Origin: an uncultured Candidatus Binatia bacterium
GTDB taxonomy: Bacteria; Desulfobacterota; Binatia; UBA9968; CAXXLF01
Length of the DNA: 64,000 nucleotides
Reading direction: 5' to 3'
Assembly (NCBI GenBank): GCA_965218425.1
Contig: OZ244621.1
Location: forward strand, 768,001-832,000
Of this stretch, positions 1 through 64,000 are shown one piece after another (the stretch's first letter is position 1; every line of letters begins with the position of its first letter). Under the pieces are notes generated by a model. It did no database searches and was not told where the DNA came from. It saw only the letters and a program-made list of their open reading frames with translations. Made by a program: the position numbers and the translations under genes.

Positions 1-609
1 TTTTCGCAGCAGGAGTTTGGCCTCACTAGGCTTGTCTTCCCGGATTAGGCGGCGAACATCGCCTCGCAACGCCTTTCCCCAGGCTCCGGCACTAGGTATG
101 CATGAGTCGTTTTTCAGCTCCTGCCGCACCTCAGCCGCAATACGAGCAAGCTCGGCATACTCGCGACCGATCCTCTCTTCAAGCTCTTCCCTGACCATCT
201 TGGCAACCGCAGGGCTTCCCCCTCCGGATCCAACGGCAATCGCAAGGGGCCCCCGCTTGAGTACCGACGGTACGATAAAATCACAATGGCTAGGGTCATC
301 CACCGCGTTGATCAATACACCCGACCTTCGGCCCTCTTCAGCCACCGCTTCATTAACACCGCCATCGTCGGTGGCGACAAAGGCAATTTCGTAGCCCTTC
401 AAATCGCCTGATTGAAAGGGGCGGGCAGTATATTTGATCTTTCCTTGATCAAGCCGTAGGCGAAGCTTTTCAGTGAGATCGGGACTGATAACGCAGATAC
501 GAGCGCACACATCAAGGAGGCTTTCCACCTTGCGCTCGGCGACGCTGCCACCGCCTATCACCAAGCAGCGCCGCTCCGTCATCTCAAGAAATAGAGGATA
601 GTATCCCAC
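1..609 (-). CDS. Precorrin-2 dehydrogenase/sirohydrochlorin ferrochelatase (CysG N-terminal/SirC-like), runs off the window edge
   Basis: Manual translation from GTG at 609: MGYYPLFLEMTERRCLVIGGGSVAERKVESLL, later INAVDDPSHCDFIVPSVLKRG and STGGGSP-like motifs. Absent from the ORF track because the stop is outside the window. Confidence 0.9.
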   Translation of the reverse strand, partial: MGYYPLFLEMTERRCLVIGGGSVAERKVESLLDVCARICVISPDLTEKLRLRLDQGKIKYTARPFQSGDLKGYEIAFVATDDGGVNEAVAEEGRRSGVLINAVDDPSHCDFIVPSVLKRGPLAIAVGSGGGSPAVAKMVREELEERIGREYAELARIAAEVRQELKNDSCIPSAGAWGKALRGDVRRLIREDKPSEAKLLLRK

Positions 610-712
610 AGGTTTATTCTCCCGCCCTTAACCCGGAAAAGGGTCGTATCCTGCGATTCGAATCATCTTTTATCAAGCATGAACGATGATCGGTAATCAG
701 CGACTGAATCAT

Positions 713-1600
713 TCACGCCTGCCCGGCAACGTCACCGGTACGGGTCCAATGGGAAAGGATCTTATCAACCTCGGGACGGGTAGACTCTTCCGGCAGCGGA
801 TTGCCACTACCCAGGAGCTCGCGCACCCGGGCACCGGAGAGCGCCACCCTGTGGGAGGCATCGTGCGGGCAGGTCTTGGCCGAGGCCACGGCACCGCACT
901 TACGGCAATAGAAAGTCTCGGCGAAATAGAACGGGGTGATATCCAACTCGCTCCGTTCAAACTGGCCAAAAAGGTCCCAGGCATCGTAGGGACCGTAGTA
1001 TCCACCGAAACCACCTGCATCCCGGCCAACGATGAAATGGGTGCAGCCGTAGTTTTTGCGCACAAGGGCATGGAAGACCGCCTCCCTCGGACCAGCGTAT
1101 CGCATGGCCCCGGGAAATACCGAAAGCATTGCCCGATCCTTAGGGAAATAATGTTCGATCAAGACCTCATAGCAGCGCAGACGCACGTCCGATGGAATAT
1201 CATCGAGTTTCGTCTTCCCCACCAACGGGTGAATTAATAAACCGTCCATGAGCTCAAGAGCACATTTTTGGATATACTCGTGTGATCGGTGAATAGGATT
1301 TCGGGTCTGAAAGCCAACCACCGTACGCCACCCAAGTTTCTTGAAGACGGCCCGCGTCTCCACGGGGTCAAGCCTGTGAGCCTCGAAGGAAGACGGAAGC
1401 GGTGGTCTCTCCAGCAAGTTCACCCTACCCCCAAGGAGAACGTCCCCTCGCTGGTGCAAATACCAGACGCTAGGGTGACGATCCTCGTCGGTTCGATAGA
1501 CCTCCATGGCCTCTTTTTTTTGTCGTATTCAAATTCGTTTTCCAGCTTAAGAATACCGACCACTTCCCCCTCTGAGTCCAGCAGCGCCACGTCCTCCCCC
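713..1600 (-). pseudogene. sat: Sulfate adenylyltransferase (Sat), N-terminally deleted and frameshifted
   Basis: [26 protein letters not shown] and CxxC...TCPH motifs. The Sat-like segment VALLDSEGEVVGIL...YDKKK lies in another frame across an A8 run at 1514-1521. Confidence 0.85.
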
Positions 1601-1731
1601 CCAAAGCTCGAGGCCAGCCCCACCCCCGATGAGTACTCTTTGAGGGCCCAACCCAACAGATCCTGCGCGGTCTGGCCTTCAAACTGCTGATTCAATTCTT
1701 TCCAGTCATAATCCTTAGCTGCCAACGACAT
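1577..1731 (-). pseudogene. cysH: N-terminal ~50 codons of a PAPS/APS reductase (CysH), fused to the sat remnant
   Basis: ELNQQFEGQTAQDLLGWAL...LASSFGGEDVALLD is the CysH N-terminal pattern. RBS AGGAGG upstream. The rest of CysH is absent. Confidence 0.8.
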
Positions 1732-1778
1732 TCACCCGTACCTCCTAGATTCATTTATTTTGAGCTTATAGGCTGACT

Positions 1779-2363
1779 TTACGAATCGACGATATCACCA
1801 AGATTTTTCAGCAACGTGGCCGCATCAAACTTGGCTGAGGACTTCAATCGCACGGCGAATCGCTGCTGGGGATCCTCCTCCCGCTGGAAGGTAAACTCTG
1901 CGCCGCCGAATAACCGCTGCCCCAGTGATTCCAGGTCCGACTTCACAGATTGAAAAGTTTCTTCGGTATTCGGCGCCAGAAGACGGTCGTTGATCATAAA
2001 CAGGGTTTCATCACCGGAAAACCTAAATTTCCCCTCGAGGGAAGGCTCCTCTTCTAACCTACGGCAATATTCCAGAGTCGTTTTAACCGCGCGACGGATC
2101 TTCTCCCCATTGGTCCCCTGAAGAGGCTGCTTTCGGTTGTAAAGAAGGCCCAGCCGGTTCGCTGAATTGTCGATGCTTAGGTTTGCCTCATGGGCTACAA
2201 GAAGAATGCCGGGCCCGGCGTGCATATGGCTGTAATCCGCCACGTCATGGTATTCTCCGTCCGTGGCCTGGATCCAAGAATGAAAGATTGGAACAAATGC
2301 CACCAAGGGAATACCATCAGGGTCCGCAACAAATACTTTTATATTGATCTTCTGTAGGTCCAT
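1779..2363 (-). CDS. Hypothetical protein in the sulfite reductase operon
   Basis: 194 aa ORF tightly spaced (14 nt) after the sulfite reductase gene. Confidence 0.8.
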   Translation of the reverse strand: MDLQKINIKVFVADPDGIPLVAFVPIFHSWIQATDGEYHDVADYSHMHAGPGILLVAHEANLSIDNSANRLGLLYNRKQPLQGTNGEKIRRAVKTTLEYCRRLEEEPSLEGKFRFSGDETLFMINDRLLAPNTEETFQSVKSDLESLGQRLFGGAEFTFQREEDPQQRFAVRLKSSAKFDAATLLKNLGDIVDS

Positions 2364-2377
2364 ATCAGCAAATCAAT

Positions 2378-4651
2378 TCACGGGAGGGCCCTGCCCCCTT
2401 GGAGCCGGCCGAAGCAACTGTGGGCGGCGTCGATAAAAAGCTGGGCCTCCTCGATTCGCTGGCGGGCTAGATCGCCTGTGGTATGCCCGTTGCCACCATT
2501 GCCCTGTAGAGATTCTTTGGCGATGAATAGAAAATCCGCAAATTTGCTTCCGGCATACTTGTCGTAAAACAAGCCGGTGTCACAAAATCGCTTGCGGAAC
2601 TCCGCCAATACCACCTCTTCGTCATCCGTGACATCCGCGTTTTGAATTTTGACAAGACCTTGAGCGGCATGGACCATGGAGAGATAGGCGGTCTGAACTG
2701 CTTTCCCGAAATCCTCGTCGTCAAAGAAAAATTGGGATTCGAAAAGCTCCCGCTCGCTAGCCGCCAGTGCGAATTGCGTCTGGGACACAACCTCACCAGC
2801 GCATTCCCCAACCCCCATATCCGTTAGGGTGAACTCCCGCGGATCACCCCAGTCGCTATACAGGGAAGAATCCAGGTCATGGGAAGGGACTGATGTAAGA
2901 TCCTCAAGCAGCCCCTTAACTTTCACCTTACCGATTCTTCCAATGAAATCTTGAAAGCTCTCTCCCCTGAGCCGGTCCTGAACGTAGCGATCGGTCACCC
3001 GGACAACCACATCCGGAATACGTTTCGACGGCACCGCGCCCACGGCCAGTCCATAGGCCCCGGCATTTTTCTTCCACTTACCTCCTAACATCACCTGGAA
3101 GTGAGGCACGGTGTAGCTGCCAATGTGCCTGCTGATGCCGTAAAACCCCAGGTCGGCCACATGGTGCTGGCCGCAACCGTTGAAACAACCGCTCACCTTG
3201 ATGCGAAGGTCCTTGACCGCTTCGTCCAGTTGAAGGCTCTTTTCACCCAGACGAGTACGCAACTCGTTGGCAAGACCTCGGGATGATGCGATTCCCAGCT
3301 TGCAGGTGTCCGTTCCCGGGCACGCCGTAACATCCACAATGGTACCGGCGTTGGGCTCACCTAGACCCATGGCACAGAGGGCTTTGTAAATTTCGGGCAG
3401 GTCTGATTCGCTCACCCATCGAAAGAGAATATTCTGTTCCACGGTTGTTCGGATGCTATCCTTGACGAAACGGCGCGCCAGAGCGGCCAGGCCCCGGAAC
3501 TGATCCGCGGTGATATCACCCAAGGGCAAGGTCACACCCGCCACAACATGGCCAGTCTGTCTCTGGGAGTAGACGTTTGTGGCACGCCAGGCCTTGAACC
3601 CTGCCGACACTTCCGAGCCATTAAAACTGGCACCTTTCTTTAGTGGCACCTCCATAGGAGCATTGACTGTGGAAAGATACTCGGTCCAGTGGGGGTCGGA
3701 TGTGAGTTTTTCGCGCTCCTCCAACACCAGCCTGCAAAACTCCTCGATTCCTAGCCTGGCCACAAGAAACTTGATCCGTGCGCGGGCCCGATTGCGCTTT
3801 TCCCCCAACCGGGCGAAGACCCGCACAATGGCCTGTGCCATGGGTAGGAGCTCTTGTTCCGGGAGGAATTCGTCAAACAGCTTTGCCTGATGGGGCACCG
3901 CCCCAAGCCCCCCACCCACGTAGAACTCAAAGCCCCGCTGTTCTTTCCCATCCACAACTCTCTTCTTTGCGATGGCCCCCATATCATGCATGCTGGTCAG
4001 TCCGCAGGCCTCCTCTTTGCAGCCCGAAAAGGCAATCTTGAATTTTCTGCCAAAGTCCTGGGTGTCGGGATGACCCAACAGGAACTCAGCGCAGGCCTTT
4101 GCATAGGGAGTCACGTCAAAAGCCTCACCCTTACACACCCCCGCAATGGGGCAGGCCGTCACATTGCGAACAACGTTGCCGCAGGCCTCCCGGGTGGTGA
4201 TCCCCACAGCGGCAAGCCGACGCATCAAGATGGGCGTGTCATCGATATGGATAAAATGATATTGAATGTCCTGGCGTGTGGTGACATGAGAAACCCCGTC
4301 AGAGTATTCCTCTGACAGATCTGCCAAAACCTCCATCTGCTCAGGATTGAGTCCGCCGAAGGGGATCTTAATCCGTAACATCCCGGGGGCATCCCATACC
4401 GTTTCAGGTCCCTTGGTGAGATCCCCGGAGGGTAACTTGAGCTTCTGTACCCGAGTCCCATCATGCCGCTGTCCATTGTCGTAGCGCTGGCCGTAGACAC
4501 CGCGCCGCAGGCGGGTTTCAGCAAAGACCTTCTCCTCGATCTTGCCCTGCTTGCGAAGCTCAATCTGGGTCTCAAATATATCGATCTCTCGAGCGAGCTC
4601 AGGGGACATGCTAGGAGCAAGCTTTTCTTTCCAACTCAAAATATTACTCAT
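2378..4651 (-). CDS. Siroheme/4Fe-4S sulfite (nitrite/sulfite) reductase with a C-terminal HEPN-like extension
   Basis: TTRQDIQ, RKFKIAFSGC, CPGTDTC and SGCFNGCGQH motifs; neighbours are cysH, sat and a siroheme synthesis gene. Confidence 0.9.
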   Translation of the reverse strand: MSNILSWKEKLAPSMSPELAREIDIFETQIELRKQGKIEEKVFAETRLRRGVYGQRYDNGQRHDGTRVQKLKLPSGDLTKGPETVWDAPGMLRIKIPFGGLNPEQMEVLADLSEEYSDGVSHVTTRQDIQYHFIHIDDTPILMRRLAAVGITTREACGNVVRNVTACPIAGVCKGEAFDVTPYAKACAEFLLGHPDTQDFGRKFKIAFSGCKEEACGLTSMHDMGAIAKKRVVDGKEQRGFEFYVGGGLGAVPHQAKLFDEFLPEQELLPMAQAIVRVFARLGEKRNRARARIKFLVARLGIEEFCRLVLEEREKLTSDPHWTEYLSTVNAPMEVPLKKGASFNGSEVSAGFKAWRATNVYSQRQTGHVVAGVTLPLGDITADQFRGLAALARRFVKDSIRTTVEQNILFRWVSESDLPEIYKALCAMGLGEPNAGTIVDVTACPGTDTCKLGIASSRGLANELRTRLGEKSLQLDEAVKDLRIKVSGCFNGCGQHHVADLGFYGISRHIGSYTVPHFQVMLGGKWKKNAGAYGLAVGAVPSKRIPDVVVRVTDRYVQDRLRGESFQDFIGRIGKVKVKGLLEDLTSVPSHDLDSSLYSDWGDPREFTLTDMGVGECAGEVVSQTQFALAASERELFESQFFFDDEDFGKAVQTAYLSMVHAAQGLVKIQNADVTDDEEVVLAEFRKRFCDTGLFYDKYAGSKFADFLFIAKESLQGNGGNGHTTGDLARQRIEEAQLFIDAAHSCFGRLQGGRALP

Positions 4652-4720
4652 AAGGCCACCTCCTCAAAGGACTGGCATTATTTTTTATAAATACAATCAA
4701 AAAAGTTAAGAATACTAACG

Positions 4721-4750
4721 TTTATATAATATTCCGATAGGTAATGTCAA
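4721..4750 (-). promoter_or_regulatory. Putative sigma70 promoter of the sulfur assimilation operon
   Basis: Minus strand TTGACA (4750-4745), 18 nt spacer, TATAAA (4726-4721), about 70 nt upstream of the ATG. Confidence 0.55.
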
Positions 4751-4771
4751 GATTAAAACAAAATTAAATTT

Positions 4772-5478
4772 GGGTCATGCCTAGCTGAGTGGGTTTTCGC
4801 ATAGGTACTGTAGCAGGGTTCGATACTTGTTGGAACCTCGACGGTTGTATCGCCATTCGGTTTCCTTGAGATGGAGGTGCAAGGTGTGTTTGGGCAGGCC
4901 TTTGAACCTTGCCAGCCTGACCTTCGCCAGAGCCCACAAGCCCTAGATGCCGTTGATATGGACGGCCCCCTTGGTGAACTCCTCCTTGCAATGATCGACG
5001 CGGAAGTGACCATAGCCGAGATCGACTAGGGCGTTGTAGCCACGCCAGCCATCGGAATGGATGACGGTGCTGGCGTCCACCCGGCCCCGGATAATGCCCT
5101 GTAACGTCGGCTTCGAGCAATCCGAGACGATCTCGGTGTAGACTTGCCCCTGGCGCTCGAAGATGCCGAAGACGGCTGTTTTGCCGTAGGCACCGCGCCC
5201 CAAACAAGCTCTCATCGACCTCGACGACACCAAACAAGGGACGCTGCGTTTCACAACCAAGCACAATACGCTCCCTCAAGCCACGGTAGAGCCGGTTCAC
5301 GGTGTGGCGGTTCAGACCGCTCAGAGCCGCCGCCTGGAGTGCGGTCAAATCAGCGGCAAAACAGCGCACGACCCCCCGGATCTTGGCCTCAGAAGTCCTT
5401 GAACGCTTCGCATGCTTGTTTTTCATTGCCATGTATAGCCTTATGCATCATTCTATATTCCTCAGCTAGGCATGACCC
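4772..5478 (-). mobile_element. IS1595-family insertion sequence (IS1016-like, 707 bp)
   Basis: Perfect 18-bp terminal inverted repeats GGGTCATGCCTAGCTGAG (4772-4789 and 5461-5478); 8-bp target duplication TTAAATTT (4764-4771 and 5479-5486). Confidence 0.95.
4781..5432 (-). pseudogene. IS1595 transposase, inactivated
   Basis: VEVDES, HSDGWRGY and HINGI*G...KETEWRYN motifs are split across frames; frameshift near 5195 and TAG at 4943-4945. Confidence 0.9.
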
Positions 5479-5660
5479 TTAAATTTTATGCCCACAGGAG
5501 CAATTTAAACATTTTTCTTCCTAAATAACAAATTTTACCAATCAATAAAGTCTATATTACTAATAATAAAATAGATCTATAAAGTCAAGCTTATGGTAAA
5601 GAAGCTAACAGGATGACGGGGCTAAAGGACCAAGAGGAATATCGACTTTAGCGAAGGTGG

Positions 5661-6863
5661 TCAACGCCTTGGAATTTTGAGTTGCTGACCGACGGTAATG
5701 AAGTGGATGTTCGAAAGCCCGTTGAGGCTCTGAATTTCACGGATGGGGATTCGATAGGCATTGGCGATATGGGAGAGGGTCTCTCCCCGTGCGACCTGAT
5801 GTCGCACCCAGAGCCCAGCCACCGCCTTTTCATAGGCTCGGGTAAGAACTTCCAGCCGCTCCGCAGGCACTTTCACTCGATACCACTTTGGGATGACTCT
5901 GATCCTGCGGCTCAATGCTGGGTTCCAGGCGAGAAACTGCTTGCGCGAAACATCGGCAAATCGAAGCAAAAATGAGACGGAAATGAGCTGATCCATCTTC
6001 AACTCTGCGAAGTTAACCGGTGTATGGTACTCCAAATCGGGTAAATACTCTTCATCGCGTTTTGCTACGTCCACCGCGGCCAGAAACTCTGCGTAAAAAT
6101 TCTTAGACGACACACCGAAACGGCGGCCCTTGTATTTACGGATTATTTCCATGAAATCGTCGGTGCCAACTCTTGCAATTGCCCGGCGTATACCGTTCCG
6201 TCCATGATTGTAAGCGGTAATTGCTAAGGGCCAACTGCCAAACATGTCGTAGTTTTCCGCCAATAAACTGGCGGCGGCGCGGGTGGATTCCAGTGGATCC
6301 TTCCTCTCGTCCACGGTGGATGTGATTCGGAGGTATTTTCGTCCTGTCCTGCGTATAAACTGCCACATGCCCACCGCACCCGCACTTGAGCGAGCATTCA
6401 CCTGAAAAGACGATTCGATGAGGGGTAAGTACGCAAGCTCCACAGGCAGACCACGCTCCTGAAAAACTGCTTGAATCTGTTCTATATAACGCTCGGAGCG
6501 CTCCATTCCCAAGATAAAGTTCTCTTTTGCCCCTCGCTGCCCCAAAACCCTGTGCCTCGACTCGAGGCCGTGTTGACGAACAATTCTCATGCGTTCGCGA
6601 CGCACGAGGCTACGGACACGTCGTCTTTTGCCCACTCGCATAACCTTGTATATCTTCGACGGATCCATGGGGTCGTAAAAAACAATTTCTTCTGTACTAT
6701 ATTTAGTAAAGATCTGCTTCCAAAATTCGATGGCCGGCTCAAGTCCGGAGGGAACCGGGAAAGGACTGGCCCCTGCGGAATCCTCCTGGCCCACCGCACG
6801 GAAGGAAACCAAGGAGACTACAAGCAATAAAAGACAAATGGGAAGTCGTTTGGAAAAAACCAT
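5661..6863 (-). CDS. Lytic transglycosylase (SLT) with C-terminal LysM domain, MltD-like
   Basis: LPLIESSF, GAVGMWQF, AITAYNHG and GETLSHIA LysM motifs; signal peptide from ATG at 6863. Confidence 0.9.
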   Translation of the reverse strand: MVFSKRLPICLLLLVVSLVSFRAVGQEDSAGASPFPVPSGLEPAIEFWKQIFTKYSTEEIVFYDPMDPSKIYKVMRVGKRRRVRSLVRRERMRIVRQHGLESRHRVLGQRGAKENFILGMERSERYIEQIQAVFQERGLPVELAYLPLIESSFQVNARSSAGAVGMWQFIRRTGRKYLRITSTVDERKDPLESTRAAASLLAENYDMFGSWPLAITAYNHGRNGIRRAIARVGTDDFMEIIRKYKGRRFGVSSKNFYAEFLAAVDVAKRDEEYLPDLEYHTPVNFAELKMDQLISVSFLLRFADVSRKQFLAWNPALSRRIRVIPKWYRVKVPAERLEVLTRAYEKAVAGLWVRHQVARGETLSHIANAYRIPIREIQSLNGLSNIHFITVGQQLKIPRR

Positions 6864-6930
6864 GCGCCCCGCCCACCGGATGAAAGATTTCAATATGATA
6901 TCGGCTGAACCACCAAGGGTCAAGAAAAAT

Positions 6931-6970
6931 CAAAAAAAAGGACCCGGCATTGCCATCGCATGCCTGGGGT
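6931..6970 (-). terminator. Intrinsic-terminator-like hairpin with U tract
   Basis: Minus strand CCCAGGCATGC-GATG-GCAATGCCGGG-TCC followed by a T run. Confidence 0.45.
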
Positions 6971-7000
6971 GATAGAAGATAAAAAATGAGGTGAATTCCT

Positions 7001-7561
7001 ATGAAACTCTTTTCTTCCAGTAGTTGACCTTTCGCCCACAGGACTAGGCTTGTCCTGGCAGAGAAAAATATTCCTTACGAGCTTATCGAGGTGGACTTAA
7101 AAAATAAGCCAAAGGAACTCTGGGAGCAAAACCCATACGGGAAGGTTCCTGTACTTATGGACGGCGACGTGACCGTTTACGAATCTGCCATCATCAACGA
7201 ATACCTCGATGAAAAGTTTCCCCAAGTTCCTTTGGTACCAACGGACTTAGCCCAAAGGGCGCGCATGAGGATCTGGATTGACTTCTGCAATACCAGGCTC
7301 CAGCAGGCGGCAAGCAACTATCGGCACGGGCACGAAGTAGAAAAAGCGAAAAAGAATCTCAAAAAGCACCTCCTCACCCTGGACCGGGAAATGACGGATC
7401 GGGAATATCTTGTTGGCAGCTACTCCTTGGCGGACTTAACCTACATCCCATTCTTTGTACGCCAGCCACGCTACGGGTATACCGTCGACGATAGCACCCC
7501 CCATGTTAAGGCATGGATGGACCGCCTCCTGGCACGCCCGGCCCTGAGAGCCGAGCCCTGA
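7001..7561 (+). CDS. Glutathione S-transferase, probable selenoprotein (Sec at codon 9)
   Basis: RBS GAGGTG, then ATG at 7001: MKLFSSSS[TGA 7025-7027]PFAHRTRLVLAEKNIPYELIEVDLKNKP, in frame with NPYGKVPVL...YESAIINEYL. Confidence 0.8.
7034..7059 (+). promoter_or_regulatory. Candidate bacterial SECIS stem-loop
   Basis: CAGGAC (7039-7044) pairs with GTCCTG (7052-7057) around TAGGCTT; the stem starts 11 nt after the UGA. Confidence 0.6.
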
Positions 7562-7573
7562 ACCGACAAGGGT

Positions 7574-8668
7574 TTAAAACCCGTAAAACCGTTTAGCGTT
7601 ATCTTCGAGTATCCTTTTCTTCGCCGAAACGGAAAGGTCTCTTCGTTCGCCCAATAACCTGGCCGTTCCCTCGGTGCGATCGGCGTGGGGATAGTCTGAG
7701 GAGTACATAAGTAAATCCTCGCCCATTTCACCCACCGCACGACCAAGGTACGTTTCGTCCCCCTCACAGCCAAAAAAGATCCTACCCGAGCGGAGATATT
7801 CGCTTGGAGGACGAGAGATCAACTGACGCGCATGATAACGGGGATTTTCAAAATGGTTGTCCATGCGTTCCACATAGGAGGCCACCCAATTACACCCCCC
7901 CTCGAGAAAGGCAAAGCGTAGATTCGGATACCGTTCCATAAGACCGGTACAAAGAACGCTGGTCAATCCAGCCATAACGGGAAACACGCCCGCTAGCACG
8001 CGGGTTGGGAAAAAATGATGGAAGAGATCAGTGACTCCGGGAAATTCAAGGCTAAAGTGAATTGCGATGGGTATCTGCAATCGATCCGCCTGTGCGAAAA
8101 AGGCATCGTGGTGGGGATGATCCAGGCGCTTATCCCCCACTGTCCCATTGATCATGACTGCGGCCAGACCCAGCTCCTTTAAATGTGACAGCTCTTGCGC
8201 CGCTCCCTCGGGATCGCGAAGGCACACCAGCCCCAAACCTTTCAACCGGTGAGGCGCCGCCCCACAGGCTTTGCCGAGCCATGTATTGTAAGCAGAACAG
8301 ACGCCGTTTCCCAACACACCATCATCCCAAGAGTTAATGTGCAGAAGAAAGCTGGGAAAGAGAAACTGAACGTCAATGCCCTCCTTGTCCAAATCATCCA
8401 GCCGCTCTTTGACATTGGCAAGAGTCTGACTCCCAACGGACGCCCGGCGGAACTTGGCCAGCTCCCCGCCGGGGGGCGCCGCCGACCCTGGATTGAATGC
8501 CCCGGGGTTTTTCGGACGCCGATAACGAGTCTGTCCATCCATGACCCAAAAGTTATGACCCTCGTCATCGGCGATGAGCCGCGGACGGTACTTGCGCAGT
8601 GAAGGCTCCATATATTTTTCAAACACCTCCTCCGTCTCAAAGAGGTGCCCATCAGCATCAATGATCAT
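7574..8668 (-). CDS. Amidohydrolase_2 family protein
   Basis: IIDADGH, FAFLEGGCNW and YSSDYPH motifs. Confidence 0.9.
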   Translation of the reverse strand: MIIDADGHLFETEEVFEKYMEPSLRKYRPRLIADDEGHNFWVMDGQTRYRRPKNPGAFNPGSAAPPGGELAKFRRASVGSQTLANVKERLDDLDKEGIDVQFLFPSFLLHINSWDDGVLGNGVCSAYNTWLGKACGAAPHRLKGLGLVCLRDPEGAAQELSHLKELGLAAVMINGTVGDKRLDHPHHDAFFAQADRLQIPIAIHFSLEFPGVTDLFHHFFPTRVLAGVFPVMAGLTSVLCTGLMERYPNLRFAFLEGGCNWVASYVERMDNHFENPRYHARQLISRPPSEYLRSGRIFFGCEGDETYLGRAVGEMGEDLLMYSSDYPHADRTEGTARLLGERRDLSVSAKKRILEDNAKRFYGF

Positions 8669-8732
8669 TTATTCCTCCGTCCGGACAAACTTCCCCCATT
8701 GCAGTGAAACAAACTAAAAATTACGCTCACAC

Positions 8733-9515
8733 CTAGGGCTTTGAACTGGGTTCGTGGGCAAGCGCAGAACGAACCGCGGCGTTAATAGCAGGGGTCATTG
8801 GATTTTCTATTTCTTCTCCGACGTGGGCCATGGCACCCAAGGTCCTACCCAGAAGGGCAAATGTTTTCGTCATTTGCCAAGGGAATTCCATGTCCAAGGC
8901 AATGGCGGCAATGGCCCCGGTAACGTTAACCGGCAACTTACGCTTGTATTCACTCGCCGCCACCAAGGCAATCTTCCTCAGCAATTCGCAGTAGCGTCCA
9001 TAAATTTTGGTTTCCCTGGCGATCTCGAACAACCGATCGGAGCGAGGGTCCCCACCCGGGTGAATGCGATGGCCGATCCCGGCAATGCGTCCACCCACTT
9101 TCGTATGGCGTTCCACCACCGACTTTGCGATGGTCTCCAGGTCGGCTTCTCGCGGCTCTTGAGACAAGGCCTCCCACAGCATTTTTGCCGACCACTCGGA
9201 CGAGCCTAGGTGGACACTGCCAGCTCCCACCACAGCCGCCGCCACCGCACCTTGAATCGCTTCGGGAGCCGTGGAGTAGGTCAATCGGGCGGCAATAACG
9301 CTGGCGTTCAAACCATGTTCCACTAAAACCGTCAACAACGCATCCACCATGCGTGTTTCACCGGCATTTGGAAGACGCCCCATTAACATGAGGAATGTCA
9401 TCTGGCTAAAAGTGATTTTTCCCAGCAACTCCTTGATCAGATCATGGTCTCTGACCAGGATCCTATCCGATTCGGCCCTACCCAGTTTCGTGACGATTTT
9501 TAGTTCCCCAGCCAT
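8733..9515 (-). CDS. Citryl-CoA lyase / citrate synthase-like protein
   Basis: LVEHG, IAGIGHRIH..GDPR and LPVNVTGAIAA motifs; 260 aa. Confidence 0.85.
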   Translation of the reverse strand: MAGELKIVTKLGRAESDRILVRDHDLIKELLGKITFSQMTFLMLMGRLPNAGETRMVDALLTVLVEHGLNASVIAARLTYSTAPEAIQGAVAAAVVGAGSVHLGSSEWSAKMLWEALSQEPREADLETIAKSVVERHTKVGGRIAGIGHRIHPGGDPRSDRLFEIARETKIYGRYCELLRKIALVAASEYKRKLPVNVTGAIAAIALDMEFPWQMTKTFALLGRTLGAMAHVGEEIENPMTPAINAAVRSALAHEPSSKP

Positions 9516-9814
9516 AACGTGCCCTCCTCTTCCGTTCGTTGGTTTTCAACCCGTGCCGTTGGGAGGGGACGTATTTTGGATTAGTACAGAGCTGACGTCA
9601 AGGGGCGAATGGTTTTCCCTCGGTGGAAAAATTAAGGACTCATTCGACGATTCAAATGGAAATGACGTATGTTGCAGCCTCAAAGGTAACGGTTGCCGTT
9701 AATCTTGAGAATGGACTGATAGATCAACGGTCCTGGGAACGTTAGTGGCGTCCCACATTGGCATCACACCTATGCCCAGGGAAGAGACCTGAGCGGTTTC
9801 GTTATAGCGCTATC

Positions 9815-11248
9815 TTAAATATGAGGGCTCCCCTTTGCACGGTGCCGCGGTGGAGGAGAGCCCTCGGGCAGGAAGTCTTCTAAACGAACCGCATCGCCTC
9901 CCATGGGACTCAATCGTTCGAATTCGAATCGCCTGGACGGATCACACTCTGGAGGCTTGGTGGCATCGATCATGAGCTTTCCCCCCACCCGGTGCCAACC
10001 AGGAGTGCCCGGGGTACCCGCCTGACGGCAGGAAGGATCCATGGCGTGGACCTTCGTGCCGGATACAACCGTGATATCCTCCTCCGGGTTCACTCGCGTG
10101 GACATGGCCCATAACACGTCGGCATAATTGAATATGTCCACATCCGGATCAACGGCAATGACCACCTTGGGATGTTGATACTCTCCTGACAACGCGGCCA
10201 TGAGGACGTTTTTCGCTTCGCCGTAGTAACGTGGGTTCATCTGGATCACAACTCCAAAAATACCGGGTAGGACCAGTACGTTCTTGATATCAGCGTATCC
10301 GCCGACGGTACGGATGCGCCGCAGTATCTGGGCCGACATGGGGACCTTATGATAGACACAGCCTTCCACCTCAGCTCCGTTTTGGATGTTCTTGAAGATG
10401 GCATCGCCGCGCATGGTCACTGCGGTAACGTTCAAAACCGGGTTTTTTCCCGAACCGGCAAGGTAATAATCCTGGAACTCACTAAAGGGGCCTTCTTCCT
10501 CGCGTACGCTGGGTAAGACTTCTCCTTCAATGACGATCTCGGCGTGGGCCGGCACCTCGATGTCCACCGTCTCACACTTTACCAGCTCCACCTCTTCCTG
10601 AAGCAGGGAAGATGCGATCTCCAACTCGTCCTTTCCATAGTCCGTGGTGGTGGAGGCGGCGAAATAGTACATGGGGTGATGTCCCACAATGATAGCCACG
10701 GGCATAGGCTTGTCGCTCTGCTCATACTTTCTAAAATTCAGCCAATTGTGACGTGGATAGAAAAGCACCCCGGTCTTCCTGGGCCCCTTCATCTGGAGGC
10801 GGTGGAAGCTCATATTTCTATCCCCGGTGTCCGGGTTTTTTGCGATCATCAACCCGGAGGCAATAAACGGTCCACCGTCCCGCTCACCCGCCTGATGAAT
10901 CGGCATTTTCGTGATGTCCACGCCGTCACCGAGAAGCACTTTCTCTTTCACCGGTCCGCTCTTCACCATTCGTGTGGAACCTGGCTTGTCCACCCGTCGC
11001 ACAAACTCCGGCACCATTTCATTGCGCTCGCACTGAAATGCAATGGGAGCCAGTTCCACGTCGCCCGGTGCCTGACCCAGGCAGCGCCACCCAGGAAATC
11101 CCTGAAGGTTGTCGAACAGTAAGGCGCGGTCGCGCGACTGCCACAACAAAGCCCCCATCTGAGTCAATGGATCAACTGGCTTGCTGATCTGTGCCAACAA
11201 GCCGGCATCCTTCAACTGATTAATCCATAGCCGCATGTCCTTGGCCAT
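9815..11248 (-). CDS. UbiD-family (de)carboxylase #1
   Basis: DGGPFI, FHRLQ, EEGPFSE, VDPDVDI and IDATKP motifs. Confidence 0.92.
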   Translation of the reverse strand: MAKDMRLWINQLKDAGLLAQISKPVDPLTQMGALLWQSRDRALLFDNLQGFPGWRCLGQAPGDVELAPIAFQCERNEMVPEFVRRVDKPGSTRMVKSGPVKEKVLLGDGVDITKMPIHQAGERDGGPFIASGLMIAKNPDTGDRNMSFHRLQMKGPRKTGVLFYPRHNWLNFRKYEQSDKPMPVAIIVGHHPMYYFAASTTTDYGKDELEIASSLLQEEVELVKCETVDIEVPAHAEIVIEGEVLPSVREEEGPFSEFQDYYLAGSGKNPVLNVTAVTMRGDAIFKNIQNGAEVEGCVYHKVPMSAQILRRIRTVGGYADIKNVLVLPGIFGVVIQMNPRYYGEAKNVLMAALSGEYQHPKVVIAVDPDVDIFNYADVLWAMSTRVNPEEDITVVSGTKVHAMDPSCRQAGTPGTPGWHRVGGKLMIDATKPPECDPSRRFEFERLSPMGGDAVRLEDFLPEGSPPPRHRAKGSPHI

Positions 11249-11386
11249 TGAATCTCCTTACCGCGCCTCGGGGATGAATTGAGTGACCTGGGCTACCTCA
11301 AGAACTTACTCCTGAGGTGTGTGGTTCGTAGGTTCCTATCCTGCGGGGTCTAGATATGGACCTGCTGACTGCGGGTTCCTGGAATT

Positions 11387-12001
11387 TCAAGATTTGAACC
11401 CACTCATATAGGGAAGCCTTGACGCCGCGTCTTTCACGCTGGTGAGATTGGCACGCAAAACGGCGGTGGAATCCCAGGCCCCGGTAACCAGCGCGTTGTG
11501 ATGGCTTTGCGGCAGGTCAAATCGAATTTGCCCTCCCTGGTGAGAAATCGTTTTTGTTGTCAGGTCCACGGTGTACGAAGTGTAGGGTACGGATTGCACT
11601 GACTTCATCAACGATTCTATATCCCCGGCTGAAACGATTACGGCCGGAATCCCTAGCATAACGCAATTGCCTGCGAAAATCGCCGCAAATGACTCACCAA
11701 CGATGGCATGAATGCCGAAACGAAGAATCGCCTGGGGTGCATGCTCCCTCGATGAGCCACAACCAAAGTTTTTGTTCACAAAAAGGATGGAAGCCCCTTT
11801 ATACTTCGGATCATTGAAGGGGTGAGGCTTGGGTTTTCCCTCTGCATCGAAGCGCTCATCGAAGAACGGAAAATCTCCCATCCTGGAGAAGGTCACCTCT
11901 TTTAAGTAACGGGCCGGAATGATGCGGTCCGTGTCGATGTCATTGCCTCGAACCGGGACAGCGGTCCCTACCACCTGAGTGATCTTTGTAATGGTACTCA
12001 T
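11387..12001 (-). CDS. leuD: 3-isopropylmalate dehydratase small subunit
   Basis: NDIDTDRIIPARYL and NFGCGSSREHAPQA motifs. Confidence 0.95.
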   Translation of the reverse strand: MSTITKITQVVGTAVPVRGNDIDTDRIIPARYLKEVTFSRMGDFPFFDERFDAEGKPKPHPFNDPKYKGASILFVNKNFGCGSSREHAPQAILRFGIHAIVGESFAAIFAGNCVMLGIPAVIVSAGDIESLMKSVQSVPYTSYTVDLTTKTISHQGGQIRFDLPQSHHNALVTGAWDSTAVLRANLTSVKDAASRLPYMSGFKS

Positions 12002-12011
12002 ACTTTCCCTT

Positions 12012-13409
12012 TCAACGGGATTGGCGCACATCCACGACTTTGCCGTTTATAGCGGCGCTAGCCACCATGGCCGGGCTCATGAGCATGGTCCGGCCTGCGG
12101 GGCTTCCCTGTCGGCCGATAAAATTCCTGTTGGACGTGGAGGCACAAATCTCGTCCCCCCTCAATTTGTCCGGGTTCATGGCTAGACACATGGAACAGCC
12201 CGCATCCCGCCATTCAAAACCCGCATCGGTGAAAATTTTGTCCAGAGACTCCTTTTCCGCCAGGGCTTTTACCTCTGCGGACCCCGGTACCACCAACGCC
12301 CTGACACCGGCGTTGACTCTTTTGCCTTCGGCAATCTTGGCAGCTTCGCGCAAATCGCTGAGGCGTCCGTTGGTGCAAGAGCCTATAAATGCCACATTAA
12401 TGGGTGTACCGAGTATTGGATTGCCAGGCTGCCAGCCCATGTGGGTGTAGGCCCGCTTTGCCCCCTCTGGGTCGCCCGATTCCTCCGGTTGCGGCAGCTT
12501 CTCCAAAACCCCCACGGCTTGGCCAGGGTTGATCCCCCAGGTTACCGTGGGCTCGATCTCGGCACCGTCCATGTTCACCACATCATCGTAGTGGGCATCC
12601 GCATCGGACCCCACGGACTTCCAGTAGGCCACGGCTCTGTCAAAATCATTACCCTTGGGGACGAACTCCCTCCCCTTTAGATATTCAAAAGTCGTTGAAT
12701 CAGGGTTGATATAACCGATCAACGCGCCTCCCTCGATGCTCATGTTGCAAACGGTCATTCGCTCTTCCATGCTCATCCGTTCAATAACCGATCCTCCATA
12801 CTCGTAGACAAATCCCTTTCCTCCGCCTACCCCAAGATTACGAATAATGGAAAGGATCACATCTTTCGGATAAACACCGTCGCCCAGACTGCCGTTGACG
12901 TTGATTCTTCGAACCTTGAGCTTATCCAACGCCAAAGTCTGGGTGGCCAGCACGTCCCGAACCTGGCTGGTTCCGATACCGAAGGCCAGGGTGCCGAAGG
13001 CCGCATGCGTGCTCGTATGACTATCCCCGCACGCGAGGGTCATACCCGGTTGAGTGAGCCCCAACTGGGGCCCAATCACGTGAACGATCCCCTGGCGCTC
13101 ACTATCAAGACCGAAGAACTCGACACCAAACTCCCGAATATTTTTTTCCAGGGCTTGCATCAACTCCTCAGCCTGCGAATCGAGAAAGGGTCGGGACCTC
13201 AGGTCCGTGGGCACGATGTGATCCACTGTGGCGAAGGTCCGTTGCGGGAACGCGATATCCATTCCCTGTTCCCGTAGCATGTCAAAGGCAGGGGCTGTGG
13301 TCACTTCGTGAATCAAATGCAACCCGATAAAAAGTTGCGTCTGACCGGTTGGAAGCTCGCACACTGCGTGGGAGCTCCAAATCTTGTCGTATAGGGTTTT
13401 TCCAGCCAC
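12012..13409 (-). CDS. leuC: 3-isopropylmalate dehydratase large subunit
   Basis: [29 protein letters not shown] and [11 protein letters not shown] motifs. Confidence 0.96.
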
Positions 13410-13608
13410 TTTCTTGATCTCCTTCGGCTGAATCCTAGCTTCCTACGCCTCTGAGTTCAAGTGTCCAGTGATTTTAAGGAGAGAAGCACATTCCCAAAGC
13501 CCTCCGGGTGAACTTTTTTGCTCAACCCACAGTGGATTTTGGGCTGAAGATAGATTTCCACCTTAAATAGATTGCGCATTGAGTCCATGGGACTCTGGCA
13601 ATGCCCAT

Positions 13609-13623
13609 TGGCATCCACCTTGC
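13609..13623 (+). promoter_or_regulatory. Putative sigma54 (-24/-12) promoter
   Basis: TGGCAT-CCACC-TTGC matches TGGCAC-N5-TTGC spacing, about 70 nt before ATG 13692. Confidence 0.5.
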
Positions 13624-13691
13624 CTATTAACCCAATGCCTAACAGCCAAAATACACGCACCTTGTAGCGATAGGGCAACGGGAGGCTAACT

Positions 13692-14095
13692 ATGCGAAAA
13701 ACGTTACTATGGATCATCCTGTTGGGGTTTGTGGCAGCACGTGATGTTTGCGTACAACCTTTCCGTAGGAGCGGGCTTCCCCCTGGACACGGAGGTGTTC
13801 CACCAGGGTTGGCAAAGAAAATGGGACATCCGTCTGTTTATGTTAAAGGGCGGCCCGGGTTTATACGATTGCCGGGCACAAATGTCAGGGTAATGGTTGG
13901 AGTGGATGCCTACACCTTTCGAGTCAAAGGAGTCTACTACTACGCCTACCGCGGCCGCTGGTATATGTCACGTCATTATGGCGGCCCCTGCAACGCCATC
14001 TCTTCCAGGAATCTGCCACGTGGTCTTCGCGGTAAGTCGCCAAGAAAAGAAAGAAACATAAATCTCATCGGGGTAAGAAGCACCACGACGATTAA
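13692..14095 (+). pseudogene. Small secreted protein with PPGLAKK motif, apparently frameshifted near 14041
   Basis: Strong RBS GGAGG, signal peptide, GLPPGHGGVPPGLAKK. A natural-looking tail KKHKSHRGKKHHDD* (stop 14093-14095) is in another frame. Confidence 0.5.
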
Positions 14096-14105
14096 GGGCG
14101 GTCCA

Positions 14106-15284
14106 CTAGATCGTTGAAGTGTACTCCTTCGTGAGCTTTCTCAACTCCGACTCACGAAGCTCATCCACTGATTCTTTATTGACTCCATCGGTGCCCCGGG
14201 CCTGCTCACAGTATCGACGCCAGGCCAGGATCGACAAATCCGGCCTAAAGAGCCTCTCGGGGGGTGCATCCATGGCGCTGATCATCACGCTGTCCTGCCG
14301 CGTGAATAGGGTTTGATTGATCCACCTTATATACAACCAGTAACGAATTTTATAGGCCAACCTGCTGGCCGCGCCGCCAAATTTCACTCCCAGCTGTACA
14401 TATCGATGGTGATCAGCATCGCTTGCAATGAACCACGAATAGATGGTCCACTTCGGTTGATTCACCCGCAGTGTGCATGGAAGGCGAATTGAGATCTTTA
14501 CGGCCGCACCCCTGGCCTTTTTCCACCATCTCCTGGGAGGAGGCCACTTCCCCAAGCCGGGGTACTCGGATTCGCGATGGACCTCATCCGCTACATAGGT
14601 TAGCCATTGCCCATCTTCAATGGATTCCACGTGTGTTTTGGTCCAAGACGGAAGATAATTAAAAAAACGCCATAAGGAGTTACGATGAAGATACCTTGCA
14701 TGGGCTTCGTCAAATCCGTTCTCTGCCCCATAGCGCCAGTTACCATGCCTGACACGAATCTTCGCGCCAATGGCCGCCTTGTTCGCCAATAATTCAGCAG
14801 GAATATCGACTTCAACGGGCGGGGGTGCCGCCTTGCCAATGTAAACCCAAACCACACCCAGTCTCTCCTCAACGGGATAGGTCTTCACCTGAACCTTGCC
14901 ACAGATGGGTGAATTCGGGCCATCCGTCAATGCCGCAACCAGGTTTCCCGTTTTAAGATCGTAGGTCCAGCCGTGATAGCCGCAACTGATGGTGCCGGGA
15001 AAATGTTGTCGGGAGAATGTGGGTTGTCCGATGCAGCCGCTTCCTAGAGAGAGGGGAACACCTCTGTGAAGACAACGGTCATGAAGGGCATAGGCATTTC
15101 CCCCATCCCTAATAAACATGATCCGCTCGCCTAGAAGGACCACCGAGATCGGCCGACGCCGTAACTTGCTCGACAACATTACCGGATACCAGTAATTGCG
15201 AAATCCCTCCACGGCAGCATTATACCGTGGCCAGGTTCTCCAATCCTGCTTTCCCGCAGTAGGGTTAATTGCCCGGTCACTCAT
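14106..15284 (-). CDS. Rieske non-heme iron oxygenase alpha subunit (CarAa/OxoO-like)
   Basis: CLHRG...CGYHGW Rieske motif and NWRYGAENGFDEAHARYLH mononuclear Fe motif. Confidence 0.9.
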   Translation of the reverse strand: MSDRAINPTAGKQDWRTWPRYNAAVEGFRNYWYPVMLSSKLRRRPISVVLLGERIMFIRDGGNAYALHDRCLHRGVPLSLGSGCIGQPTFSRQHFPGTISCGYHGWTYDLKTGNLVAALTDGPNSPICGKVQVKTYPVEERLGVVWVYIGKAAPPPVEVDIPAELLANKAAIGAKIRVRHGNWRYGAENGFDEAHARYLHRNSLWRFFNYLPSWTKTHVESIEDGQWLTYVADEVHRESEYPGLGKWPPPRRWWKKARGAAVKISIRLPCTLRVNQPKWTIYSWFIASDADHHRYVQLGVKFGGAASRLAYKIRYWLYIRWINQTLFTRQDSVMISAMDAPPERLFRPDLSILAWRRYCEQARGTDGVNKESVDELRESELRKLTKEYTSTI

Positions 15285-15511
15285 CCGGTTGATCCTACCC
15301 CCAATAACTGTGAAAGGCACTATATCAAGGCTAAAAATTTCCGTCAAACCAAGCACTTTGCCCTCATGGGTGGGGACAGGCGGAGGACTTAAGTTTAATA
15401 AGATGCCGACGGGGTCACCGGCAAAATCCCTAAAGACAGCCCATTGAGCCCCTAGGGATTCAGGTCAGTTGGCCAGCATTGCAATATGGAGTGGTGTTAC
15501 CGTGAGAGGAT

Positions 15512-15960
15512 CTAGCCCACCGAGTGGAGTCGTCGCATAGCCCGATTCTCAGTGGTCCCTTTGGCCTTCTCGTTTCCTTGGACGGATCTTAACTCGAATA
15601 GAAGTTGAACCATCTTAAAGAGATCTTCTTTCACCACCGGCCTATGTAACAGGAGATCTGCTCCTGCGGACATGCCCGTGGACGTTCCAGGGAAAGGGGA
15701 CCTGACATCAGCAGTATGATGGGCAATTCCCGATTTGTATCGGAGGCTCTGATTGCCCGGCACAGGTCAAACCCATCCATTTTCCCCTCGGACAGACATC
15801 GATAATGAGAAGGCCCACGGATTGCTCATCCAGGATGCTCAGGGCAGCCTCTGCATCGGGGACAGAGCGCGGCTCGATATGTTGAGCGTAACGCTCCAAT
15901 GACTTGCCATGGATTTCGCGCGGTTTAAATACCCCTCTACCACGAGAATTCGTGGGTCTT
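15512..15960 (-). pseudogene. CheY-like response regulator remnant
   Basis: RILVVE, GLLIIDV, MDGFDLCRAIR and AGADLLLHRPV segments are spread over several frames. Confidence 0.7.
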
Positions 15961-16285
15961 GACTCCTTTCCCCTTGTTTCATTTCAAGCTCAAACTGTTC
16001 CGAATTTTACAGGTTTGTACAAAAAATTGCCCTTTGACTAGAAATAGAGTCCCTTTTACTATGCTCTTTTCGGTGCCTCTGGTTGAAGAAGTAGAATTGG
16101 TAACTTCCGTGCCAAACTGCTCCAATTCCTCCCGTGCCACGTGGCCCCACACAGAGCCGCTGGCCTGAGGCCGTTGCAGGGATCATGATTAACTTTGTTC
16201 GTAGTGTATGACTACCCTGGAGCGAGGAGCCGATTTGGCGTCCCGAAACGCATCGCCGAATGTGGAACGTCACGGACGTTTGACC

Positions 16286-17500
16286 TTACCAGTTCCCCCT
16301 TTTTCGGGAACCCTTGGTCAGGGTTTCAGGGCCAAACATCCAAGTAAGCGCGGCGCTGACGGCCAGCAACCCTGAAGCTATCATGAAGGTCTTGGGCATC
16401 CCCATGGATCCGGCAAGGAGACCCAACACGAGGGGAGCCAAAACTGAGCTGAAATGGTTAAACGCGGACCATATGCCGAGAAAGGCTCCCCTTCTACTCT
16501 CGGGGGCTAGATCCATGGCGTATACCTGTGACGTCCCCGTGGTCATCCCCGAGCCGACACCGTATATAGCAACCATGAGGTATATTCCACGAGGGTCCAT
16601 GCTTTGAGCCAGGAGATACCCCGATAACCCGAGCACCAGGAGACCGGGAACCAACGTTTTCCGTCGACCGTAACGGTCCACCAGCATTCCATTAGGATAT
16701 GAAACCAGAAATATCACAATACTTGCGAGGGTGATCATATAACCGATATCGGCGGCATCGAAATTAACAACCTCCTGGACATATAAAGGAAACAACGCCG
16801 AAAAAACCCCTTGAGTCATCATGCCCAGGGCAAAGGTAGCAAAGGAAATGACCAAGAAACCTCTGGTCAAAAATATGGATGCGCCTAACTTCTCAACGGG
16901 ACGGCGGGACTCACCTTTTGTCCGCTGTGCCGCCTCCGGCCGTGTCTCCTTGATAAGGAAAAGAGTAATCACGAGTACCGCTAGCTTGGTGACAACGTTG
17001 AATAGAAATATGGACCTAATGCTAAAGGCTGTGGTGAGAAGGGCACCGATGAACGGCCCTGCTATATTCCCCAACCTCACCGACATACTTCTGACGGCAA
17101 CGGCCCGCCCTCGATTTTCCACCTCGGTAACATCAGCGATCAGCACCTGGGAACCTGTATTCCAAGTGGAGACGCCAAAGCCGCCAATGAATTCCCAGAG
17201 CAAAAACTCCACGTAGCTCGTGGCAAAATACTCCCCCAAGGCAGTGATGGTTCTGAGGGCAACTCCCGCGAGGAGCAATGGCTTCCGTCCCCACCTGTCC
17301 GCCAAGAATCCGGTAACGGGCCCCGATATGAGCCGGGCAAGGGCATTGCTCGCGAAGACGAATGTGACCAGAAATACCGGGACCCCAAAAGAAGCGGCAA
17401 AGAGAGGTCTCGCGAGATGCATCGCGCCCATTCCCACGCTCCAGAAGAAAAAAGTGGCAAAGAGCGGGAATCCTTGGCGACTCAATACGTTAAACTGCAA
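16286..17500 (-). CDS. MFS transporter
   Basis: GFLADRWGRK and GMLVDRYGRR loop motifs; about 12 hydrophobic segments. Confidence 0.92.
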   Translation of the reverse strand: MQFNVLSRQGFPLFATFFFWSVGMGAMHLARPLFAASFGVPVFLVTFVFASNALARLISGPVTGFLADRWGRKPLLLAGVALRTITALGEYFATSYVEFLLWEFIGGFGVSTWNTGSQVLIADVTEVENRGRAVAVRSMSVRLGNIAGPFIGALLTTAFSIRSIFLFNVVTKLAVLVITLFLIKETRPEAAQRTKGESRRPVEKLGASIFLTRGFLVISFATFALGMMTQGVFSALFPLYVQEVVNFDAADIGYMITLASIVIFLVSYPNGMLVDRYGRRKTLVPGLLVLGLSGYLLAQSMDPRGIYLMVAIYGVGSGMTTGTSQVYAMDLAPESRRGAFLGIWSAFNHFSSVLAPLVLGLLAGSMGMPKTFMIASGLLAVSAALTWMFGPETLTKGSRKRGNW

Positions 17501-18229
17501 TAATCCTCCCCGGTGGGAAGCGAGACTGACTCCACTATTCCCCTCATCCGGTTATCAATGTTTCGTTTGCACTTGTTTCTCGAGACCTGGCCCGTCGCTT
17601 TGCATTCAATGATTGTATGGGGGTGCTCAATGCTCGGCACTGGCGGTGGGAGCCTGATGCTTGCCTTCCATAACCGTCATGCCGGACGGTTGTCAAGGCA
17701 CAAAGAGTTTTTAGCCACAGATGAACGAGGACGCGCACCGAAGTCAAGGCGCTTTTGAATAGTATCGAATAGCTAGTGCTGAGAACCGAGTAGGAGGGGG
17801 GTCGAGCGTAGGAAAGAAAGTATTAGGTGAAAAACGCTGTCAGCGATCAACCTTCAGTTCTGAAACCTCTTGCAGCTTACTGTCTTGTTAAATCTTGTAG
17901 TCTGTAGTCAGCGGTCCCGAATACACAAGGGCGCTATGCGCTGTGCTGTTAACAATCTGCGAAAATCGGCCGTTAATTGCTGGAGACTCCCTTGCGCTCT
18001 ACGATTATCTGTTCGCTGCCTGAGGAAACGTCCGGGGATGCGCTGCCTGGAGGACAGTTGCCACGCCCCTGCCATTTCTCGGCGTAGCGCTGGGTGCCGA
18101 CGCGAAGTGTGTGCAATACAAGCAACCAAACAATAAAAAAGATTTGCCCGATTGTTAGCGTCCCGTTTTTGTGACACCCTGTATCCTAAACCAAGAATAC
18201 CGGGCACGAGTTCCGACGGAGAGATTCAA

Positions 18230-18934
18230 TTGGAAAAACCATCCAAATACGTAAGGGAAGACAACCTCGAGCACAGTGCGCTGGCTGAAGAGATCGAGCG
18301 CAGGCATGATGCCATCACGACACCAAAACAGATTGTCCTAAAAGGTCATCCCCTGATCGTTGCCCCAGGCGTCTTCAATCCGGAGTTCTCCCTCATTGGA
18401 GATCTATTGGTGGAGGCGATGGATATCCAACCCCACGAGGTGGTCTTGGACCTGGGAACCGGCACCGGCTTCCAGGCAATCGTCGCCTCGGATCGAGCCC
18501 GCCGGGTGCTCGCCATTGACAAGCAACCTGTGGCTGTCCAGTGCGCTCGCGCCAATGTGGACCTCAACCACCTTGAGAAGAAAATTGAGGTTCGCCATGG
18601 GGATCTATTTTCCGCGGTGGCTCCCTCCGAGAATTTTGACCTCATTCTGTTCAATATCCCATTTCCCCCCTGGAAGCCCAAGACCCCATGGCAAGAGGCC
18701 AATTTTGACGAGGGGCACCAACTGCTCAGGAGATTCCTCAACGAGGCCAAACCTTATTTAAAGACCGCAGGTCGCATCGGCATGACTTGGTCTGACCTGG
18801 GGGATACGGCCTGTTTACATAACCTGTTAAAAGAGGAAGGGTATTCCCATCGAATCCCCATAGAACGTAGGGTCAAAACAGTGGGCCAGTACGTCTATGA
18901 GTTGGGACACCCCAACCCTACCAAAGATCTTTGA
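18230..18934 (+). CDS. Class I SAM-dependent methyltransferase (HemK/PrmC-like)
   Basis: VLDLGTGTG, GDLF and ILFNIPF (NPPY-like) motifs; start uncertain. Confidence 0.8.
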   Translation: MEKPSKYVREDNLEHSALAEEIERRHDAITTPKQIVLKGHPLIVAPGVFNPEFSLIGDLLVEAMDIQPHEVVLDLGTGTGFQAIVASDRARRVLAIDKQPVAVQCARANVDLNHLEKKIEVRHGDLFSAVAPSENFDLILFNIPFPPWKPKTPWQEANFDEGHQLLRRFLNEAKPYLKTAGRIGMTWSDLGDTACLHNLLKEEGYSHRIPIERRVKTVGQYVYELGHPNPTKDL

Positions 18935-19075
18935 AACGTTCAGTTGAATTCTGGATTACGGAATCTCGGAAAAGATCACTCGCGCAAAGACGCAAGGGTC
19001 GCCAAGTTCGGAGAAACAGGGAAACGTCTCATTGCGGTCTTGGCATCTTGGCGCAAAGATACGCCGGGCTTAAGA

Positions 19076-19783
19076 CTACGAGGGTTTTCCTTCCTCCTTG
19101 GCCGCACCACTGTCTCCCCTGGGCATATAGCCGATCTTATCAAATGGGTTGACCACGCTGGTGGCCACGTTGCGCAGGTGGGAATTGATGCGTTTCAGGT
19201 AACGGAAATACAATGCCAAGGAGGCCGCATCATTGCTGGAAACGTTGCTATCCGTTCCCTTGATATAATCGATGACCCGTTCATCACAGAGCCGATTCAC
19301 CCACTGGTATTCACCCAGCAGTTTTTCTGCCCCCCGAACATCGGTAGTCTCAAATATTTTCCGCACCTTTTTGAATGTATCCTCCACCGCTTTTTCAATC
19401 TTCTTCAAGTCCTTTTCAAACATTCCACCCTGCAACCTGGCCGGGTGATGCACGGCCATCTCCACGATATTTTTTGTATAGTCCCCCACCCTTTCAATGT
19501 CGATAATTATACTCACCAGCAATAAGCCTGAATACGAATCAGCGGCCCCTGCCACCGCCAGATGACTCAACACATTCCTGCGAACTTCCCTTTGGAATTT
19601 GTTCACCGCGATGTCCTGATCGTAGATGTTGATATCGAGCTGGCCCACGTCCGTATCCCGCAAAGTAGTCTTTGCCTCCAGAAACATTTCATAGGTAAGG
19701 TCCACCATTTCATAGGAGCGTTGGTAGGCCCTATCGAGGAGGGTGTCTTTTTTAAAGATGGCGAAGAGTTCTTTAAATATCAT
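19076..19783 (-). CDS. PhoU-domain protein
   Basis: DIERVGDYTKNI motif; downstream of the Na/Pi symporter gene. Confidence 0.85.
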   Translation of the reverse strand: MIFKELFAIFKKDTLLDRAYQRSYEMVDLTYEMFLEAKTTLRDTDVGQLDINIYDQDIAVNKFQREVRRNVLSHLAVAGAADSYSGLLLVSIIIDIERVGDYTKNIVEMAVHHPARLQGGMFEKDLKKIEKAVEDTFKKVRKIFETTDVRGAEKLLGEYQWVNRLCDERVIDYIKGTDSNVSSNDAASLALYFRYLKRINSHLRNVATSVVNPFDKIGYMPRGDSGAAKEEGKPS

Positions 19784-19791
19784 GGATCACC

Positions 19792-20880
19792 TCACCTGAA
19801 TAATAGGATGACACCTATGGGAATAAGGAAAAAGACCGTCATAATATAGCAAAAGGGCAGCCATTTACTCGTAATGGCCCAATCCGATACCCGTCTGGCC
19901 AACCACAGGGGTAGCCTTCGGAAGGGCCACCATATAACAATTCCGGTAATATTGAACAAGAGGTGCACAAAGGCAACCACCACCGCCTTGGGGTTTTCGG
20001 TGGCTAGAGAAGCCAGCATGGCCGTAAAAGTGGTGCCGATGTTGGCCCCCAGGGTGTAGGGAAATATCTGTTCGAGGCTCAGGATACCCGCTCCTGCCAT
20101 GGGCACGATCAGACTCGTGGTGATGGAACTGCTTTGGGCTAGAATCGTGAGCAGTAGCCCCACCACAAAGCCCCTCACAGCGGTTCTGAACAGAACCCTG
20201 TCAAACCACACCTCGGCTCTTTTCACCACAAGGACCCTGAGGACATGGACCAATTGATTCAAGGCCAGAAATAGAACAAGCACAGACAGGGCAAAGAGAA
20301 TCCAGGGGTAAGGTCCGATCCACTGGACCATCAGGGCGACCAATGGCTTTGTGGCAGTCTTAACCGGATTGAAGAGCTGCATCCCACCGGCGTGTTGGAA
20401 TTGGTCCGCCAGGAGGGAGGCGCCAATGCCTAAGAAATTGGTCATTATTTGTAGCGGGAATATGACCAGCACCGATAGCAGGTTAAAAAAGTCGTGCACC
20501 GTAGAAGCAGCAAAGGAACGACGAAACTCCTGAGAACGGTTGATGTACGCAATGGATACGAGCGTATTCGTTACTGAAGTACCGATATTGGCACCCATGA
20601 TGATGGGAATGGCGTTGGTAGCGGTGAGGACATCTCCACCCACCATGGCAACCACTATGGAAGTGGTGGTGGAAGAGCTCTGAATCAGAGACGTGGCAAG
20701 GATGCCGATGAATAAGCCCACCAATGGAACGGAGGTGCTGGCGATCATCGCTTCGGCAAACTCCTTACCGAACATTTTCAGGGACGTTCCCATCAGGTTG
20801 ACACTGAACAAAAACAGATACAGAAAAAATATTAGCAGTACGATACGGACAAGGGTGGAAGTAACGGCGTCACGATCCAT
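19792..20880 (-). CDS. Na/Pi cotransporter (NptA family)
   Basis: Repeated QSSS motif, GANIGT twice, ASTVHDFFN. Confidence 0.92.
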   Translation of the reverse strand: MDRDAVTSTLVRIVLLIFFLYLFLFSVNLMGTSLKMFGKEFAEAMIASTSVPLVGLFIGILATSLIQSSSTTTSIVVAMVGGDVLTATNAIPIIMGANIGTSVTNTLVSIAYINRSQEFRRSFAASTVHDFFNLLSVLVIFPLQIMTNFLGIGASLLADQFQHAGGMQLFNPVKTATKPLVALMVQWIGPYPWILFALSVLVLFLALNQLVHVLRVLVVKRAEVWFDRVLFRTAVRGFVVGLLLTILAQSSSITTSLIVPMAGAGILSLEQIFPYTLGANIGTTFTAMLASLATENPKAVVVAFVHLLFNITGIVIWWPFRRLPLWLARRVSDWAITSKWLPFCYIMTVFFLIPIGVILLFR

Positions 20881-21023
20881 TTTAGTTCTCAGGTTCTCCC
20901 TGGGGATTGTTCCCTTTCATAGCGCGCCGTGTCGTTGAGCTTCAACTCTTTGGTGGGATGGATTACCTACAGGTAACGGTTCAGTGAATCGCGCAGTAGC
21001 CGATGGTCTATCTCGAATGATCC

Positions 21024-21100
21024 TGGCGCGCCCGGAGGGACTTGAACCCCCGACCTACAGATTCGAAGTCTGCCGCTCTATCCAGCTGAGCTACGGGCGC
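21024..21100 (-). tRNA. tRNA-Arg (anticodon UCG)
   Basis: GCGCCCG acceptor stem, anticodon arm GCAGA-CT-TCG-AA-TCTGT, GGTTCAAGTCC T-arm, encoded CCA. Confidence 0.97.
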
Positions 21101-21725
21101 TTTAGATATTTCAAATATTTTCTTCTTTTATGCCGTGACTTGGTTGAAGAACAGGTTCCATCGCTTCCTTGGTTTTCTCATCCTGTCCCCCATTTTCCTG
21201 TGAAGGTTGGATCGGCTGGTTTTACCCATTTTCCATTTTTCTTTGGCACTCGTTCTGACCGCATGGATTGCCTGTGGCGAAGCCCATGGCAGATCCTGCA
21301 AACTTATAGACAATACCCAGCCAGGGCATACCGAAAGCGACTCCCACAATAGTGCCAAGCACCGTTCCTGTCAAACTCCCAATTCTTGCGCCATCCACAC
21401 GATCCGGACATTTTTTCTTTGATCAATCGTGGTTTGAGGCAACGGATCCTGCGTGCTTGGGGCTCGCAGGCGGTTCAGGAGTTAATGCAACGGGCTGAGA
21501 CTTGACCGGTGTCTGGAACTGTGGCGCACAGCCCTGTGAAGTAACTAACGTGAGGACGAGGACAATAGCAAAGGGGATGGGTCGCCGGATCATTAATTGT
21601 TCTCTTAACGCGCAGAGTTTAGAACCACTCGACCCCCAAAAGTCTATATAGCCTCGCGGGAACAGATCACCCGGATACCCTTCTCGTGAAAAACCAATGA
21701 AGGTCCCGAGAAATCGTCTGGTCGG

Positions 21726-22600
21726 TCACGAGCATGGATTGGGTCGGCAGAAAAACCCGGGGACGGAGAGGACCAGTTTATTCTTTGGCCCCAGATCGGC
21801 GGTGGGAAACCGGTGCTTTTGATAGGTTGTGCCCTTTCCTATGGCTACGAGTAAAGTGGATGGGATCTCACGGGCGGACAGGGACTCAAGATCGAGTTCC
21901 ACCACTTTTACCTTCTCCTTCTCGCTCAATGCCCGCATCACTTCGGGGCTCACCTTGCCGAAGAATACGCCGAACTTCTTATCTTGCAGCGTGAACCACC
22001 TATGCGCAGTGGTGTTAAGCCTCATGCCCTTTCGTAGAGAAGGCAGGAGAATGGGCTCCCCCGCATAGAAGAGATCCCCATTGTCCTTGCGAGGGTTCAA
22101 TCTCTTCACCTGTTCGAAGGCGCTACGGATTGCCTTTCGACCCTGAAGCCCCTGCTGGTTGCGGAGGATTTTAAATGAATGTTCCCCGCGCTTGACACGG
22201 TAGACCCTTGGGTCGCCGCTTCCCGAGGGCATCTGTACGCCTAGGAATTCATCTGGCCGAATGGGAATAAAAACCACATCTCCCACCCTCAGCACATCAG
22301 GGTCCTGGAGTTAGAGATTCAGTGACCCAACGAGAACTAGGTAACGCTGAAAGCTTTTTTCAGGGAGCCCTCTTTCTTGTGTCCGAATCTGCCACAGGGT
22401 ATCCCCGGGGACGATCTTTCTTTTTTCCCCTCCACAGATTGTCCCTGGACTTCAGGCGTCTTGACCGTCTTACCGAGTCTGAGTTGCGCCTTGCCTTCTC
22501 CCAACCCACCTGCCGTCTCTTCCTGAGCATGGACTCCTAGGGTGAAACCAAAGCTCAGAAGCAGGCCCAAGAACAGCGCCATGCCTCGTTTCTTATTCAT
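21726..22600 (-). pseudogene. Secreted LysM-domain protein, multiply frameshifted
   Basis: Signal peptide, then VPGDTLWQI, DPDVLRVGDVVFIP and YRVKRGEH LysM-like pieces in different frames. Confidence 0.65.
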
Positions 22601-22605
22601 ACATT

Positions 22606-24018
22606 TCATCGAACCTTCCATAAGGTCCCTCTTGGAGTGTCTTCAAGGGCAACGCCCTTTTCGCTCAACTCATTTCGGATTTGGTCTGCCTCGTTCCAAC
22701 GTTTTTCCGCCCGGGCAAGGTTCCTCCGGCGAATCTTCTCCTCGATGTCTTGATTGGATAACCCGTAGGTGTGAAGCCATCGTTCTTTTTTCCTATCCCA
22801 AAACATATCAGGTGACTCTTGAATCAATCCTAAAACTTCTCCAATCTTTTTTAAGGAGTTTCTTCTCGCCGTTAAACCTGAGCATTCACCCTTGTCCAGC
22901 AATCGGTTAAGTGACCGAACTTCCTCAAACAGGAGGGCCAGAGCCCGAGGGGTATTGAAGTCATCGTCCATCTCGCTGCGAAAATCATCAAGTAATCCTT
23001 CTTCCAAGGTCTCTTCTCCCTTATCCGGTGTCAGCTGATTCAACCGATGGACGGTATCGTAGATACGGTCCATCCCCTTTTCCGCCTCTTCAAGACCCTG
23101 ATCTGAGAAATCCAGCGGACTACGGTAATGGCTAGCCAGGATGTAGTGACGGAGGGAAGCAGCATCGAAACGTTGTAGAACCTCTTGAATCGTGTGGATG
23201 TTTCCGAGAGACTTGGACATTTTTTCGTGGTTGATATTGACGAATCCATTATGGATCCAGTATCTGGCAAACATTAGATCGGAGGCGCCTTCGGACTGGG
23301 CAATCTCATTTTCATGATGCGGGAAAACCAAATCCGCCCCTCCACCATGAATATCGAAGGGTTGCCCGAGATACTTCACGCTCATGGCGGAGCATTCGAT
23401 ATGCCACCCTGGTCTCCCCTCGCCCCAGGGGCTCTTCCAGGACGGCTCTCCCTCCTTGCTCTGCTTCCACAGAGCAAAATCCATGGGGTGCTTCTTGCGT
23501 TCGTCCACCTCTACCCTGACACCAGCCTGGAGTTCTTCGAGCTTCCTGCCCGAGAGTTTTCCATAGGGAGGAAATCGATCCACCGAAAAAAAAACATCTC
23601 CATCCACCCGGTAAGCCAGGCCCTTTTCCTCCAGTTGCTGAATGAGCTGGATCATCTCGGTGACATGATCCGTGGCCCGGGGCTCCCGATCGGCAGGGAT
23701 CAGCTCCAGGGATGCGCCATCCCGGTTGAACTCTTTAATGTATTTTTCCGCAATGACTTCCGCCTCGGACCCTTCTGCCTTCGCCTTCTGAATGATTTTA
23801 TCATCCAAATCTGTGAAATTACGGACAAAAGTGGTTTTGTATCCGAGAAACTTCAGGTGCCGGAGAATAACGTCAAAGGTAAAAAGAGCACGAGCATGTC
23901 CCACGTGACAAAGGTCATATACCGTGACTCCACAGACATACATCCTCACTTCACCGTCTTTAAAAGGGACAAACTCCTCCTTTTTGCGTGACAACGTATT
24001 GTAGATCTTTAAAGACAT
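22606..24018 (-). CDS. cysS: Cysteine--tRNA ligase
   Basis: YVCGVTVYD..HVGH, GRPGWHIECSAM and KMSKS motifs. Confidence 0.98.
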   Translation of the reverse strand: MSLKIYNTLSRKKEEFVPFKDGEVRMYVCGVTVYDLCHVGHARALFTFDVILRHLKFLGYKTTFVRNFTDLDDKIIQKAKAEGSEAEVIAEKYIKEFNRDGASLELIPADREPRATDHVTEMIQLIQQLEEKGLAYRVDGDVFFSVDRFPPYGKLSGRKLEELQAGVRVEVDERKKHPMDFALWKQSKEGEPSWKSPWGEGRPGWHIECSAMSVKYLGQPFDIHGGGADLVFPHHENEIAQSEGASDLMFARYWIHNGFVNINHEKMSKSLGNIHTIQEVLQRFDAASLRHYILASHYRSPLDFSDQGLEEAEKGMDRIYDTVHRLNQLTPDKGEETLEEGLLDDFRSEMDDDFNTPRALALLFEEVRSLNRLLDKGECSGLTARRNSLKKIGEVLGLIQESPDMFWDRKKERWLHTYGLSNQDIEEKIRRRNLARAEKRWNEADQIRNELSEKGVALEDTPRGTLWKVR

Positions 24019-24134
24019 GGGGGGGCATGGGGATTTTACTAAAAAGGATGCCTATTTAGCAAACAGCGGCTTATTTATTCACCGGCCCTATGCCCTTGTT
24101 GCCAAATTTCCGAAAAAAGCATACAGACAGCAAC

Positions 24135-25790
24135 ATGCAATTCGAAAAACCCTACCAAGAACTTAGAGAGTTCATTCAGGCCCTTGAGGAACACGGCAAA
24201 CTTTTCCGAATCCAAAAGGCAATCAACAAGGATACGGAGCTTCAGCCGCTGGTTCGCTTGCAGTTCAGGGGGTTGAAGGAGGAGAACCGAAAGGCTTTTC
24301 TCTTCGAAAACGTTACGGATTCCAAGGGGGGCAAGTACCAGGGATCGGTTCTCGTGGGCGGGCTTGCGGGATCGGCCAGCATCTACTGTTTGGGCCTGAA
24401 GTGCAGGGCTGAGGATGTGGCGGACCGATGGTTATACGCCATGGAGCATTGCCTGGAGCCCGAGATCGTCAACCATGGCCCGGTCATGGAAGAGATCCAC
24501 AAGGGTCCGGACCTTCTCCGCCACGGCGGCTTCGGAGAATTTCCCATACCCATTTCGACCCCTGGTTTTGACAATGGGCCCTACATCACGGCAGGCCACT
24601 GGATCACAAAGGACCCTGACACGGGGAAGAGAAACGTGGGCAACTACCGTGGATTGATCAAGGGGCCGGGCTGGAGCGGCATCATGATGGGGACCCCGCA
24701 GGATATTTCTCAACATTGGGAGAAATGCAGAAAAAGGGGTATTCCTCTGGAAGTCGCCGTTGCCATAGGAACCGTGCCGGTTGTTTCTTACACCGCCGCG
24801 CAGAAGGTACCGCCCACCACGGACGAACTGGCGTTGGCCGGAGGACTGGCGGGAGAACCCATCAAGCTGGTGAAGTGCCAAACGGTGGACCTGGAGATAC
24901 CTGCCTCGGCTGAGGTGGTTTTCGAAGGGGTCATCCCCACCCGATACCTGGAGGAAGAGGGTCCCTTCGGTGAATCCATGGGTTATGTGGACCCACGCAC
25001 CCTGAGTCCTATATTTGAACTGAGCTGCGTCATGCATAGAAAAACCCCCACATGGGTATCCATCATCAGCCAGGTCACTCCCAGCGAAAGCTCCAAGATC
25101 AAGGCCATGGGAATGGCGACTCTGGTTCATCGTTATCTAACACAGAAGGGCTTTTCCAGCGTCCTGGAGGTTTCGCTCATGGAGCCCCTGGTGAATCTAA
25201 GACCTTATGTTGTCATAAGGATGAAGAAGAGAGACGACCAGGACCCCTGGAAGGCCATGGACGCCGCGTTGGGGTATGGTGACCGGGTGGGCAAGCTTGT
25301 TATTGCCGTGGACGAGGACATCAATCCTCACGATCCCGTCGCAGTCACCTGGGCCATCACCCACAGGTCTCAGCCCCATAAGGATATCAAAGTAGTGGGT
25401 GATCGCCCCTTCGGAGCTACCCCCATCGGCATGGTGGTAAGCCACCCCACCAGTCGGTATGACAACATGGAATCCTCGCTCTTGATTGACGCCACGCGAA
25501 AAGCCGACTTTCCTCCTCTATCCCTGCCAAAAAAAGAATATATGGAGAGGGCGAAAGAGCTGTGGGAGTCTCTGGACCTACCCAAGCTGGAGATCCAGGA
25601 ACCCTGGCATGGGTATTTCATGGGACTATGGCCCCAGGAGCTTGACCAGGAGGCTCGTCTGGCGGCGGAGGGAGAGGGTAAAAAGATTGGCGAAAAACTA
25701 CGCGGCACCAGACTTGATGTCGGCGAAGGCGAAACGCTGAAGTCCATGAGGGATAAATGGGGACGAACCCACTCTGGCCGAGCTGAATGA
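24135..25790 (+). CDS. UbiD-family (de)carboxylase #2 (long form)
   Basis: GNYRG, EEGPFGE, VDEDINP and LIDATRK motifs. Confidence 0.9.
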   Translation: MQFEKPYQELREFIQALEEHGKLFRIQKAINKDTELQPLVRLQFRGLKEENRKAFLFENVTDSKGGKYQGSVLVGGLAGSASIYCLGLKCRAEDVADRWLYAMEHCLEPEIVNHGPVMEEIHKGPDLLRHGGFGEFPIPISTPGFDNGPYITAGHWITKDPDTGKRNVGNYRGLIKGPGWSGIMMGTPQDISQHWEKCRKRGIPLEVAVAIGTVPVVSYTAAQKVPPTTDELALAGGLAGEPIKLVKCQTVDLEIPASAEVVFEGVIPTRYLEEEGPFGESMGYVDPRTLSPIFELSCVMHRKTPTWVSIISQVTPSESSKIKAMGMATLVHRYLTQKGFSSVLEVSLMEPLVNLRPYVVIRMKKRDDQDPWKAMDAALGYGDRVGKLVIAVDEDINPHDPVAVTWAITHRSQPHKDIKVVGDRPFGATPIGMVVSHPTSRYDNMESSLLIDATRKADFPPLSLPKKEYMERAKELWESLDLPKLEIQEPWHGYFMGLWPQELDQEARLAAEGEGKKIGEKLRGTRLDVGEGETLKSMRDKWGRTHSGRAE

Positions 25791-25871
25791 CAGTCTTGAG
25801 GTAAGACCTGCGCCATCTCAGATGCCACACGAAGTAAAAAAACTCCTGTTCTAAGGCTGCTTGTTTGAACC

Positions 25872-26405
25872 ATGAAACGGCAAATCGTACTCACCGTGAA
25901 CGGGGTAGAACACGAGATCGAGATCGAGCCCAACCGGTTGCTGCTCCAGGCCCTGCGTGAGGACATCGGGTTAACCGGTACCAAGGAAGGCTGCAATATC
26001 GGCGTGTGCGGCGCCTGTAGCGTCATGGTGGATGGACGACTGGTTAGCTCCTGTCTAACCCTGGCGGTAGGATGCCAAGGAAAGGAGATCACCACCATCG
26101 AGGGACTGGCAAAGGACGGAAAGCTTCACCCCATTCAGCAGGCCTTTCTCGAGCACGGCGGTTTTCAGTGTGGCATCTGCACACCAGGACAGATCATTGC
26201 TGCCAAGGCCCTTTTGGATAGCCAACCCAACCCGTCTGAAGAGGAAGTCAAGGAATGGATGTCGGGCAACCTGTGCCGCTGCACCGGTTACTACAAGATC
26301 CTCGAATCGGTCATGGCAGTCGTCCAAAATAAAGTTAGCCTGGAGCATGGTGCCCGCAGGGGCCAGGCCGCTAAAATACAGAGCCTTTACAAGAGCGATA
26401 AATAA
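25872..26405 (+). CDS. Mo-hydroxylase 2Fe-2S subunit (CoxS/XdhC-like)
   Basis: GCNIGVCGAC, QCGICTPG and NLCRCTGY motifs. Confidence 0.93.
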   Translation: MKRQIVLTVNGVEHEIEIEPNRLLLQALREDIGLTGTKEGCNIGVCGACSVMVDGRLVSSCLTLAVGCQGKEITTIEGLAKDGKLHPIQQAFLEHGGFQCGICTPGQIIAAKALLDSQPNPSEEEVKEWMSGNLCRCTGYYKILESVMAVVQNKVSLEHGARRGQAAKIQSLYKSDK

Positions 26406-26427
26406 CAAAACCGTTAAGGCGTAGAAT

Positions 26428-28716
26428 ATGAGCAAGGCAGAAAAATTCTCCGTGGTGGGACACAAGGTCAGCCGGTTTGAAGGATACGAGAAAGTTGCCG
26501 GTGAGAGCCGCTTCATCGCCGACATTGTGGTTCCGGGAATGCTCATGGGAAAGATCCTGCGCAGTCCCTACCCCCATGCCAGAATAGTCGGCATCGATAC
26601 CACCAAGGCTGAAAAACTGCGCGGTGTTCGGGCCGTGGTGACATCAGAGGATACCATCAAGCGAGGCTGGGGGGCATTTTTTCCCGACCAATATCCGCTT
26701 TCTGAAGGTAAAGCCCGTTACGTGGGCGAAGAAGTCGCTGCGGTAGCGGCCCTCGACAGGGACATCGCTGAGGAGGCCGTGGACCTGATCGACGTGGAGT
26801 GGGAGGAGCTTCCCGCGGTCTTCGACTCGGAAGAGGCCATGAAGGAGAGCGCCCCACTCATCCACGAAGACAAAGAGCGCAACATCGCCATGCAATTCGA
26901 CGTGGAGCGCGGCGACATCCAACGCGCCTTTTCCGAATCGGATCTGATCGTGGAGGACACCTTCGAGAGCATGCCTCAGTGGCACTGTGCCATCGAAACC
27001 ATCGGCAGCGTTGCCGATTATGATGCCAGTGGGAAATACACCGTGTACATGAACACCCAAACCCTTTTTATGGCGCGCTATAGGCTTGCAGCGGCTCTAG
27101 GCGTAAGAGAGTCCGATGTACGCATCATCCAGAGCGCCGTGGGGGGCGGTTTCGGCGGGAAGTCCTCAGACGACAATAATGCCATAGTTGCCGCCGTGCT
27201 GGCGCGCAAGGCCCGTAAGCCCGTCAAGATCATTAACACTCGGGAGGAGGAATTTTTGGCCGGAAGCCGCCCCAGGGTCAACATGAAGATCTGGGTGAGG
27301 CTCGGATTTAAAAAAGACGGAAGGATCCGCGCCAAACACACCTACGTCATAGCGGATAATGGAGCCTATAGTGGCAAGGCGCCCGCCATCACCGGAGTCG
27401 CCGCACTACGTCATGACACCTGTTACAAGTACTCAGACGTGAGGGCACAGGCTTATCTGGTCTATACCAACAAAATTCCCACCGGCGCCTTCCGTGGCTT
27501 CGGCAACCCTTCGGCAGAATGGGCCGTGGAGCAGGCCATAGACCTGGCTTCTCACCAACTGGGAATCGATCCCCTGGATCTAGCCCGTCTCAACGCCGCA
27601 GACCCCGGGTACGTGTCACCCCACGGCAACCATGTGCAGAGTTGCGAACTAAAGCAATGCCTCGACATGACGGAAAAAATGATGGACTGGAAGAAAAAGA
27701 GGGACGACAAAAAACCCAACGTCGGCCTGGGTCTGGCCTGCACGGTCCATGTGAGCGGCAAGCGCCATTTCGGTGATTACGACGGGAGTTCGGCAACCAT
27801 CAAAGTAAACGAAGACGGCAAGGCCTTGATCCTGAGCGGAGAAGGCGAGGCCGGGCAAGGACTTTTTACGGCCATGTGCCAGATCGCAGCGGAAGAAATC
27901 GGGGTTTCGCTCGAAGACGTGGAGATCTCCAAGGCCGACACAGACCTTACCACCTTCTGCCTGGGCGCCTTTGCCAGCCGGCTTACCTATGTTTCAGGCA
28001 ACGCGGTGAGGGATGCTGCGGGCAAGGTCAAACAGCAACTCTTCGAGACCGCAGCCGAAATGTTGGAGGCCAGGGCGCAGGACCTGGTTTGCAAAGAGGG
28101 CCGGATCTTCGTTCAAGAAGCGGAGCAAAAGTCAGTGACGGTGGCTGATGTGGCCCGAGCGAGGTTATTCCGCCGTGGCGGCGCGCCCATCGTGGCCTCG
28201 GGAAGCTTCGATGCTGATTCCATATCCCAAGATGCCAGCAGGTACGGGAACGAGTCGGGGGCATACAACTTTGGCAGCCAGGCGGCTGAGGTTCAGGTGG
28301 ATCCCGATACCGGACAAGTGAAAGTCCTCAAGTATGTGGTGGCTTCAGACTGTGGTACGGTCATCAACCCCATCGGCGCCGAGGGTCAGGTGCAAGGCGC
28401 CATCGCCCAGGGTATCGGCTATGCCCTCATTGAAGGAATCCGGATGGAAGATGGACGACCCATAAACCCCAATTTCGCCGATTATCGCATTCCCTCCATG
28501 AGAGACATGCCACCTCTCACCCACGGTTTTGCAGAGTCCTACGAACCCACTGGCCCTTTCGGCGCAAAAGGCCTGGGTGAATTGGGAATGGACCCCACCG
28601 CCGCCGTTATTAACAACGCCATCTTTGACGCCGTCGGGGTGCGCATCAAGAAACTTCCCATCACACCGGAGAAGGTTTTGAAGGCACTGCAAGAGAAAAA
28701 GAAACAGGGTCAATGA
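26428..28716 (+). CDS. Xanthine dehydrogenase-family molybdopterin-binding subunit
   Basis: LRSPYPHA, VGGGFGGK, GAFRGFG and GAKGLGE motifs. Confidence 0.93.
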   Translation: MSKAEKFSVVGHKVSRFEGYEKVAGESRFIADIVVPGMLMGKILRSPYPHARIVGIDTTKAEKLRGVRAVVTSEDTIKRGWGAFFPDQYPLSEGKARYVGEEVAAVAALDRDIAEEAVDLIDVEWEELPAVFDSEEAMKESAPLIHEDKERNIAMQFDVERGDIQRAFSESDLIVEDTFESMPQWHCAIETIGSVADYDASGKYTVYMNTQTLFMARYRLAAALGVRESDVRIIQSAVGGGFGGKSSDDNNAIVAAVLARKARKPVKIINTREEEFLAGSRPRVNMKIWVRLGFKKDGRIRAKHTYVIADNGAYSGKAPAITGVAALRHDTCYKYSDVRAQAYLVYTNKIPTGAFRGFGNPSAEWAVEQAIDLASHQLGIDPLDLARLNAADPGYVSPHGNHVQSCELKQCLDMTEKMMDWKKKRDDKKPNVGLGLACTVHVSGKRHFGDYDGSSATIKVNEDGKALILSGEGEAGQGLFTAMCQIAAEEIGVSLEDVEISKADTDLTTFCLGAFASRLTYVSGNAVRDAAGKVKQQLFETAAEMLEARAQDLVCKEGRIFVQEAEQKSVTVADVARARLFRRGGAPIVASGSFDADSISQDASRYGNESGAYNFGSQAAEVQVDPDTGQVKVLKYVVASDCGTVINPIGAEGQVQGAIAQGIGYALIEGIRMEDGRPINPNFADYRIPSMRDMPPLTHGFAESYEPTGPFGAKGLGELGMDPTAAVINNAIFDAVGVRIKKLPITPEKVLKALQEKKKQGQ

Positions 28717-28719
28717 GCG

Positions 28720-29586
28720 ATGATCAAGTTTGACTATCTAGAGCCCGAGAGTTTATCAAAAGCCGTTGATCTACTTGATCGACACGGCGATGAGGCCAGG
28801 CTGATGGCCGGCGGCACGGGCCTACTTATCTTGATGCGCCAGCGCCTGCTCAACCCTAACTTTGTCATAAGCCTCGCCAAGGTACCCAATTTTAATCAAA
28901 TCAGCTTTGATCTTAAAAATGGCCTTACCATCGGCGCCGGAGCCACCCACCGTGAGATTGAGCTGACACCAGCCATTCGCCAGTTTTATCCAATTCTCTA
29001 TGAGACTCTTCACAAGGTGGCCCAACCCAGGATTCGTAACATGGCAACCCTTGGCGGCAATCTCTGTCAGGGCGACCCCACCACCGACCCGGGCGCAAGT
29101 CTAATGGCCCTTGACGCTGAGGTGACCTTGCACGGTAAAAAGGGAGCACGAAAGCTACCCCTGGAGAAATTTTTCGTGGACTATTACGAGACGGCCCTTG
29201 AGCCGGGGGAAATCCTCACCGAGGTTCATGTGCCACCGCCCATGGAGAGGCTCTGCTGGTCGCACATAAAATTTACTCCCCGAACGGAGGAGGACTTCGC
29301 CACGGTGGGTGTTGCGCTCACACTACGCATACAAAACAGGAATTGTGAGGATGTCTGCGTTGCGTTGAACTCCGTGGGTTCTACAATTTTCAGGGCGAGA
29401 AAAGCAGAAGACGTGTTGCGCGGGAAACTGATCACTCAGGAACTGTTGCGGGAGATGGGAAATGTCGCAGCCACAGAAGCGGACCCCATGGACGACCAAC
29501 GCGGCTCGGCGGAGTACAAACTGGATCTGATCAAGGTCCTGGTGCGACGCGCCGGAGAACAAGCTCTAGCGAAGGCAATGCGCTAA
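28720..29586 (+). CDS. Mo-hydroxylase FAD subunit (CoxM-like)
   Basis: AGGT, IRNMATLGGN and DQRGSAEYK motifs. Confidence 0.93.
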   Translation: MIKFDYLEPESLSKAVDLLDRHGDEARLMAGGTGLLILMRQRLLNPNFVISLAKVPNFNQISFDLKNGLTIGAGATHREIELTPAIRQFYPILYETLHKVAQPRIRNMATLGGNLCQGDPTTDPGASLMALDAEVTLHGKKGARKLPLEKFFVDYYETALEPGEILTEVHVPPPMERLCWSHIKFTPRTEEDFATVGVALTLRIQNRNCEDVCVALNSVGSTIFRARKAEDVLRGKLITQELLREMGNVAATEADPMDDQRGSAEYKLDLIKVLVRRAGEQALAKAMR

Positions 29587-29807
29587 GCGCAGAGCGCGAT
29601 CGGTACTGAGCAACCAGGACTGAGTACCGAGCCGTCGAAATCGAAGATTGGGGATCGAAGATCGACAATTGAAAGTCCTGCCGTCGCTAGCTTATATTCG
29701 CGTCATCAGTGGTTTGTAATTGTTTTTTGCCATCCGCTTTACTTTCCGTATTTCGCGCCATGCGCTTTGCGCTATGCAGCAAAAATCACGATCTTTTCAG
29801 GGCGATT

Positions 29808-30419
29808 CTACATATTCGCCTTAACCGAGGGACGTTCTTTCATCCTCTGAAGCCAGGATCCAAGCCGCGGGATTGACGTTGCCGGCAGCACTTCGAACAT
29901 TTCCAGACGGAGAAACCGGGGGACGAGGGCAATATCCAACAGGGTGAACTCCCCCATGAAATAATCTTTGTTTCCAATTTCATTTTCAAGATATTCTAGA
30001 AGCTCCCTCAACTGCCGGGTTGTCTTCTCAATTAAGTTCCAGTCCCGTTCGCCATCATCCGTCTTGACGTAAAGCTCGGCCCGTATTGCCCAATACAGAG
30101 GTTGGATATAGTTGAGACCATAATCGGTAAGCACACGTATCCGTGCTCTCTGGAAGGGGTCCTTGGGCATCAAAGGGGGACTTGGGTAGGTTTCATCGAG
30201 ATACTCGTTGATGACGCACGATTCATAGAGCACGTTTTGCCCATCGACGATCACAGGCACCTTTCCATAGGGGTTGAGCTTGAGAAACTCGGGCTTTTTC
30301 TGTTCCCTCTTCTTGAGATCAATGGGCTCGATTTCGTAGGAGAGCCCCTTTTCGTGCAGAGCGATTTCCACTCTTTGACAGTTGGGCGAGGGACCATAAT
30401 CGTAAAGTTTGATGGCCAT
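29808..30419 (-). CDS. Glutathione S-transferase family protein
   Basis: SPNCQRV, NPYGKVP and YESCVINEYL motifs. Confidence 0.92.
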   Translation of the reverse strand: MAIKLYDYGPSPNCQRVEIALHEKGLSYEIEPIDLKKREQKKPEFLKLNPYGKVPVIVDGQNVLYESCVINEYLDETYPSPPLMPKDPFQRARIRVLTDYGLNYIQPLYWAIRAELYVKTDDGERDWNLIEKTTRQLRELLEYLENEIGNKDYFMGEFTLLDIALVPRFLRLEMFEVLPATSIPRLGSWLQRMKERPSVKANM

Positions 30420-30498
30420 GGCATTTCGCAAATAATTTAATTACCGAAGTGACGGCATGGTGCGTAGGGCATGCCCTTGTGGCTAAGATTACTCCTCC

Positions 30499-30942
30499 TC
30501 AAAAGGCTTTTCGGTCCGAGGCAGGGGTATTGGCAGTAGCAGGTGGCGACAAGTCCCAGCCTTTCGTGAAAACGTCCATAATGACACCGTTAGGTCCCCT
30601 AAATTTTTCCTCGAAGTAAAATTCGTGGCCGGTCCCTCCAGCGGTTCCGAGTTTTTTCGCATCGGTAGATGCGATTTGAGCATTTGTTTCTTCGAGGTTA
30701 TCTACTTTAAACCCTAGATGATGAAGCCCTTCAAAATTGACACCCCCTTCCATACCCGCCGCCTCGTCGGAGGGAAAATTCAAGAAGGCAAAGTTGATAT
30801 GTCCATCGGTGAGAAATACACCGCCTCCCCGCGGTGAGGTTGGGACCCTTTTGATGAACTTAAGGCCAAACACTTTTTGGTAAAACGCCGCCGTTTTTTC
30901 CGGGTCTTTTGTTGCGATAGTAATGTGACGTAAACGGGATAT
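30499..30942 (-). CDS. VOC/glyoxalase family protein; start codon appears to be ATA (possibly mutated)
   Basis: RBS GAGGAGG, then ATA-SRLRHITIATKDPEKTAAFYQKVFGL...LHHLGFKVD, continuous with the ORF at 30873. Confidence 0.75.
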   Translation of the reverse strand: MSRLRHITIATKDPEKTAAFYQKVFGLKFIKRVPTSPRGGGVFLTDGHINFAFLNFPSDEAAGMEGGVNFEGLHHLGFKVDNLEETNAQIASTDAKKLGTAGGTGHEFYFEEKFRGPNGVIMDVFTKGWDLSPPATANTPASDRKAF

Positions 30943-30988
30943 AATATTTTTCCTCCTCTGGGATGGAACTCGGTTTAGCCCTTGGGCA

Positions 30989-31695
30989 CTATTTTACCTC
31001 TTCCATAGCACGAGCAACCCCACCTAAAAACACCTGCCAAAAGTCACAGGACTCCCTTGAAGCAGCCACAACGCCCTCCCACTCTGTGTCAGAGGTAATG
31101 TATTTATCTAAAATCCCCGTTGTCTGGCCCTTGTGGTTAGTGTCGGTCTCTCGGTGGATTCTAAAGTTTGGAATCTGCTCTTCCTTAAGACCAAGATCTT
31201 CCATCCAGCGATTCTGGGCACGGGTTTGATGGGCCCCACCCGGTACAATACTATCAATATTTATGCGCTCTAACACCGCGACTCCTCCCAGGGCCTCCAG
31301 CCATGGTTTCTGAATCGCAAGACAGATCCACCCGCAAAGTGCCGCACGTGTGGACGGTAAAGGTATAGCGTTGTTAACCTGCTCTTCTGTCAAACCAACT
31401 GCCTTGCCATGGATAACCCACAAGCTGTAATGATCGGATCTGCACCGGGAATCATAAACAAGTTCTTCCGATTCGTGCTTGATAAGTTCTCGCTTTACTT
31501 CCAGATAAGGACAGCGAGCCAAAAGATAGGCCCACGAGGTCCTCCGATGCCGCACAAACAGTCCGAATTGCTGGCAATAATCTGCGCACGTTTTGTGGTT
31601 AGTCGCGTCGCGTAAAACTTCTTAACATCGGGGGTCTCAAAGGTCTCACGTGTTAGCTGATTCACGGCCCCTTCGTATTTATCTCTAGAGCTCAT
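30989..31695 (-). pseudogene. Heme-oxygenase-like diiron (TenA/PqqC/CADD-like) protein, frameshifted near 31573
   Basis: KHESEE, DHYSLW, LER and HRETDTNH metal-ligand pattern; adding one C joins the two ORFs (IIAQQFGLFVRHRR). Confidence 0.7.
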
Positions 31696-31917
31696 TCCGA
31701 AACCCCTTACTGAAGGAGACTTGGGTTTAGTAATTCATGCTGGCAATTGTGTGCGAAAAGATACATTACCTCTTGGACCCTGTCAACTTACATAAGTTCT
31801 TCTCAACTGAAAGGCGAGGCGTTGAAATCTCACATGACAACTATGAAGCCGTGGGCGGGGTAGTTGCAATGGGAAGAAAGAAAAGTGTAAGAGATGGAGT
31901 GAAGGAGTAAGGATTTC

Positions 31918-33522
31918 ATGGCCGATCAAGAATGGGATGTCATCCTTATCGGGGCAGGTCAAAACAACTTCGCTCTGGGCACTTATCTCGGACTGGCCGG
32001 CCTAAAGACGGTCATCTGCGAGAGCCGGCTTGAGAATGGGGGTAGACTTTCCAGCGAAGAGCTGACGATACCCGGGTACTGGCACAACACGTTGACATAC
32101 TTTCAGGACAAGCGCGACATTTCGCCAGTGTGGAAAGAACTCAACTGGGAGGAGGGGCACCACGCGGAGTTCATTTCTCCACCCGTGATCAGCTCGTTGC
32201 TATTGCCAGATGGTCAATCGATCTCCCACCACCAGTCTTTGGAGGCTACCGTTGCGTCCATTAGGGAATTTTCGGCCAAAGACGCTGATACCTGGCGCAA
32301 CACCCACGATCGATTTAACCAATATATTCGCCACACTCTGATCCCCACCTACTACCAACCTCCTGGGGTTAACGGATCGCCCGGTCAATTTCTAGGAACC
32401 GATGAGGTGTCGCAGGAATTTAAACGCCTAGCTGAAAAGACACCGAAACATGTGGTGGATGAACTGTTTGAAAACGACGCCGTCAAGATTTTGGTCCTGA
32501 GCCAGATGGCAATTCCCCGCGGTGTCGGAATCGACTATGAGGGTGGAGGAGTGGAGGTGCTGACAATGATCGCCGGCGACGAGAAACCGGAACTTGCCCG
32601 TGGCGGGTCGCACTCCATTGCCCAGGTGCTCCAGAGGGCCTATGTGCGCCGGGGTGGGCAGATTCGAGCGGTCCATCACGTTGAAAAGATTCTGGTGGAG
32701 AACGGCCGTGCCGTGGGTGTCCGGCTGAGCGACGGGCGGGAATGGCAGGCAAAGCTCGCCGTCATCTCCAACGTGGATCCTCAATCGACCTTCATCGACA
32801 TGATCGGCGAGGAAAAGCTTCCCAGAGAGTTCGTCGATAAGGTCAAAGGGATTCAGCTCGATGAGTTCACCTACTTTCAGGTCCATCTCGCCCTCAAAAA
32901 CCCGATTCGTTATGCGATTCATGAGGCCAATGATCCGGCAGTTCGTCAGGCGATGAACGTGAACTTCGGTCCAGTGAAACCGGGAGACCTCGAAGGGATG
33001 TGGGCGGAAATCCGCGCCGGCGAGTTCCCGAGCCATCACTGTTTTCATATCTCAGCCCCCACCCAACTGGATCCCCTTCATGCCCCCTCGAGTAAACATA
33101 CCGCATCGCTGTTCATGCCGGTGCCCTTTGAATTGAAGGGTAAGAAACCGGAAGACTGGGTGAAGCTAAAAAATAGCTTCATGGATAGAGTCCTCGCCGA
33201 CTGGCGCAGGGTCGCGACCAACCTCACTGACGAGAACATCGAGATGAAGGTCGCCCTCGATCCATTTTACCTTTCAGGTCGGTGGAGAAATATGCGCCGC
33301 GGATCGGTCTGGGTGGCGCGCAAGATTCCTTCCCAGATGAATGCAAATCGACCCATTCCGGAACTGGCTAACTACCGGACTCCCATTGATGGGCTCTATC
33401 AAGTGGGGGTTGCGACTCACCCGGCAGATGCGGTCATTGCAGGCTCAGGCCGCAATGCCTGGCAGATCATTAAAGATGACCTGAAGCTGGACATCACCAG
33501 TCCAAATCAGGAGATGGGCTGA
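31918..33522 (+). CDS. Phytoene-dehydrogenase-like FAD oxidoreductase A (divergent motifs)
   Basis: IGAGQNN, DPLHAP and YRTPIDGLYQVG..THP motifs. Confidence 0.85.
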   Translation: MADQEWDVILIGAGQNNFALGTYLGLAGLKTVICESRLENGGRLSSEELTIPGYWHNTLTYFQDKRDISPVWKELNWEEGHHAEFISPPVISSLLLPDGQSISHHQSLEATVASIREFSAKDADTWRNTHDRFNQYIRHTLIPTYYQPPGVNGSPGQFLGTDEVSQEFKRLAEKTPKHVVDELFENDAVKILVLSQMAIPRGVGIDYEGGGVEVLTMIAGDEKPELARGGSHSIAQVLQRAYVRRGGQIRAVHHVEKILVENGRAVGVRLSDGREWQAKLAVISNVDPQSTFIDMIGEEKLPREFVDKVKGIQLDEFTYFQVHLALKNPIRYAIHEANDPAVRQAMNVNFGPVKPGDLEGMWAEIRAGEFPSHHCFHISAPTQLDPLHAPSSKHTASLFMPVPFELKGKKPEDWVKLKNSFMDRVLADWRRVATNLTDENIEMKVALDPFYLSGRWRNMRRGSVWVARKIPSQMNANRPIPELANYRTPIDGLYQVGVATHPADAVIAGSGRNAWQIIKDDLKLDITSPNQEMG

Positions 33523-33532
33523 GGAGTCTTTC

Positions 33533-35155
33533 ATGGATAAAATTTTCGATTACGATGGGGTTGTCATTGGCGCAGGTCATAACGGAATGATTTGCGGCGG
33601 TTACCTGGGAAAATCGGGTCAAAAGGTCCTAGTGGTTGAGAAAAACATGGAGGTGGGCGGTGGCCTGGACTCCCATGAAGACCGAAATTACCCGGGCTTC
33701 TGGCATAACATTCACTCGGTTTTTCACCGCGGCCTGATGATGCTGCCATGGTTTGAAGATCTCGAGCTAGAGACCATGGGGATCCATTACTACCGGCCTG
33801 ATCCCGGTGTGGTGCACCATTTCTTGGATAAATCCTACCTCGGCTGGTTCGCCGATGTGGACCGCACGATGGCAACAATCCAGCAGTTTTCTAAAAAAGA
33901 TGCCGCTACCTTCAAGGAGATTTGGACCCGCTGGCAGCCCGTGGTGAATAATATTATTTTTCCTGAGACCTACTCGCCCCCGGTATCGCTGGAGGAAAAA
34001 CGTCCTCTCCTCGAGAAACTCCCAGAGGGGCGCGAATACCTTAAATACTTCGATACCACTCCACAGGAATTCATTCTCACCCACTTCGAACATCCACGCG
34101 TCCAGGCCTTCATTGGCTTCCTCGGCGTGATGCGAGGCTACGAATTGGACGGACGGAGAACGGGTTATCTGATCCCCGCCATGATCGCCTGGGGCGTGAA
34201 TCCGCAGCTCTGCCGAGGCACCTCGCATGCCCTGGGTGACAATCTCGCCCACATGCTCTCGCACAATGGCATCGACTACATCGAAGCTGTTGGAGTCGAA
34301 CGTATCCTGATTAAGGAAGGGCGAGCCACGGGTGTCGTTCTTGAAGATGGGACGATGGTCAGGGCGCATCGGTTTATCGCGTCCAACGTGAACCCTGTGG
34401 AGACTTTCATAAAGCTCGTGGGTCGTGAGAATCTCACTCCAGACTTTGCTGATAAGGCCGAAAACTTCCAGTTTTCGAAAACAACACCTATCTTTGCCGT
34501 CAATCTCGCGTTGAACGAGCGTCCAAAGTACCTAACCGAAGAGGAGCATCCGGAGGTGGCCGGCTCATTCATGCACATCGTCGGTCTAGACAACTACGAA
34601 GACCTCAAGAACCTTTTTGAAGACTGCCGCACCGGACAGCTTCCCCGAAAACCATTTATGAATGGGGCGACACCATCATTTCACGACCCGACGCAGGCGC
34701 CCCCAGGCAAGGCCACGGCCTTTATGTGGCAGCTGGCACCCTACAACCTGAACGGCAATCCGCTGAATTGGGACAGGGTTCGCCGCGAGTGGTTCGAGAA
34801 ACAACTTGCGGTGTGGCAGAAATATGCGCCCAATCTAACCGAAGAGAACATCCTGTCAAAAGATTCGACCACGCCCCTCGATATCGAGCGGCACGACAAG
34901 AACATGTACTGCGGTGACTGGATGATCGGGGAGTACACGGGGGCTCAGGCCCTGGAAAATCGACCGTTTCCAGGATGGTCACAGCACCGTACACCCATCA
35001 AAGGTCTCTATCTGTGCGGCTCTTCCTGTCACCCGGGTGGCAACATCACCGGTGCGCCGGGTTATAACGCTGCCAAGATTATCGGGGAAGACCTGGGCAT
35101 CCATCCATGGTGGAAACCGATAGATTTCAAATCACGCCTGGCTGGGCTCCGGTAG
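33533..35155 (+). CDS. Phytoene-dehydrogenase-like FAD oxidoreductase B
   Basis: IGAGHNG, DPTQAPPG and RTPIKGLYLCGSSCHPGGNITGAPGYNAA motifs. Confidence 0.9.
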   Translation: MDKIFDYDGVVIGAGHNGMICGGYLGKSGQKVLVVEKNMEVGGGLDSHEDRNYPGFWHNIHSVFHRGLMMLPWFEDLELETMGIHYYRPDPGVVHHFLDKSYLGWFADVDRTMATIQQFSKKDAATFKEIWTRWQPVVNNIIFPETYSPPVSLEEKRPLLEKLPEGREYLKYFDTTPQEFILTHFEHPRVQAFIGFLGVMRGYELDGRRTGYLIPAMIAWGVNPQLCRGTSHALGDNLAHMLSHNGIDYIEAVGVERILIKEGRATGVVLEDGTMVRAHRFIASNVNPVETFIKLVGRENLTPDFADKAENFQFSKTTPIFAVNLALNERPKYLTEEEHPEVAGSFMHIVGLDNYEDLKNLFEDCRTGQLPRKPFMNGATPSFHDPTQAPPGKATAFMWQLAPYNLNGNPLNWDRVRREWFEKQLAVWQKYAPNLTEENILSKDSTTPLDIERHDKNMYCGDWMIGEYTGAQALENRPFPGWSQHRTPIKGLYLCGSSCHPGGNITGAPGYNAAKIIGEDLGIHPWWKPIDFKSRLAGLR

Positions 35156-35162
35156 GAACACT

Positions 35163-35906
35163 ATGAGACTGGAAAGCAAAGTAGCAATTGTAACCGGCGG
35201 AGCACGTAATATCGGCGCCGTCTATGCTAAGCGGCTGGCGGCCGAGGGTGCCAAAGTAGTCATTGCCGATGTCTTGGACGGCATTGAGGTCGTCAAAGAA
35301 ATCGAGCAGACAAAGGGGGAAGCCCTCAGCCTGACGGTCGATGTCTCAAAGGAAGAGGACACGGTTCACATGGCCCAGGAAACAGTCAAGCGCTTTGGCG
35401 GCATCGATATTCTGGTAAACAACGCGGCGATTTTTCTGAGCATCAACCGGCGTCCTTTTTACGAGCTCTCATCGGAAGAATGGGATCAGGTCACCTCGGT
35501 GAATATCAAGGGACCCTTCCTGTGCGCCAAAGCGGTCTTTTCACAGATGAAGAATCAAGGGAGCGGGAAAATCATCAACATATCCTCCTCCACGGCACTG
35601 CAAGGCACTCCCCTCTTCCTGCATTATGTGGCCTTCAAGGCAACGCTCATCGGAATGACCAGGTCTCTGGCAAGAGAGTTGGGAGAATATGGAATATGCG
35701 TCAATGCCATTGCCCCAGGTCTGGTGGAGCACGAAGGGCAAACCGCACCCAAAGCGTTCACCGAGTTTCAGCTGAAGGTTAGATCACTCAAGAGGCTCGA
35801 AACCCCGGATGATTTAATCGGGACCCTCGTTTACCTGGCCTCCTTAGACAGCGACTTCGTCACGGGACAAACCATCGTCGTGGACGGTGGGAGCATTTTT
35901 CACTGA
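35163..35906 (+). CDS. SDR-family oxidoreductase
   Basis: TGGARNIG, LVNNAA, YxxxK and VNAIAPG motifs. Confidence 0.92.
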   Translation: MRLESKVAIVTGGARNIGAVYAKRLAAEGAKVVIADVLDGIEVVKEIEQTKGEALSLTVDVSKEEDTVHMAQETVKRFGGIDILVNNAAIFLSINRRPFYELSSEEWDQVTSVNIKGPFLCAKAVFSQMKNQGSGKIINISSSTALQGTPLFLHYVAFKATLIGMTRSLARELGEYGICVNAIAPGLVEHEGQTAPKAFTEFQLKVRSLKRLETPDDLIGTLVYLASLDSDFVTGQTIVVDGGSIFH

Positions 35907-35913
35907 GACAACG

Positions 35914-37359
35914 ATGCCAAAAAATTTAAGAACCTTCCTCGAAGACATGCGCCAGGAAAATCCCGGGGAAGTGATTCATATCTCCAAGGTGGTCAATCCT
36001 TCCAAACATGATATCAGCGCAATCATCGAGCACCTTGCGGCGCAAAAGAAATTTCCCATCCTGGTTTTCGAGCAGCCGCTTAACCTCCATGGGCAGACAA
36101 ACAATTTCAAGCTCATCATGAACTGCGAGGTCTCGCTCAGAAAGATCCAAGTCGCGCTTGGAGTGCCGAGGGATATGAATCGTGCGGAACTGGCCATCGA
36201 ATGCTTAAGGAGAGAAGAAAACAAGAGAGATCCCATTGTCATTAATAAAAGCGAAGCTCCCGTTAAAGAGGTGATTCACTCGGGTGCAGACGTGGACCTC
36301 TTTGATTTGCCGGTCATGCGGCACCACGAAATGGACGGTGGCCCTTACATCGATATGTCCAGTGTAGGTAGAGACCGGGAGACCGGTGTCTACAATGTTT
36401 CCTTCCACCGTATGGAGCTCAAGGACCGTAACCACACGGGATTTTTACTCTCGTTGCAACACATGTGGCGAATCTTTAAAGCGTACGAGGAACACGGCGA
36501 GGAATGCCCGGTTGCAACCGTGACCGGCCACCATCCCGCTTACCAGATGGGAGCCTGCTACAAAGGCCTATCTGAGATCAGCGAATACGAGGTCATCGGG
36601 GGCTATCTTCAAGAACCGTTACGTCTGACAGCCTCGGAGACCTTTGGAGACAAGCTATTGGTCCCAGCAGACGCCGAAATCGTGATTGAAGGCGCCCTAT
36701 TGCCCGGCAAACGAGTTGTGGAGGGACCCTTCGGAGAGGTTCACGGCTACATGGGGCCTCAGGGATTTCAACAGTCTCCCATGTACGAGATTCGAGCAAT
36801 CACGTACCGCAAGGACGCCATGCATCAGTCGGTTATTACTCCGGCAGGTGACAAACCCTGGATGGACCTGGCGCGCGAGGGGGCCTATTTGCGGCGCTGC
36901 CAAGAAGCGGTCCCAGGTGTCAACGCGGTCTGCAAAAATGGCCGCCACGCCCTGCTCAATGTCTTCATCTCAATGAAAAAGATGTCCGAGGGCGACCCGG
37001 GCCGGGCGGCAGCGGCAGCCTTGAGTTTCGACCAATGCAAGAACGTGTTCATTTTCGACGACGACATCGACGTCTACAACCCTACCGAGATTCTCTGGGC
37101 CTTGGCCACCCGGGTGCAACCCCACCGGCAGGTTTCCATCATCAAGGAGATTATGAGAGGACCCCTCGTGGATCCTTCAATGACGGACGGATTCAAATCC
37201 TCGGCCATGATTGTCGACGCTACCCGCCCTTTGGACCGTCCCTTCTCACAGGTCTCTAAATGCCCTGATGATGCCCGCGCCCGGATTCGACTTGAGGACT
37301 ATATCCCCAAAGATTTGCTCGACAGAATACCCCTTGACCGGACTACCTATTGGGGTTGA
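35914..37359 (+). CDS. UbiD-family (de)carboxylase #3
   Basis: DGGPYI, FHRME, EGPFGE, DDDIDV and VDATRP motifs. Confidence 0.92.
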   Translation: MPKNLRTFLEDMRQENPGEVIHISKVVNPSKHDISAIIEHLAAQKKFPILVFEQPLNLHGQTNNFKLIMNCEVSLRKIQVALGVPRDMNRAELAIECLRREENKRDPIVINKSEAPVKEVIHSGADVDLFDLPVMRHHEMDGGPYIDMSSVGRDRETGVYNVSFHRMELKDRNHTGFLLSLQHMWRIFKAYEEHGEECPVATVTGHHPAYQMGACYKGLSEISEYEVIGGYLQEPLRLTASETFGDKLLVPADAEIVIEGALLPGKRVVEGPFGEVHGYMGPQGFQQSPMYEIRAITYRKDAMHQSVITPAGDKPWMDLAREGAYLRRCQEAVPGVNAVCKNGRHALLNVFISMKKMSEGDPGRAAAAALSFDQCKNVFIFDDDIDVYNPTEILWALATRVQPHRQVSIIKEIMRGPLVDPSMTDGFKSSAMIVDATRPLDRPFSQVSKCPDDARARIRLEDYIPKDLLDRIPLDRTTYWG

Positions 37360-37430
37360 ATTCTCATCATAGGCCCCGCCCTGTACACTGGAAGTTGAAT
37401 TCAATGGCCTGAAGGTTATTCTTACATCTC

Positions 37431-38354
37431 ATGATCGTTGAAGCTCATAGTGTTTCAAAACAGTTTGGGGACAGATTTGCCGTGAAGGATCTAAACCTTG
37501 AGGTGCCGCCCGGTGTCTGTTTTGGACTCCTGGGACCCAACGGGGCGGGAAAAACCACCACCATGCGCATGCTCTACGGCGTCACCCGTCCAACAAAGGG
37601 AAAGATCCTGGTGTTCGGCATCGACATCGCCCAGAACCCGCGCAGGGTAAAGTCCCGCTTAGGGGTGACTCTCCAGCAGAACGTCCACATTGAAGCCCTG
37701 TCACCTGAAGAAAACCTCCGCGTGTTTGGACGGTATCACTTGATGCGAGAGCCCGAGCTCTCCCGGCGGGTTGACGACCTCATGGATTTTCTCGAGCTCA
37801 GGTCCCACGCAAAGATGCCCGTCAGACAGCTCTCGGGGGGATTTCAACGGCGTCTGGCCATTGCTCTCTCTCTCATGAACCGACCGGAACTCCTCATCCT
37901 CGACGAACCCACCACAGGGTTGGATCCGGCCGTGCGTCTTGCCCTCTGGTCTCGCATACGAGAGTTACAGGCCCGAGGCACCACAGTCCTGTTAACCACA
38001 CATTACATGGACGAGGCCCAGCGTCTCTGCGACCAGGTGGCTGTCATCTCCGCCGGAAAAGTCATCCAAGAGGGCAGACCCAGCGAGCTGATTACCACAC
38101 ACCTGGCTAGGGAAACCGTAGAGTTGGACTGCGATCCTGAGGAAGAGTCCATTTTTCTCGACGGCACCGTATCACCGCCCCGTCGTCTCCGTGTCGGCAA
38201 TCGCATCATGGTCTACATAGACGACGCCACCCCCTTTATTGACCGTATCCGCGACCAGGACCGGGGAGACCGCAGGACACTGGTGGTCCGACCCACCAAC
38301 CTCGAAGACGTATTCCTCGCTCTCACCGGTACCAGCCTGGAGGGGGCCTTGTGA
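37431..38354 (+). CDS. ABC-2 exporter ATP-binding protein
   Basis: GPNGAGKTT, LSGG, LDEPTTGLDP and TTHYMDEA motifs. Confidence 0.93.
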   Translation: MIVEAHSVSKQFGDRFAVKDLNLEVPPGVCFGLLGPNGAGKTTTMRMLYGVTRPTKGKILVFGIDIAQNPRRVKSRLGVTLQQNVHIEALSPEENLRVFGRYHLMREPELSRRVDDLMDFLELRSHAKMPVRQLSGGFQRRLAIALSLMNRPELLILDEPTTGLDPAVRLALWSRIRELQARGTTVLLTTHYMDEAQRLCDQVAVISAGKVIQEGRPSELITTHLARETVELDCDPEEESIFLDGTVSPPRRLRVGNRIMVYIDDATPFIDRIRDQDRGDRRTLVVRPTNLEDVFLALTGTSLEGAL

Positions 38355-39118
38355 GCGTTTCCCTTTCACACGCGCTATCGGTCTGGCGGCGCGATGCGGC
38401 CATGTACCGCCGCACCTGGAAGTTGAATATCTTGCCAAACTTTTTTGAACCTGTGCTCTATCTTCTTTCCATCGGCATTGGTGTGGGAGCGTACATTTCA
38501 GAAATGGGCGGCATGTCATACATTGAGTTTCTCGCGCCCGGCCTCGTGTGTGTCGCTGCAATGAACGGTGCCAGCTTTGAATCGACTTACAATATTTATG
38601 TACGCCTTACCTTCGAGAAGGCCTATGACGCCATGCTCACAACACCCCTAGAGACTGACGACATCCTTTGCGGCGAGGTGTTTTGGGCCATCACACGGAC
38701 GTGTATTTACGGCGGATGCTTCTTCTTTGTACTCGCCCTGGTTGGGCTCGCGCCGCTCCCGTCCTCGCTCCTGGTGCTTCTCCTGATACCCCTCACGGGG
38801 CTCCTCTTCGCAGCCATCGGGATTACATTCACTCTTAAAATACCCAACATCGATCTTTTCAGCTTTTATTTCACTCTGTTCCTGACACCGCTCTTCCTGT
38901 TTTCCGGCGTGTTTTTCCCCCTCGAGGAACGATTGTCGGAAGGCTGGCTCTGGGTCGCGGAGGTCCTGCCGCTGCTCCACCCCGTACGCCTGGCCCGGGC
39001 TGCCTTTCGAGGCGAGTGGTCGTCCATCCTTTTGTGGGACCTCGCCTACCTGTTCACTGTTTCCGCATTGCTCCTTGCCTGGACGCGCCGATCGGTGCGG
39101 CAACGGTTGACAAACTAA
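38351..39118 (+). CDS. ABC-2 exporter permease (NodJ-like)
   Basis: EPVLYL, FLAPGL and FLFSGVFFP motifs; overlaps the ATPase stop codon. Confidence 0.9.
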   Translation: MSVSLSHALSVWRRDAAMYRRTWKLNILPNFFEPVLYLLSIGIGVGAYISEMGGMSYIEFLAPGLVCVAAMNGASFESTYNIYVRLTFEKAYDAMLTTPLETDDILCGEVFWAITRTCIYGGCFFFVLALVGLAPLPSSLLVLLLIPLTGLLFAAIGITFTLKIPNIDLFSFYFTLFLTPLFLFSGVFFPLEERLSEGWLWVAEVLPLLHPVRLARAAFRGEWSSILLWDLAYLFTVSALLLAWTRRSVRQRLTN

Positions 39119-39343
39119 GACAGGACTGGAAAAAGATGACTCGCGCAAAGGCACAATCGAACTCAGTACTGAGTAAGTAAAGATGAGAATCAAGAATAGA
39201 GAATCGAAGATTGAAGATCGAAAAAAGGCTGAAAGAGAGATTCGAACGCTATGCGCTATGCCGCTAACAATCCGCGTAAGTCTGCGTGAATCAGCGGTTA
39301 AGTTTTCAGTGAGTAATTCATTTGCATTGAACGGAGGAAAAGG

Positions 39344-40732
39344 ATGGGCGTCACTGCAGAAATCGTAGGTTTCGTATGCAAGACCAAATTCAACGACGTT
39401 CCCGAGGATGTGATTCGCTTGGCCAGAGGGTTCGCGCTGGACGGTTTGGGAGTGATCTTGTCCGGCTCCACAGAACGGGGATCAAAGATTCTTCACAACT
39501 ACGTCCGACAGATGGGAGGAAAAAAGGAATGCACGGTTTTCGGCGCAAGATTTAAGGCCCCCGCTCCCAAGGCCGCGTTGTCCAACGGCGTCTCGGGTCA
39601 CGCCATGGACTACGACGACACCCAACTGTCCACTTCGAAGGAGGCGGTTTACGGATTGTTGACCCATCCCACGACACCGGTTCTTTCCTCCGCGCTGGCC
39701 ATTGCGGAACGGCTCAAGAGCTCAGGGAAAGATTTCCTGCTTGCGTATATCATGGGTGTGGAGGCCGAGTGCAGGATTGCCGATGCCATCAATCCGCGCC
39801 ACTACCAAGCCGGCTTTCATACCACGGCAACCATAGGCGGGCTCGGCGCCACCGTCGCCGCGGGAAAGCTTCTCAGATTGAATGAAGAAGCGATGGAACG
39901 GGCCATGGCATTAGGAGGGAGCATGGCCTCCGGGTTGCGGGAAAACTTCGGCACCATGACCAAGCCCCTCCATGCCGGTAGATCCGCGGAAAATGGGGTA
40001 ACGGCGGCCCAATTGGCCAAGAAGGGATTTACTTCGGCCAAGGGTATCCTGGAGGCAAAGAGAGGTCTCTTCAACGCCATGGCGGGGGGATTCGACGAGT
40101 CGAAAATTTCTGGTCAGCTTGGAAATCCCTATTTCATGCAAGATCCAGGGATATCCATCAAGCCGTATCCCTCAGGCTCGTTGTCCCACCCCGCTCAGGA
40201 CCTCATTTTGGACATGGTCAACGAGCATGGCATCAACGCGGGCGATATTGAAACCATCGACGTTGGCACGAACTCCAATGTGCCAAATGCCCTCATCTAT
40301 CCAATGCCCGTCACCGCCCTGGAAGGTAAATTCAGCATCCCTTTTTGTATGGCCGTCGGCGTGCTGGAGCGAAAGGCGGGCATCGCTCAATTCACGGATC
40401 GAAAGGTACGGGAGCCCAAAGTCGTGGAGATGATGAAACGGGTCACCCTCTATGTAGACGACGAGTTGGAAGCCCTTGGCTACGACCAGGTGCGCTCACG
40501 CATTCGCATCAAGCTAAAGGACGGACGCACTGTTGAGGGCAGAGCCGACGTGGCTAAAGGCCATCCCTTGAAACCCATGAGCTGGGAGGACTTGGGAGAG
40601 AAGTTTCGCGACTGCGGACGCCTGATTCTGCCCCGGCGTAACGTGGATGGAGCCATCAATCTCGTTGGACAACTGGAACGCGAGCGAAACCTCTTGCCGT
40701 TAATCCGCCTTTTAGCGGCGGGCAAGAGATAA
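39344..40732 (+). CDS. MmgE/PrpD family protein
   Basis: HAMDYDD, GFHTT, TKPLHAG and KFSIPF motifs. Confidence 0.92.
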   Translation: MGVTAEIVGFVCKTKFNDVPEDVIRLARGFALDGLGVILSGSTERGSKILHNYVRQMGGKKECTVFGARFKAPAPKAALSNGVSGHAMDYDDTQLSTSKEAVYGLLTHPTTPVLSSALAIAERLKSSGKDFLLAYIMGVEAECRIADAINPRHYQAGFHTTATIGGLGATVAAGKLLRLNEEAMERAMALGGSMASGLRENFGTMTKPLHAGRSAENGVTAAQLAKKGFTSAKGILEAKRGLFNAMAGGFDESKISGQLGNPYFMQDPGISIKPYPSGSLSHPAQDLILDMVNEHGINAGDIETIDVGTNSNVPNALIYPMPVTALEGKFSIPFCMAVGVLERKAGIAQFTDRKVREPKVVEMMKRVTLYVDDELEALGYDQVRSRIRIKLKDGRTVEGRADVAKGHPLKPMSWEDLGEKFRDCGRLILPRRNVDGAINLVGQLERERNLLPLIRLLAAGKR

Positions 40733-40751
40733 CGTTAGCGTTGAGCAGCCG
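40727..40751 (-). other. attC-like right half (L'-spacer-R')
   Basis: Minus strand CGGCTG-CTCAACG-CTAAC-GTTATCT. Confidence 0.5.
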
Positions 40752-40816
40752 AGTAAGCTCAGAAATCAAATCACCTTTTTGATATTCTCCGCCCGATCCC
40801 TCGCTGTCAGGTGCCA

Positions 40817-41110
40817 TCAGAGCTGATACTTACTGATATCTAGTGCGCCGTGGAAGATTCCTAGCACATCGATGCCACCATCATTTTTGATCGGATATGC
40901 GATGCGGTATGACCGTAGAGGAGAATCCGCACATGGCGGTTCGACGCCCAGTAGCGATGCCCCCATCTCAGGAAAGTTAGCCAACGCCTGTATGCGGTCA
41001 TATATGGCGTTGACGGTATCGTCTGCCGCCTGCGGGTTATCTGCCGCAATGTATTCGAATATGTCCACGAGCCAACGCTGAGCTTTTGCCGTCCAAGTCA
41101 TTTTTGCCAT
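40817..41110 (-). pseudogene. RelE/ParE-family toxin with a frameshift-scrambled core
   Basis: DIFEYIAADNPQAA...FPEMG and YRIAY...GIFHGA; the central GHRY...VRILLYGH segment is out of frame. Confidence 0.75.
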
Positions 41111-41159
41111 GAGCGGATGCGTCGCGCCATCTCACCATTTGAACGGCATCGCGCAGCGC

Positions 41160-41490
41160 GCAGGCGTCATGACCGCCCGCGAGTTAACCATGTAGAATGC
41201 CAGGCTACCAAGCACAAGAGCGCCCTCCACGGCCAGTGCGAGAAGACGGCTAGCCCAACGAGCACACTCCCGAGCTGCGATCTCGTGACGAGGAAATACG
41301 TGATGCCCGCCACCAGGGCCCGGGCAAGAGCGCTTGGAAGGCTGTGAGTGTACGGCATGTAGTAGAGGTCACGGGTGTTGGTCTTCTCGAAACCGGGGAC
41401 AATGCGAACTTTCTCGACGCCCAAGGGGATGAACATACCCCGGAAGACATCCAACGACTGTACGGCGATGAACAGAACTCATAAAGGATG
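41160..41490 (-). pseudogene. Membrane protein / metal-dependent hydrolase-like remnant
   Basis: FIAVQSLDVF, GVEKVRIVPG, YYMPYTHSL and AVFSHW segments, then deletion and frameshift; boundaries approximate. Confidence 0.55.
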
Positions 41491-41514
41491 ATATATTTTT
41501 CGCTCGATTTCTAG

Positions 41515-41903
41515 CTACTGACTCCATCCGGGATCTGGCGCTTCTCGAAATCGTCTCCCGTCCGGGAAAGATGATCGTGGCTCCTCTCGGATCTACCGCA
41601 AACCTCAGGTCAGGCCATGAGGTGTTTTCTGTTACCCACCCCAGAGGCTCGCTATGGAGTTACTCCGAAGGGACCGTTAGTCAGGTCAACCCGAGTCACG
41701 AGTGGGTGAGAGGAATGGGCATCGTCCACCGAGCCGATACAATTCAGACACAAGCCGTGAGTCAAAACGGGAGTTCTGGCGATCCCTTATTTGACGATAA
41801 CGGACAATTTATTGGAGTACTGGTTGGGGGAACTGTTGACGAGCCGAATTTCGCCATGTCCATCGATGAAATCCGCGATTTTGTATTTTCCTCTCTGCAT
41901 TGA
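41515..41903 (+). pseudogene. Trypsin-like serine protease C-terminal fragment
   Basis: RDLALLEI, HPRG, IQTQ, NGSSGDPLFD..GQFIGV; no N-terminal half. Confidence 0.6.
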
Positions 41904-41953
41904 AGCAGTTTAGGCCACCGCTGAGGGTTCACCACCAGCCGCAGAACTATCCC

Positions 41954-42007
41954 GCCTAACGGACGGCAACCCCACTGGTAGAGACAACTCGAACGCGTTT
42001 GTTAGTT
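41954..42007 (-). other. attC-like site (chimeric or degenerate)
   Basis: Minus strand AACTAAC-AAACG-CGTTCGAG...CGTCC-GTTAGGC, starting about 20 nt after the stop codon at 42028. Confidence 0.5.
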
Positions 42008-42027
42008 GGGAAATGGGTTCGAAAGCC

Positions 42028-42300
42028 TTAGAGGGGCTTAAAAAAATGGATCAATGAGGCCAGGATGAATGAACCGATGTATACGGCAATGAGGTCGAAA
42101 ATCAAACGAAACCGGTGCACATGATCAAATACCGAGTCGAGCCCAAGGTAAAGAATAGCAAACCGGCCCATGAACGACCCAATTAGGCCAATGGCCGGGA
42201 AAAACGCCAGGTGACCATCATGCCCAATTTCGACTGTTTTACTGGCCAGCAACCCGGTTAAGAGACCAAATACGATGGTAACTAAGAGCTGATCCCGAAA
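42028..42300 (-). pseudogene. Small membrane protein, probably N-terminally truncated
   Basis: Hydrophobic open frame with no convincing start codon. Confidence 0.35.
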
Positions 42301-42333
42301 ATAAAAAATTACCTCCGCAGCCGTTTCCCTGGT

Positions 42334-42966
42334 CTACCCTCCCATTGCCCTGACCATCTCTTCAGCCGCCGCTCGTGGATAAGGCGCTGAAATTATTGCT
42401 GAAATGAACGATACTCCTCGTGTACCCGTGGCTCTTAGCTCGGCAATATTATCCGCCTTGATACCTCCTATGGAATAAACAGGAATGGAAATTTTTTCCA
42501 CCACTTTTTTTAGCGGGCCCAGCCCCCTGGGGTCCCCATAGGGTGCCTTGGAGGGGGTAAAATAGACCGGTCCAAAAACGAGAAAATCCGCTCCGGCCTG
42601 CTCCGACGCTTCGGCTTCAGCTAAAGAATGGGTGGATACCCCGATCAGCTTGTGGTCACCAATGAGCCCTCTGGCGGTCTGGACGGGTATGGAAGCCCCT
42701 CCCAGATGCACGCCATCCGCATCCACAGCCATGGCCACATCCACACGATCGTTAATCAGAAGGCTCGCGTGATGCGCATCGCATAGGACTTTTACCTTTT
42801 CAGCGAGGTAAAACAGGTCCCCACCACCCAGATCCTTCTCCCTGAGTTGAATTCCCTTTACCCCCCCTTGGAGGGCCTGTTCCAAAACCCAGAGGAGGCC
42901 GCGACCTGAGGTCAGCTTCCTATCCGTGACAAGGTAAAGATCAAATTTAGGGGAGCGCGACTGCAA
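42334..42966 (-). CDS. thiE: Thiamine phosphate synthase
   Basis: QLREK, INDRVD, GVHLG, GVSTHS and TPSK motifs. Confidence 0.95.
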   Translation of the reverse strand: MQSRSPKFDLYLVTDRKLTSGRGLLWVLEQALQGGVKGIQLREKDLGGGDLFYLAEKVKVLCDAHHASLLINDRVDVAMAVDADGVHLGGASIPVQTARGLIGDHKLIGVSTHSLAEAEASEQAGADFLVFGPVYFTPSKAPYGDPRGLGPLKKVVEKISIPVYSIGGIKADNIAELRATGTRGVSFISAIISAPYPRAAAEEMVRAMGG

Positions 42967-42970
42967 GGTA

Positions 42971-43744
42971 TTAGGCCAAGACTCCGGCTAAGGGGCTGGA
43001 GGCGGTAGCGTAGAGTTTTTTCGGTATACGCCCTGCCTTAAACGCTTTGCGTCCCGCCTCTATTCCTAGCTTCATTGCTTCCGCCATGAGCAAAGGATCT
43101 TTGGCTCCAGCAATGGCCGAATTCATCAACACCGCATCGCACCCCATCTCCATAGCAATAGAGGCGTCAGAGGCGGTTCCCACGCCGGCATCCACAATCA
43201 CAGGAACCGTAGCCTGTTCTAGAATGATTTGGATGTTATAGGGATTGCGAATTCCGAGACCTGATCCGATGGGTGCGGCCAATGGCATTACCGCGGCACA
43301 TCCCATCTCTTGAAGCTTTTTGGCCGTAACAGGTTCATCGCTGATATAGGGCAAGACGATGAATCCTTCTTCGATCAGGACCCGCGCCGCCTCAAGGGTT
43401 GCCGGGATATCCGGAAAAAGGGTCTTTTCGTCCCCGATCACCTCCAGCTTCACCATGTTCCCCACCCCAGCCTCGCGAGCCAAACGGCAGGTTCGAATTG
43501 CCTCATCAGCGTTATAGCACCCTGCCGTGTTTGGCAGGATCGTGTATTTTTTTGGATCCACAAAGTCGAGAAGGTTCTCATTGGCAGGGTCCGTGATATT
43601 GACCCGACGGACGGCCACCGTAACGATCTCTGCGCCTGACGCCTCGATGGCTCTCCGGGTCTCGTGAAAGTCTTTGTACTTACCAGTCCCTACGATAAGA
43701 CGCGAACGGTAGCTTTTTCCTGCAAGCTCGAAATGATCCTCCAT
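42971..43744 (-). CDS. thiG: Thiazole synthase
   Basis: [29 protein letters not shown] and VDAGVG motifs. Confidence 0.97.
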
Positions 43745-43828
43745 TGCTCTCCCCTTTTATTAGCCTGTGGAACCGCTTCTCTGCCGCGACCGAAACAATT
43801 GGGACATTAAGTTTATATCCCCGTCTTG

Positions 43829-44029
43829 CTATCCTCCACCAACGAAGTGGACGATCTCAAGCGAGTCTCCTTCTTTTAAAACCGTGGCGCTGTGGGCATC
43901 ACGCGGCAGAATGTCTCGATTCAGCTCCACCACCACCCGCCCGGGACGGATCCCCAGATGATCGAGCAATTGCGACACATTGAGCCCAACTCCCACTTCT
44001 TTCTCTTCTCCATTAATGCGAACGATCAC
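43829..44029 (-). CDS. thiS: Sulfur carrier protein ThiS
   Basis: 66 aa, ends EIVHFVGGG. Confidence 0.95.
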   Translation of the reverse strand: MIVRINGEEKEVGVGLNVSQLLDHLGIRPGRVVVELNRDILPRDAHSATVLKEGDSLEIVHFVGGG

Positions 44030-44125
44030 TGATTAAATGAAGCCTCCACAGACTAACACCGGGAGTATCCCTCATTTCTTCGGCGATACCCGCCAAAGGG
44101 GCTCCATGGGCTGCGAAAGCGGATA

Positions 44126-44177
44126 AAAAAAACCGTACCCAACCGGACCACTTTTACTGCGGTCAGAGAATACGGTC
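44126..44177 (-). terminator. Riboswitch-controlled intrinsic terminator
   Basis: Minus strand ACCGTA...TACGGT hairpin followed by a T run, between the TPP aptamer and thiS. Confidence 0.7.
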
Positions 44178-44228
44178 TTGAATTCGCCCCGTACCAACAG
44201 GATTCTTATGACGGGACGAAAACTTTCG

Positions 44229-44327
44229 CGCTTCCCTACGCCGGTACTATCCGGATCAGGTTCAAAGGGTTACCCAAAACGTCGGCTTCGGGCTCTCAGT
44301 TCGGTTTCCGCGAACACCCCCAGCTTG
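44229..44327 (-). ncRNA. TPP riboswitch
   Basis: GGGGTG...CTGAGA...ACCCTTTGAACCTGATCCGGATAGTACCGGCGTAGGGAAGC upstream of thiSGE. Confidence 0.95.
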
Positions 44328-44356
44328 TCCACGACTATCAGAAGGATAGGAGCAAG

Positions 44357-45211
44357 TCAATCTAAGTCCTGCACCACTGCCACGCTGGCATAGCCCACCA
44401 CCCGGTTCATGGGAGCCACATGGCCCGAATGGCAGTGCTTGAGCAATTGTGCGCCCTTGGCACCCAGGGTTCGTGCCGCAACCAACAACGCTGTGGTGGG
44501 GAATACACCGCACATGCTGATGTCTGCCCTTTGCACGGTATTGAGCAAACCCAAGGGTTCCAAACTCAGGACCTGTTCCACGGCCAGGCGATCAAGCCTC
44601 TCAGTCTCCTTGGGCGGAAGGTAATGACTGAGATCGCTGCTCGCAATTAGAACCGTTCTCTTCCCCTTTGTTGCTTCCGATTCGCACATGTGAGCGATCA
44701 CCTGTCCAAGATAAATGCACTCTTGCTCGGAGAGATGAGAGATAGAAACTGGAAGGAAAGAGAATTTTCCCAGGACCCTTTGAAGAAAGGGAATTTGAAC
44801 TTCGATACTGTGTTCCTGACGGTGGGCACGTTCATCCTCGACTAAAAAGGGGATCTGGTCCTTTAATATTTCTCCTAGCCCACGATCCACCCTAACCCGA
44901 CCCAGGGGAGTCTCCCAATAATCAGCAGGACTGAGCGCCACCTTGGCGCCTTCCCCTCGATGATTGACCCCCATGAGGACAACGCTGTCAATATCTTTAT
45001 CCAGACTGGAATAAAAATGGGCGGCACAAGCACCCGAGTATACGTATCCGGCATGGGGAACCATACCGCCCAGCAGAGACGGAGTGGGGGACTCCGCTCC
45101 TCGAGGCCCGAGAGGATGAGTTACAAAACACTCCTCAAGCAGTCGGGTCAGCTCGTTGGCCTCTCGCGGGTAAAATGAACCAGCGACGGCGGGACGCCTC
45201 ACATGCTCCAT
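44357..45211 (-). CDS. AmmeMemoRadiSam system protein B (MEMO1 family)
   Basis: RRPAVAGSFYP, PHAGYVYSG, EHSIEVQ, ASSDLSHY, SMCG and VVGYA motifs. Confidence 0.93.
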   Translation of the reverse strand: MEHVRRPAVAGSFYPREANELTRLLEECFVTHPLGPRGAESPTPSLLGGMVPHAGYVYSGACAAHFYSSLDKDIDSVVLMGVNHRGEGAKVALSPADYWETPLGRVRVDRGLGEILKDQIPFLVEDERAHRQEHSIEVQIPFLQRVLGKFSFLPVSISHLSEQECIYLGQVIAHMCESEATKGKRTVLIASSDLSHYLPPKETERLDRLAVEQVLSLEPLGLLNTVQRADISMCGVFPTTALLVAARTLGAKGAQLLKHCHSGHVAPMNRVVGYASVAVVQDLD

Positions 45212-45216
45212 GGTTC

Positions 45217-46161
45217 TTAAGGAAGTGCTATCTCAACTTGAAGGACGCCTATGTCCTGGACCTCCGCCTCCACTCGATCGCCGGGCTTTAGATACACCGG
45301 CGGAGTACGCGCAAACCCAACGCCTGAGGGTGTCCCGGTGCTAATGATATCTCCCGGTTCCAAGGTCATTCCCTTGGAAAGCTCTGCAATCGTTGTCGGG
45401 ATGTCGAAGATCATGTCCCGGGTGCTGGCGTCCTGCATGACTTCTCCATTTAACCGGCAACCAATTCGTAGTTCATGTGGATCGGCCATGGCACTCTTAT
45501 GCAAAATCCACGGCCCCAAGGGACAGAAGGTATCCAGCGATTTTCCTTTAAACCACTGGCCATGCTTGCGCTGTAGGTCCCGTGCCGTCATATCAAGGCA
45601 GATGGTATAACCGAAAACAAAATCATAGGCCTTTTCCCTGGGAATATTTCTTCCTCTTCGACCCATCACCACCGCTAATTCCGCCTCATAATCGAGACAT
45701 TCAGTGGCCTTATGTTGCAGCACCTTTCCAAGGTGCCCTATTACCGCAGTGGCGGGTTTGGTGAAGTAGACTGGGGCTTCAGGAGTCGTGAACTCCACTG
45801 CCCGGGCCTTGGCACCCTCCGCAATATGTTCTTGGTAATTAACCCCTAACATGAAAACGTTCTTTCTCGGCCGTGGGATGGGGGAGAGGAGCTTCGTTCG
45901 AGCCGGATCCAATAGCGTCCCCTGGCGACTCAGTTTCCTTAAGCCCTCAGGGTTTTGTTTCTCAACATAACCGAGAACTTTTCTTGCGGTGCTTAGAGCC
46001 TTGCCACCTCCCTCCAGGAATGCCTGCACTGAGGTCAAATAAGACGGTTGACCTGCCCTCAGGTAACGTCCATTGACCTCGGCGAGATCCACAATACAAT
46101 GGCCATCGGTTAAAACGCCTATCCGTTCTTGGTTCTTCCGAGAAAAGGTGACAAGTCGCAT
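45217..46161 (-). CDS. Fumarylacetoacetate hydrolase family protein
   Basis: DYEAELAVV, GKSLDTFCPLGP and TGTPSGVG motifs. Confidence 0.93.
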   Translation of the reverse strand: MRLVTFSRKNQERIGVLTDGHCIVDLAEVNGRYLRAGQPSYLTSVQAFLEGGGKALSTARKVLGYVEKQNPEGLRKLSRQGTLLDPARTKLLSPIPRPRKNVFMLGVNYQEHIAEGAKARAVEFTTPEAPVYFTKPATAVIGHLGKVLQHKATECLDYEAELAVVMGRRGRNIPREKAYDFVFGYTICLDMTARDLQRKHGQWFKGKSLDTFCPLGPWILHKSAMADPHELRIGCRLNGEVMQDASTRDMIFDIPTTIAELSKGMTLEPGDIISTGTPSGVGFARTPPVYLKPGDRVEAEVQDIGVLQVEIALP

Positions 46162-46294
46162 GCTTCCTCCCAACAAACTGCATCAGCTATAAGAAATGGC
46201 CTTGGGGATGTCAAGGATGGGTGCTGACATTTTAGCGGGTAAATATCATCTGTTTAAAATTGCATGATGATGCCTGTGATGCTAATTTTAACCA

Positions 46295-46525
46295 ATGAAG
46301 AAGGGTCGCAGAGAGACGCGGACCGCCATGCAAGTGGGTGACCGAGTTCTGATTAACCGACCGATTCGCAAAGAGATTTTCGTAGTGGCTCGGGTGGACA
46401 TTCCCCATTCAAGTGAAAGGGTCTTCGTAACCAGATCGGGGGGCGACTTCACCATCGGCTTCAAGATGTGGAAAGCCGACTATGCATGGAATCATGAGAG
46501 CAAAATGTGGACTGCAAAGCGCTGA
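46295..46525 (+). CDS. Small hypothetical protein
   Basis: 76 aa intergenic ORF with protein-like composition. Confidence 0.45.
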   Translation: MKKGRRETRTAMQVGDRVLINRPIRKEIFVVARVDIPHSSERVFVTRSGGDFTIGFKMWKADYAWNHESKMWTAKR

Positions 46526-46655
46526 CCCCTGTCCCGCCATCCTTGAATGTGCCGACCTTTGAGTCCTACCCTTGAGATCCAGAGGGGCCTTGCGTACCAC
46601 ATGGCCAGGGAGCAGATCGGGACAGCATCGCAAACCAGCAGAGTTTTGGCTAGAC

Positions 46656-48020
46656 ATGAAGCGCAATATTGAAGACCTCTTGTCTGAGATCACTAAGGGG
46701 AACGGACCCTCATTGATGGTGCTCCATGGGGACGATCTACACGTTCACGAGGCCACCAAGAAGATCCTCGATCTTGTGGTCCCCCCGCACCAGCGGTCCC
46801 TGAACTTGGAACGCTTCGATGGTCGTTCCACCCCCTGGGATCACATCGAAACCGCGCTGCGAACTCCATCGCTGTTCACCGGCAGAAAGACCGTTTGGAT
46901 CGAGAATGCCCCCTATTTTCTCTCCCGGGAACGAAAGGGAGACCTAGTCGAGAGAGTGCTCCAACTCTGGGTCGATGACAAAAAAGATGAGGCCGCCCGT
47001 CTATTCTTGGATTTCCTGGCCCTGGAAGGTTGGTCCCAAGAACAACTGGACAAGACCCTTCCATCCACGGATTCGCCGGTCGGTGCGCTATTGGGTACGG
47101 GAACAGAAGGAAACGATAAAGAATTGGCGGCTGTGTTGGCCTTTGCCCGTGACCGAGGCATGGATCTGGGTCACCACCAAACTGGGCAGAGTAAGGGACT
47201 CTCTGATTTTATTGAGAATGGACTTCCCCCTTGGGCAATCCTGTTGATCTCGGCCTCTCACGTGGATAAAAGGATCCGTCTCTATCGAAGGTTGGAGCAA
47301 GAAGGGGTGATCCTGGACCTGAGTATCGAACGGGAGAGAAGCGGTAGAATCAAACGAGAGACTCTGACAGAACTTGTGGACCGGCGTGTCAAAGAAGCAG
47401 GGAAAAAGATGGAACCTCTGGCGAGAAACATGATCCTGGCCCGTGCGGGAGATGAACTTTGGAGCGTCCATCAGGAAATGGAGAAACTCCTTATCTATGT
47501 GGGAGACAGGCCCACCCTCACCGCTCGAGACGTGGACGAGGTTTTTTTAGATCAGGCGGGATCCTGGGTCTTTGACCTAACCGCTGCAATTGCCCAAAGA
47601 AACGGCCTGGAGGCACTGGCCCATTTAAGACGCCTTCTCTTTCAAGGCGAACCCCCTCTGAGACTCTTGGGAACCATTGCTGGTGACGTACGCCGGCTTC
47701 TGGCGGCGCGAAACCTCATGGACGGTGAACTACGCCAGAGGTGGAGGAGTGGGATGACCTTCCAGGAGTTTCAGAGAAACGTGCTAGGGAAGAGGGGCCC
47801 CTTCCTAATGCAAAACCCCTATGGAGACTACATGAGCTTCCAACGGGCAGACCCTTTCGCCACACAGGAGTTGGTACGCTACTTGCACTTGATCTACCTA
47901 ACCGACATCAAGTTAAAATCCACCGGCAAGCCAGCCCGAATGGTTATGGAGAACCTTATCTTGGAAATGTGCCAAGGAAAGACTGAAGGGGCCCAAGGGA
48001 TTGAAGACACCAGGCAATAG
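46656..48020 (+). CDS. holA: DNA polymerase III delta subunit (long form with insertion)
   Basis: TPSLFTGRKTV, VDKRIRLY, EMEKLLIYVG, VFDLTAAI and TDIKLKS motifs. Confidence 0.8.
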   Translation: MKRNIEDLLSEITKGNGPSLMVLHGDDLHVHEATKKILDLVVPPHQRSLNLERFDGRSTPWDHIETALRTPSLFTGRKTVWIENAPYFLSRERKGDLVERVLQLWVDDKKDEAARLFLDFLALEGWSQEQLDKTLPSTDSPVGALLGTGTEGNDKELAAVLAFARDRGMDLGHHQTGQSKGLSDFIENGLPPWAILLISASHVDKRIRLYRRLEQEGVILDLSIERERSGRIKRETLTELVDRRVKEAGKKMEPLARNMILARAGDELWSVHQEMEKLLIYVGDRPTLTARDVDEVFLDQAGSWVFDLTAAIAQRNGLEALAHLRRLLFQGEPPLRLLGTIAGDVRRLLAARNLMDGELRQRWRSGMTFQEFQRNVLGKRGPFLMQNPYGDYMSFQRADPFATQELVRYLHLIYLTDIKLKSTGKPARMVMENLILEMCQGKTEGAQGIEDTRQ

Positions 48021-48567
48021 TTCAAGAGGAAAGCTCTTCTTCACCCTCTTAGTCGCACTTTGCATCATCCATTTTCCTTTTGCACTTTCCAACAGTTGGG
48101 CGGGAATCGTCGTTCGAACCTGTTTTAGCCCCCAGGGCAAATGTTCCAGCCACATTATTCGAGAGCTCCGGGGAGCCGAACGGGAGATTTTAATAGCGGT
48201 CTACGCCTTTACCAGCAGAGAAATTGCTTGGGCACTGCTCCAAGCCAAGCAACGTGGCATCCATGTTCTTGTGCTCTTGGACAAAAAGTTTGATCGGGAA
48301 AGCGGATTTTCCAAAGGGGCCTTTCTAAAAAAACAAGGGCTCGATGTCCGTCGAACTTCAGGGCTGAGCAAGGGGGACAACAAACGGGGCCTCATGCACC
48401 AGAAATTTGCCGTCATCGACGGCCGAATCGTTCTCACCGGCTCCTATAATTGGACGGCCTCAGCGGAAAGATACAACCACGAGGACCTTCTAATGTTCCA
48501 AGACGCCGGACCCCTGGCTAATGAGTATCGGCAACAGTTTTTTCGTCTTTGGAAAAAAGGCCGATGA
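48001..48567 (+). CDS. Phospholipase D / Nuc-family protein with a single HKD motif
   Basis: MHQKFAVIDG..VLTGSYNWT; N-terminal hydrophobic segment. Confidence 0.88.
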   Translation: MKTPGNSSRGKLFFTLLVALCIIHFPFALSNSWAGIVVRTCFSPQGKCSSHIIRELRGAEREILIAVYAFTSREIAWALLQAKQRGIHVLVLLDKKFDRESGFSKGAFLKKQGLDVRRTSGLSKGDNKRGLMHQKFAVIDGRIVLTGSYNWTASAERYNHEDLLMFQDAGPLANEYRQQFFRLWKKGR

Positions 48568-49043
48568 GAGGGTTTTCCCTTACAACCATCCTCATGGTCA
48601 TGGCCGCCTTCGCTGCGGGATTTTCCACTCACTTTCTCTACGAGCGTTGGGTCCATCTCCCCAATGAAAACCAGGGGTACCCGGTAACCTATTCCCCCTT
48701 ACCTCCCACGACCCCAAGGGAAGCGAACATTCCACGGTTTGACGCGGCCAACGTTAAAAAGATCCGGTCCCATGCGGGAAACCGAGCGAGGATTCGTGGG
48801 AGAATTTACCGGGTGGGGCATTCCACCAAGAGCAACACCTATTTTCTCAACTTCGGTCCTTCGCGGGATTCTTTTACCGGAGTCATCTTCGCATCGGCAT
48901 TGGAACGTTTCGCGCAACGAAAGATCCATCCAACCAACTATGAAGGCAAGAACGTCGAGTTCACAGGACAAATTAAGAACCACCCAAGATTCGGCCTGGA
49001 AATGATTCTCGAGGATCCCTCACAAATAGAGCTACTAGACTAA
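48564..49043 (+). CDS. Membrane-anchored OB-fold-like hypothetical protein
   Basis: TM helix, YFLNFG, FTGVIF and GKNVEFTGQI; ATGA overlap with the PLD gene. Confidence 0.7.
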   Translation: MRGFSLTTILMVMAAFAAGFSTHFLYERWVHLPNENQGYPVTYSPLPPTTPREANIPRFDAANVKKIRSHAGNRARIRGRIYRVGHSTKSNTYFLNFGPSRDSFTGVIFASALERFAQRKIHPTNYEGKNVEFTGQIKNHPRFGLEMILEDPSQIELLD

Positions 49044-49094
49044 CCTAAATTTGAAGGGTTGTAGCCGGTCTTGGTTTTGGAGTAAACTTTTCTC

Positions 49095-49283
49095 ATGGAA
49101 CCTGAAAAAAAGAGATGCATGGTTTGTGCAAAGCTGAGGGAACTCAGGGGGGGTATCTGCGAGCTCTGCCATGAACAGATCCGCCGGGAGGCCCAGGGCG
49201 ATCAGGCGAACATCCGGACCAATGCAGAAAAAGAGCTAAAAAAGCACGGGGTGACACCGGATCGCGGGAAAGGCGAAAAATAG
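49095..49283 (+). CDS. Small CxxC...CxxC hypothetical protein
   Basis: CMVC...CELC, 62 aa. Confidence 0.6.
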   Translation: MEPEKKRCMVCAKLRELRGGICELCHEQIRREAQGDQANIRTNAEKELKKHGVTPDRGKGEK

Positions 49284-49307
49284 CAATTCCTATTTTGGAA
49301 GGCGACC

Positions 49308-49793
49308 ATGAGGGAAAAAGAAAATATAGAAAAGGCAAAGCAACTCTTTCGCGAGGCCTATCACCGTCAATCGGAGGGGGAATTGGATGCTGCCGTGCGT
49401 CTGTATAGAGAGTCCATCCATCTTCATCCCACCGCCGAGGCCTACACCTTCTTAGGCTGGACCTACAGTTTCCTGGGAAGGTACGAGGATGCCATAGAGG
49501 AATGCAAGAAGGCCATAGACACGGATCCGGAATTTGGCAATCCCTACAACGACATCGGGGCTTACCTGATCAACCTGGGTCAGCTGGACGAGGCGATACC
49601 TTGGCTTGAAAAGGCGTCTAGTGCCCCTCGGTATGAATCCTATCATTATCCCCATTGCAATCTCGGACGTGTATACATGACCAAGGGCATGTTAAAAAAA
49701 GCCTTGGAAGAATTTGAAAGAGCACTCACCATCGAGCCTAATTATTTATTTGCCCGCCAAGCACTGGAGGCCATTCACCAACGGCTCCAATAA
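49308..49793 (+). CDS. Tetratricopeptide repeat protein
   Basis: AEAYTFLGWTY, DPEFGNPYNDIG and NLGRVY repeats. Confidence 0.9.
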   Translation: MREKENIEKAKQLFREAYHRQSEGELDAAVRLYRESIHLHPTAEAYTFLGWTYSFLGRYEDAIEECKKAIDTDPEFGNPYNDIGAYLINLGQLDEAIPWLEKASSAPRYESYHYPHCNLGRVYMTKGMLKKALEEFERALTIEPNYLFARQALEAIHQRLQ

Positions 49794-49855
49794 TGAAAAT
49801 CCCAATCCGTTAACCTCCACAGATTAGCCATTCAGAATCCTTTTGGGCCCACACC

Positions 49856-50437
49856 ATGGAAGGCGATCCGCGCCATTTCGAATCTTTTATCAGCCGACTC
49901 GGTTTTCGAATCCATCAGGATCACGCCCACGTTATTCATCTGGTTTGGCGTGGCGCCCTCTATCCAGGTTTCCTTTGCCTTGGACTGTCTCTGGCCCTCT
50001 TATTTCTTTCCGTTCCGGTACTTCAAGCCATCCTCATTAAGGAAACGGATGGTTCAGCCATGTCCCTTTGGTATTTTCCTGCCATGAACCTGATCCTATT
50101 CTCTGTGGCGATTTTCCTCCTTAGCCTCAGCCGAACCGCCGTCATCGACCAACGGTCAAAGCGCGTCCTTTTGTCAAAGCGGAGCATTTTAAAGCGGAGA
50201 GACCTGGTTGTGGACTTCGGCGAGATCGTCGCCTTGAGGGTAGGGACCGACATGGTCTACAGCGGTCTCGCCGTTGCCGGTTCAACTATGGGTCAAAACC
50301 GATTCCCCGCCGCTTCCCTGCGCCTCGCCCTCAAAGGCGGAGGAACCGTCCTCTTGGATCGGGGTTCAAAACAAAGAATTGATGATCTCGCCCATCGCAT
50401 CAATCGCCTTTTAGACAAACCCATCACTAACAGCTGA
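49856..50437 (+). CDS. Hypothetical membrane protein
   Basis: Two TM segments followed by a soluble domain. Confidence 0.7.
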   Translation: MEGDPRHFESFISRLGFRIHQDHAHVIHLVWRGALYPGFLCLGLSLALLFLSVPVLQAILIKETDGSAMSLWYFPAMNLILFSVAIFLLSLSRTAVIDQRSKRVLLSKRSILKRRDLVVDFGEIVALRVGTDMVYSGLAVAGSTMGQNRFPAASLRLALKGGGTVLLDRGSKQRIDDLAHRINRLLDKPITNS

Positions 50438-50521
50438 AGAAAAACCTACACATCAACTTAGAACTGTGATATACATGAAGTTTATTCTGCCCAGTGTTTT
50501 ATTTTTTTAGGATGGCCACCC

Positions 50522-51619
50522 CTGAAAGTTAAAAGCCAACAAACCCTCTGTGCCGTTATTGCTGCCTTTGCCATCCTAGTTCTTGCCCCCTCAGCATGGT
50601 CCTCATCTCCCAAGCTAATTACTGCGCGTGCGGCCTTCCTCATGAACGCCGACACCGGTGCGGTGCTTTTCGAGCGCAGGGCCGAGTTGGGTCTCCCACC
50701 CGCGAGCACCACAAAGGTGGTCACGGCCCTGGTGGCGTTGGAGCATAAACAACTCCACGATCATCTCCCAGTGAGCCGCACGGCGTCCAAAGTGAACTCC
50801 TTGAAGTTGGGTCTTCGCCCCGGTCAGACCATGAGCGTGCAGGACTTGCTCTATGGCGCGCTTCTATACTCAGCTAACGATGCGACCGTCGTGCTAGCCG
50901 AAGGAATTGGCGAATCCGTCGAAGGATTTGCGGAGATGATGACCCAAAAGGCTCGCCAGCTAGGCGCCGAGAACAGCCATTTCAAAAACCCCCATGGGTT
51001 AACGGCTCGCGGACACTATTCAAGCGCCAAGGATTTGGCCTTGATCTTCAATCACGCCATGGAAAATCCGGATTTTCGCACCATCGTCCAAACGAAATGG
51101 AAAAAGGTCTATCTGTTTGCAGCCGGAAAAATGAAACGGGTGAAAACACTGCCGCTTAGGAACAAAAACCGGCTCCTGTGGAATTATAAAGGCGCCATGG
51201 GCGGCAAGACCGGCTACACCCGCGCGGCCAGGAAGTGCTATGTTGGGGCAGCCACACGGGATGGAGTGACTCTAGTGGTCTCCGTCCTAGGTTCGCGAAA
51301 TCTCTGGAGAGATACGAAACGGCTGCTTGAATTCGGCTTCAAAAATAAATCTCGGAGCATCGACTCTTCGGCTGCCTTTATGATCCAAGTCGCTTCTTTT
51401 CGGGACAAAGACAGAGCCGAGTCACTACGCAACAAGATCGCCAAGGGCGGCTATAAGACCTACGTACATAAGTTTGACCCACAGCACGGAGAGACCGCCT
51501 ATCGGGTAAGGATTGGGCCCTACTCGCAATGGAATCACGCAAAGAGAGTGGCCCGAAAGCTAGAGCACAAACGGGGCATGAAACCGATGATTTTTCTTGC
51601 TTCACCTGGGGGCAGGTAA
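50522..51619 (+). CDS. D-alanyl-D-alanine carboxypeptidase (S11) with C-terminal SPOR domain
   Basis: PASTTK, SAND, KTG and IQVASF motifs; the signal peptide lies in frame upstream of ATG 50642 (CTG at 50522). Confidence 0.88.
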   Translation: MKVKSQQTLCAVIAAFAILVLAPSAWSSSPKLITARAAFLMNADTGAVLFERRAELGLPPASTTKVVTALVALEHKQLHDHLPVSRTASKVNSLKLGLRPGQTMSVQDLLYGALLYSANDATVVLAEGIGESVEGFAEMMTQKARQLGAENSHFKNPHGLTARGHYSSAKDLALIFNHAMENPDFRTIVQTKWKKVYLFAAGKMKRVKTLPLRNKNRLLWNYKGAMGGKTGYTRAARKCYVGAATRDGVTLVVSVLGSRNLWRDTKRLLEFGFKNKSRSIDSSAAFMIQVASFRDKDRAESLRNKIAKGGYKTYVHKFDPQHGETAYRVRIGPYSQWNHAKRVARKLEHKRGMKPMIFLASPGGR

Positions 51620-51977
51620 ATCACAACGGCAAGCAACTATAATGATATTCGGTTGGAAAAACCCCGCCTGCTAGGGGAATAGCCCTGTCCACAACTTGAA
51701 GCATCCAAAGACTCCCTCCCGTGATATTCTTCATATTCTTTGGCGGAATCCGCCGAAGCACCCCCCTTCGCTCCCCGGGCTTTGGACGGTCTACCCATTG
51801 CATTCATTCACCTGGATTCATCGACGCCTAATGGCTATGGTTTTCTGCGAAGTTGGACAATTTTTTCCACTTTTCCTCTTGCACTTCGCCCCATTTCTTC
51901 TTATAAGATATCGTCCGAGGGGGGGGATTTCGTCTTTTAGGACGCCCTCCAGTACGCTCCATGTAGAAAGGGAAATC

Positions 51978-52442
51978 ATGAACAAGAAGATTACCTTGCG
52001 CGTGAACGGCAAAAAGCATGAGCTGGAGGTTCCCACCAATCGTCTCTTGGTGGACGCCCTACGATATGATCTTGGCCTCACCGGCACGAAAGAGGGTTGT
52101 AGTGTGGGTGTCTGCGGGGCCTGTACGGTCCTCATGGACGGAAAAATGGTGAGTTCTTGTCTCGCACTAGCGGTTTTTGCGGACGGGCGCCAGATCACAA
52201 CGGTCGAAGGACTAGCCAAAAATGGCAAACTCCATCCCGTGCAACAAAGCTTTATTAAATACGGTGGTTTCCAGTGTGGAATTTGCACCCCCGGACAGGT
52301 GGTAGCGGCAAAGTCCCTGCTAGACGAAGTCAAGCGACCCACAGAGGATCAGGTGAAGGACTGGATGATGGGAAATCTGTGTCGTTGCACTGGCTATTAC
52401 AAGATTATCGAATCCATCCAAAAGGCTCACCAATTCAAATAA
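51978..52442 (+). CDS. Mo-hydroxylase 2Fe-2S subunit (CoxS-like)
   Basis: GCSVGVCGAC, QCGICTPG and NLCRCTGY motifs; RBS before ATG 51978. Confidence 0.92.
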   Translation: MNKKITLRVNGKKHELEVPTNRLLVDALRYDLGLTGTKEGCSVGVCGACTVLMDGKMVSSCLALAVFADGRQITTVEGLAKNGKLHPVQQSFIKYGGFQCGICTPGQVVAAKSLLDEVKRPTEDQVKDWMMGNLCRCTGYYKIIESIQKAHQFK

Positions 52443-52452
52443 GGACTGGACC

Positions 52453-53400
52453 ATGTTGGCATTTGAATACCACACACCTAAATCCCTTCAGGAAGTCCAC
52501 CAAGACTTAAAACAGTTCGGTAGCGACGCAAAAGTCATCGCAGGCGGAACAGCTCTCGTCATTATGATGAAGCAGCGGCTGGTTCATCCTACTTGCTTGA
52601 TCAGCCTGCGGTCCGTGCCACGTCTGAACACCATCACGGAAAAGGACGGCGGCATGAGAATCGGCTCCTTGGTGACCCACAGAGAGCTGGAAACTAATCC
52701 CTTGGTGCGGCGTCGGTTGCCGCTCTTGGCCCAGACCTATCACCATGTGGCCACCATCCGTGTAAGGAACATGGCCAGCGTCGGTGGTGGACTTGCCCAT
52801 GCCGATCCGAACCAGGATCCTCCTCCAACCCTGATTGCCCTAGGCGCCACCGCTAAGGCGACTTCGACCAACGGAACGAGAGAGTTCCCTTTAGAGAATT
52901 TCTTTACGGATTACTATGAAACCGTCTTAAATCCAGACGAGATTCTTACGGAGGTCTTCGTACCAACCCTACCGGCAAACAGCGGTGGAGCTTTTCTCAA
53001 ATTCCTGCCCCGTACGGCCGACGACTACGCCACAGTGTCCGCCGCAGCCGTGGTCACCCTGGACAAGGCCAAGAAGACCTTTCAGGACGTCCACATTGCC
53101 CTGGGCAGCGTGGGAACGACACCCATTCGTGCCAAGGAGGCTGAGGACGTGCTTCGCGGACAACCGGTAAAACCAGATGCTCTTAGAGAAGCCGCTGAAA
53201 AAGTCCGGCCTCTGGTTGATCCCATCAGTGATTTTCGTGGCTCTGCATCTTACAAAAGAGAAATGGCCGTTGTATTTGCACGACGGGCATTGGAACAGGC
53301 CCTGGCAGGTCTCCGGAAAAAGGCCCCCACTAAAGCAAAAGCTGTAAAAAAGACGCGACCTAAGAAAAAGGCCAAGGCCAAAAAGAGAGGTAGACAGTGA
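52453..53400 (+). CDS. Mo-hydroxylase FAD subunit (CoxM-like) with Lys-rich tail
   Basis: AGGT, VRNMASVGG and DFRGSASYK motifs. Confidence 0.92.
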   Translation: MLAFEYHTPKSLQEVHQDLKQFGSDAKVIAGGTALVIMMKQRLVHPTCLISLRSVPRLNTITEKDGGMRIGSLVTHRELETNPLVRRRLPLLAQTYHHVATIRVRNMASVGGGLAHADPNQDPPPTLIALGATAKATSTNGTREFPLENFFTDYYETVLNPDEILTEVFVPTLPANSGGAFLKFLPRTADDYATVSAAAVVTLDKAKKTFQDVHIALGSVGTTPIRAKEAEDVLRGQPVKPDALREAAEKVRPLVDPISDFRGSASYKREMAVVFARRALEQALAGLRKKAPTKAKAVKKTRPKKKAKAKKRGRQ

Positions 53401-53849
53401 AATTCAACCAGCGCGCAGTTATCGCGGCCGCCCGTGAGCCTCTGTGGGATTTTCTCATGGATGTTCCTAAAGTCGCCCAGTCACTACCTGGAGTGGAGAA
53501 AGTTGAACAACTGGACCCCAATACCTACCAGGGGACTCTAAAAGTCCGCGTGGGCCCCATAACGATCAATCTGCAAGGAAAGATAATTGTGGAACAACGG
53601 GACCGCGACAGCTGGCGTGCCACCCTCCGAGCCGATGCAAGCGACCGCTTGGCCGCAGGAGCCGTCAAAGCCAAAACGAGCATGGAGCTTAAAGAGTTGG
53701 GCCCCACCGAAACTGAGATGTCAGTGGATACTGACGTTAGCATCATGGGCAAGATCGGCGAGTTTGGGCAACCCATAATTCGCAAAAAAGCCGATGCCAT
53801 GCTCCAAGAATTCGTGGAGAACATCAAAAAGCAACTTGCGACTCCATAG
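53397..53849 (+). CDS. CoxG/SRPBCC family protein
   Basis: WDFLMD..VAQSLPG, KVRVGPI and GKIGEFG motifs. Confidence 0.88.
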   Translation: MKFNQRAVIAAAREPLWDFLMDVPKVAQSLPGVEKVEQLDPNTYQGTLKVRVGPITINLQGKIIVEQRDRDSWRATLRADASDRLAAGAVKAKTSMELKELGPTETEMSVDTDVSIMGKIGEFGQPIIRKKADAMLQEFVENIKKQLATP

Positions 53850-54023
53850 CACAGGGTCTTATCCGAGTCCCCCTCTCCTCCAAGTCACGTTTCTTGAATC
53901 AGTTCCCCTCCAATCCATACGGTCTTTCCAGTTGGGTCTCGATCTTAGGACCGAAGCGCTACCCAGGGGCAGCCATTTGAGACAAGGCGCTCCAACGTCG
54001 AAACGATTTTTAAAACCAGCCCC

Positions 54024-54905
54024 ATGATGAACCCCTTAGAGAAATGGATGCTGGCTGCACGCCCCAAGACCCTGTGGGCCTCGGTGGCTCCCGTTGTAGT
54101 TGGAACGGCTATGGCCTACGGTGATGGGCTTCACCACTGGCCTTCCGCCTCCAGTGCCCTTCTCTGTGCGGTGCTTATCCAGATCGGAACCAATTTTGCC
54201 AACGACTATTTCGACTACAAGAAGGGGGCCGATACGGCACAAAGACAGGGTCCACTCCGACTGACCCAGGCAGGATTGGTGTCACCTCAGGCAATGAAAC
54301 TGGCCACGGCCCTCGTATTCCTGATGGCATGCATTGGGGCCCTCACACTGGTGGTGCGGGGAGGTTTGCCCATCATCCTCATCGGTATTTTTTGCATTCT
54401 CGCGGGCACACTCTATACAGGCGGACCCTACCCTTATGGCTATCACGGGCTGGGTGACCTTATCTGCCTGGTCTTTTTCGGACCCGTTGCTGTGGGGGGA
54501 ACCTACTATGTCCAAGCCATGGAGTTTCACCCGGTTGTTGCGGCGGCCGGACTGGGACCGGGTTTACTCATCACTGCGATCCTAACGGTCAATAATCTGC
54601 GCGATATTGAAGATGACCGCAAGGCGGGAAAACGGACGTTGGCCGTTAGTCTGGGTAAAACCTTCACCCGATGGGAATACGCATTCCTCGTGGTCTTGGG
54701 TGCTTCGGTTCCCATCCTAATTTACTTGAACACAGGGCAACGTCTAAGCTCGCTGCTTACCCTGGTCGTTATACCTATGGCTTGGCCCGCCTTTAAAACC
54801 CTCCGAGCCCGTAGCGATGGAGCAGCGCTCAACCCCACCCTCGTGCATACGGCTCGACTCCCACTCATCTATAGCGTTTTATTCTCCTTGGGTTGGCTCC
54901 TTTAA
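54024..54905 (+). CDS. menA: 1,4-dihydroxy-2-naphthoate polyprenyltransferase
   Basis: ARPKTL, NFANDYFDYKKGAD and NNLRDIEDDRKAGKRTLAV motifs. Confidence 0.95.
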   Translation: MMNPLEKWMLAARPKTLWASVAPVVVGTAMAYGDGLHHWPSASSALLCAVLIQIGTNFANDYFDYKKGADTAQRQGPLRLTQAGLVSPQAMKLATALVFLMACIGALTLVVRGGLPIILIGIFCILAGTLYTGGPYPYGYHGLGDLICLVFFGPVAVGGTYYVQAMEFHPVVAAAGLGPGLLITAILTVNNLRDIEDDRKAGKRTLAVSLGKTFTRWEYAFLVVLGASVPILIYLNTGQRLSSLLTLVVIPMAWPAFKTLRARSDGAALNPTLVHTARLPLIYSVLFSLGWLL

Positions 54906-55024
54906 AAAGATTTCCCTTAGACCCGCCGGCGCAGTGCATTTCTCCCGTTCCCTGGCCATTCACAGTCAAGGGAAGCATCAACCCAGTCCCTTCGTCTCCT
55001 CGGTGAGGGACTGCATTTGGGTAA

Positions 55025-55642
55025 CTAGTGCAACGGTGAAAATGACGCCGGGATAACGATTGCGTTCTCCTGCTTGAGCATGAACTCACTGGTCTGGGAC
55101 GGCCAGTTTTCAAGTTTGTTAGCTTCGGCCCGTATTCGTGTTCTTTCCGCCATATTTTCATAGGGCCATATGTGAATGAACTGATTGAGCGGGCCAAATG
55201 TTGTGTACCAGCAGGCTGCCAACGGCGAGAGTTTTACCCGATCTGCAATCACTTTTTCCCAGCGCTCAAGCACCGTAGGAATGGACCCAGGCAGATAAGT
55301 ATAGGTTCGAATCTCGTAAATGTTGCCGAGCTTTCTTTCCTCAAGGGGCGGAGAAAAGGGTGCCGGCTGAAGGATCTTGTTTTCCTGGGAGATGATGATC
55401 TCCCGGTTTTGCGGCGGCCAATGCCCGGTCTTTCTTGCCTCCCCTGAGATACGCTCTCGATCCGCAAAATCCTTGTAGGGCCAAACATAAATGACCTGGT
55501 TCAGCGGGCCCACTTCGGAGTGCCAGAAGGCGCCAAGCTTGGAGATTTTCTGCCGGTATTCTAGGGCCGCAGCAAAGCGTTCCTCGAAGATTGGAATATT
55601 CCCGCCCGGTTTTAATGTATAGGTACGCATTTCTATAATCAT
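55025..55642 (-). CDS. NIPSNAP family protein
   Basis: Two EMRTY/EIRTY...GPLNQ...PASFSPL repeats. Confidence 0.9.
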   Translation of the reverse strand: MIIEMRTYTLKPGGNIPIFEERFAAALEYRQKISKLGAFWHSEVGPLNQVIYVWPYKDFADRERISGEARKTGHWPPQNREIIISQENKILQPAPFSPPLEERKLGNIYEIRTYTYLPGSIPTVLERWEKVIADRVKLSPLAACWYTTFGPLNQFIHIWPYENMAERTRIRAEANKLENWPSQTSEFMLKQENAIVIPASFSPLH

Positions 55643-55792
55643 GTTTCCCCTCCTTTGAACGAATTGCCTTGTTCTATCCCACAGATTCTTGGATCTTTGC
55701 AACATCCATTTTCAATACCTGTGGCCGAAAAACCAACTCCCCGAGGAGAGCGAGGGCTCGGGGGCCTGCCCCTCAGCGGGAGCCTAACGGAT

Positions 55793-55830
55793 AGCAATTA
55801 GCTCTCAGCCTTCAGCTATCAGCAAATCAG
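55793..55830. repeat. Degenerate 7-nt tandem repeat (AGCNNTC)
   Basis: AGCAATT AGCTCTC AGCCTTC AGCTATC AGCAAATC. Confidence 0.7.
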
Positions 55831-55930
55831 GACTGCGTAGCGAGCTCCTCCCCACTCAGTCCTCAACACTCGTTACTCACGGCTAATTTTGGGTCAGGTC
55901 CCCTGCGCCCGAAACCGTTACGGCGACGAG

Positions 55931-56016
55931 GGGAAGCGAGCCTCCGGCCGTGGGCATCGAACGTGTAGTTTCAAATATTCACTGGCCTGTTGCCCACGGC
56001 CGGAGGCTCGCTTCCC
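55931..56016. repeat. Perfect 26-bp inverted repeat (REP/REPIN-like)
   Basis: GGGAAGCGAGCCTCCGGCCGTGGGCA (55931-55956) and its exact reverse complement (55991-56016), 34-nt spacer. Confidence 0.9.
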
Positions 56017-56157
56017 GAGGAGCACCGAGACCTTAGAGGTGCGGACTGTGTAACATAATCGGCACCGTGACCCTTGTGAAAGGAAGGGGGCTCGGGGACT
56101 TGTCCACCCCCCGTGATAAAACATAAACGTTCCCGTTTAATTACCTTCAGATCGGGG

Positions 56158-58413
56158 TTAATTCCTCCGGGTCTCCTTGAGGGCACGAAATACCTGATCG
56201 GAAGTAATGGGCAACTCAAAGGCGCGCGACCCCACCGCGTCGGCCACCGCGTTGGCGATGGCAGCAATAGGGCTATTATTGGACATTTCACCAATAGCCT
56301 TAGCACCGTAGGGTCCGGGTCCAACATTGGAATGGACCAGTGTGGTAACCAACTCCGGCACGTCGGCAATGGTCGGGACCTTGTAATCCCCCAGGTTGGT
56401 CGTTAGCACTCGACCCTCTTCGATCCTCACCTCTTCCATGGTCGCCATACCCATGCCTTGCACCAAACCCCCTTCGATTTGCCCTTGGTGAGTGATGGGG
56501 TTAATGATGGTCCCAACATCGTGAGAGGTTACGAATCGAGTGACCCTAAATTGACCGGTTTCGGTGTCTACTTTCACCTCGGCGATTTGCGCGCTGTAAC
56601 AGGTAATATCCTGTCTTCCCTTGGGGTTCACGTTGGCCGTGACCTGCAATAACCCGTCTTCCCCCTTGCGCTTGACGATGTCACCCATCATCAAAGCCCG
56701 CCTTGGATCCTCCTGGGCCCAGAACTTTTCACCCCGGTGAACAATCTCCTCCAGGGGACATTCTAAGATCTCCGCCGCACGGGCGGCTAGTTGTTCTCTC
56801 AGATCACCGGACGCTTGGAGAACCGCCGTTCCCGCGATGTTGGTTACCCGCATGGCTCCGGAGCCGCAATCCTTGGGGGCCGTATCCGTATCCCCCACAA
56901 CGACTTCAACACGATCCATATTCAACTCAAATTCCTTGGCCACAATCTGGCGCAAGACCGTATGGGCACCGACTCCCTGGTCAAAGGTAGGGCTGATGAT
57001 CGTGATGGTCCCGTTAGCGCCTGCCACAAGCGTTGCACCGGTAGGACCGGATCCTACATGTCGATCGTAAATGGCAATGCCCCGCCCCGTATTCGAGCCG
57101 CGCTTGCCACGTTTCCAGCCAAACGCGTCAAGGGCCGCTTGCAAGGCGTCACGGGCTTTGACCTCTTGCTGGCGCTCTCCCACCGCATTTTCTTCTCCGT
57201 CCTCAATGATATTCTTGAGTCGAAACTCGGCGGGGTCTATATTCAACGCCTTCGCAATAAGATCGTTGTGGGACTCCACGGCAAAGTTGGTCTGGGGAGC
57301 CCCGGGGGCTCGGAAAAATCCGCTGGGGACCGTATTCGTATAGACCTGAATGGCCTCAAAGAAGGTGTGCTCGATTCGATAAGGCCCACCCGCATGGGAC
57401 GCACCGCCGATGGAGATACTGACAACCGGCTTGAACGCCCCGTAGGCCCCGCTGTTATGGATCGCTTTCAACTTACGCGCAACCATACGACCGTCTTTTT
57501 TGACACCGGTACGGACGGTGATGACCGACGGATGGGTAGGGTTCCCTGCGGTGAGTTCTTCGTAATAGGTCATGACCATTTTAACCGGCCGTTTTGACTG
57601 CTGGGCTAGAAAGGCCGCGATGGGAAGGTCCATGGTGTCTCCCTTGCCACCGAAGTCACCCCCTACAAAGACCGGATTGATTCGAATGTTCGTCTCAGGG
57701 ATTCCCGTGGCCTTGGCCAGCTGGTCACGGATACTGAACGAACTCTTGGTGGAGATCCAGACGTCCAAACGGCCGTTGGCATCGATGGCGACAATGCCCG
57801 CATGGGGCTCAATGTAGCCGTGATGCCGGCCGGGGGTGCGAAAGGTATGCTCGAGGACAAGGTCCGCCTCCTGAAAGCCTTGCTCCACATCCCCTTTATC
57901 CCATGTCACTCGGGTCAGACCGTTGGGGACCTGCGGGATTGCGGCCGATTGGAGCATCCCATCATAGACACTGGGGTCTTCGTGCAATCTGGGAGCATCC
58001 GATTGCATGGCAGCCAATGGGTCAAATACGGGATGCAGGACCTCGTATTCCACATCGATATACTCAAGCGCCTCCTCTGCCGCATCAAGTGTTTCAGCGG
58101 CCACGGCTGCGACCCGGTCGCCAACAAACCGCACCTTGTCCCAGCATAAGACGGGCATGTCCCTCAAACGCCTTCCCACCAAGTGACCGGGGATATCTTT
58201 ACCCGTGATGACGGCCTTCACTCCCTCCACTTTCCAAGCTCGAGAGACATCCACACTGACAATGCGGGCATGGGGATGGGGACTGCGTAACACCTTGCCC
58301 CAAAGCATCCCAGGAAGAGAGATATCTGCCGCATAAAGCGCACGCCCCGTTACTTTGTCTGGGCCCTCTGCCCGCGGAATAGAAGCTCCAATGGGGGAAT
58401 CGCTCCTTGCCAC
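56158..58413 (-). CDS. Xanthine dehydrogenase-family molybdopterin-binding subunit (stand-alone)
   Basis: LRSPHPHA, VGGDFGGK, GFFRAPG and GAKAIGE motifs; RBS AAGGAGGT before GTG 58413. Confidence 0.92.
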   Translation of the reverse strand: MARSDSPIGASIPRAEGPDKVTGRALYAADISLPGMLWGKVLRSPHPHARIVSVDVSRAWKVEGVKAVITGKDIPGHLVGRRLRDMPVLCWDKVRFVGDRVAAVAAETLDAAEEALEYIDVEYEVLHPVFDPLAAMQSDAPRLHEDPSVYDGMLQSAAIPQVPNGLTRVTWDKGDVEQGFQEADLVLEHTFRTPGRHHGYIEPHAGIVAIDANGRLDVWISTKSSFSIRDQLAKATGIPETNIRINPVFVGGDFGGKGDTMDLPIAAFLAQQSKRPVKMVMTYYEELTAGNPTHPSVITVRTGVKKDGRMVARKLKAIHNSGAYGAFKPVVSISIGGASHAGGPYRIEHTFFEAIQVYTNTVPSGFFRAPGAPQTNFAVESHNDLIAKALNIDPAEFRLKNIIEDGEENAVGERQQEVKARDALQAALDAFGWKRGKRGSNTGRGIAIYDRHVGSGPTGATLVAGANGTITIISPTFDQGVGAHTVLRQIVAKEFELNMDRVEVVVGDTDTAPKDCGSGAMRVTNIAGTAVLQASGDLREQLAARAAEILECPLEEIVHRGEKFWAQEDPRRALMMGDIVKRKGEDGLLQVTANVNPKGRQDITCYSAQIAEVKVDTETGQFRVTRFVTSHDVGTIINPITHQGQIEGGLVQGMGMATMEEVRIEEGRVLTTNLGDYKVPTIADVPELVTTLVHSNVGPGPYGAKAIGEMSNNSPIAAIANAVADAVGSRAFELPITSDQVFRALKETRRN

Positions 58414-59014
58414 CTGACTTACCTCCTTTGCACGGAAACTCACGAATCGAACGGAACGACTTAACTCCAAATGCGGCAAAAGATCAAGGCAGTTGTCCAG
58501 GAAATGATGTTGACTTCGTACCGATGGGTCTTACCCCGCTTGAAGCGGGGCTCAGAGTGGAACTGTAGAGTTCATCCCGAATCAGAGACACTTAAAGAGG
58601 GTGTTCTTTGGTACTCAGTAAAGCCGGCAACGGCAGTTTCCTGAAAATGTCGCGCGCCGGGGATGGCTTCAAGGGTACACTGACTATCGGCATTGCGCCG
58701 GCCTGAAACGCTCTCGCCGAATCCCCCTCCGTCGTGGCCGGCCTGCACCGTGCGGGCGGCGAACGGAGGATAGGAGGCGAAACCGGGTCGCCGGCAGGAA
58801 CCCACCTACTACTCAATCTGTCGCGGATACGCTCTAGGCAGGTGGTTCCGCGTGAAGGATTAACAATTTGGAAAACACCGAGACGGTATGCCCGCGCATC
58901 CGCCGGTAGACACCGACCTCACCGGCGCTTGAGGGCGTTTGGCTGGCCTCCTGAAACATGACCTCGCCGATACGGTTCAACTGAGGGGACGAACGAAACA
59001 AAGGCGTGGGCCAA

Positions 59015-59642
59015 ACCTTCAGATCCGCAATCAGAACATCACGATATGCGGCCAGCATGTCACGCAGTGGCCCTGAACGGCCTTCCTCTTGGAGAATGTG
59101 TCCGATTCCGTCGCGCAACAGGCGAGCCTTTGCGGCCATTCGATCGGCAAGCTCGCGCGGACCGGCGACCGTCCGCGGATCGGCTGTAAGGAACCCATCG
59201 AACAATGCGTCGGTGCTCGCTGCACCGTCCCTGTCGGTAGCGACTCTGCCTTGACTGTCGATTCGTCCGAGGCGCGCTATTACGCGTATCTCGCCATAGG
59301 CGTACCAGTGCAACTCCAAGTAGTCGATCAGGATAAGGTTCGGCAGCGCTGTTCTGTAGTGCGTAAGTTGTTCGTCGGTCTCTGCACGATCCAGGTTCGT
59401 GCCAATGTTCTTGCACTCGATATGACCAATCGGCACCCCACGGCGCTCGATAATGAAGTTTGATGCACCGCAGGCAACATGCGAAGGCTCGTTGACAGCG
59501 CGCACGGTGCTGCCACCCAATCCTTGGACGAGCGCCTGAAGGGCAGGCCGATAACCGTGCTCGGTCGCTTGCCCTGTTGTCAACACTTCGAAATAGCGCG
59601 AAGGTAGGTGCGAAGCTCACCGGTTGCACTTCCCTTACTCAC
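59015..59642 (-). pseudogene. N-terminal fragment of a type IIG/ISP restriction-modification enzyme
   Basis: ATEHGYRPAL, IGHIECK, QL..YR.ALPNLILIDYLE and ELADRMAAKARLLRD segments; frameshift near 59587; truncated before the methyltransferase domain. Confidence 0.7.
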
Positions 59643-60250
59643 CGAGCGTCTCTCGTCATTGTTTGCCCAGCATCCGTCGATTTACTGTCACCGCAGGCAT
59701 CGCCGATGTTGTCGCCGACAGCAGCGCGACATGCAAGCGCTCCGACGGATGTCCGTCGTCGCTACCGATGCCATTGTCGCACCGAATGCGTGGGGTGTCG
59801 CCGCCGAGCCGCAAAATGCTTCCGCGGTTCCCGGTGCCGGCACCTCAACCGCGTCGTCTCGCACTGGCAAGGCAACGCGCAGCGACGCTGACACCAAGCA
59901 CGGCGTGATGTTCAGGCTCACGAGCTGCTGATAGGGCTATCGCCCCACCGCTTCGTCCTGCACGGGTGCGGCCGCTCAAGCGCCGCTCGGGCTAACTGCC
60001 GGATACGAAACGGTTTGCATCGCCCGGCCGCTTGATTGTCAGGAAGAGGGTTCAGGACGCCCTTCGGCGTTTCCCATACACACCTGACGCAGTTCTTAGA
60101 TTTGACGGCTTTTTACGTGATTCCCGCAACCGATGTGCCCATACCAACGATAAAGGCAATGGCCACGATCACGAATGAAAGACCAAAATATTTCTGAAAC
60201 CTGCATCCTATTACTACGTTATACATATGGGTACCTCCGGTTGTCATTTT

Positions 60251-61012
60251 TTATCTGTGATTCCATTGGGGTTTCGCCTTGTGCAGAAAGGCCCGAACTC
60301 CCTCTTCCACATCCTTCGTTTTGAGAAGTTCATTAACGTACATTTCCTCCGATTGTTTCAATGCGTCTGTCAGACGACCCATGGAGTTTTCCCGCAGCCC
60401 CCTGAGCGCAATACGGAGCACCGCCGCGCTCTTCCCCTTGAGCTCATCCAGTAAAGAAATCATGGCTGGTTCGAGTTCCGCAGCAGGAACGACTCGATTC
60501 ACCAGACCAAAGTCATGGGCCTCTCGGGCGGAATACCTCCTGCCCGTGAGAATCGTTTCCGCTGCTCGGTGGTACCCCATCAGCGACGGAAATCTAGCCA
60601 AAGCCACAGGTGGATAACATCCCACGGTTATCTCAGGTGTGGCAAAAACACTCTCCTCCGAAGCCAAGATCATGTCACAGGAACTGGCTAACTCCCAACC
60701 TCCACCCAGACACGCCCCCTGCACTACGGCGAGGGTAACCTGCCGAATGGTGAATAGCTTACGAATGACCCCGTGAACCACTCTTAACATCTCGGGCGCT
60801 TTCTCCCGTGTATGATCCTTGATATCCACGCCCGCAGAGAAGGCGCGGTCTCCGTCCCCTTGCAAGACCAGAAAGTCCACCTTTGAGTCACCACCCACCC
60901 GCTCCAGGACTTCGCGAAGCTCCCCCATCATGGGAATATTCATGACATTCAGTGGGGGACGTTGAAGGCTGACAAAGGCCGCGCGGTCTTCGATTTGCAG
61001 TAGGATATTCAT
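60251..61012 (-). CDS. Enoyl-CoA hydratase/isomerase (Dch-like)
   Basis: RPPLNV, AFSAGVDIKDH, CLGGGWEL and PEITVG motifs. Confidence 0.9.
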   Translation of the reverse strand: MNILLQIEDRAAFVSLQRPPLNVMNIPMMGELREVLERVGGDSKVDFLVLQGDGDRAFSAGVDIKDHTREKAPEMLRVVHGVIRKLFTIRQVTLAVVQGACLGGGWELASSCDMILASEESVFATPEITVGCYPPVALARFPSLMGYHRAAETILTGRRYSAREAHDFGLVNRVVPAAELEPAMISLLDELKGKSAAVLRIALRGLRENSMGRLTDALKQSEEMYVNELLKTKDVEEGVRAFLHKAKPQWNHR

Positions 61013-61340
61013 GGCGCTCGGGAGATATTTTGCGGCTTGGCAAATCCTGCAGGAGGTCCCTTATTTATTATACGAGTACCCCCGTTTTTACAAGGACTTT
61101 ACTCTACATTTCCCAACAGTCCGAGATACGGCAACGCCTGTTGGGAGCTCCGTGAAAACACATATTATTTAGTGAACTTAGCCGCTTAGCTATCCTTAAA
61201 GAGGGGATTCATCTGGCTTGAAGGTAGCCGCGGAGAGCTCTATCAGGTTTAACAAGTTCAAAGGTAGTATAATAAAATCAAGCAAGATAAATATTGCCTG
61301 TAGTAGCAAAGTGAATCTGAATGCATAAAAGGGGCAAGCG

Positions 61341-61655
61341 GTGAATACAACTCGACACCTCATAGTTATGCTGAATCTCTGTTTGAGCCTCACCGCGTTG
61401 TCACGACCCGTTGTGGCGGATGAATACGACGAAAGCCGGTCCAATCCGCTCGGGGTATACACCTACTTGCCCCATCCCGTTGGGGTTGCCACGCAACGGT
61501 TGTTCGCTCGCCCCTTCCACGCCCTCGTTAGCAGCACCAGGGGTGTCGAGTACGTCTTTGGACACTGGCCCCATCCGCCGCTCTTCGAACCGACGGAAGC
61601 CATAGACGTGGGGCTTTCACGCCGGACCTACATATCAAGAGGGGGCCGCTTCTAG
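61341..61655 (+). CDS. Small secreted hypothetical protein
   Basis: Signal-peptide-like N-terminus, then DEYDESRSNP...HPVG...RPFH. Confidence 0.5.
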   Translation: MNTTRHLIVMLNLCLSLTALSRPVVADEYDESRSNPLGVYTYLPHPVGVATQRLFARPFHALVSSTRGVEYVFGHWPHPPLFEPTEAIDVGLSRRTYISRGGRF

Positions 61656-61759
61656 GCGAAGGAGGGCGTGCTACGGTGGATTACGCTGATACACTGTGAG
61701 GGCACCATAGCCGTAAAGCCATTGGGCTCCACACCAAGAATGTTATATAAATCAACACC

Positions 61760-62362
61760 ATGGCCTACCAGCCAAAGGATGCGTACTTCAAAAAGGCAAA
61801 GAGGGAAGGATACCGTTCCCGAGCTGCCTATAAGCTCCTAGAGTTAAACCGAAGATTTCGTCTCATCAAGCCCGGCCATCGCGTGGTGGACCTCGGTGCG
61901 GCTCCAGGGGGTTGGCTACAAGTGGTCTCCAAGCTCATCGGCGACCGGGGTAGGGCGGTAGGGGTGGACCTTCAATCCATGGAACCGTTGCGAGAGAGCA
62001 ACGTTTACACTTTCCAGGGGGATATCACTTCCGAGGATACCCAAATAAAGGTCAAGGAAGTCTTGGGCGGACCCGCCGACTGTGTCCTCTCGGATCTCTC
62101 CCCCCGCCTGAGTGGAATTCACGCAACCGATCTCAGTCGCTCCCTGGAACTCGTTCAGGCGGCTTTCACCGTGGCGAAGGACCTGCTCAAAGCCAACGGG
62201 GGTTTTATAGTGAAAACCTTCGTAGGAGACGAAACGACGGCTTTTCTAATGGAGCTTAAACCCTTCTTTGCTTCCATACAACGCACCCGCGCCGAGGCCA
62301 CACGGAAGGGATCGTCTGAAATGTACCTGATCGCCAGTGGATTTCGACCGGGCCCTTTATAG
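61760..62362 (+). CDS. rlmE: 23S rRNA Um2552 methyltransferase
   Basis: GYRSRAAYKL, DLGAAPGGW, VLSD and SSEMY motifs. Confidence 0.95.
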   Translation: MAYQPKDAYFKKAKREGYRSRAAYKLLELNRRFRLIKPGHRVVDLGAAPGGWLQVVSKLIGDRGRAVGVDLQSMEPLRESNVYTFQGDITSEDTQIKVKEVLGGPADCVLSDLSPRLSGIHATDLSRSLELVQAAFTVAKDLLKANGGFIVKTFVGDETTAFLMELKPFFASIQRTRAEATRKGSSEMYLIASGFRPGPL

Positions 62363-62392
62363 ATGAATTCGTGCCGGGACCGAAAAAAATCG

Positions 62393-64000
62393 CTATTCCA
62401 CGGTCACGCTCTTGGCCAAATTGCGGGGTTGATCCACGTCGGTACCACGCTGCACTGCGCTGTAATAGGCCATCAACTGGAGCGGAATAGTCAGAACCAC
62501 GGGGGTAAGATAATAAGAAGCCTTTGGGACAATCAGGGTTTTATAGGCCAGGGCCCTGACGGCATCCGCCCCCTCTTGGGTTAGGGCGATGACTTTACCT
62601 CCTCTGGATTCAACCTCTTTGAGATTGGTCAACGTCTTCGGAAATGAGCGGTCCTTTGGCAAAAGGACCACCACCGGCATCTCCTCTCCAATCAATGCAA
62701 TGGGCCCATGCTTCATCTCCCCCGCTGGGTAACCTTCCGCGTGGATATAGGAGATCTCTTTGAGCTTCAGCGCCCCCTCTAAGGCGATGGGGTAATTGAT
62801 CCCTCTGCCCAGATAGAGATAATCTCGGACGTCGCCCAGGCTTTGGGTCATTTTTGCGATTTCCGGCTCTAGCCTGAGAACCTCTTCCACCAAGTGGGGC
62901 AACCGCATGAGATCCGCCAAGAGCCTCTTGGACTCCGCCCGAGTTAGACACCCGTTGAGCCGCCCTAACCCAATGGCAAACAGGTATAGGGCGGTGAGCT
63001 GGCTGGTAAAGGCCTTGGTGCTTGCCACACTAATTTCGGGTCCGGCGTGGGTATAAAATACCCCGTCGGATTTTCGTGCCAGCGACGATTCCACCACGTT
63101 ACAAATGGCAACGACTTTCGCCTTTTTTGCCCGCGCCAGATCGATGGCGGCGAGTGTATCGGCAGTCTCACCGGACTGACTCACCAGCAGAAGGAGGGAG
63201 TGGGAGTCGATCATTGGAGCGCGATATCGAAACTCTGATCCGTAGTCCACTTCCGTCGGAATCCTCGCAATCTCCTCCAGCAAAAATTTCCCCACCAGAC
63301 ATGCGTGCCATGCCGTACCACAGGCAACCATATGAATCTTCTTGATTCGTGTAAGATCTCTAGATTTTAGTTTGACCTCATCCAATGAGACTTCCCCCGA
63401 CTTGAGGGAGATCCTTCCTCTGAAGGTGTCCGTAATAGCGCCGGGCTGTTCATGGATCTCCTTGAGCATGAAATGGGGAAATCCTCCCTTCTGGGCGGTC
63501 ACTGCATCCCAAGTAATTTGCTTGAATTTCCTCATGGTTTCCTTCCCGGCACCATCCCACATGCGAACTCCCTTTGCCGTCACCTCAGCAATCTCGCCGT
63601 CTTCCAGGAAAGCCACTTTCCGCGTGTGGTCAAGCAGCGCAGGGATGTCGGAAGCGACAAAAGTCTCTCCGTCCTTGTAGCCAATGACAACGGGCGTGGA
63701 ATTCTTTGCGATAATCAGCCGATGGGGATCATTTTGGTGGAGAAAGGCCAGAGCATAGGAGCCGTGTATTTTCTTAAGACTTTTGCGTACAGCCCCAAGA
63801 AAATCGGCCCCTTTATAAATCTCCTCCGCCACCAGGTGAGCCACGATTTCTGTATCGGTCTCCGAGTCAATCCGTGCTCCCTTTTTCACCAGGTAGTCCT
63901 TCAACTCCAGATAATTCTCGATAATGCCGTTGTGGACTACCACCACGCTTCCGGCACGATGGGGATGGGCGTTGGTTTCAGTGGGGCGGCCGTGTGTCGC
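62393..64000 (-). CDS. glmS: Glutamine--fructose-6-phosphate aminotransferase (5' end outside the window)
   Basis: ATHG..NAHPH, HNGIIEN, SQSGETADT and PRNLAKSVTVE motifs. Confidence 0.98.
   Translation of the reverse strand, partial: ATHGRPTETNAHPHRAGSVVVVHNGIIENYLELKDYLVKKGARIDSETDTEIVAHLVAEEIYKGADFLGAVRKSLKKIHGSYALAFLHQNDPHRLIIAKNSTPVVIGYKDGETFVASDIPALLDHTRKVAFLEDGEIAEVTAKGVRMWDGAGKETMRKFKQITWDAVTAQKGGFPHFMLKEIHEQPGAITDTFRGRISLKSGEVSLDEVKLKSRDLTRIKKIHMVACGTAWHACLVGKFLLEEIARIPTEVDYGSEFRYRAPMIDSHSLLLLVSQSGETADTLAAIDLARAKKAKVVAICNVVESSLARKSDGVFYTHAGPEISVASTKAFTSQLTALYLFAIGLGRLNGCLTRAESKRLLADLMRLPHLVEEVLRLEPEIAKMTQSLGDVRDYLYLGRGINYPIALEGALKLKEISYIHAEGYPAGEMKHGPIALIGEEMPVVVLLPKDRSFPKTLTNLKEVESRGGKVIALTQEGADAVRALAYKTLIVPKASYYLTPVVLTIPLQLMAYYSAVQRGTDVDQPRNLAKSVTVE

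Follow-up and report, generated by a model that had tools for sequence, protein, structure and literature searches.

The locus described here raises the question of whether a TGA triplet at the ninth codon of a GST-like gene ends translation or encodes a residue, and what kind of protein would follow. The gene lies in a stretch of 64,000 nucleotides, referred to as the window, from the genome of an uncultured Candidatus Binatia bacterium. The early stop almost certainly encodes selenocysteine (Sec) at the catalytic position. The features of the gene and its surroundings are as follows.

5661-6923, minus strand: divergent neighbour, a lytic transglycosylase (SLT + LysM), a remnant of an older gene order and no partner
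6988-6993, plus strand: Shine-Dalgarno (SD)-like site GAGGTG, 7 nt 5′ of the ATG at 7001
7001-7561, plus strand: full coding sequence for a 186-residue GST-fold protein with predicted Sec9 (domains GST_N_3, GST_N_2 and GST_C; fold model)
7025-7027, plus strand: TGA codon 9, predicted Sec, U9 of a U-P-F-A motif where helix 1 starts; the frame continues into the GST body
7039-7057, plus strand: predicted bacterial SECIS hairpin, stem CAGGAC/GTCCTG, starting 11 nt past the TGA, with GG at 7047-7048
7091-7093, plus strand: internal GTG (residue 31), the false start chosen by gene callers (ORF list and public protein)
7106-7186, plus strand: glutathione-site residues K36, K48-V49-P50 (cis-Pro position) and E61-S62, aligned with GSTO1
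7286-7288, plus strand: Cys96 in helix 4, kept in paralog 1 and missing in paralog 2
7424-7435, plus strand: N-capping box S142-x-x-D145 of the GST C-terminal domain (by conservation; motif per PMC4138524)
7574-8668, minus strand: convergent neighbour, an Amidohydro_2 protein; the GST gene is alone on its strand here

The reading frame begins with ATG 7001 and eight codons before the TGA at 7025-7027, and its terminal stop is a second TGA at 7559-7561. An earlier note on this DNA described a ribosome-binding site, this ATG and an in-frame TGA continuing into the GST body, and all of these coordinates hold. Its suspicion that gene callers truncate the gene at 7091 is borne out by the ORF list and by the 156-residue product from GTG 7091, which is an entry in the public protein collection; lengths run from 98 to 156 residues among the 15 listed of the 83 members of its public cluster. 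A start at 7091 loses the active site together with strand 1 and helix 1, and no SD-like word lies within 20 nt upstream of the GTG, which counts against it. Of 78 related loci, 69 have an SD-like word 5′ of the ATG, and the C-terminal end falls at aligned position 186 in 77 of 80 relatives. The public annotation, with the active site missing, is corrected here to 186 residues. Contigs from three DNA runs (two studies), one of which is possibly the source of the window, cover the TGA codon with zero differences. One RNA-library contig corresponds to 7000-7208 with no differences at a depth of 2.6; contigs cannot demonstrate transcription. A promoter and terminator scan returned nothing on the strand of the gene, and Rfam gave chance matches only over 6950-7150. 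Elsewhere in the window, overlapping frames at 4764-5432 (minus strand) resemble a frameshifted transposase remnant, presumably IS1595-like by its motifs.

The stop itself, together with other broken frames in the window, could indicate a nonsense mutation or a sequencing error in a pseudogene, the alternative that the earlier note had set beside its own proposal. The distribution of the gene contradicts this. It is carried by 113 of the 123 genomes of the order, and the TGA is present in all five genomes of the host's family. A sample of the class, searched at E 1e-45, gave matches in 45 of the 50 genomes from this order and in 0 of the 251 from other orders, while 0 of 250 further genomes of the phylum matched the Sec-GST profile at E 1e-48. 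The 150 order-wide matches listed comprise 147 with one TGA, two cut before codon 9 and one of full length without a stop; genomes flagged as unpublished (G322, G324, G339 and G357) are included in the order-wide tallies and contribute five of the 150. Among 80 named loci, codon 9 is TGA in 77, TGT (Cys) in one and not covered in two, so that TGA stands in 77 of the 78 that cover it. It is also TGA in all 31 loci examined at this codon, which overlap with the 80, and in 20 of 20 second paralogs, which were hand-picked. The TGA-bearing relatives span three families at 52-91% identity and, as kin, are not independent samples. Residues downstream of the TGA are strongly conserved among them. In each of four sequencing runs, a contig of a different relative matches solely 7024-7083, the 60 nt holding the TGA and the hairpin, at about 90%, which shows the conservation of this stretch at the DNA level. 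A TGA shared across three families at such identities, contigs without differences and conserved downstream residues all argue against a pseudogene, and order-wide conservation of the TGA refutes a nonsense mutation; the probability left to this alternative is negligible.

Further from the host, Cys takes the place of the TGA. The nearest non-Binatia relatives have CP[F/Y]A at the Sec9 site, and in the aligned stretches of the best 150 distant relatives the commonest words there are CPFA (41) and CPYA (17). The comparison of homologues that the earlier note proposed thus came out in its favour, since relatives keep the TGA with the hairpin (77 of 78) and distant relatives have Cys.

The search for the Sec machinery, also proposed in that note, gave a complete set in the host. 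Its genome (one contig, 97% complete) contains selA, selB, selD and tRNA-Sec, each above cut-off and within about 11 kb, and selD itself has an in-frame TGA. Across the order, selA is found in 110 of 123 genomes; the 13 without selA are also without selB, 12 of them carry the Sec-GST gene, which counts against the Sec reading, and seven of the 13 retain tRNA-Sec or selD. In six genomes with a TGA-bearing GST (G006, G320, G329, G332, G347 and G356), none of selA, selB, selD or tRNA-Sec was found. All 13 assemblies without selA are in 40-850 contigs, and selA is present in 23 of 23 genomes of 10 contigs or fewer (mostly one genus). Since the sel genes are clustered, gaps in the assemblies probably explain why they are missing. 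The lack in G006, which is 100% complete by markers in 240 contigs, is unexplained by such gaps.

The six fragmented genomes with the TGA gene and no sel gene found are what favours reading UGA as another residue (Trp, Gly or Cys). Against this, RF2 is encoded in the host genome, 25 of 80 relatives use TGA as the terminal stop of the gene, and TGG is the codon at conserved Trp sites in all 80; an alternative genetic code is ruled out by these three observations. That UGA stands for another residue, or that GTG 7091 is the true start and the part before it plays no role, is very unlikely indeed.

As a separate observation, redox motifs with an in-frame TGA (CxxU, UxxC, CxxxxU and others) occur in at least 16 other candidates in the host genome, which judged by its sequence looks selenoprotein-rich. 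Among the 17 of 23 candidates listed, family labels are a reading of motifs. In a crude scan, many have a hairpin whose loop, GG(N) or GU(N), lies 17-23 nt past the TGA. Candidate sites on contig C1 include 2471140, 2282341, 3004097, 3494759, 2289461, 2286647, 998663, 1602771, 1339694, 2280856, 3597834, 1151839, 3707210, 4140079, 4075993 and 3186166. A genome scan on hairpins only returned 1975 TGA sites; without conservation, such a scan is uninformative.

The hairpin CAGGAC/GTCCTG, which the earlier note placed 11 nt after the UGA, is confirmed at 7039-7057. Taken from the window sequence alone it is weakly above chance, with z of -0.7 to -1.8 against shuffles; among 5000 synonymous re-codings, drawn with rough codon usage, the same 6-bp stem recurred in 222 and an equally good fold in 318. 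Across relatives, its conservation is far above chance. The five conserved four- or six-fold degenerate codons of the hairpin have a modal codon share of 90-100% across 80 loci, whereas at 36 comparable sites outside it the share averages 53% and does not exceed 80%. This synonymous freezing covers hairpin codons 14-19. AGG is used for Arg14 in 74 of 78 loci and for Arg16 in 78 of 79, against 6.4% of the Arg codons elsewhere in the gene. In the family consensus, a stem of 8 bp closes a GG(A/C) loop. Over 38 rows, picked so as to include variants, 95% of cells pair, five of the eight pairs are invariant and two have changed on both sides. The covariation score was reached by 3 of 500 shuffles, which is modest support.

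The bacterial SECIS model specifies, in the accessible text of its source, a loop of 3-9 nt, an upper stem of 4-16 bp, 16-37 nt from UGA to loop and a minimum free energy of -7.5 kcal/mol or lower (PMC13188914). The window hairpin lies within all four ranges (7-nt loop, 6-bp stem, 17 nt spacing, -9.8 kcal/mol). The rule of a G in the first two loop positions is satisfied by the family consensus GG(A/C) and fails in the lowest-energy fold of the window, since its 7-nt loop opens with U-A (probability of the inner A-U pair, 0.01). Position 7045, which the earlier note took for a possible bulged U, is a stem-paired A in 71 of 79 loci; in the window it is U and gives a U-U mismatch. In the fdhF SECIS of E. 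coli, the upper stem starts 11 nt after the UGA (position 15), with G23 in the apical loop (PMC8659212). The likeness to fdhF that the note drew stands for the 11-nt spacing, as the Sec-GST stem also runs from position 15 with G23 in the loop, and falls for the bulged U: fdhF has a bulged U17 and U24, whereas paired G17 and G24 are found here in 36 of 36 distinct rows. A bulged-U hairpin of the fdhF type was rejected, as 7045 is A in most loci and the fold requires a 2-nt loop, unscorable in ViennaRNA. With the host machinery, the conserved TGA and the conserved hairpin in support of the U-P-F seleno-GST first proposed, UGA9 is with great confidence predicted to be read as Sec via SelB and the hairpin. 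The complex of SelB and Sec-tRNA would bind the hairpin 11 nt past UGA9 for Sec to be inserted.

The sole copy with Cys at codon 9 (L135, TGT) belongs to paralog 2 and is sister to a TGA copy, nested among TGA copies in the trees (quick trees, as throughout). In this copy, which is the best control for the hairpin, Sec has recently reverted to Cys and the hairpin has been lost, and the other copy in the same assembly (L081) retains TGA. Compared with its sister, it has synonymous differences at codons 13, 14, 16 and 17 and a broken stem; 54 of 169 same-residue codons differ overall, so that the rate as such is not exceptional. No selB was found above cut-off in this assembly, and the change to Cys may reflect loss of the Sec trait or chance.

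The protein matches PF13409 at 74.3 bits (cut-off 25), and its AlphaFold model is a GST fold (pLDDT 82, 13-row alignment). The claim that the UGA takes the site of the catalytic Cys of a CP(F/Y) motif is upheld by alignment, in which Sec9 falls on the cysteine of CPF in human GSTO1 and in Burkholderia SspA-like proteins. All 80 loci share K36, K48-V49-P50, E61-S62 and D145 without exception, and the N-capping box has S/T in 80 of 80 and D in 80 of 80. The features of Cys-type GSTs are all present, namely U-P-F-A in the position of CP[F/Y]A, the cis-Pro (its geometry taken from the alignment), the E-S pair and the N-cap S/TxxD.

The position of the motif, K36, cis-Pro, E-S and the N-cap are shared with the omega and lambda Cys-GSTs (GSTO1-1, PDB 1eem/6pnm; plant GSTL, CP[F/Y]A). 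The match to GSTO1 has an E of 3e-25; the Sec-GST differs in having Sec for Cys and in being without the roughly 22-residue N-terminal and 27-residue C-terminal extensions. An N-terminal extension preceding the thioredoxin domain is a defining trait of the omega class, and here residue 1 aligns with GSTO1 residue 23-24, leaving none. Tau GSTs and SspA score as well as omega or better, and membership of the omega/lambda class would therefore be a tentative assignment.

The closest sequence and fold matches are SspA/RegF proteins and not omega GSTs (PDB 4qq7, 6v91 and 4hoj; 33-36% identity), with CPF at the same site and some structures solved with glutathione. As these best matches are betaproteobacterial SspA/RegF proteins with CPF and SspA is also the best NCBIfam match, the protein could be an SspA-like regulator or ligand carrier in which Sec9 is a redox switch and not catalytic. 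This is improbable, as the score is far under the NF007016 cut-off (123 against 314 bits), on which SspA identity was rejected, and SspA-like proteins fall on a separate branch outside the Sec-GST clade in both trees. The P-H-P stretch of these SspA matches, which has a role in RNA polymerase binding, is replaced by P-Q-V.

A two-residue mechanism, in which Cys96 resolves Sec9 through a selenenylsulfide, is suggested by the presence of Cys96 in 79 of 80 loci and by Met96 in the single Cys9 copy. That copy, however, belongs to paralog 2, and the 20 of 20 second paralogs keep the TGA and hairpin with Cys96 in none (Met, Phe or Leu instead), on which Cys96 was rejected as the resolving residue. 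The Cys9 relative P0003 likewise has Cys96, and the GSTO1 residue aligned with position 96 is a Phe of helix 4. Cys96 is probably not a resolving cysteine, and the two-residue mechanism is highly improbable.

In Cys-GSTs, attack on a glutathionylated substrate leaves the enzyme in a mixed disulfide, from which glutathione restores it (PMC4138524); because of this chemistry, a selenium version of the mechanism is suggested. By homology, the Sec-GST is somewhat favoured to be a glutathione-dependent deglutathionylating reductase like the omega and lambda Cys-GSTs. The Sec9 selenolate would attack the sulfur of its substrate, a mixed disulfide or a small molecule bearing glutathione, and free the product, and an Se-S-glutathione intermediate of the enzyme would then arise. 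A second glutathione would regenerate the Sec9 enzyme as GSSG leaves, and the enzyme would work with a single nucleophile and no resolving cysteine. The best explanation as a whole, a 186-residue Sec form of a Cys-type GST acting as a deglutathionylating reductase, is held with a little more than modest confidence. For glutathione synthesis, the host has gshB above cut-off and a GCS2-type ligase; E. coli-type GshA was not found in its genome. No glutathione reductase scored above the TIGR01421 or TIGR01424 cut-offs in this genome, so GSSG recycling is unexplained, which counts against the best explanation. The genome also holds five candidate flavin disulfide reductases, one of them (C1:2282215-2283546) with a TGA, and 13 GST-like matches. 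Within the window, another GST-fold gene (L023; 29808-30431, minus strand) has an S-P-N-C motif and no TGA.

The main rival to the deglutathionylating reductase is a selenoprotein acting mainly as a glutathione peroxidase, in which Sec9 reduces hydroperoxides and glutathione of the GST site recycles it. Engineered seleno-GSTs have high peroxidase activity in the accessible text of PMC9944854, but they swap a Ser in other GST classes; natural Cys-GSTs with a motif of the Sec9 type are mostly without peroxidase activity (PMC4138524). The many other TGA-bearing redox candidates of the host genome fit a peroxidase, whereas the CP[F/Y]A retained in the nearest Cys relatives points to an inherited reaction. 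On balance, the peroxidase is unlikely.

Gene order in relatives gives a hint of the substrate of the reductase, namely salvage of imported glutathione-type peptides or conjugates. A family-5 ABC permease precedes the Sec-GST gene in 32 of 101 loci, including 20 of 20 second paralogs. An ornithine-cyclodeaminase-family gene is nearby in 21 of 101 loci and a carbon-nitrogen hydrolase (Nit1-like amidase) in 16 of 101, as counted in flanks of 3-4 kb, some cut at contig ends. The recurrent order in paralog 2 is a family-5 solute-binding protein, two permeases, Sec-GST, an ornithine-cyclodeaminase/mu-crystallin-family gene and the Nit1-like amidase, and this importer order was observed in L144-L163, L135, L093 and L076. 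At some paralog 1 loci, DUF3105 follows the Sec-GST instead. The hydrolase is nearest to deaminated-glutathione amidase at 212-232 bits, below the cut-off of 355, and the importer neighbour is also below family cut-offs. Its assignment to the glutathione importer Gsi did not hold, with GsiB in fifth place among NCBIfam matches and in thirteenth among those to solved structures. No ortholog of the importer's binding protein was found in the host genome (best 26-27%).

A joint reading, speculative as it stands, would make this the first tractable natural seleno-GST, with chemistry changed by selenium, in an ancestral conjugate-import module. The changed chemistry, itself doubtful, would make the GST scaffold a natural glutathione peroxidase or a deglutathionylase that works very fast. 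The module is a tentative proposal in which the family-5 peptide importer, Sec-GST, an imine reductase-like protein and the Nit1-like amidase would import and strip conjugates. If the joint reading were true, Sec would have been gained by GSTs several times independently, twice in Binatia alone.

A second, rarer Binatia Sec-GST with a U-P-[W/Y]-C motif (UxxC) is seen in L026 (G003:C221) and L166 (G193:C15). This subfamily has its own shared hairpin with a GAT loop, and the 20 loci examined have TGA in 2, Cys in 16 and Ser in 2. Both loci have CPFC/SPYC proteins as their neighbours in the tree, and an AU test on a quick tree, setting 16 rows against 21, rejects a single clade that would unite them with the present family (p-AU 0.0016); the group was named once the first tree had been seen.

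The gene described here is real, an order-wide selenoprotein GST, and a further branch of an already catalogued predicted family. The statement of the earlier note that Sec-GSTs have been predicted from metagenomes and are poorly characterised agrees with the accessible texts (PMC1088965, PMC13188914). In the portions available, four GST-like selenoproteins are reported from the Sargasso Sea in 2005 (PMC1088965) and 12 in GOS (PMC2398784); the Sec-GST family (PF13409) is ‘predicted with high confidence’ (PMC13188914), and reviews give Sec-GSTs as predicted and uncharacterised (PMC9312934, PMC13188914), still predicted only in the available text of a 2026 review. No paper on the present lineage was found in the literature searched, with subscription papers outside its scope; the main text of PMC12013277 mentions neither GST nor Binatia, and its supplements may list such sequences. 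The lineage offers full-length 186-residue sequences from more than 100 genomes, two paralogs, a natural Cys revertant and a well-defined SECIS, and the question of the role of selenium in a natural GST becomes directly testable with it.

As far as the accessible published sequences go, the lineage shares with the Sargasso proteins the GST fold (PF13409/COG0625), a single Sec at the N-terminal active-site Cys followed by P and an aromatic residue, and a bacterial SECIS within the coding region. By-eye comparison sets the Sargasso flanks V-T-U-P-W-V-Q-R and R-R-U-P-[Y/W]-A-I-R against U-P-[Y/F]-A-H-R-T-R here, and three of the four Sargasso sequences are visibly short fragments. Cys proteins with similar flanks (P0072, P0041 and P0047) lie outside the present clade. 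The lineage described here differs in being confined to one order among the genomes searched, nearly universal there, and present as two paralogs.
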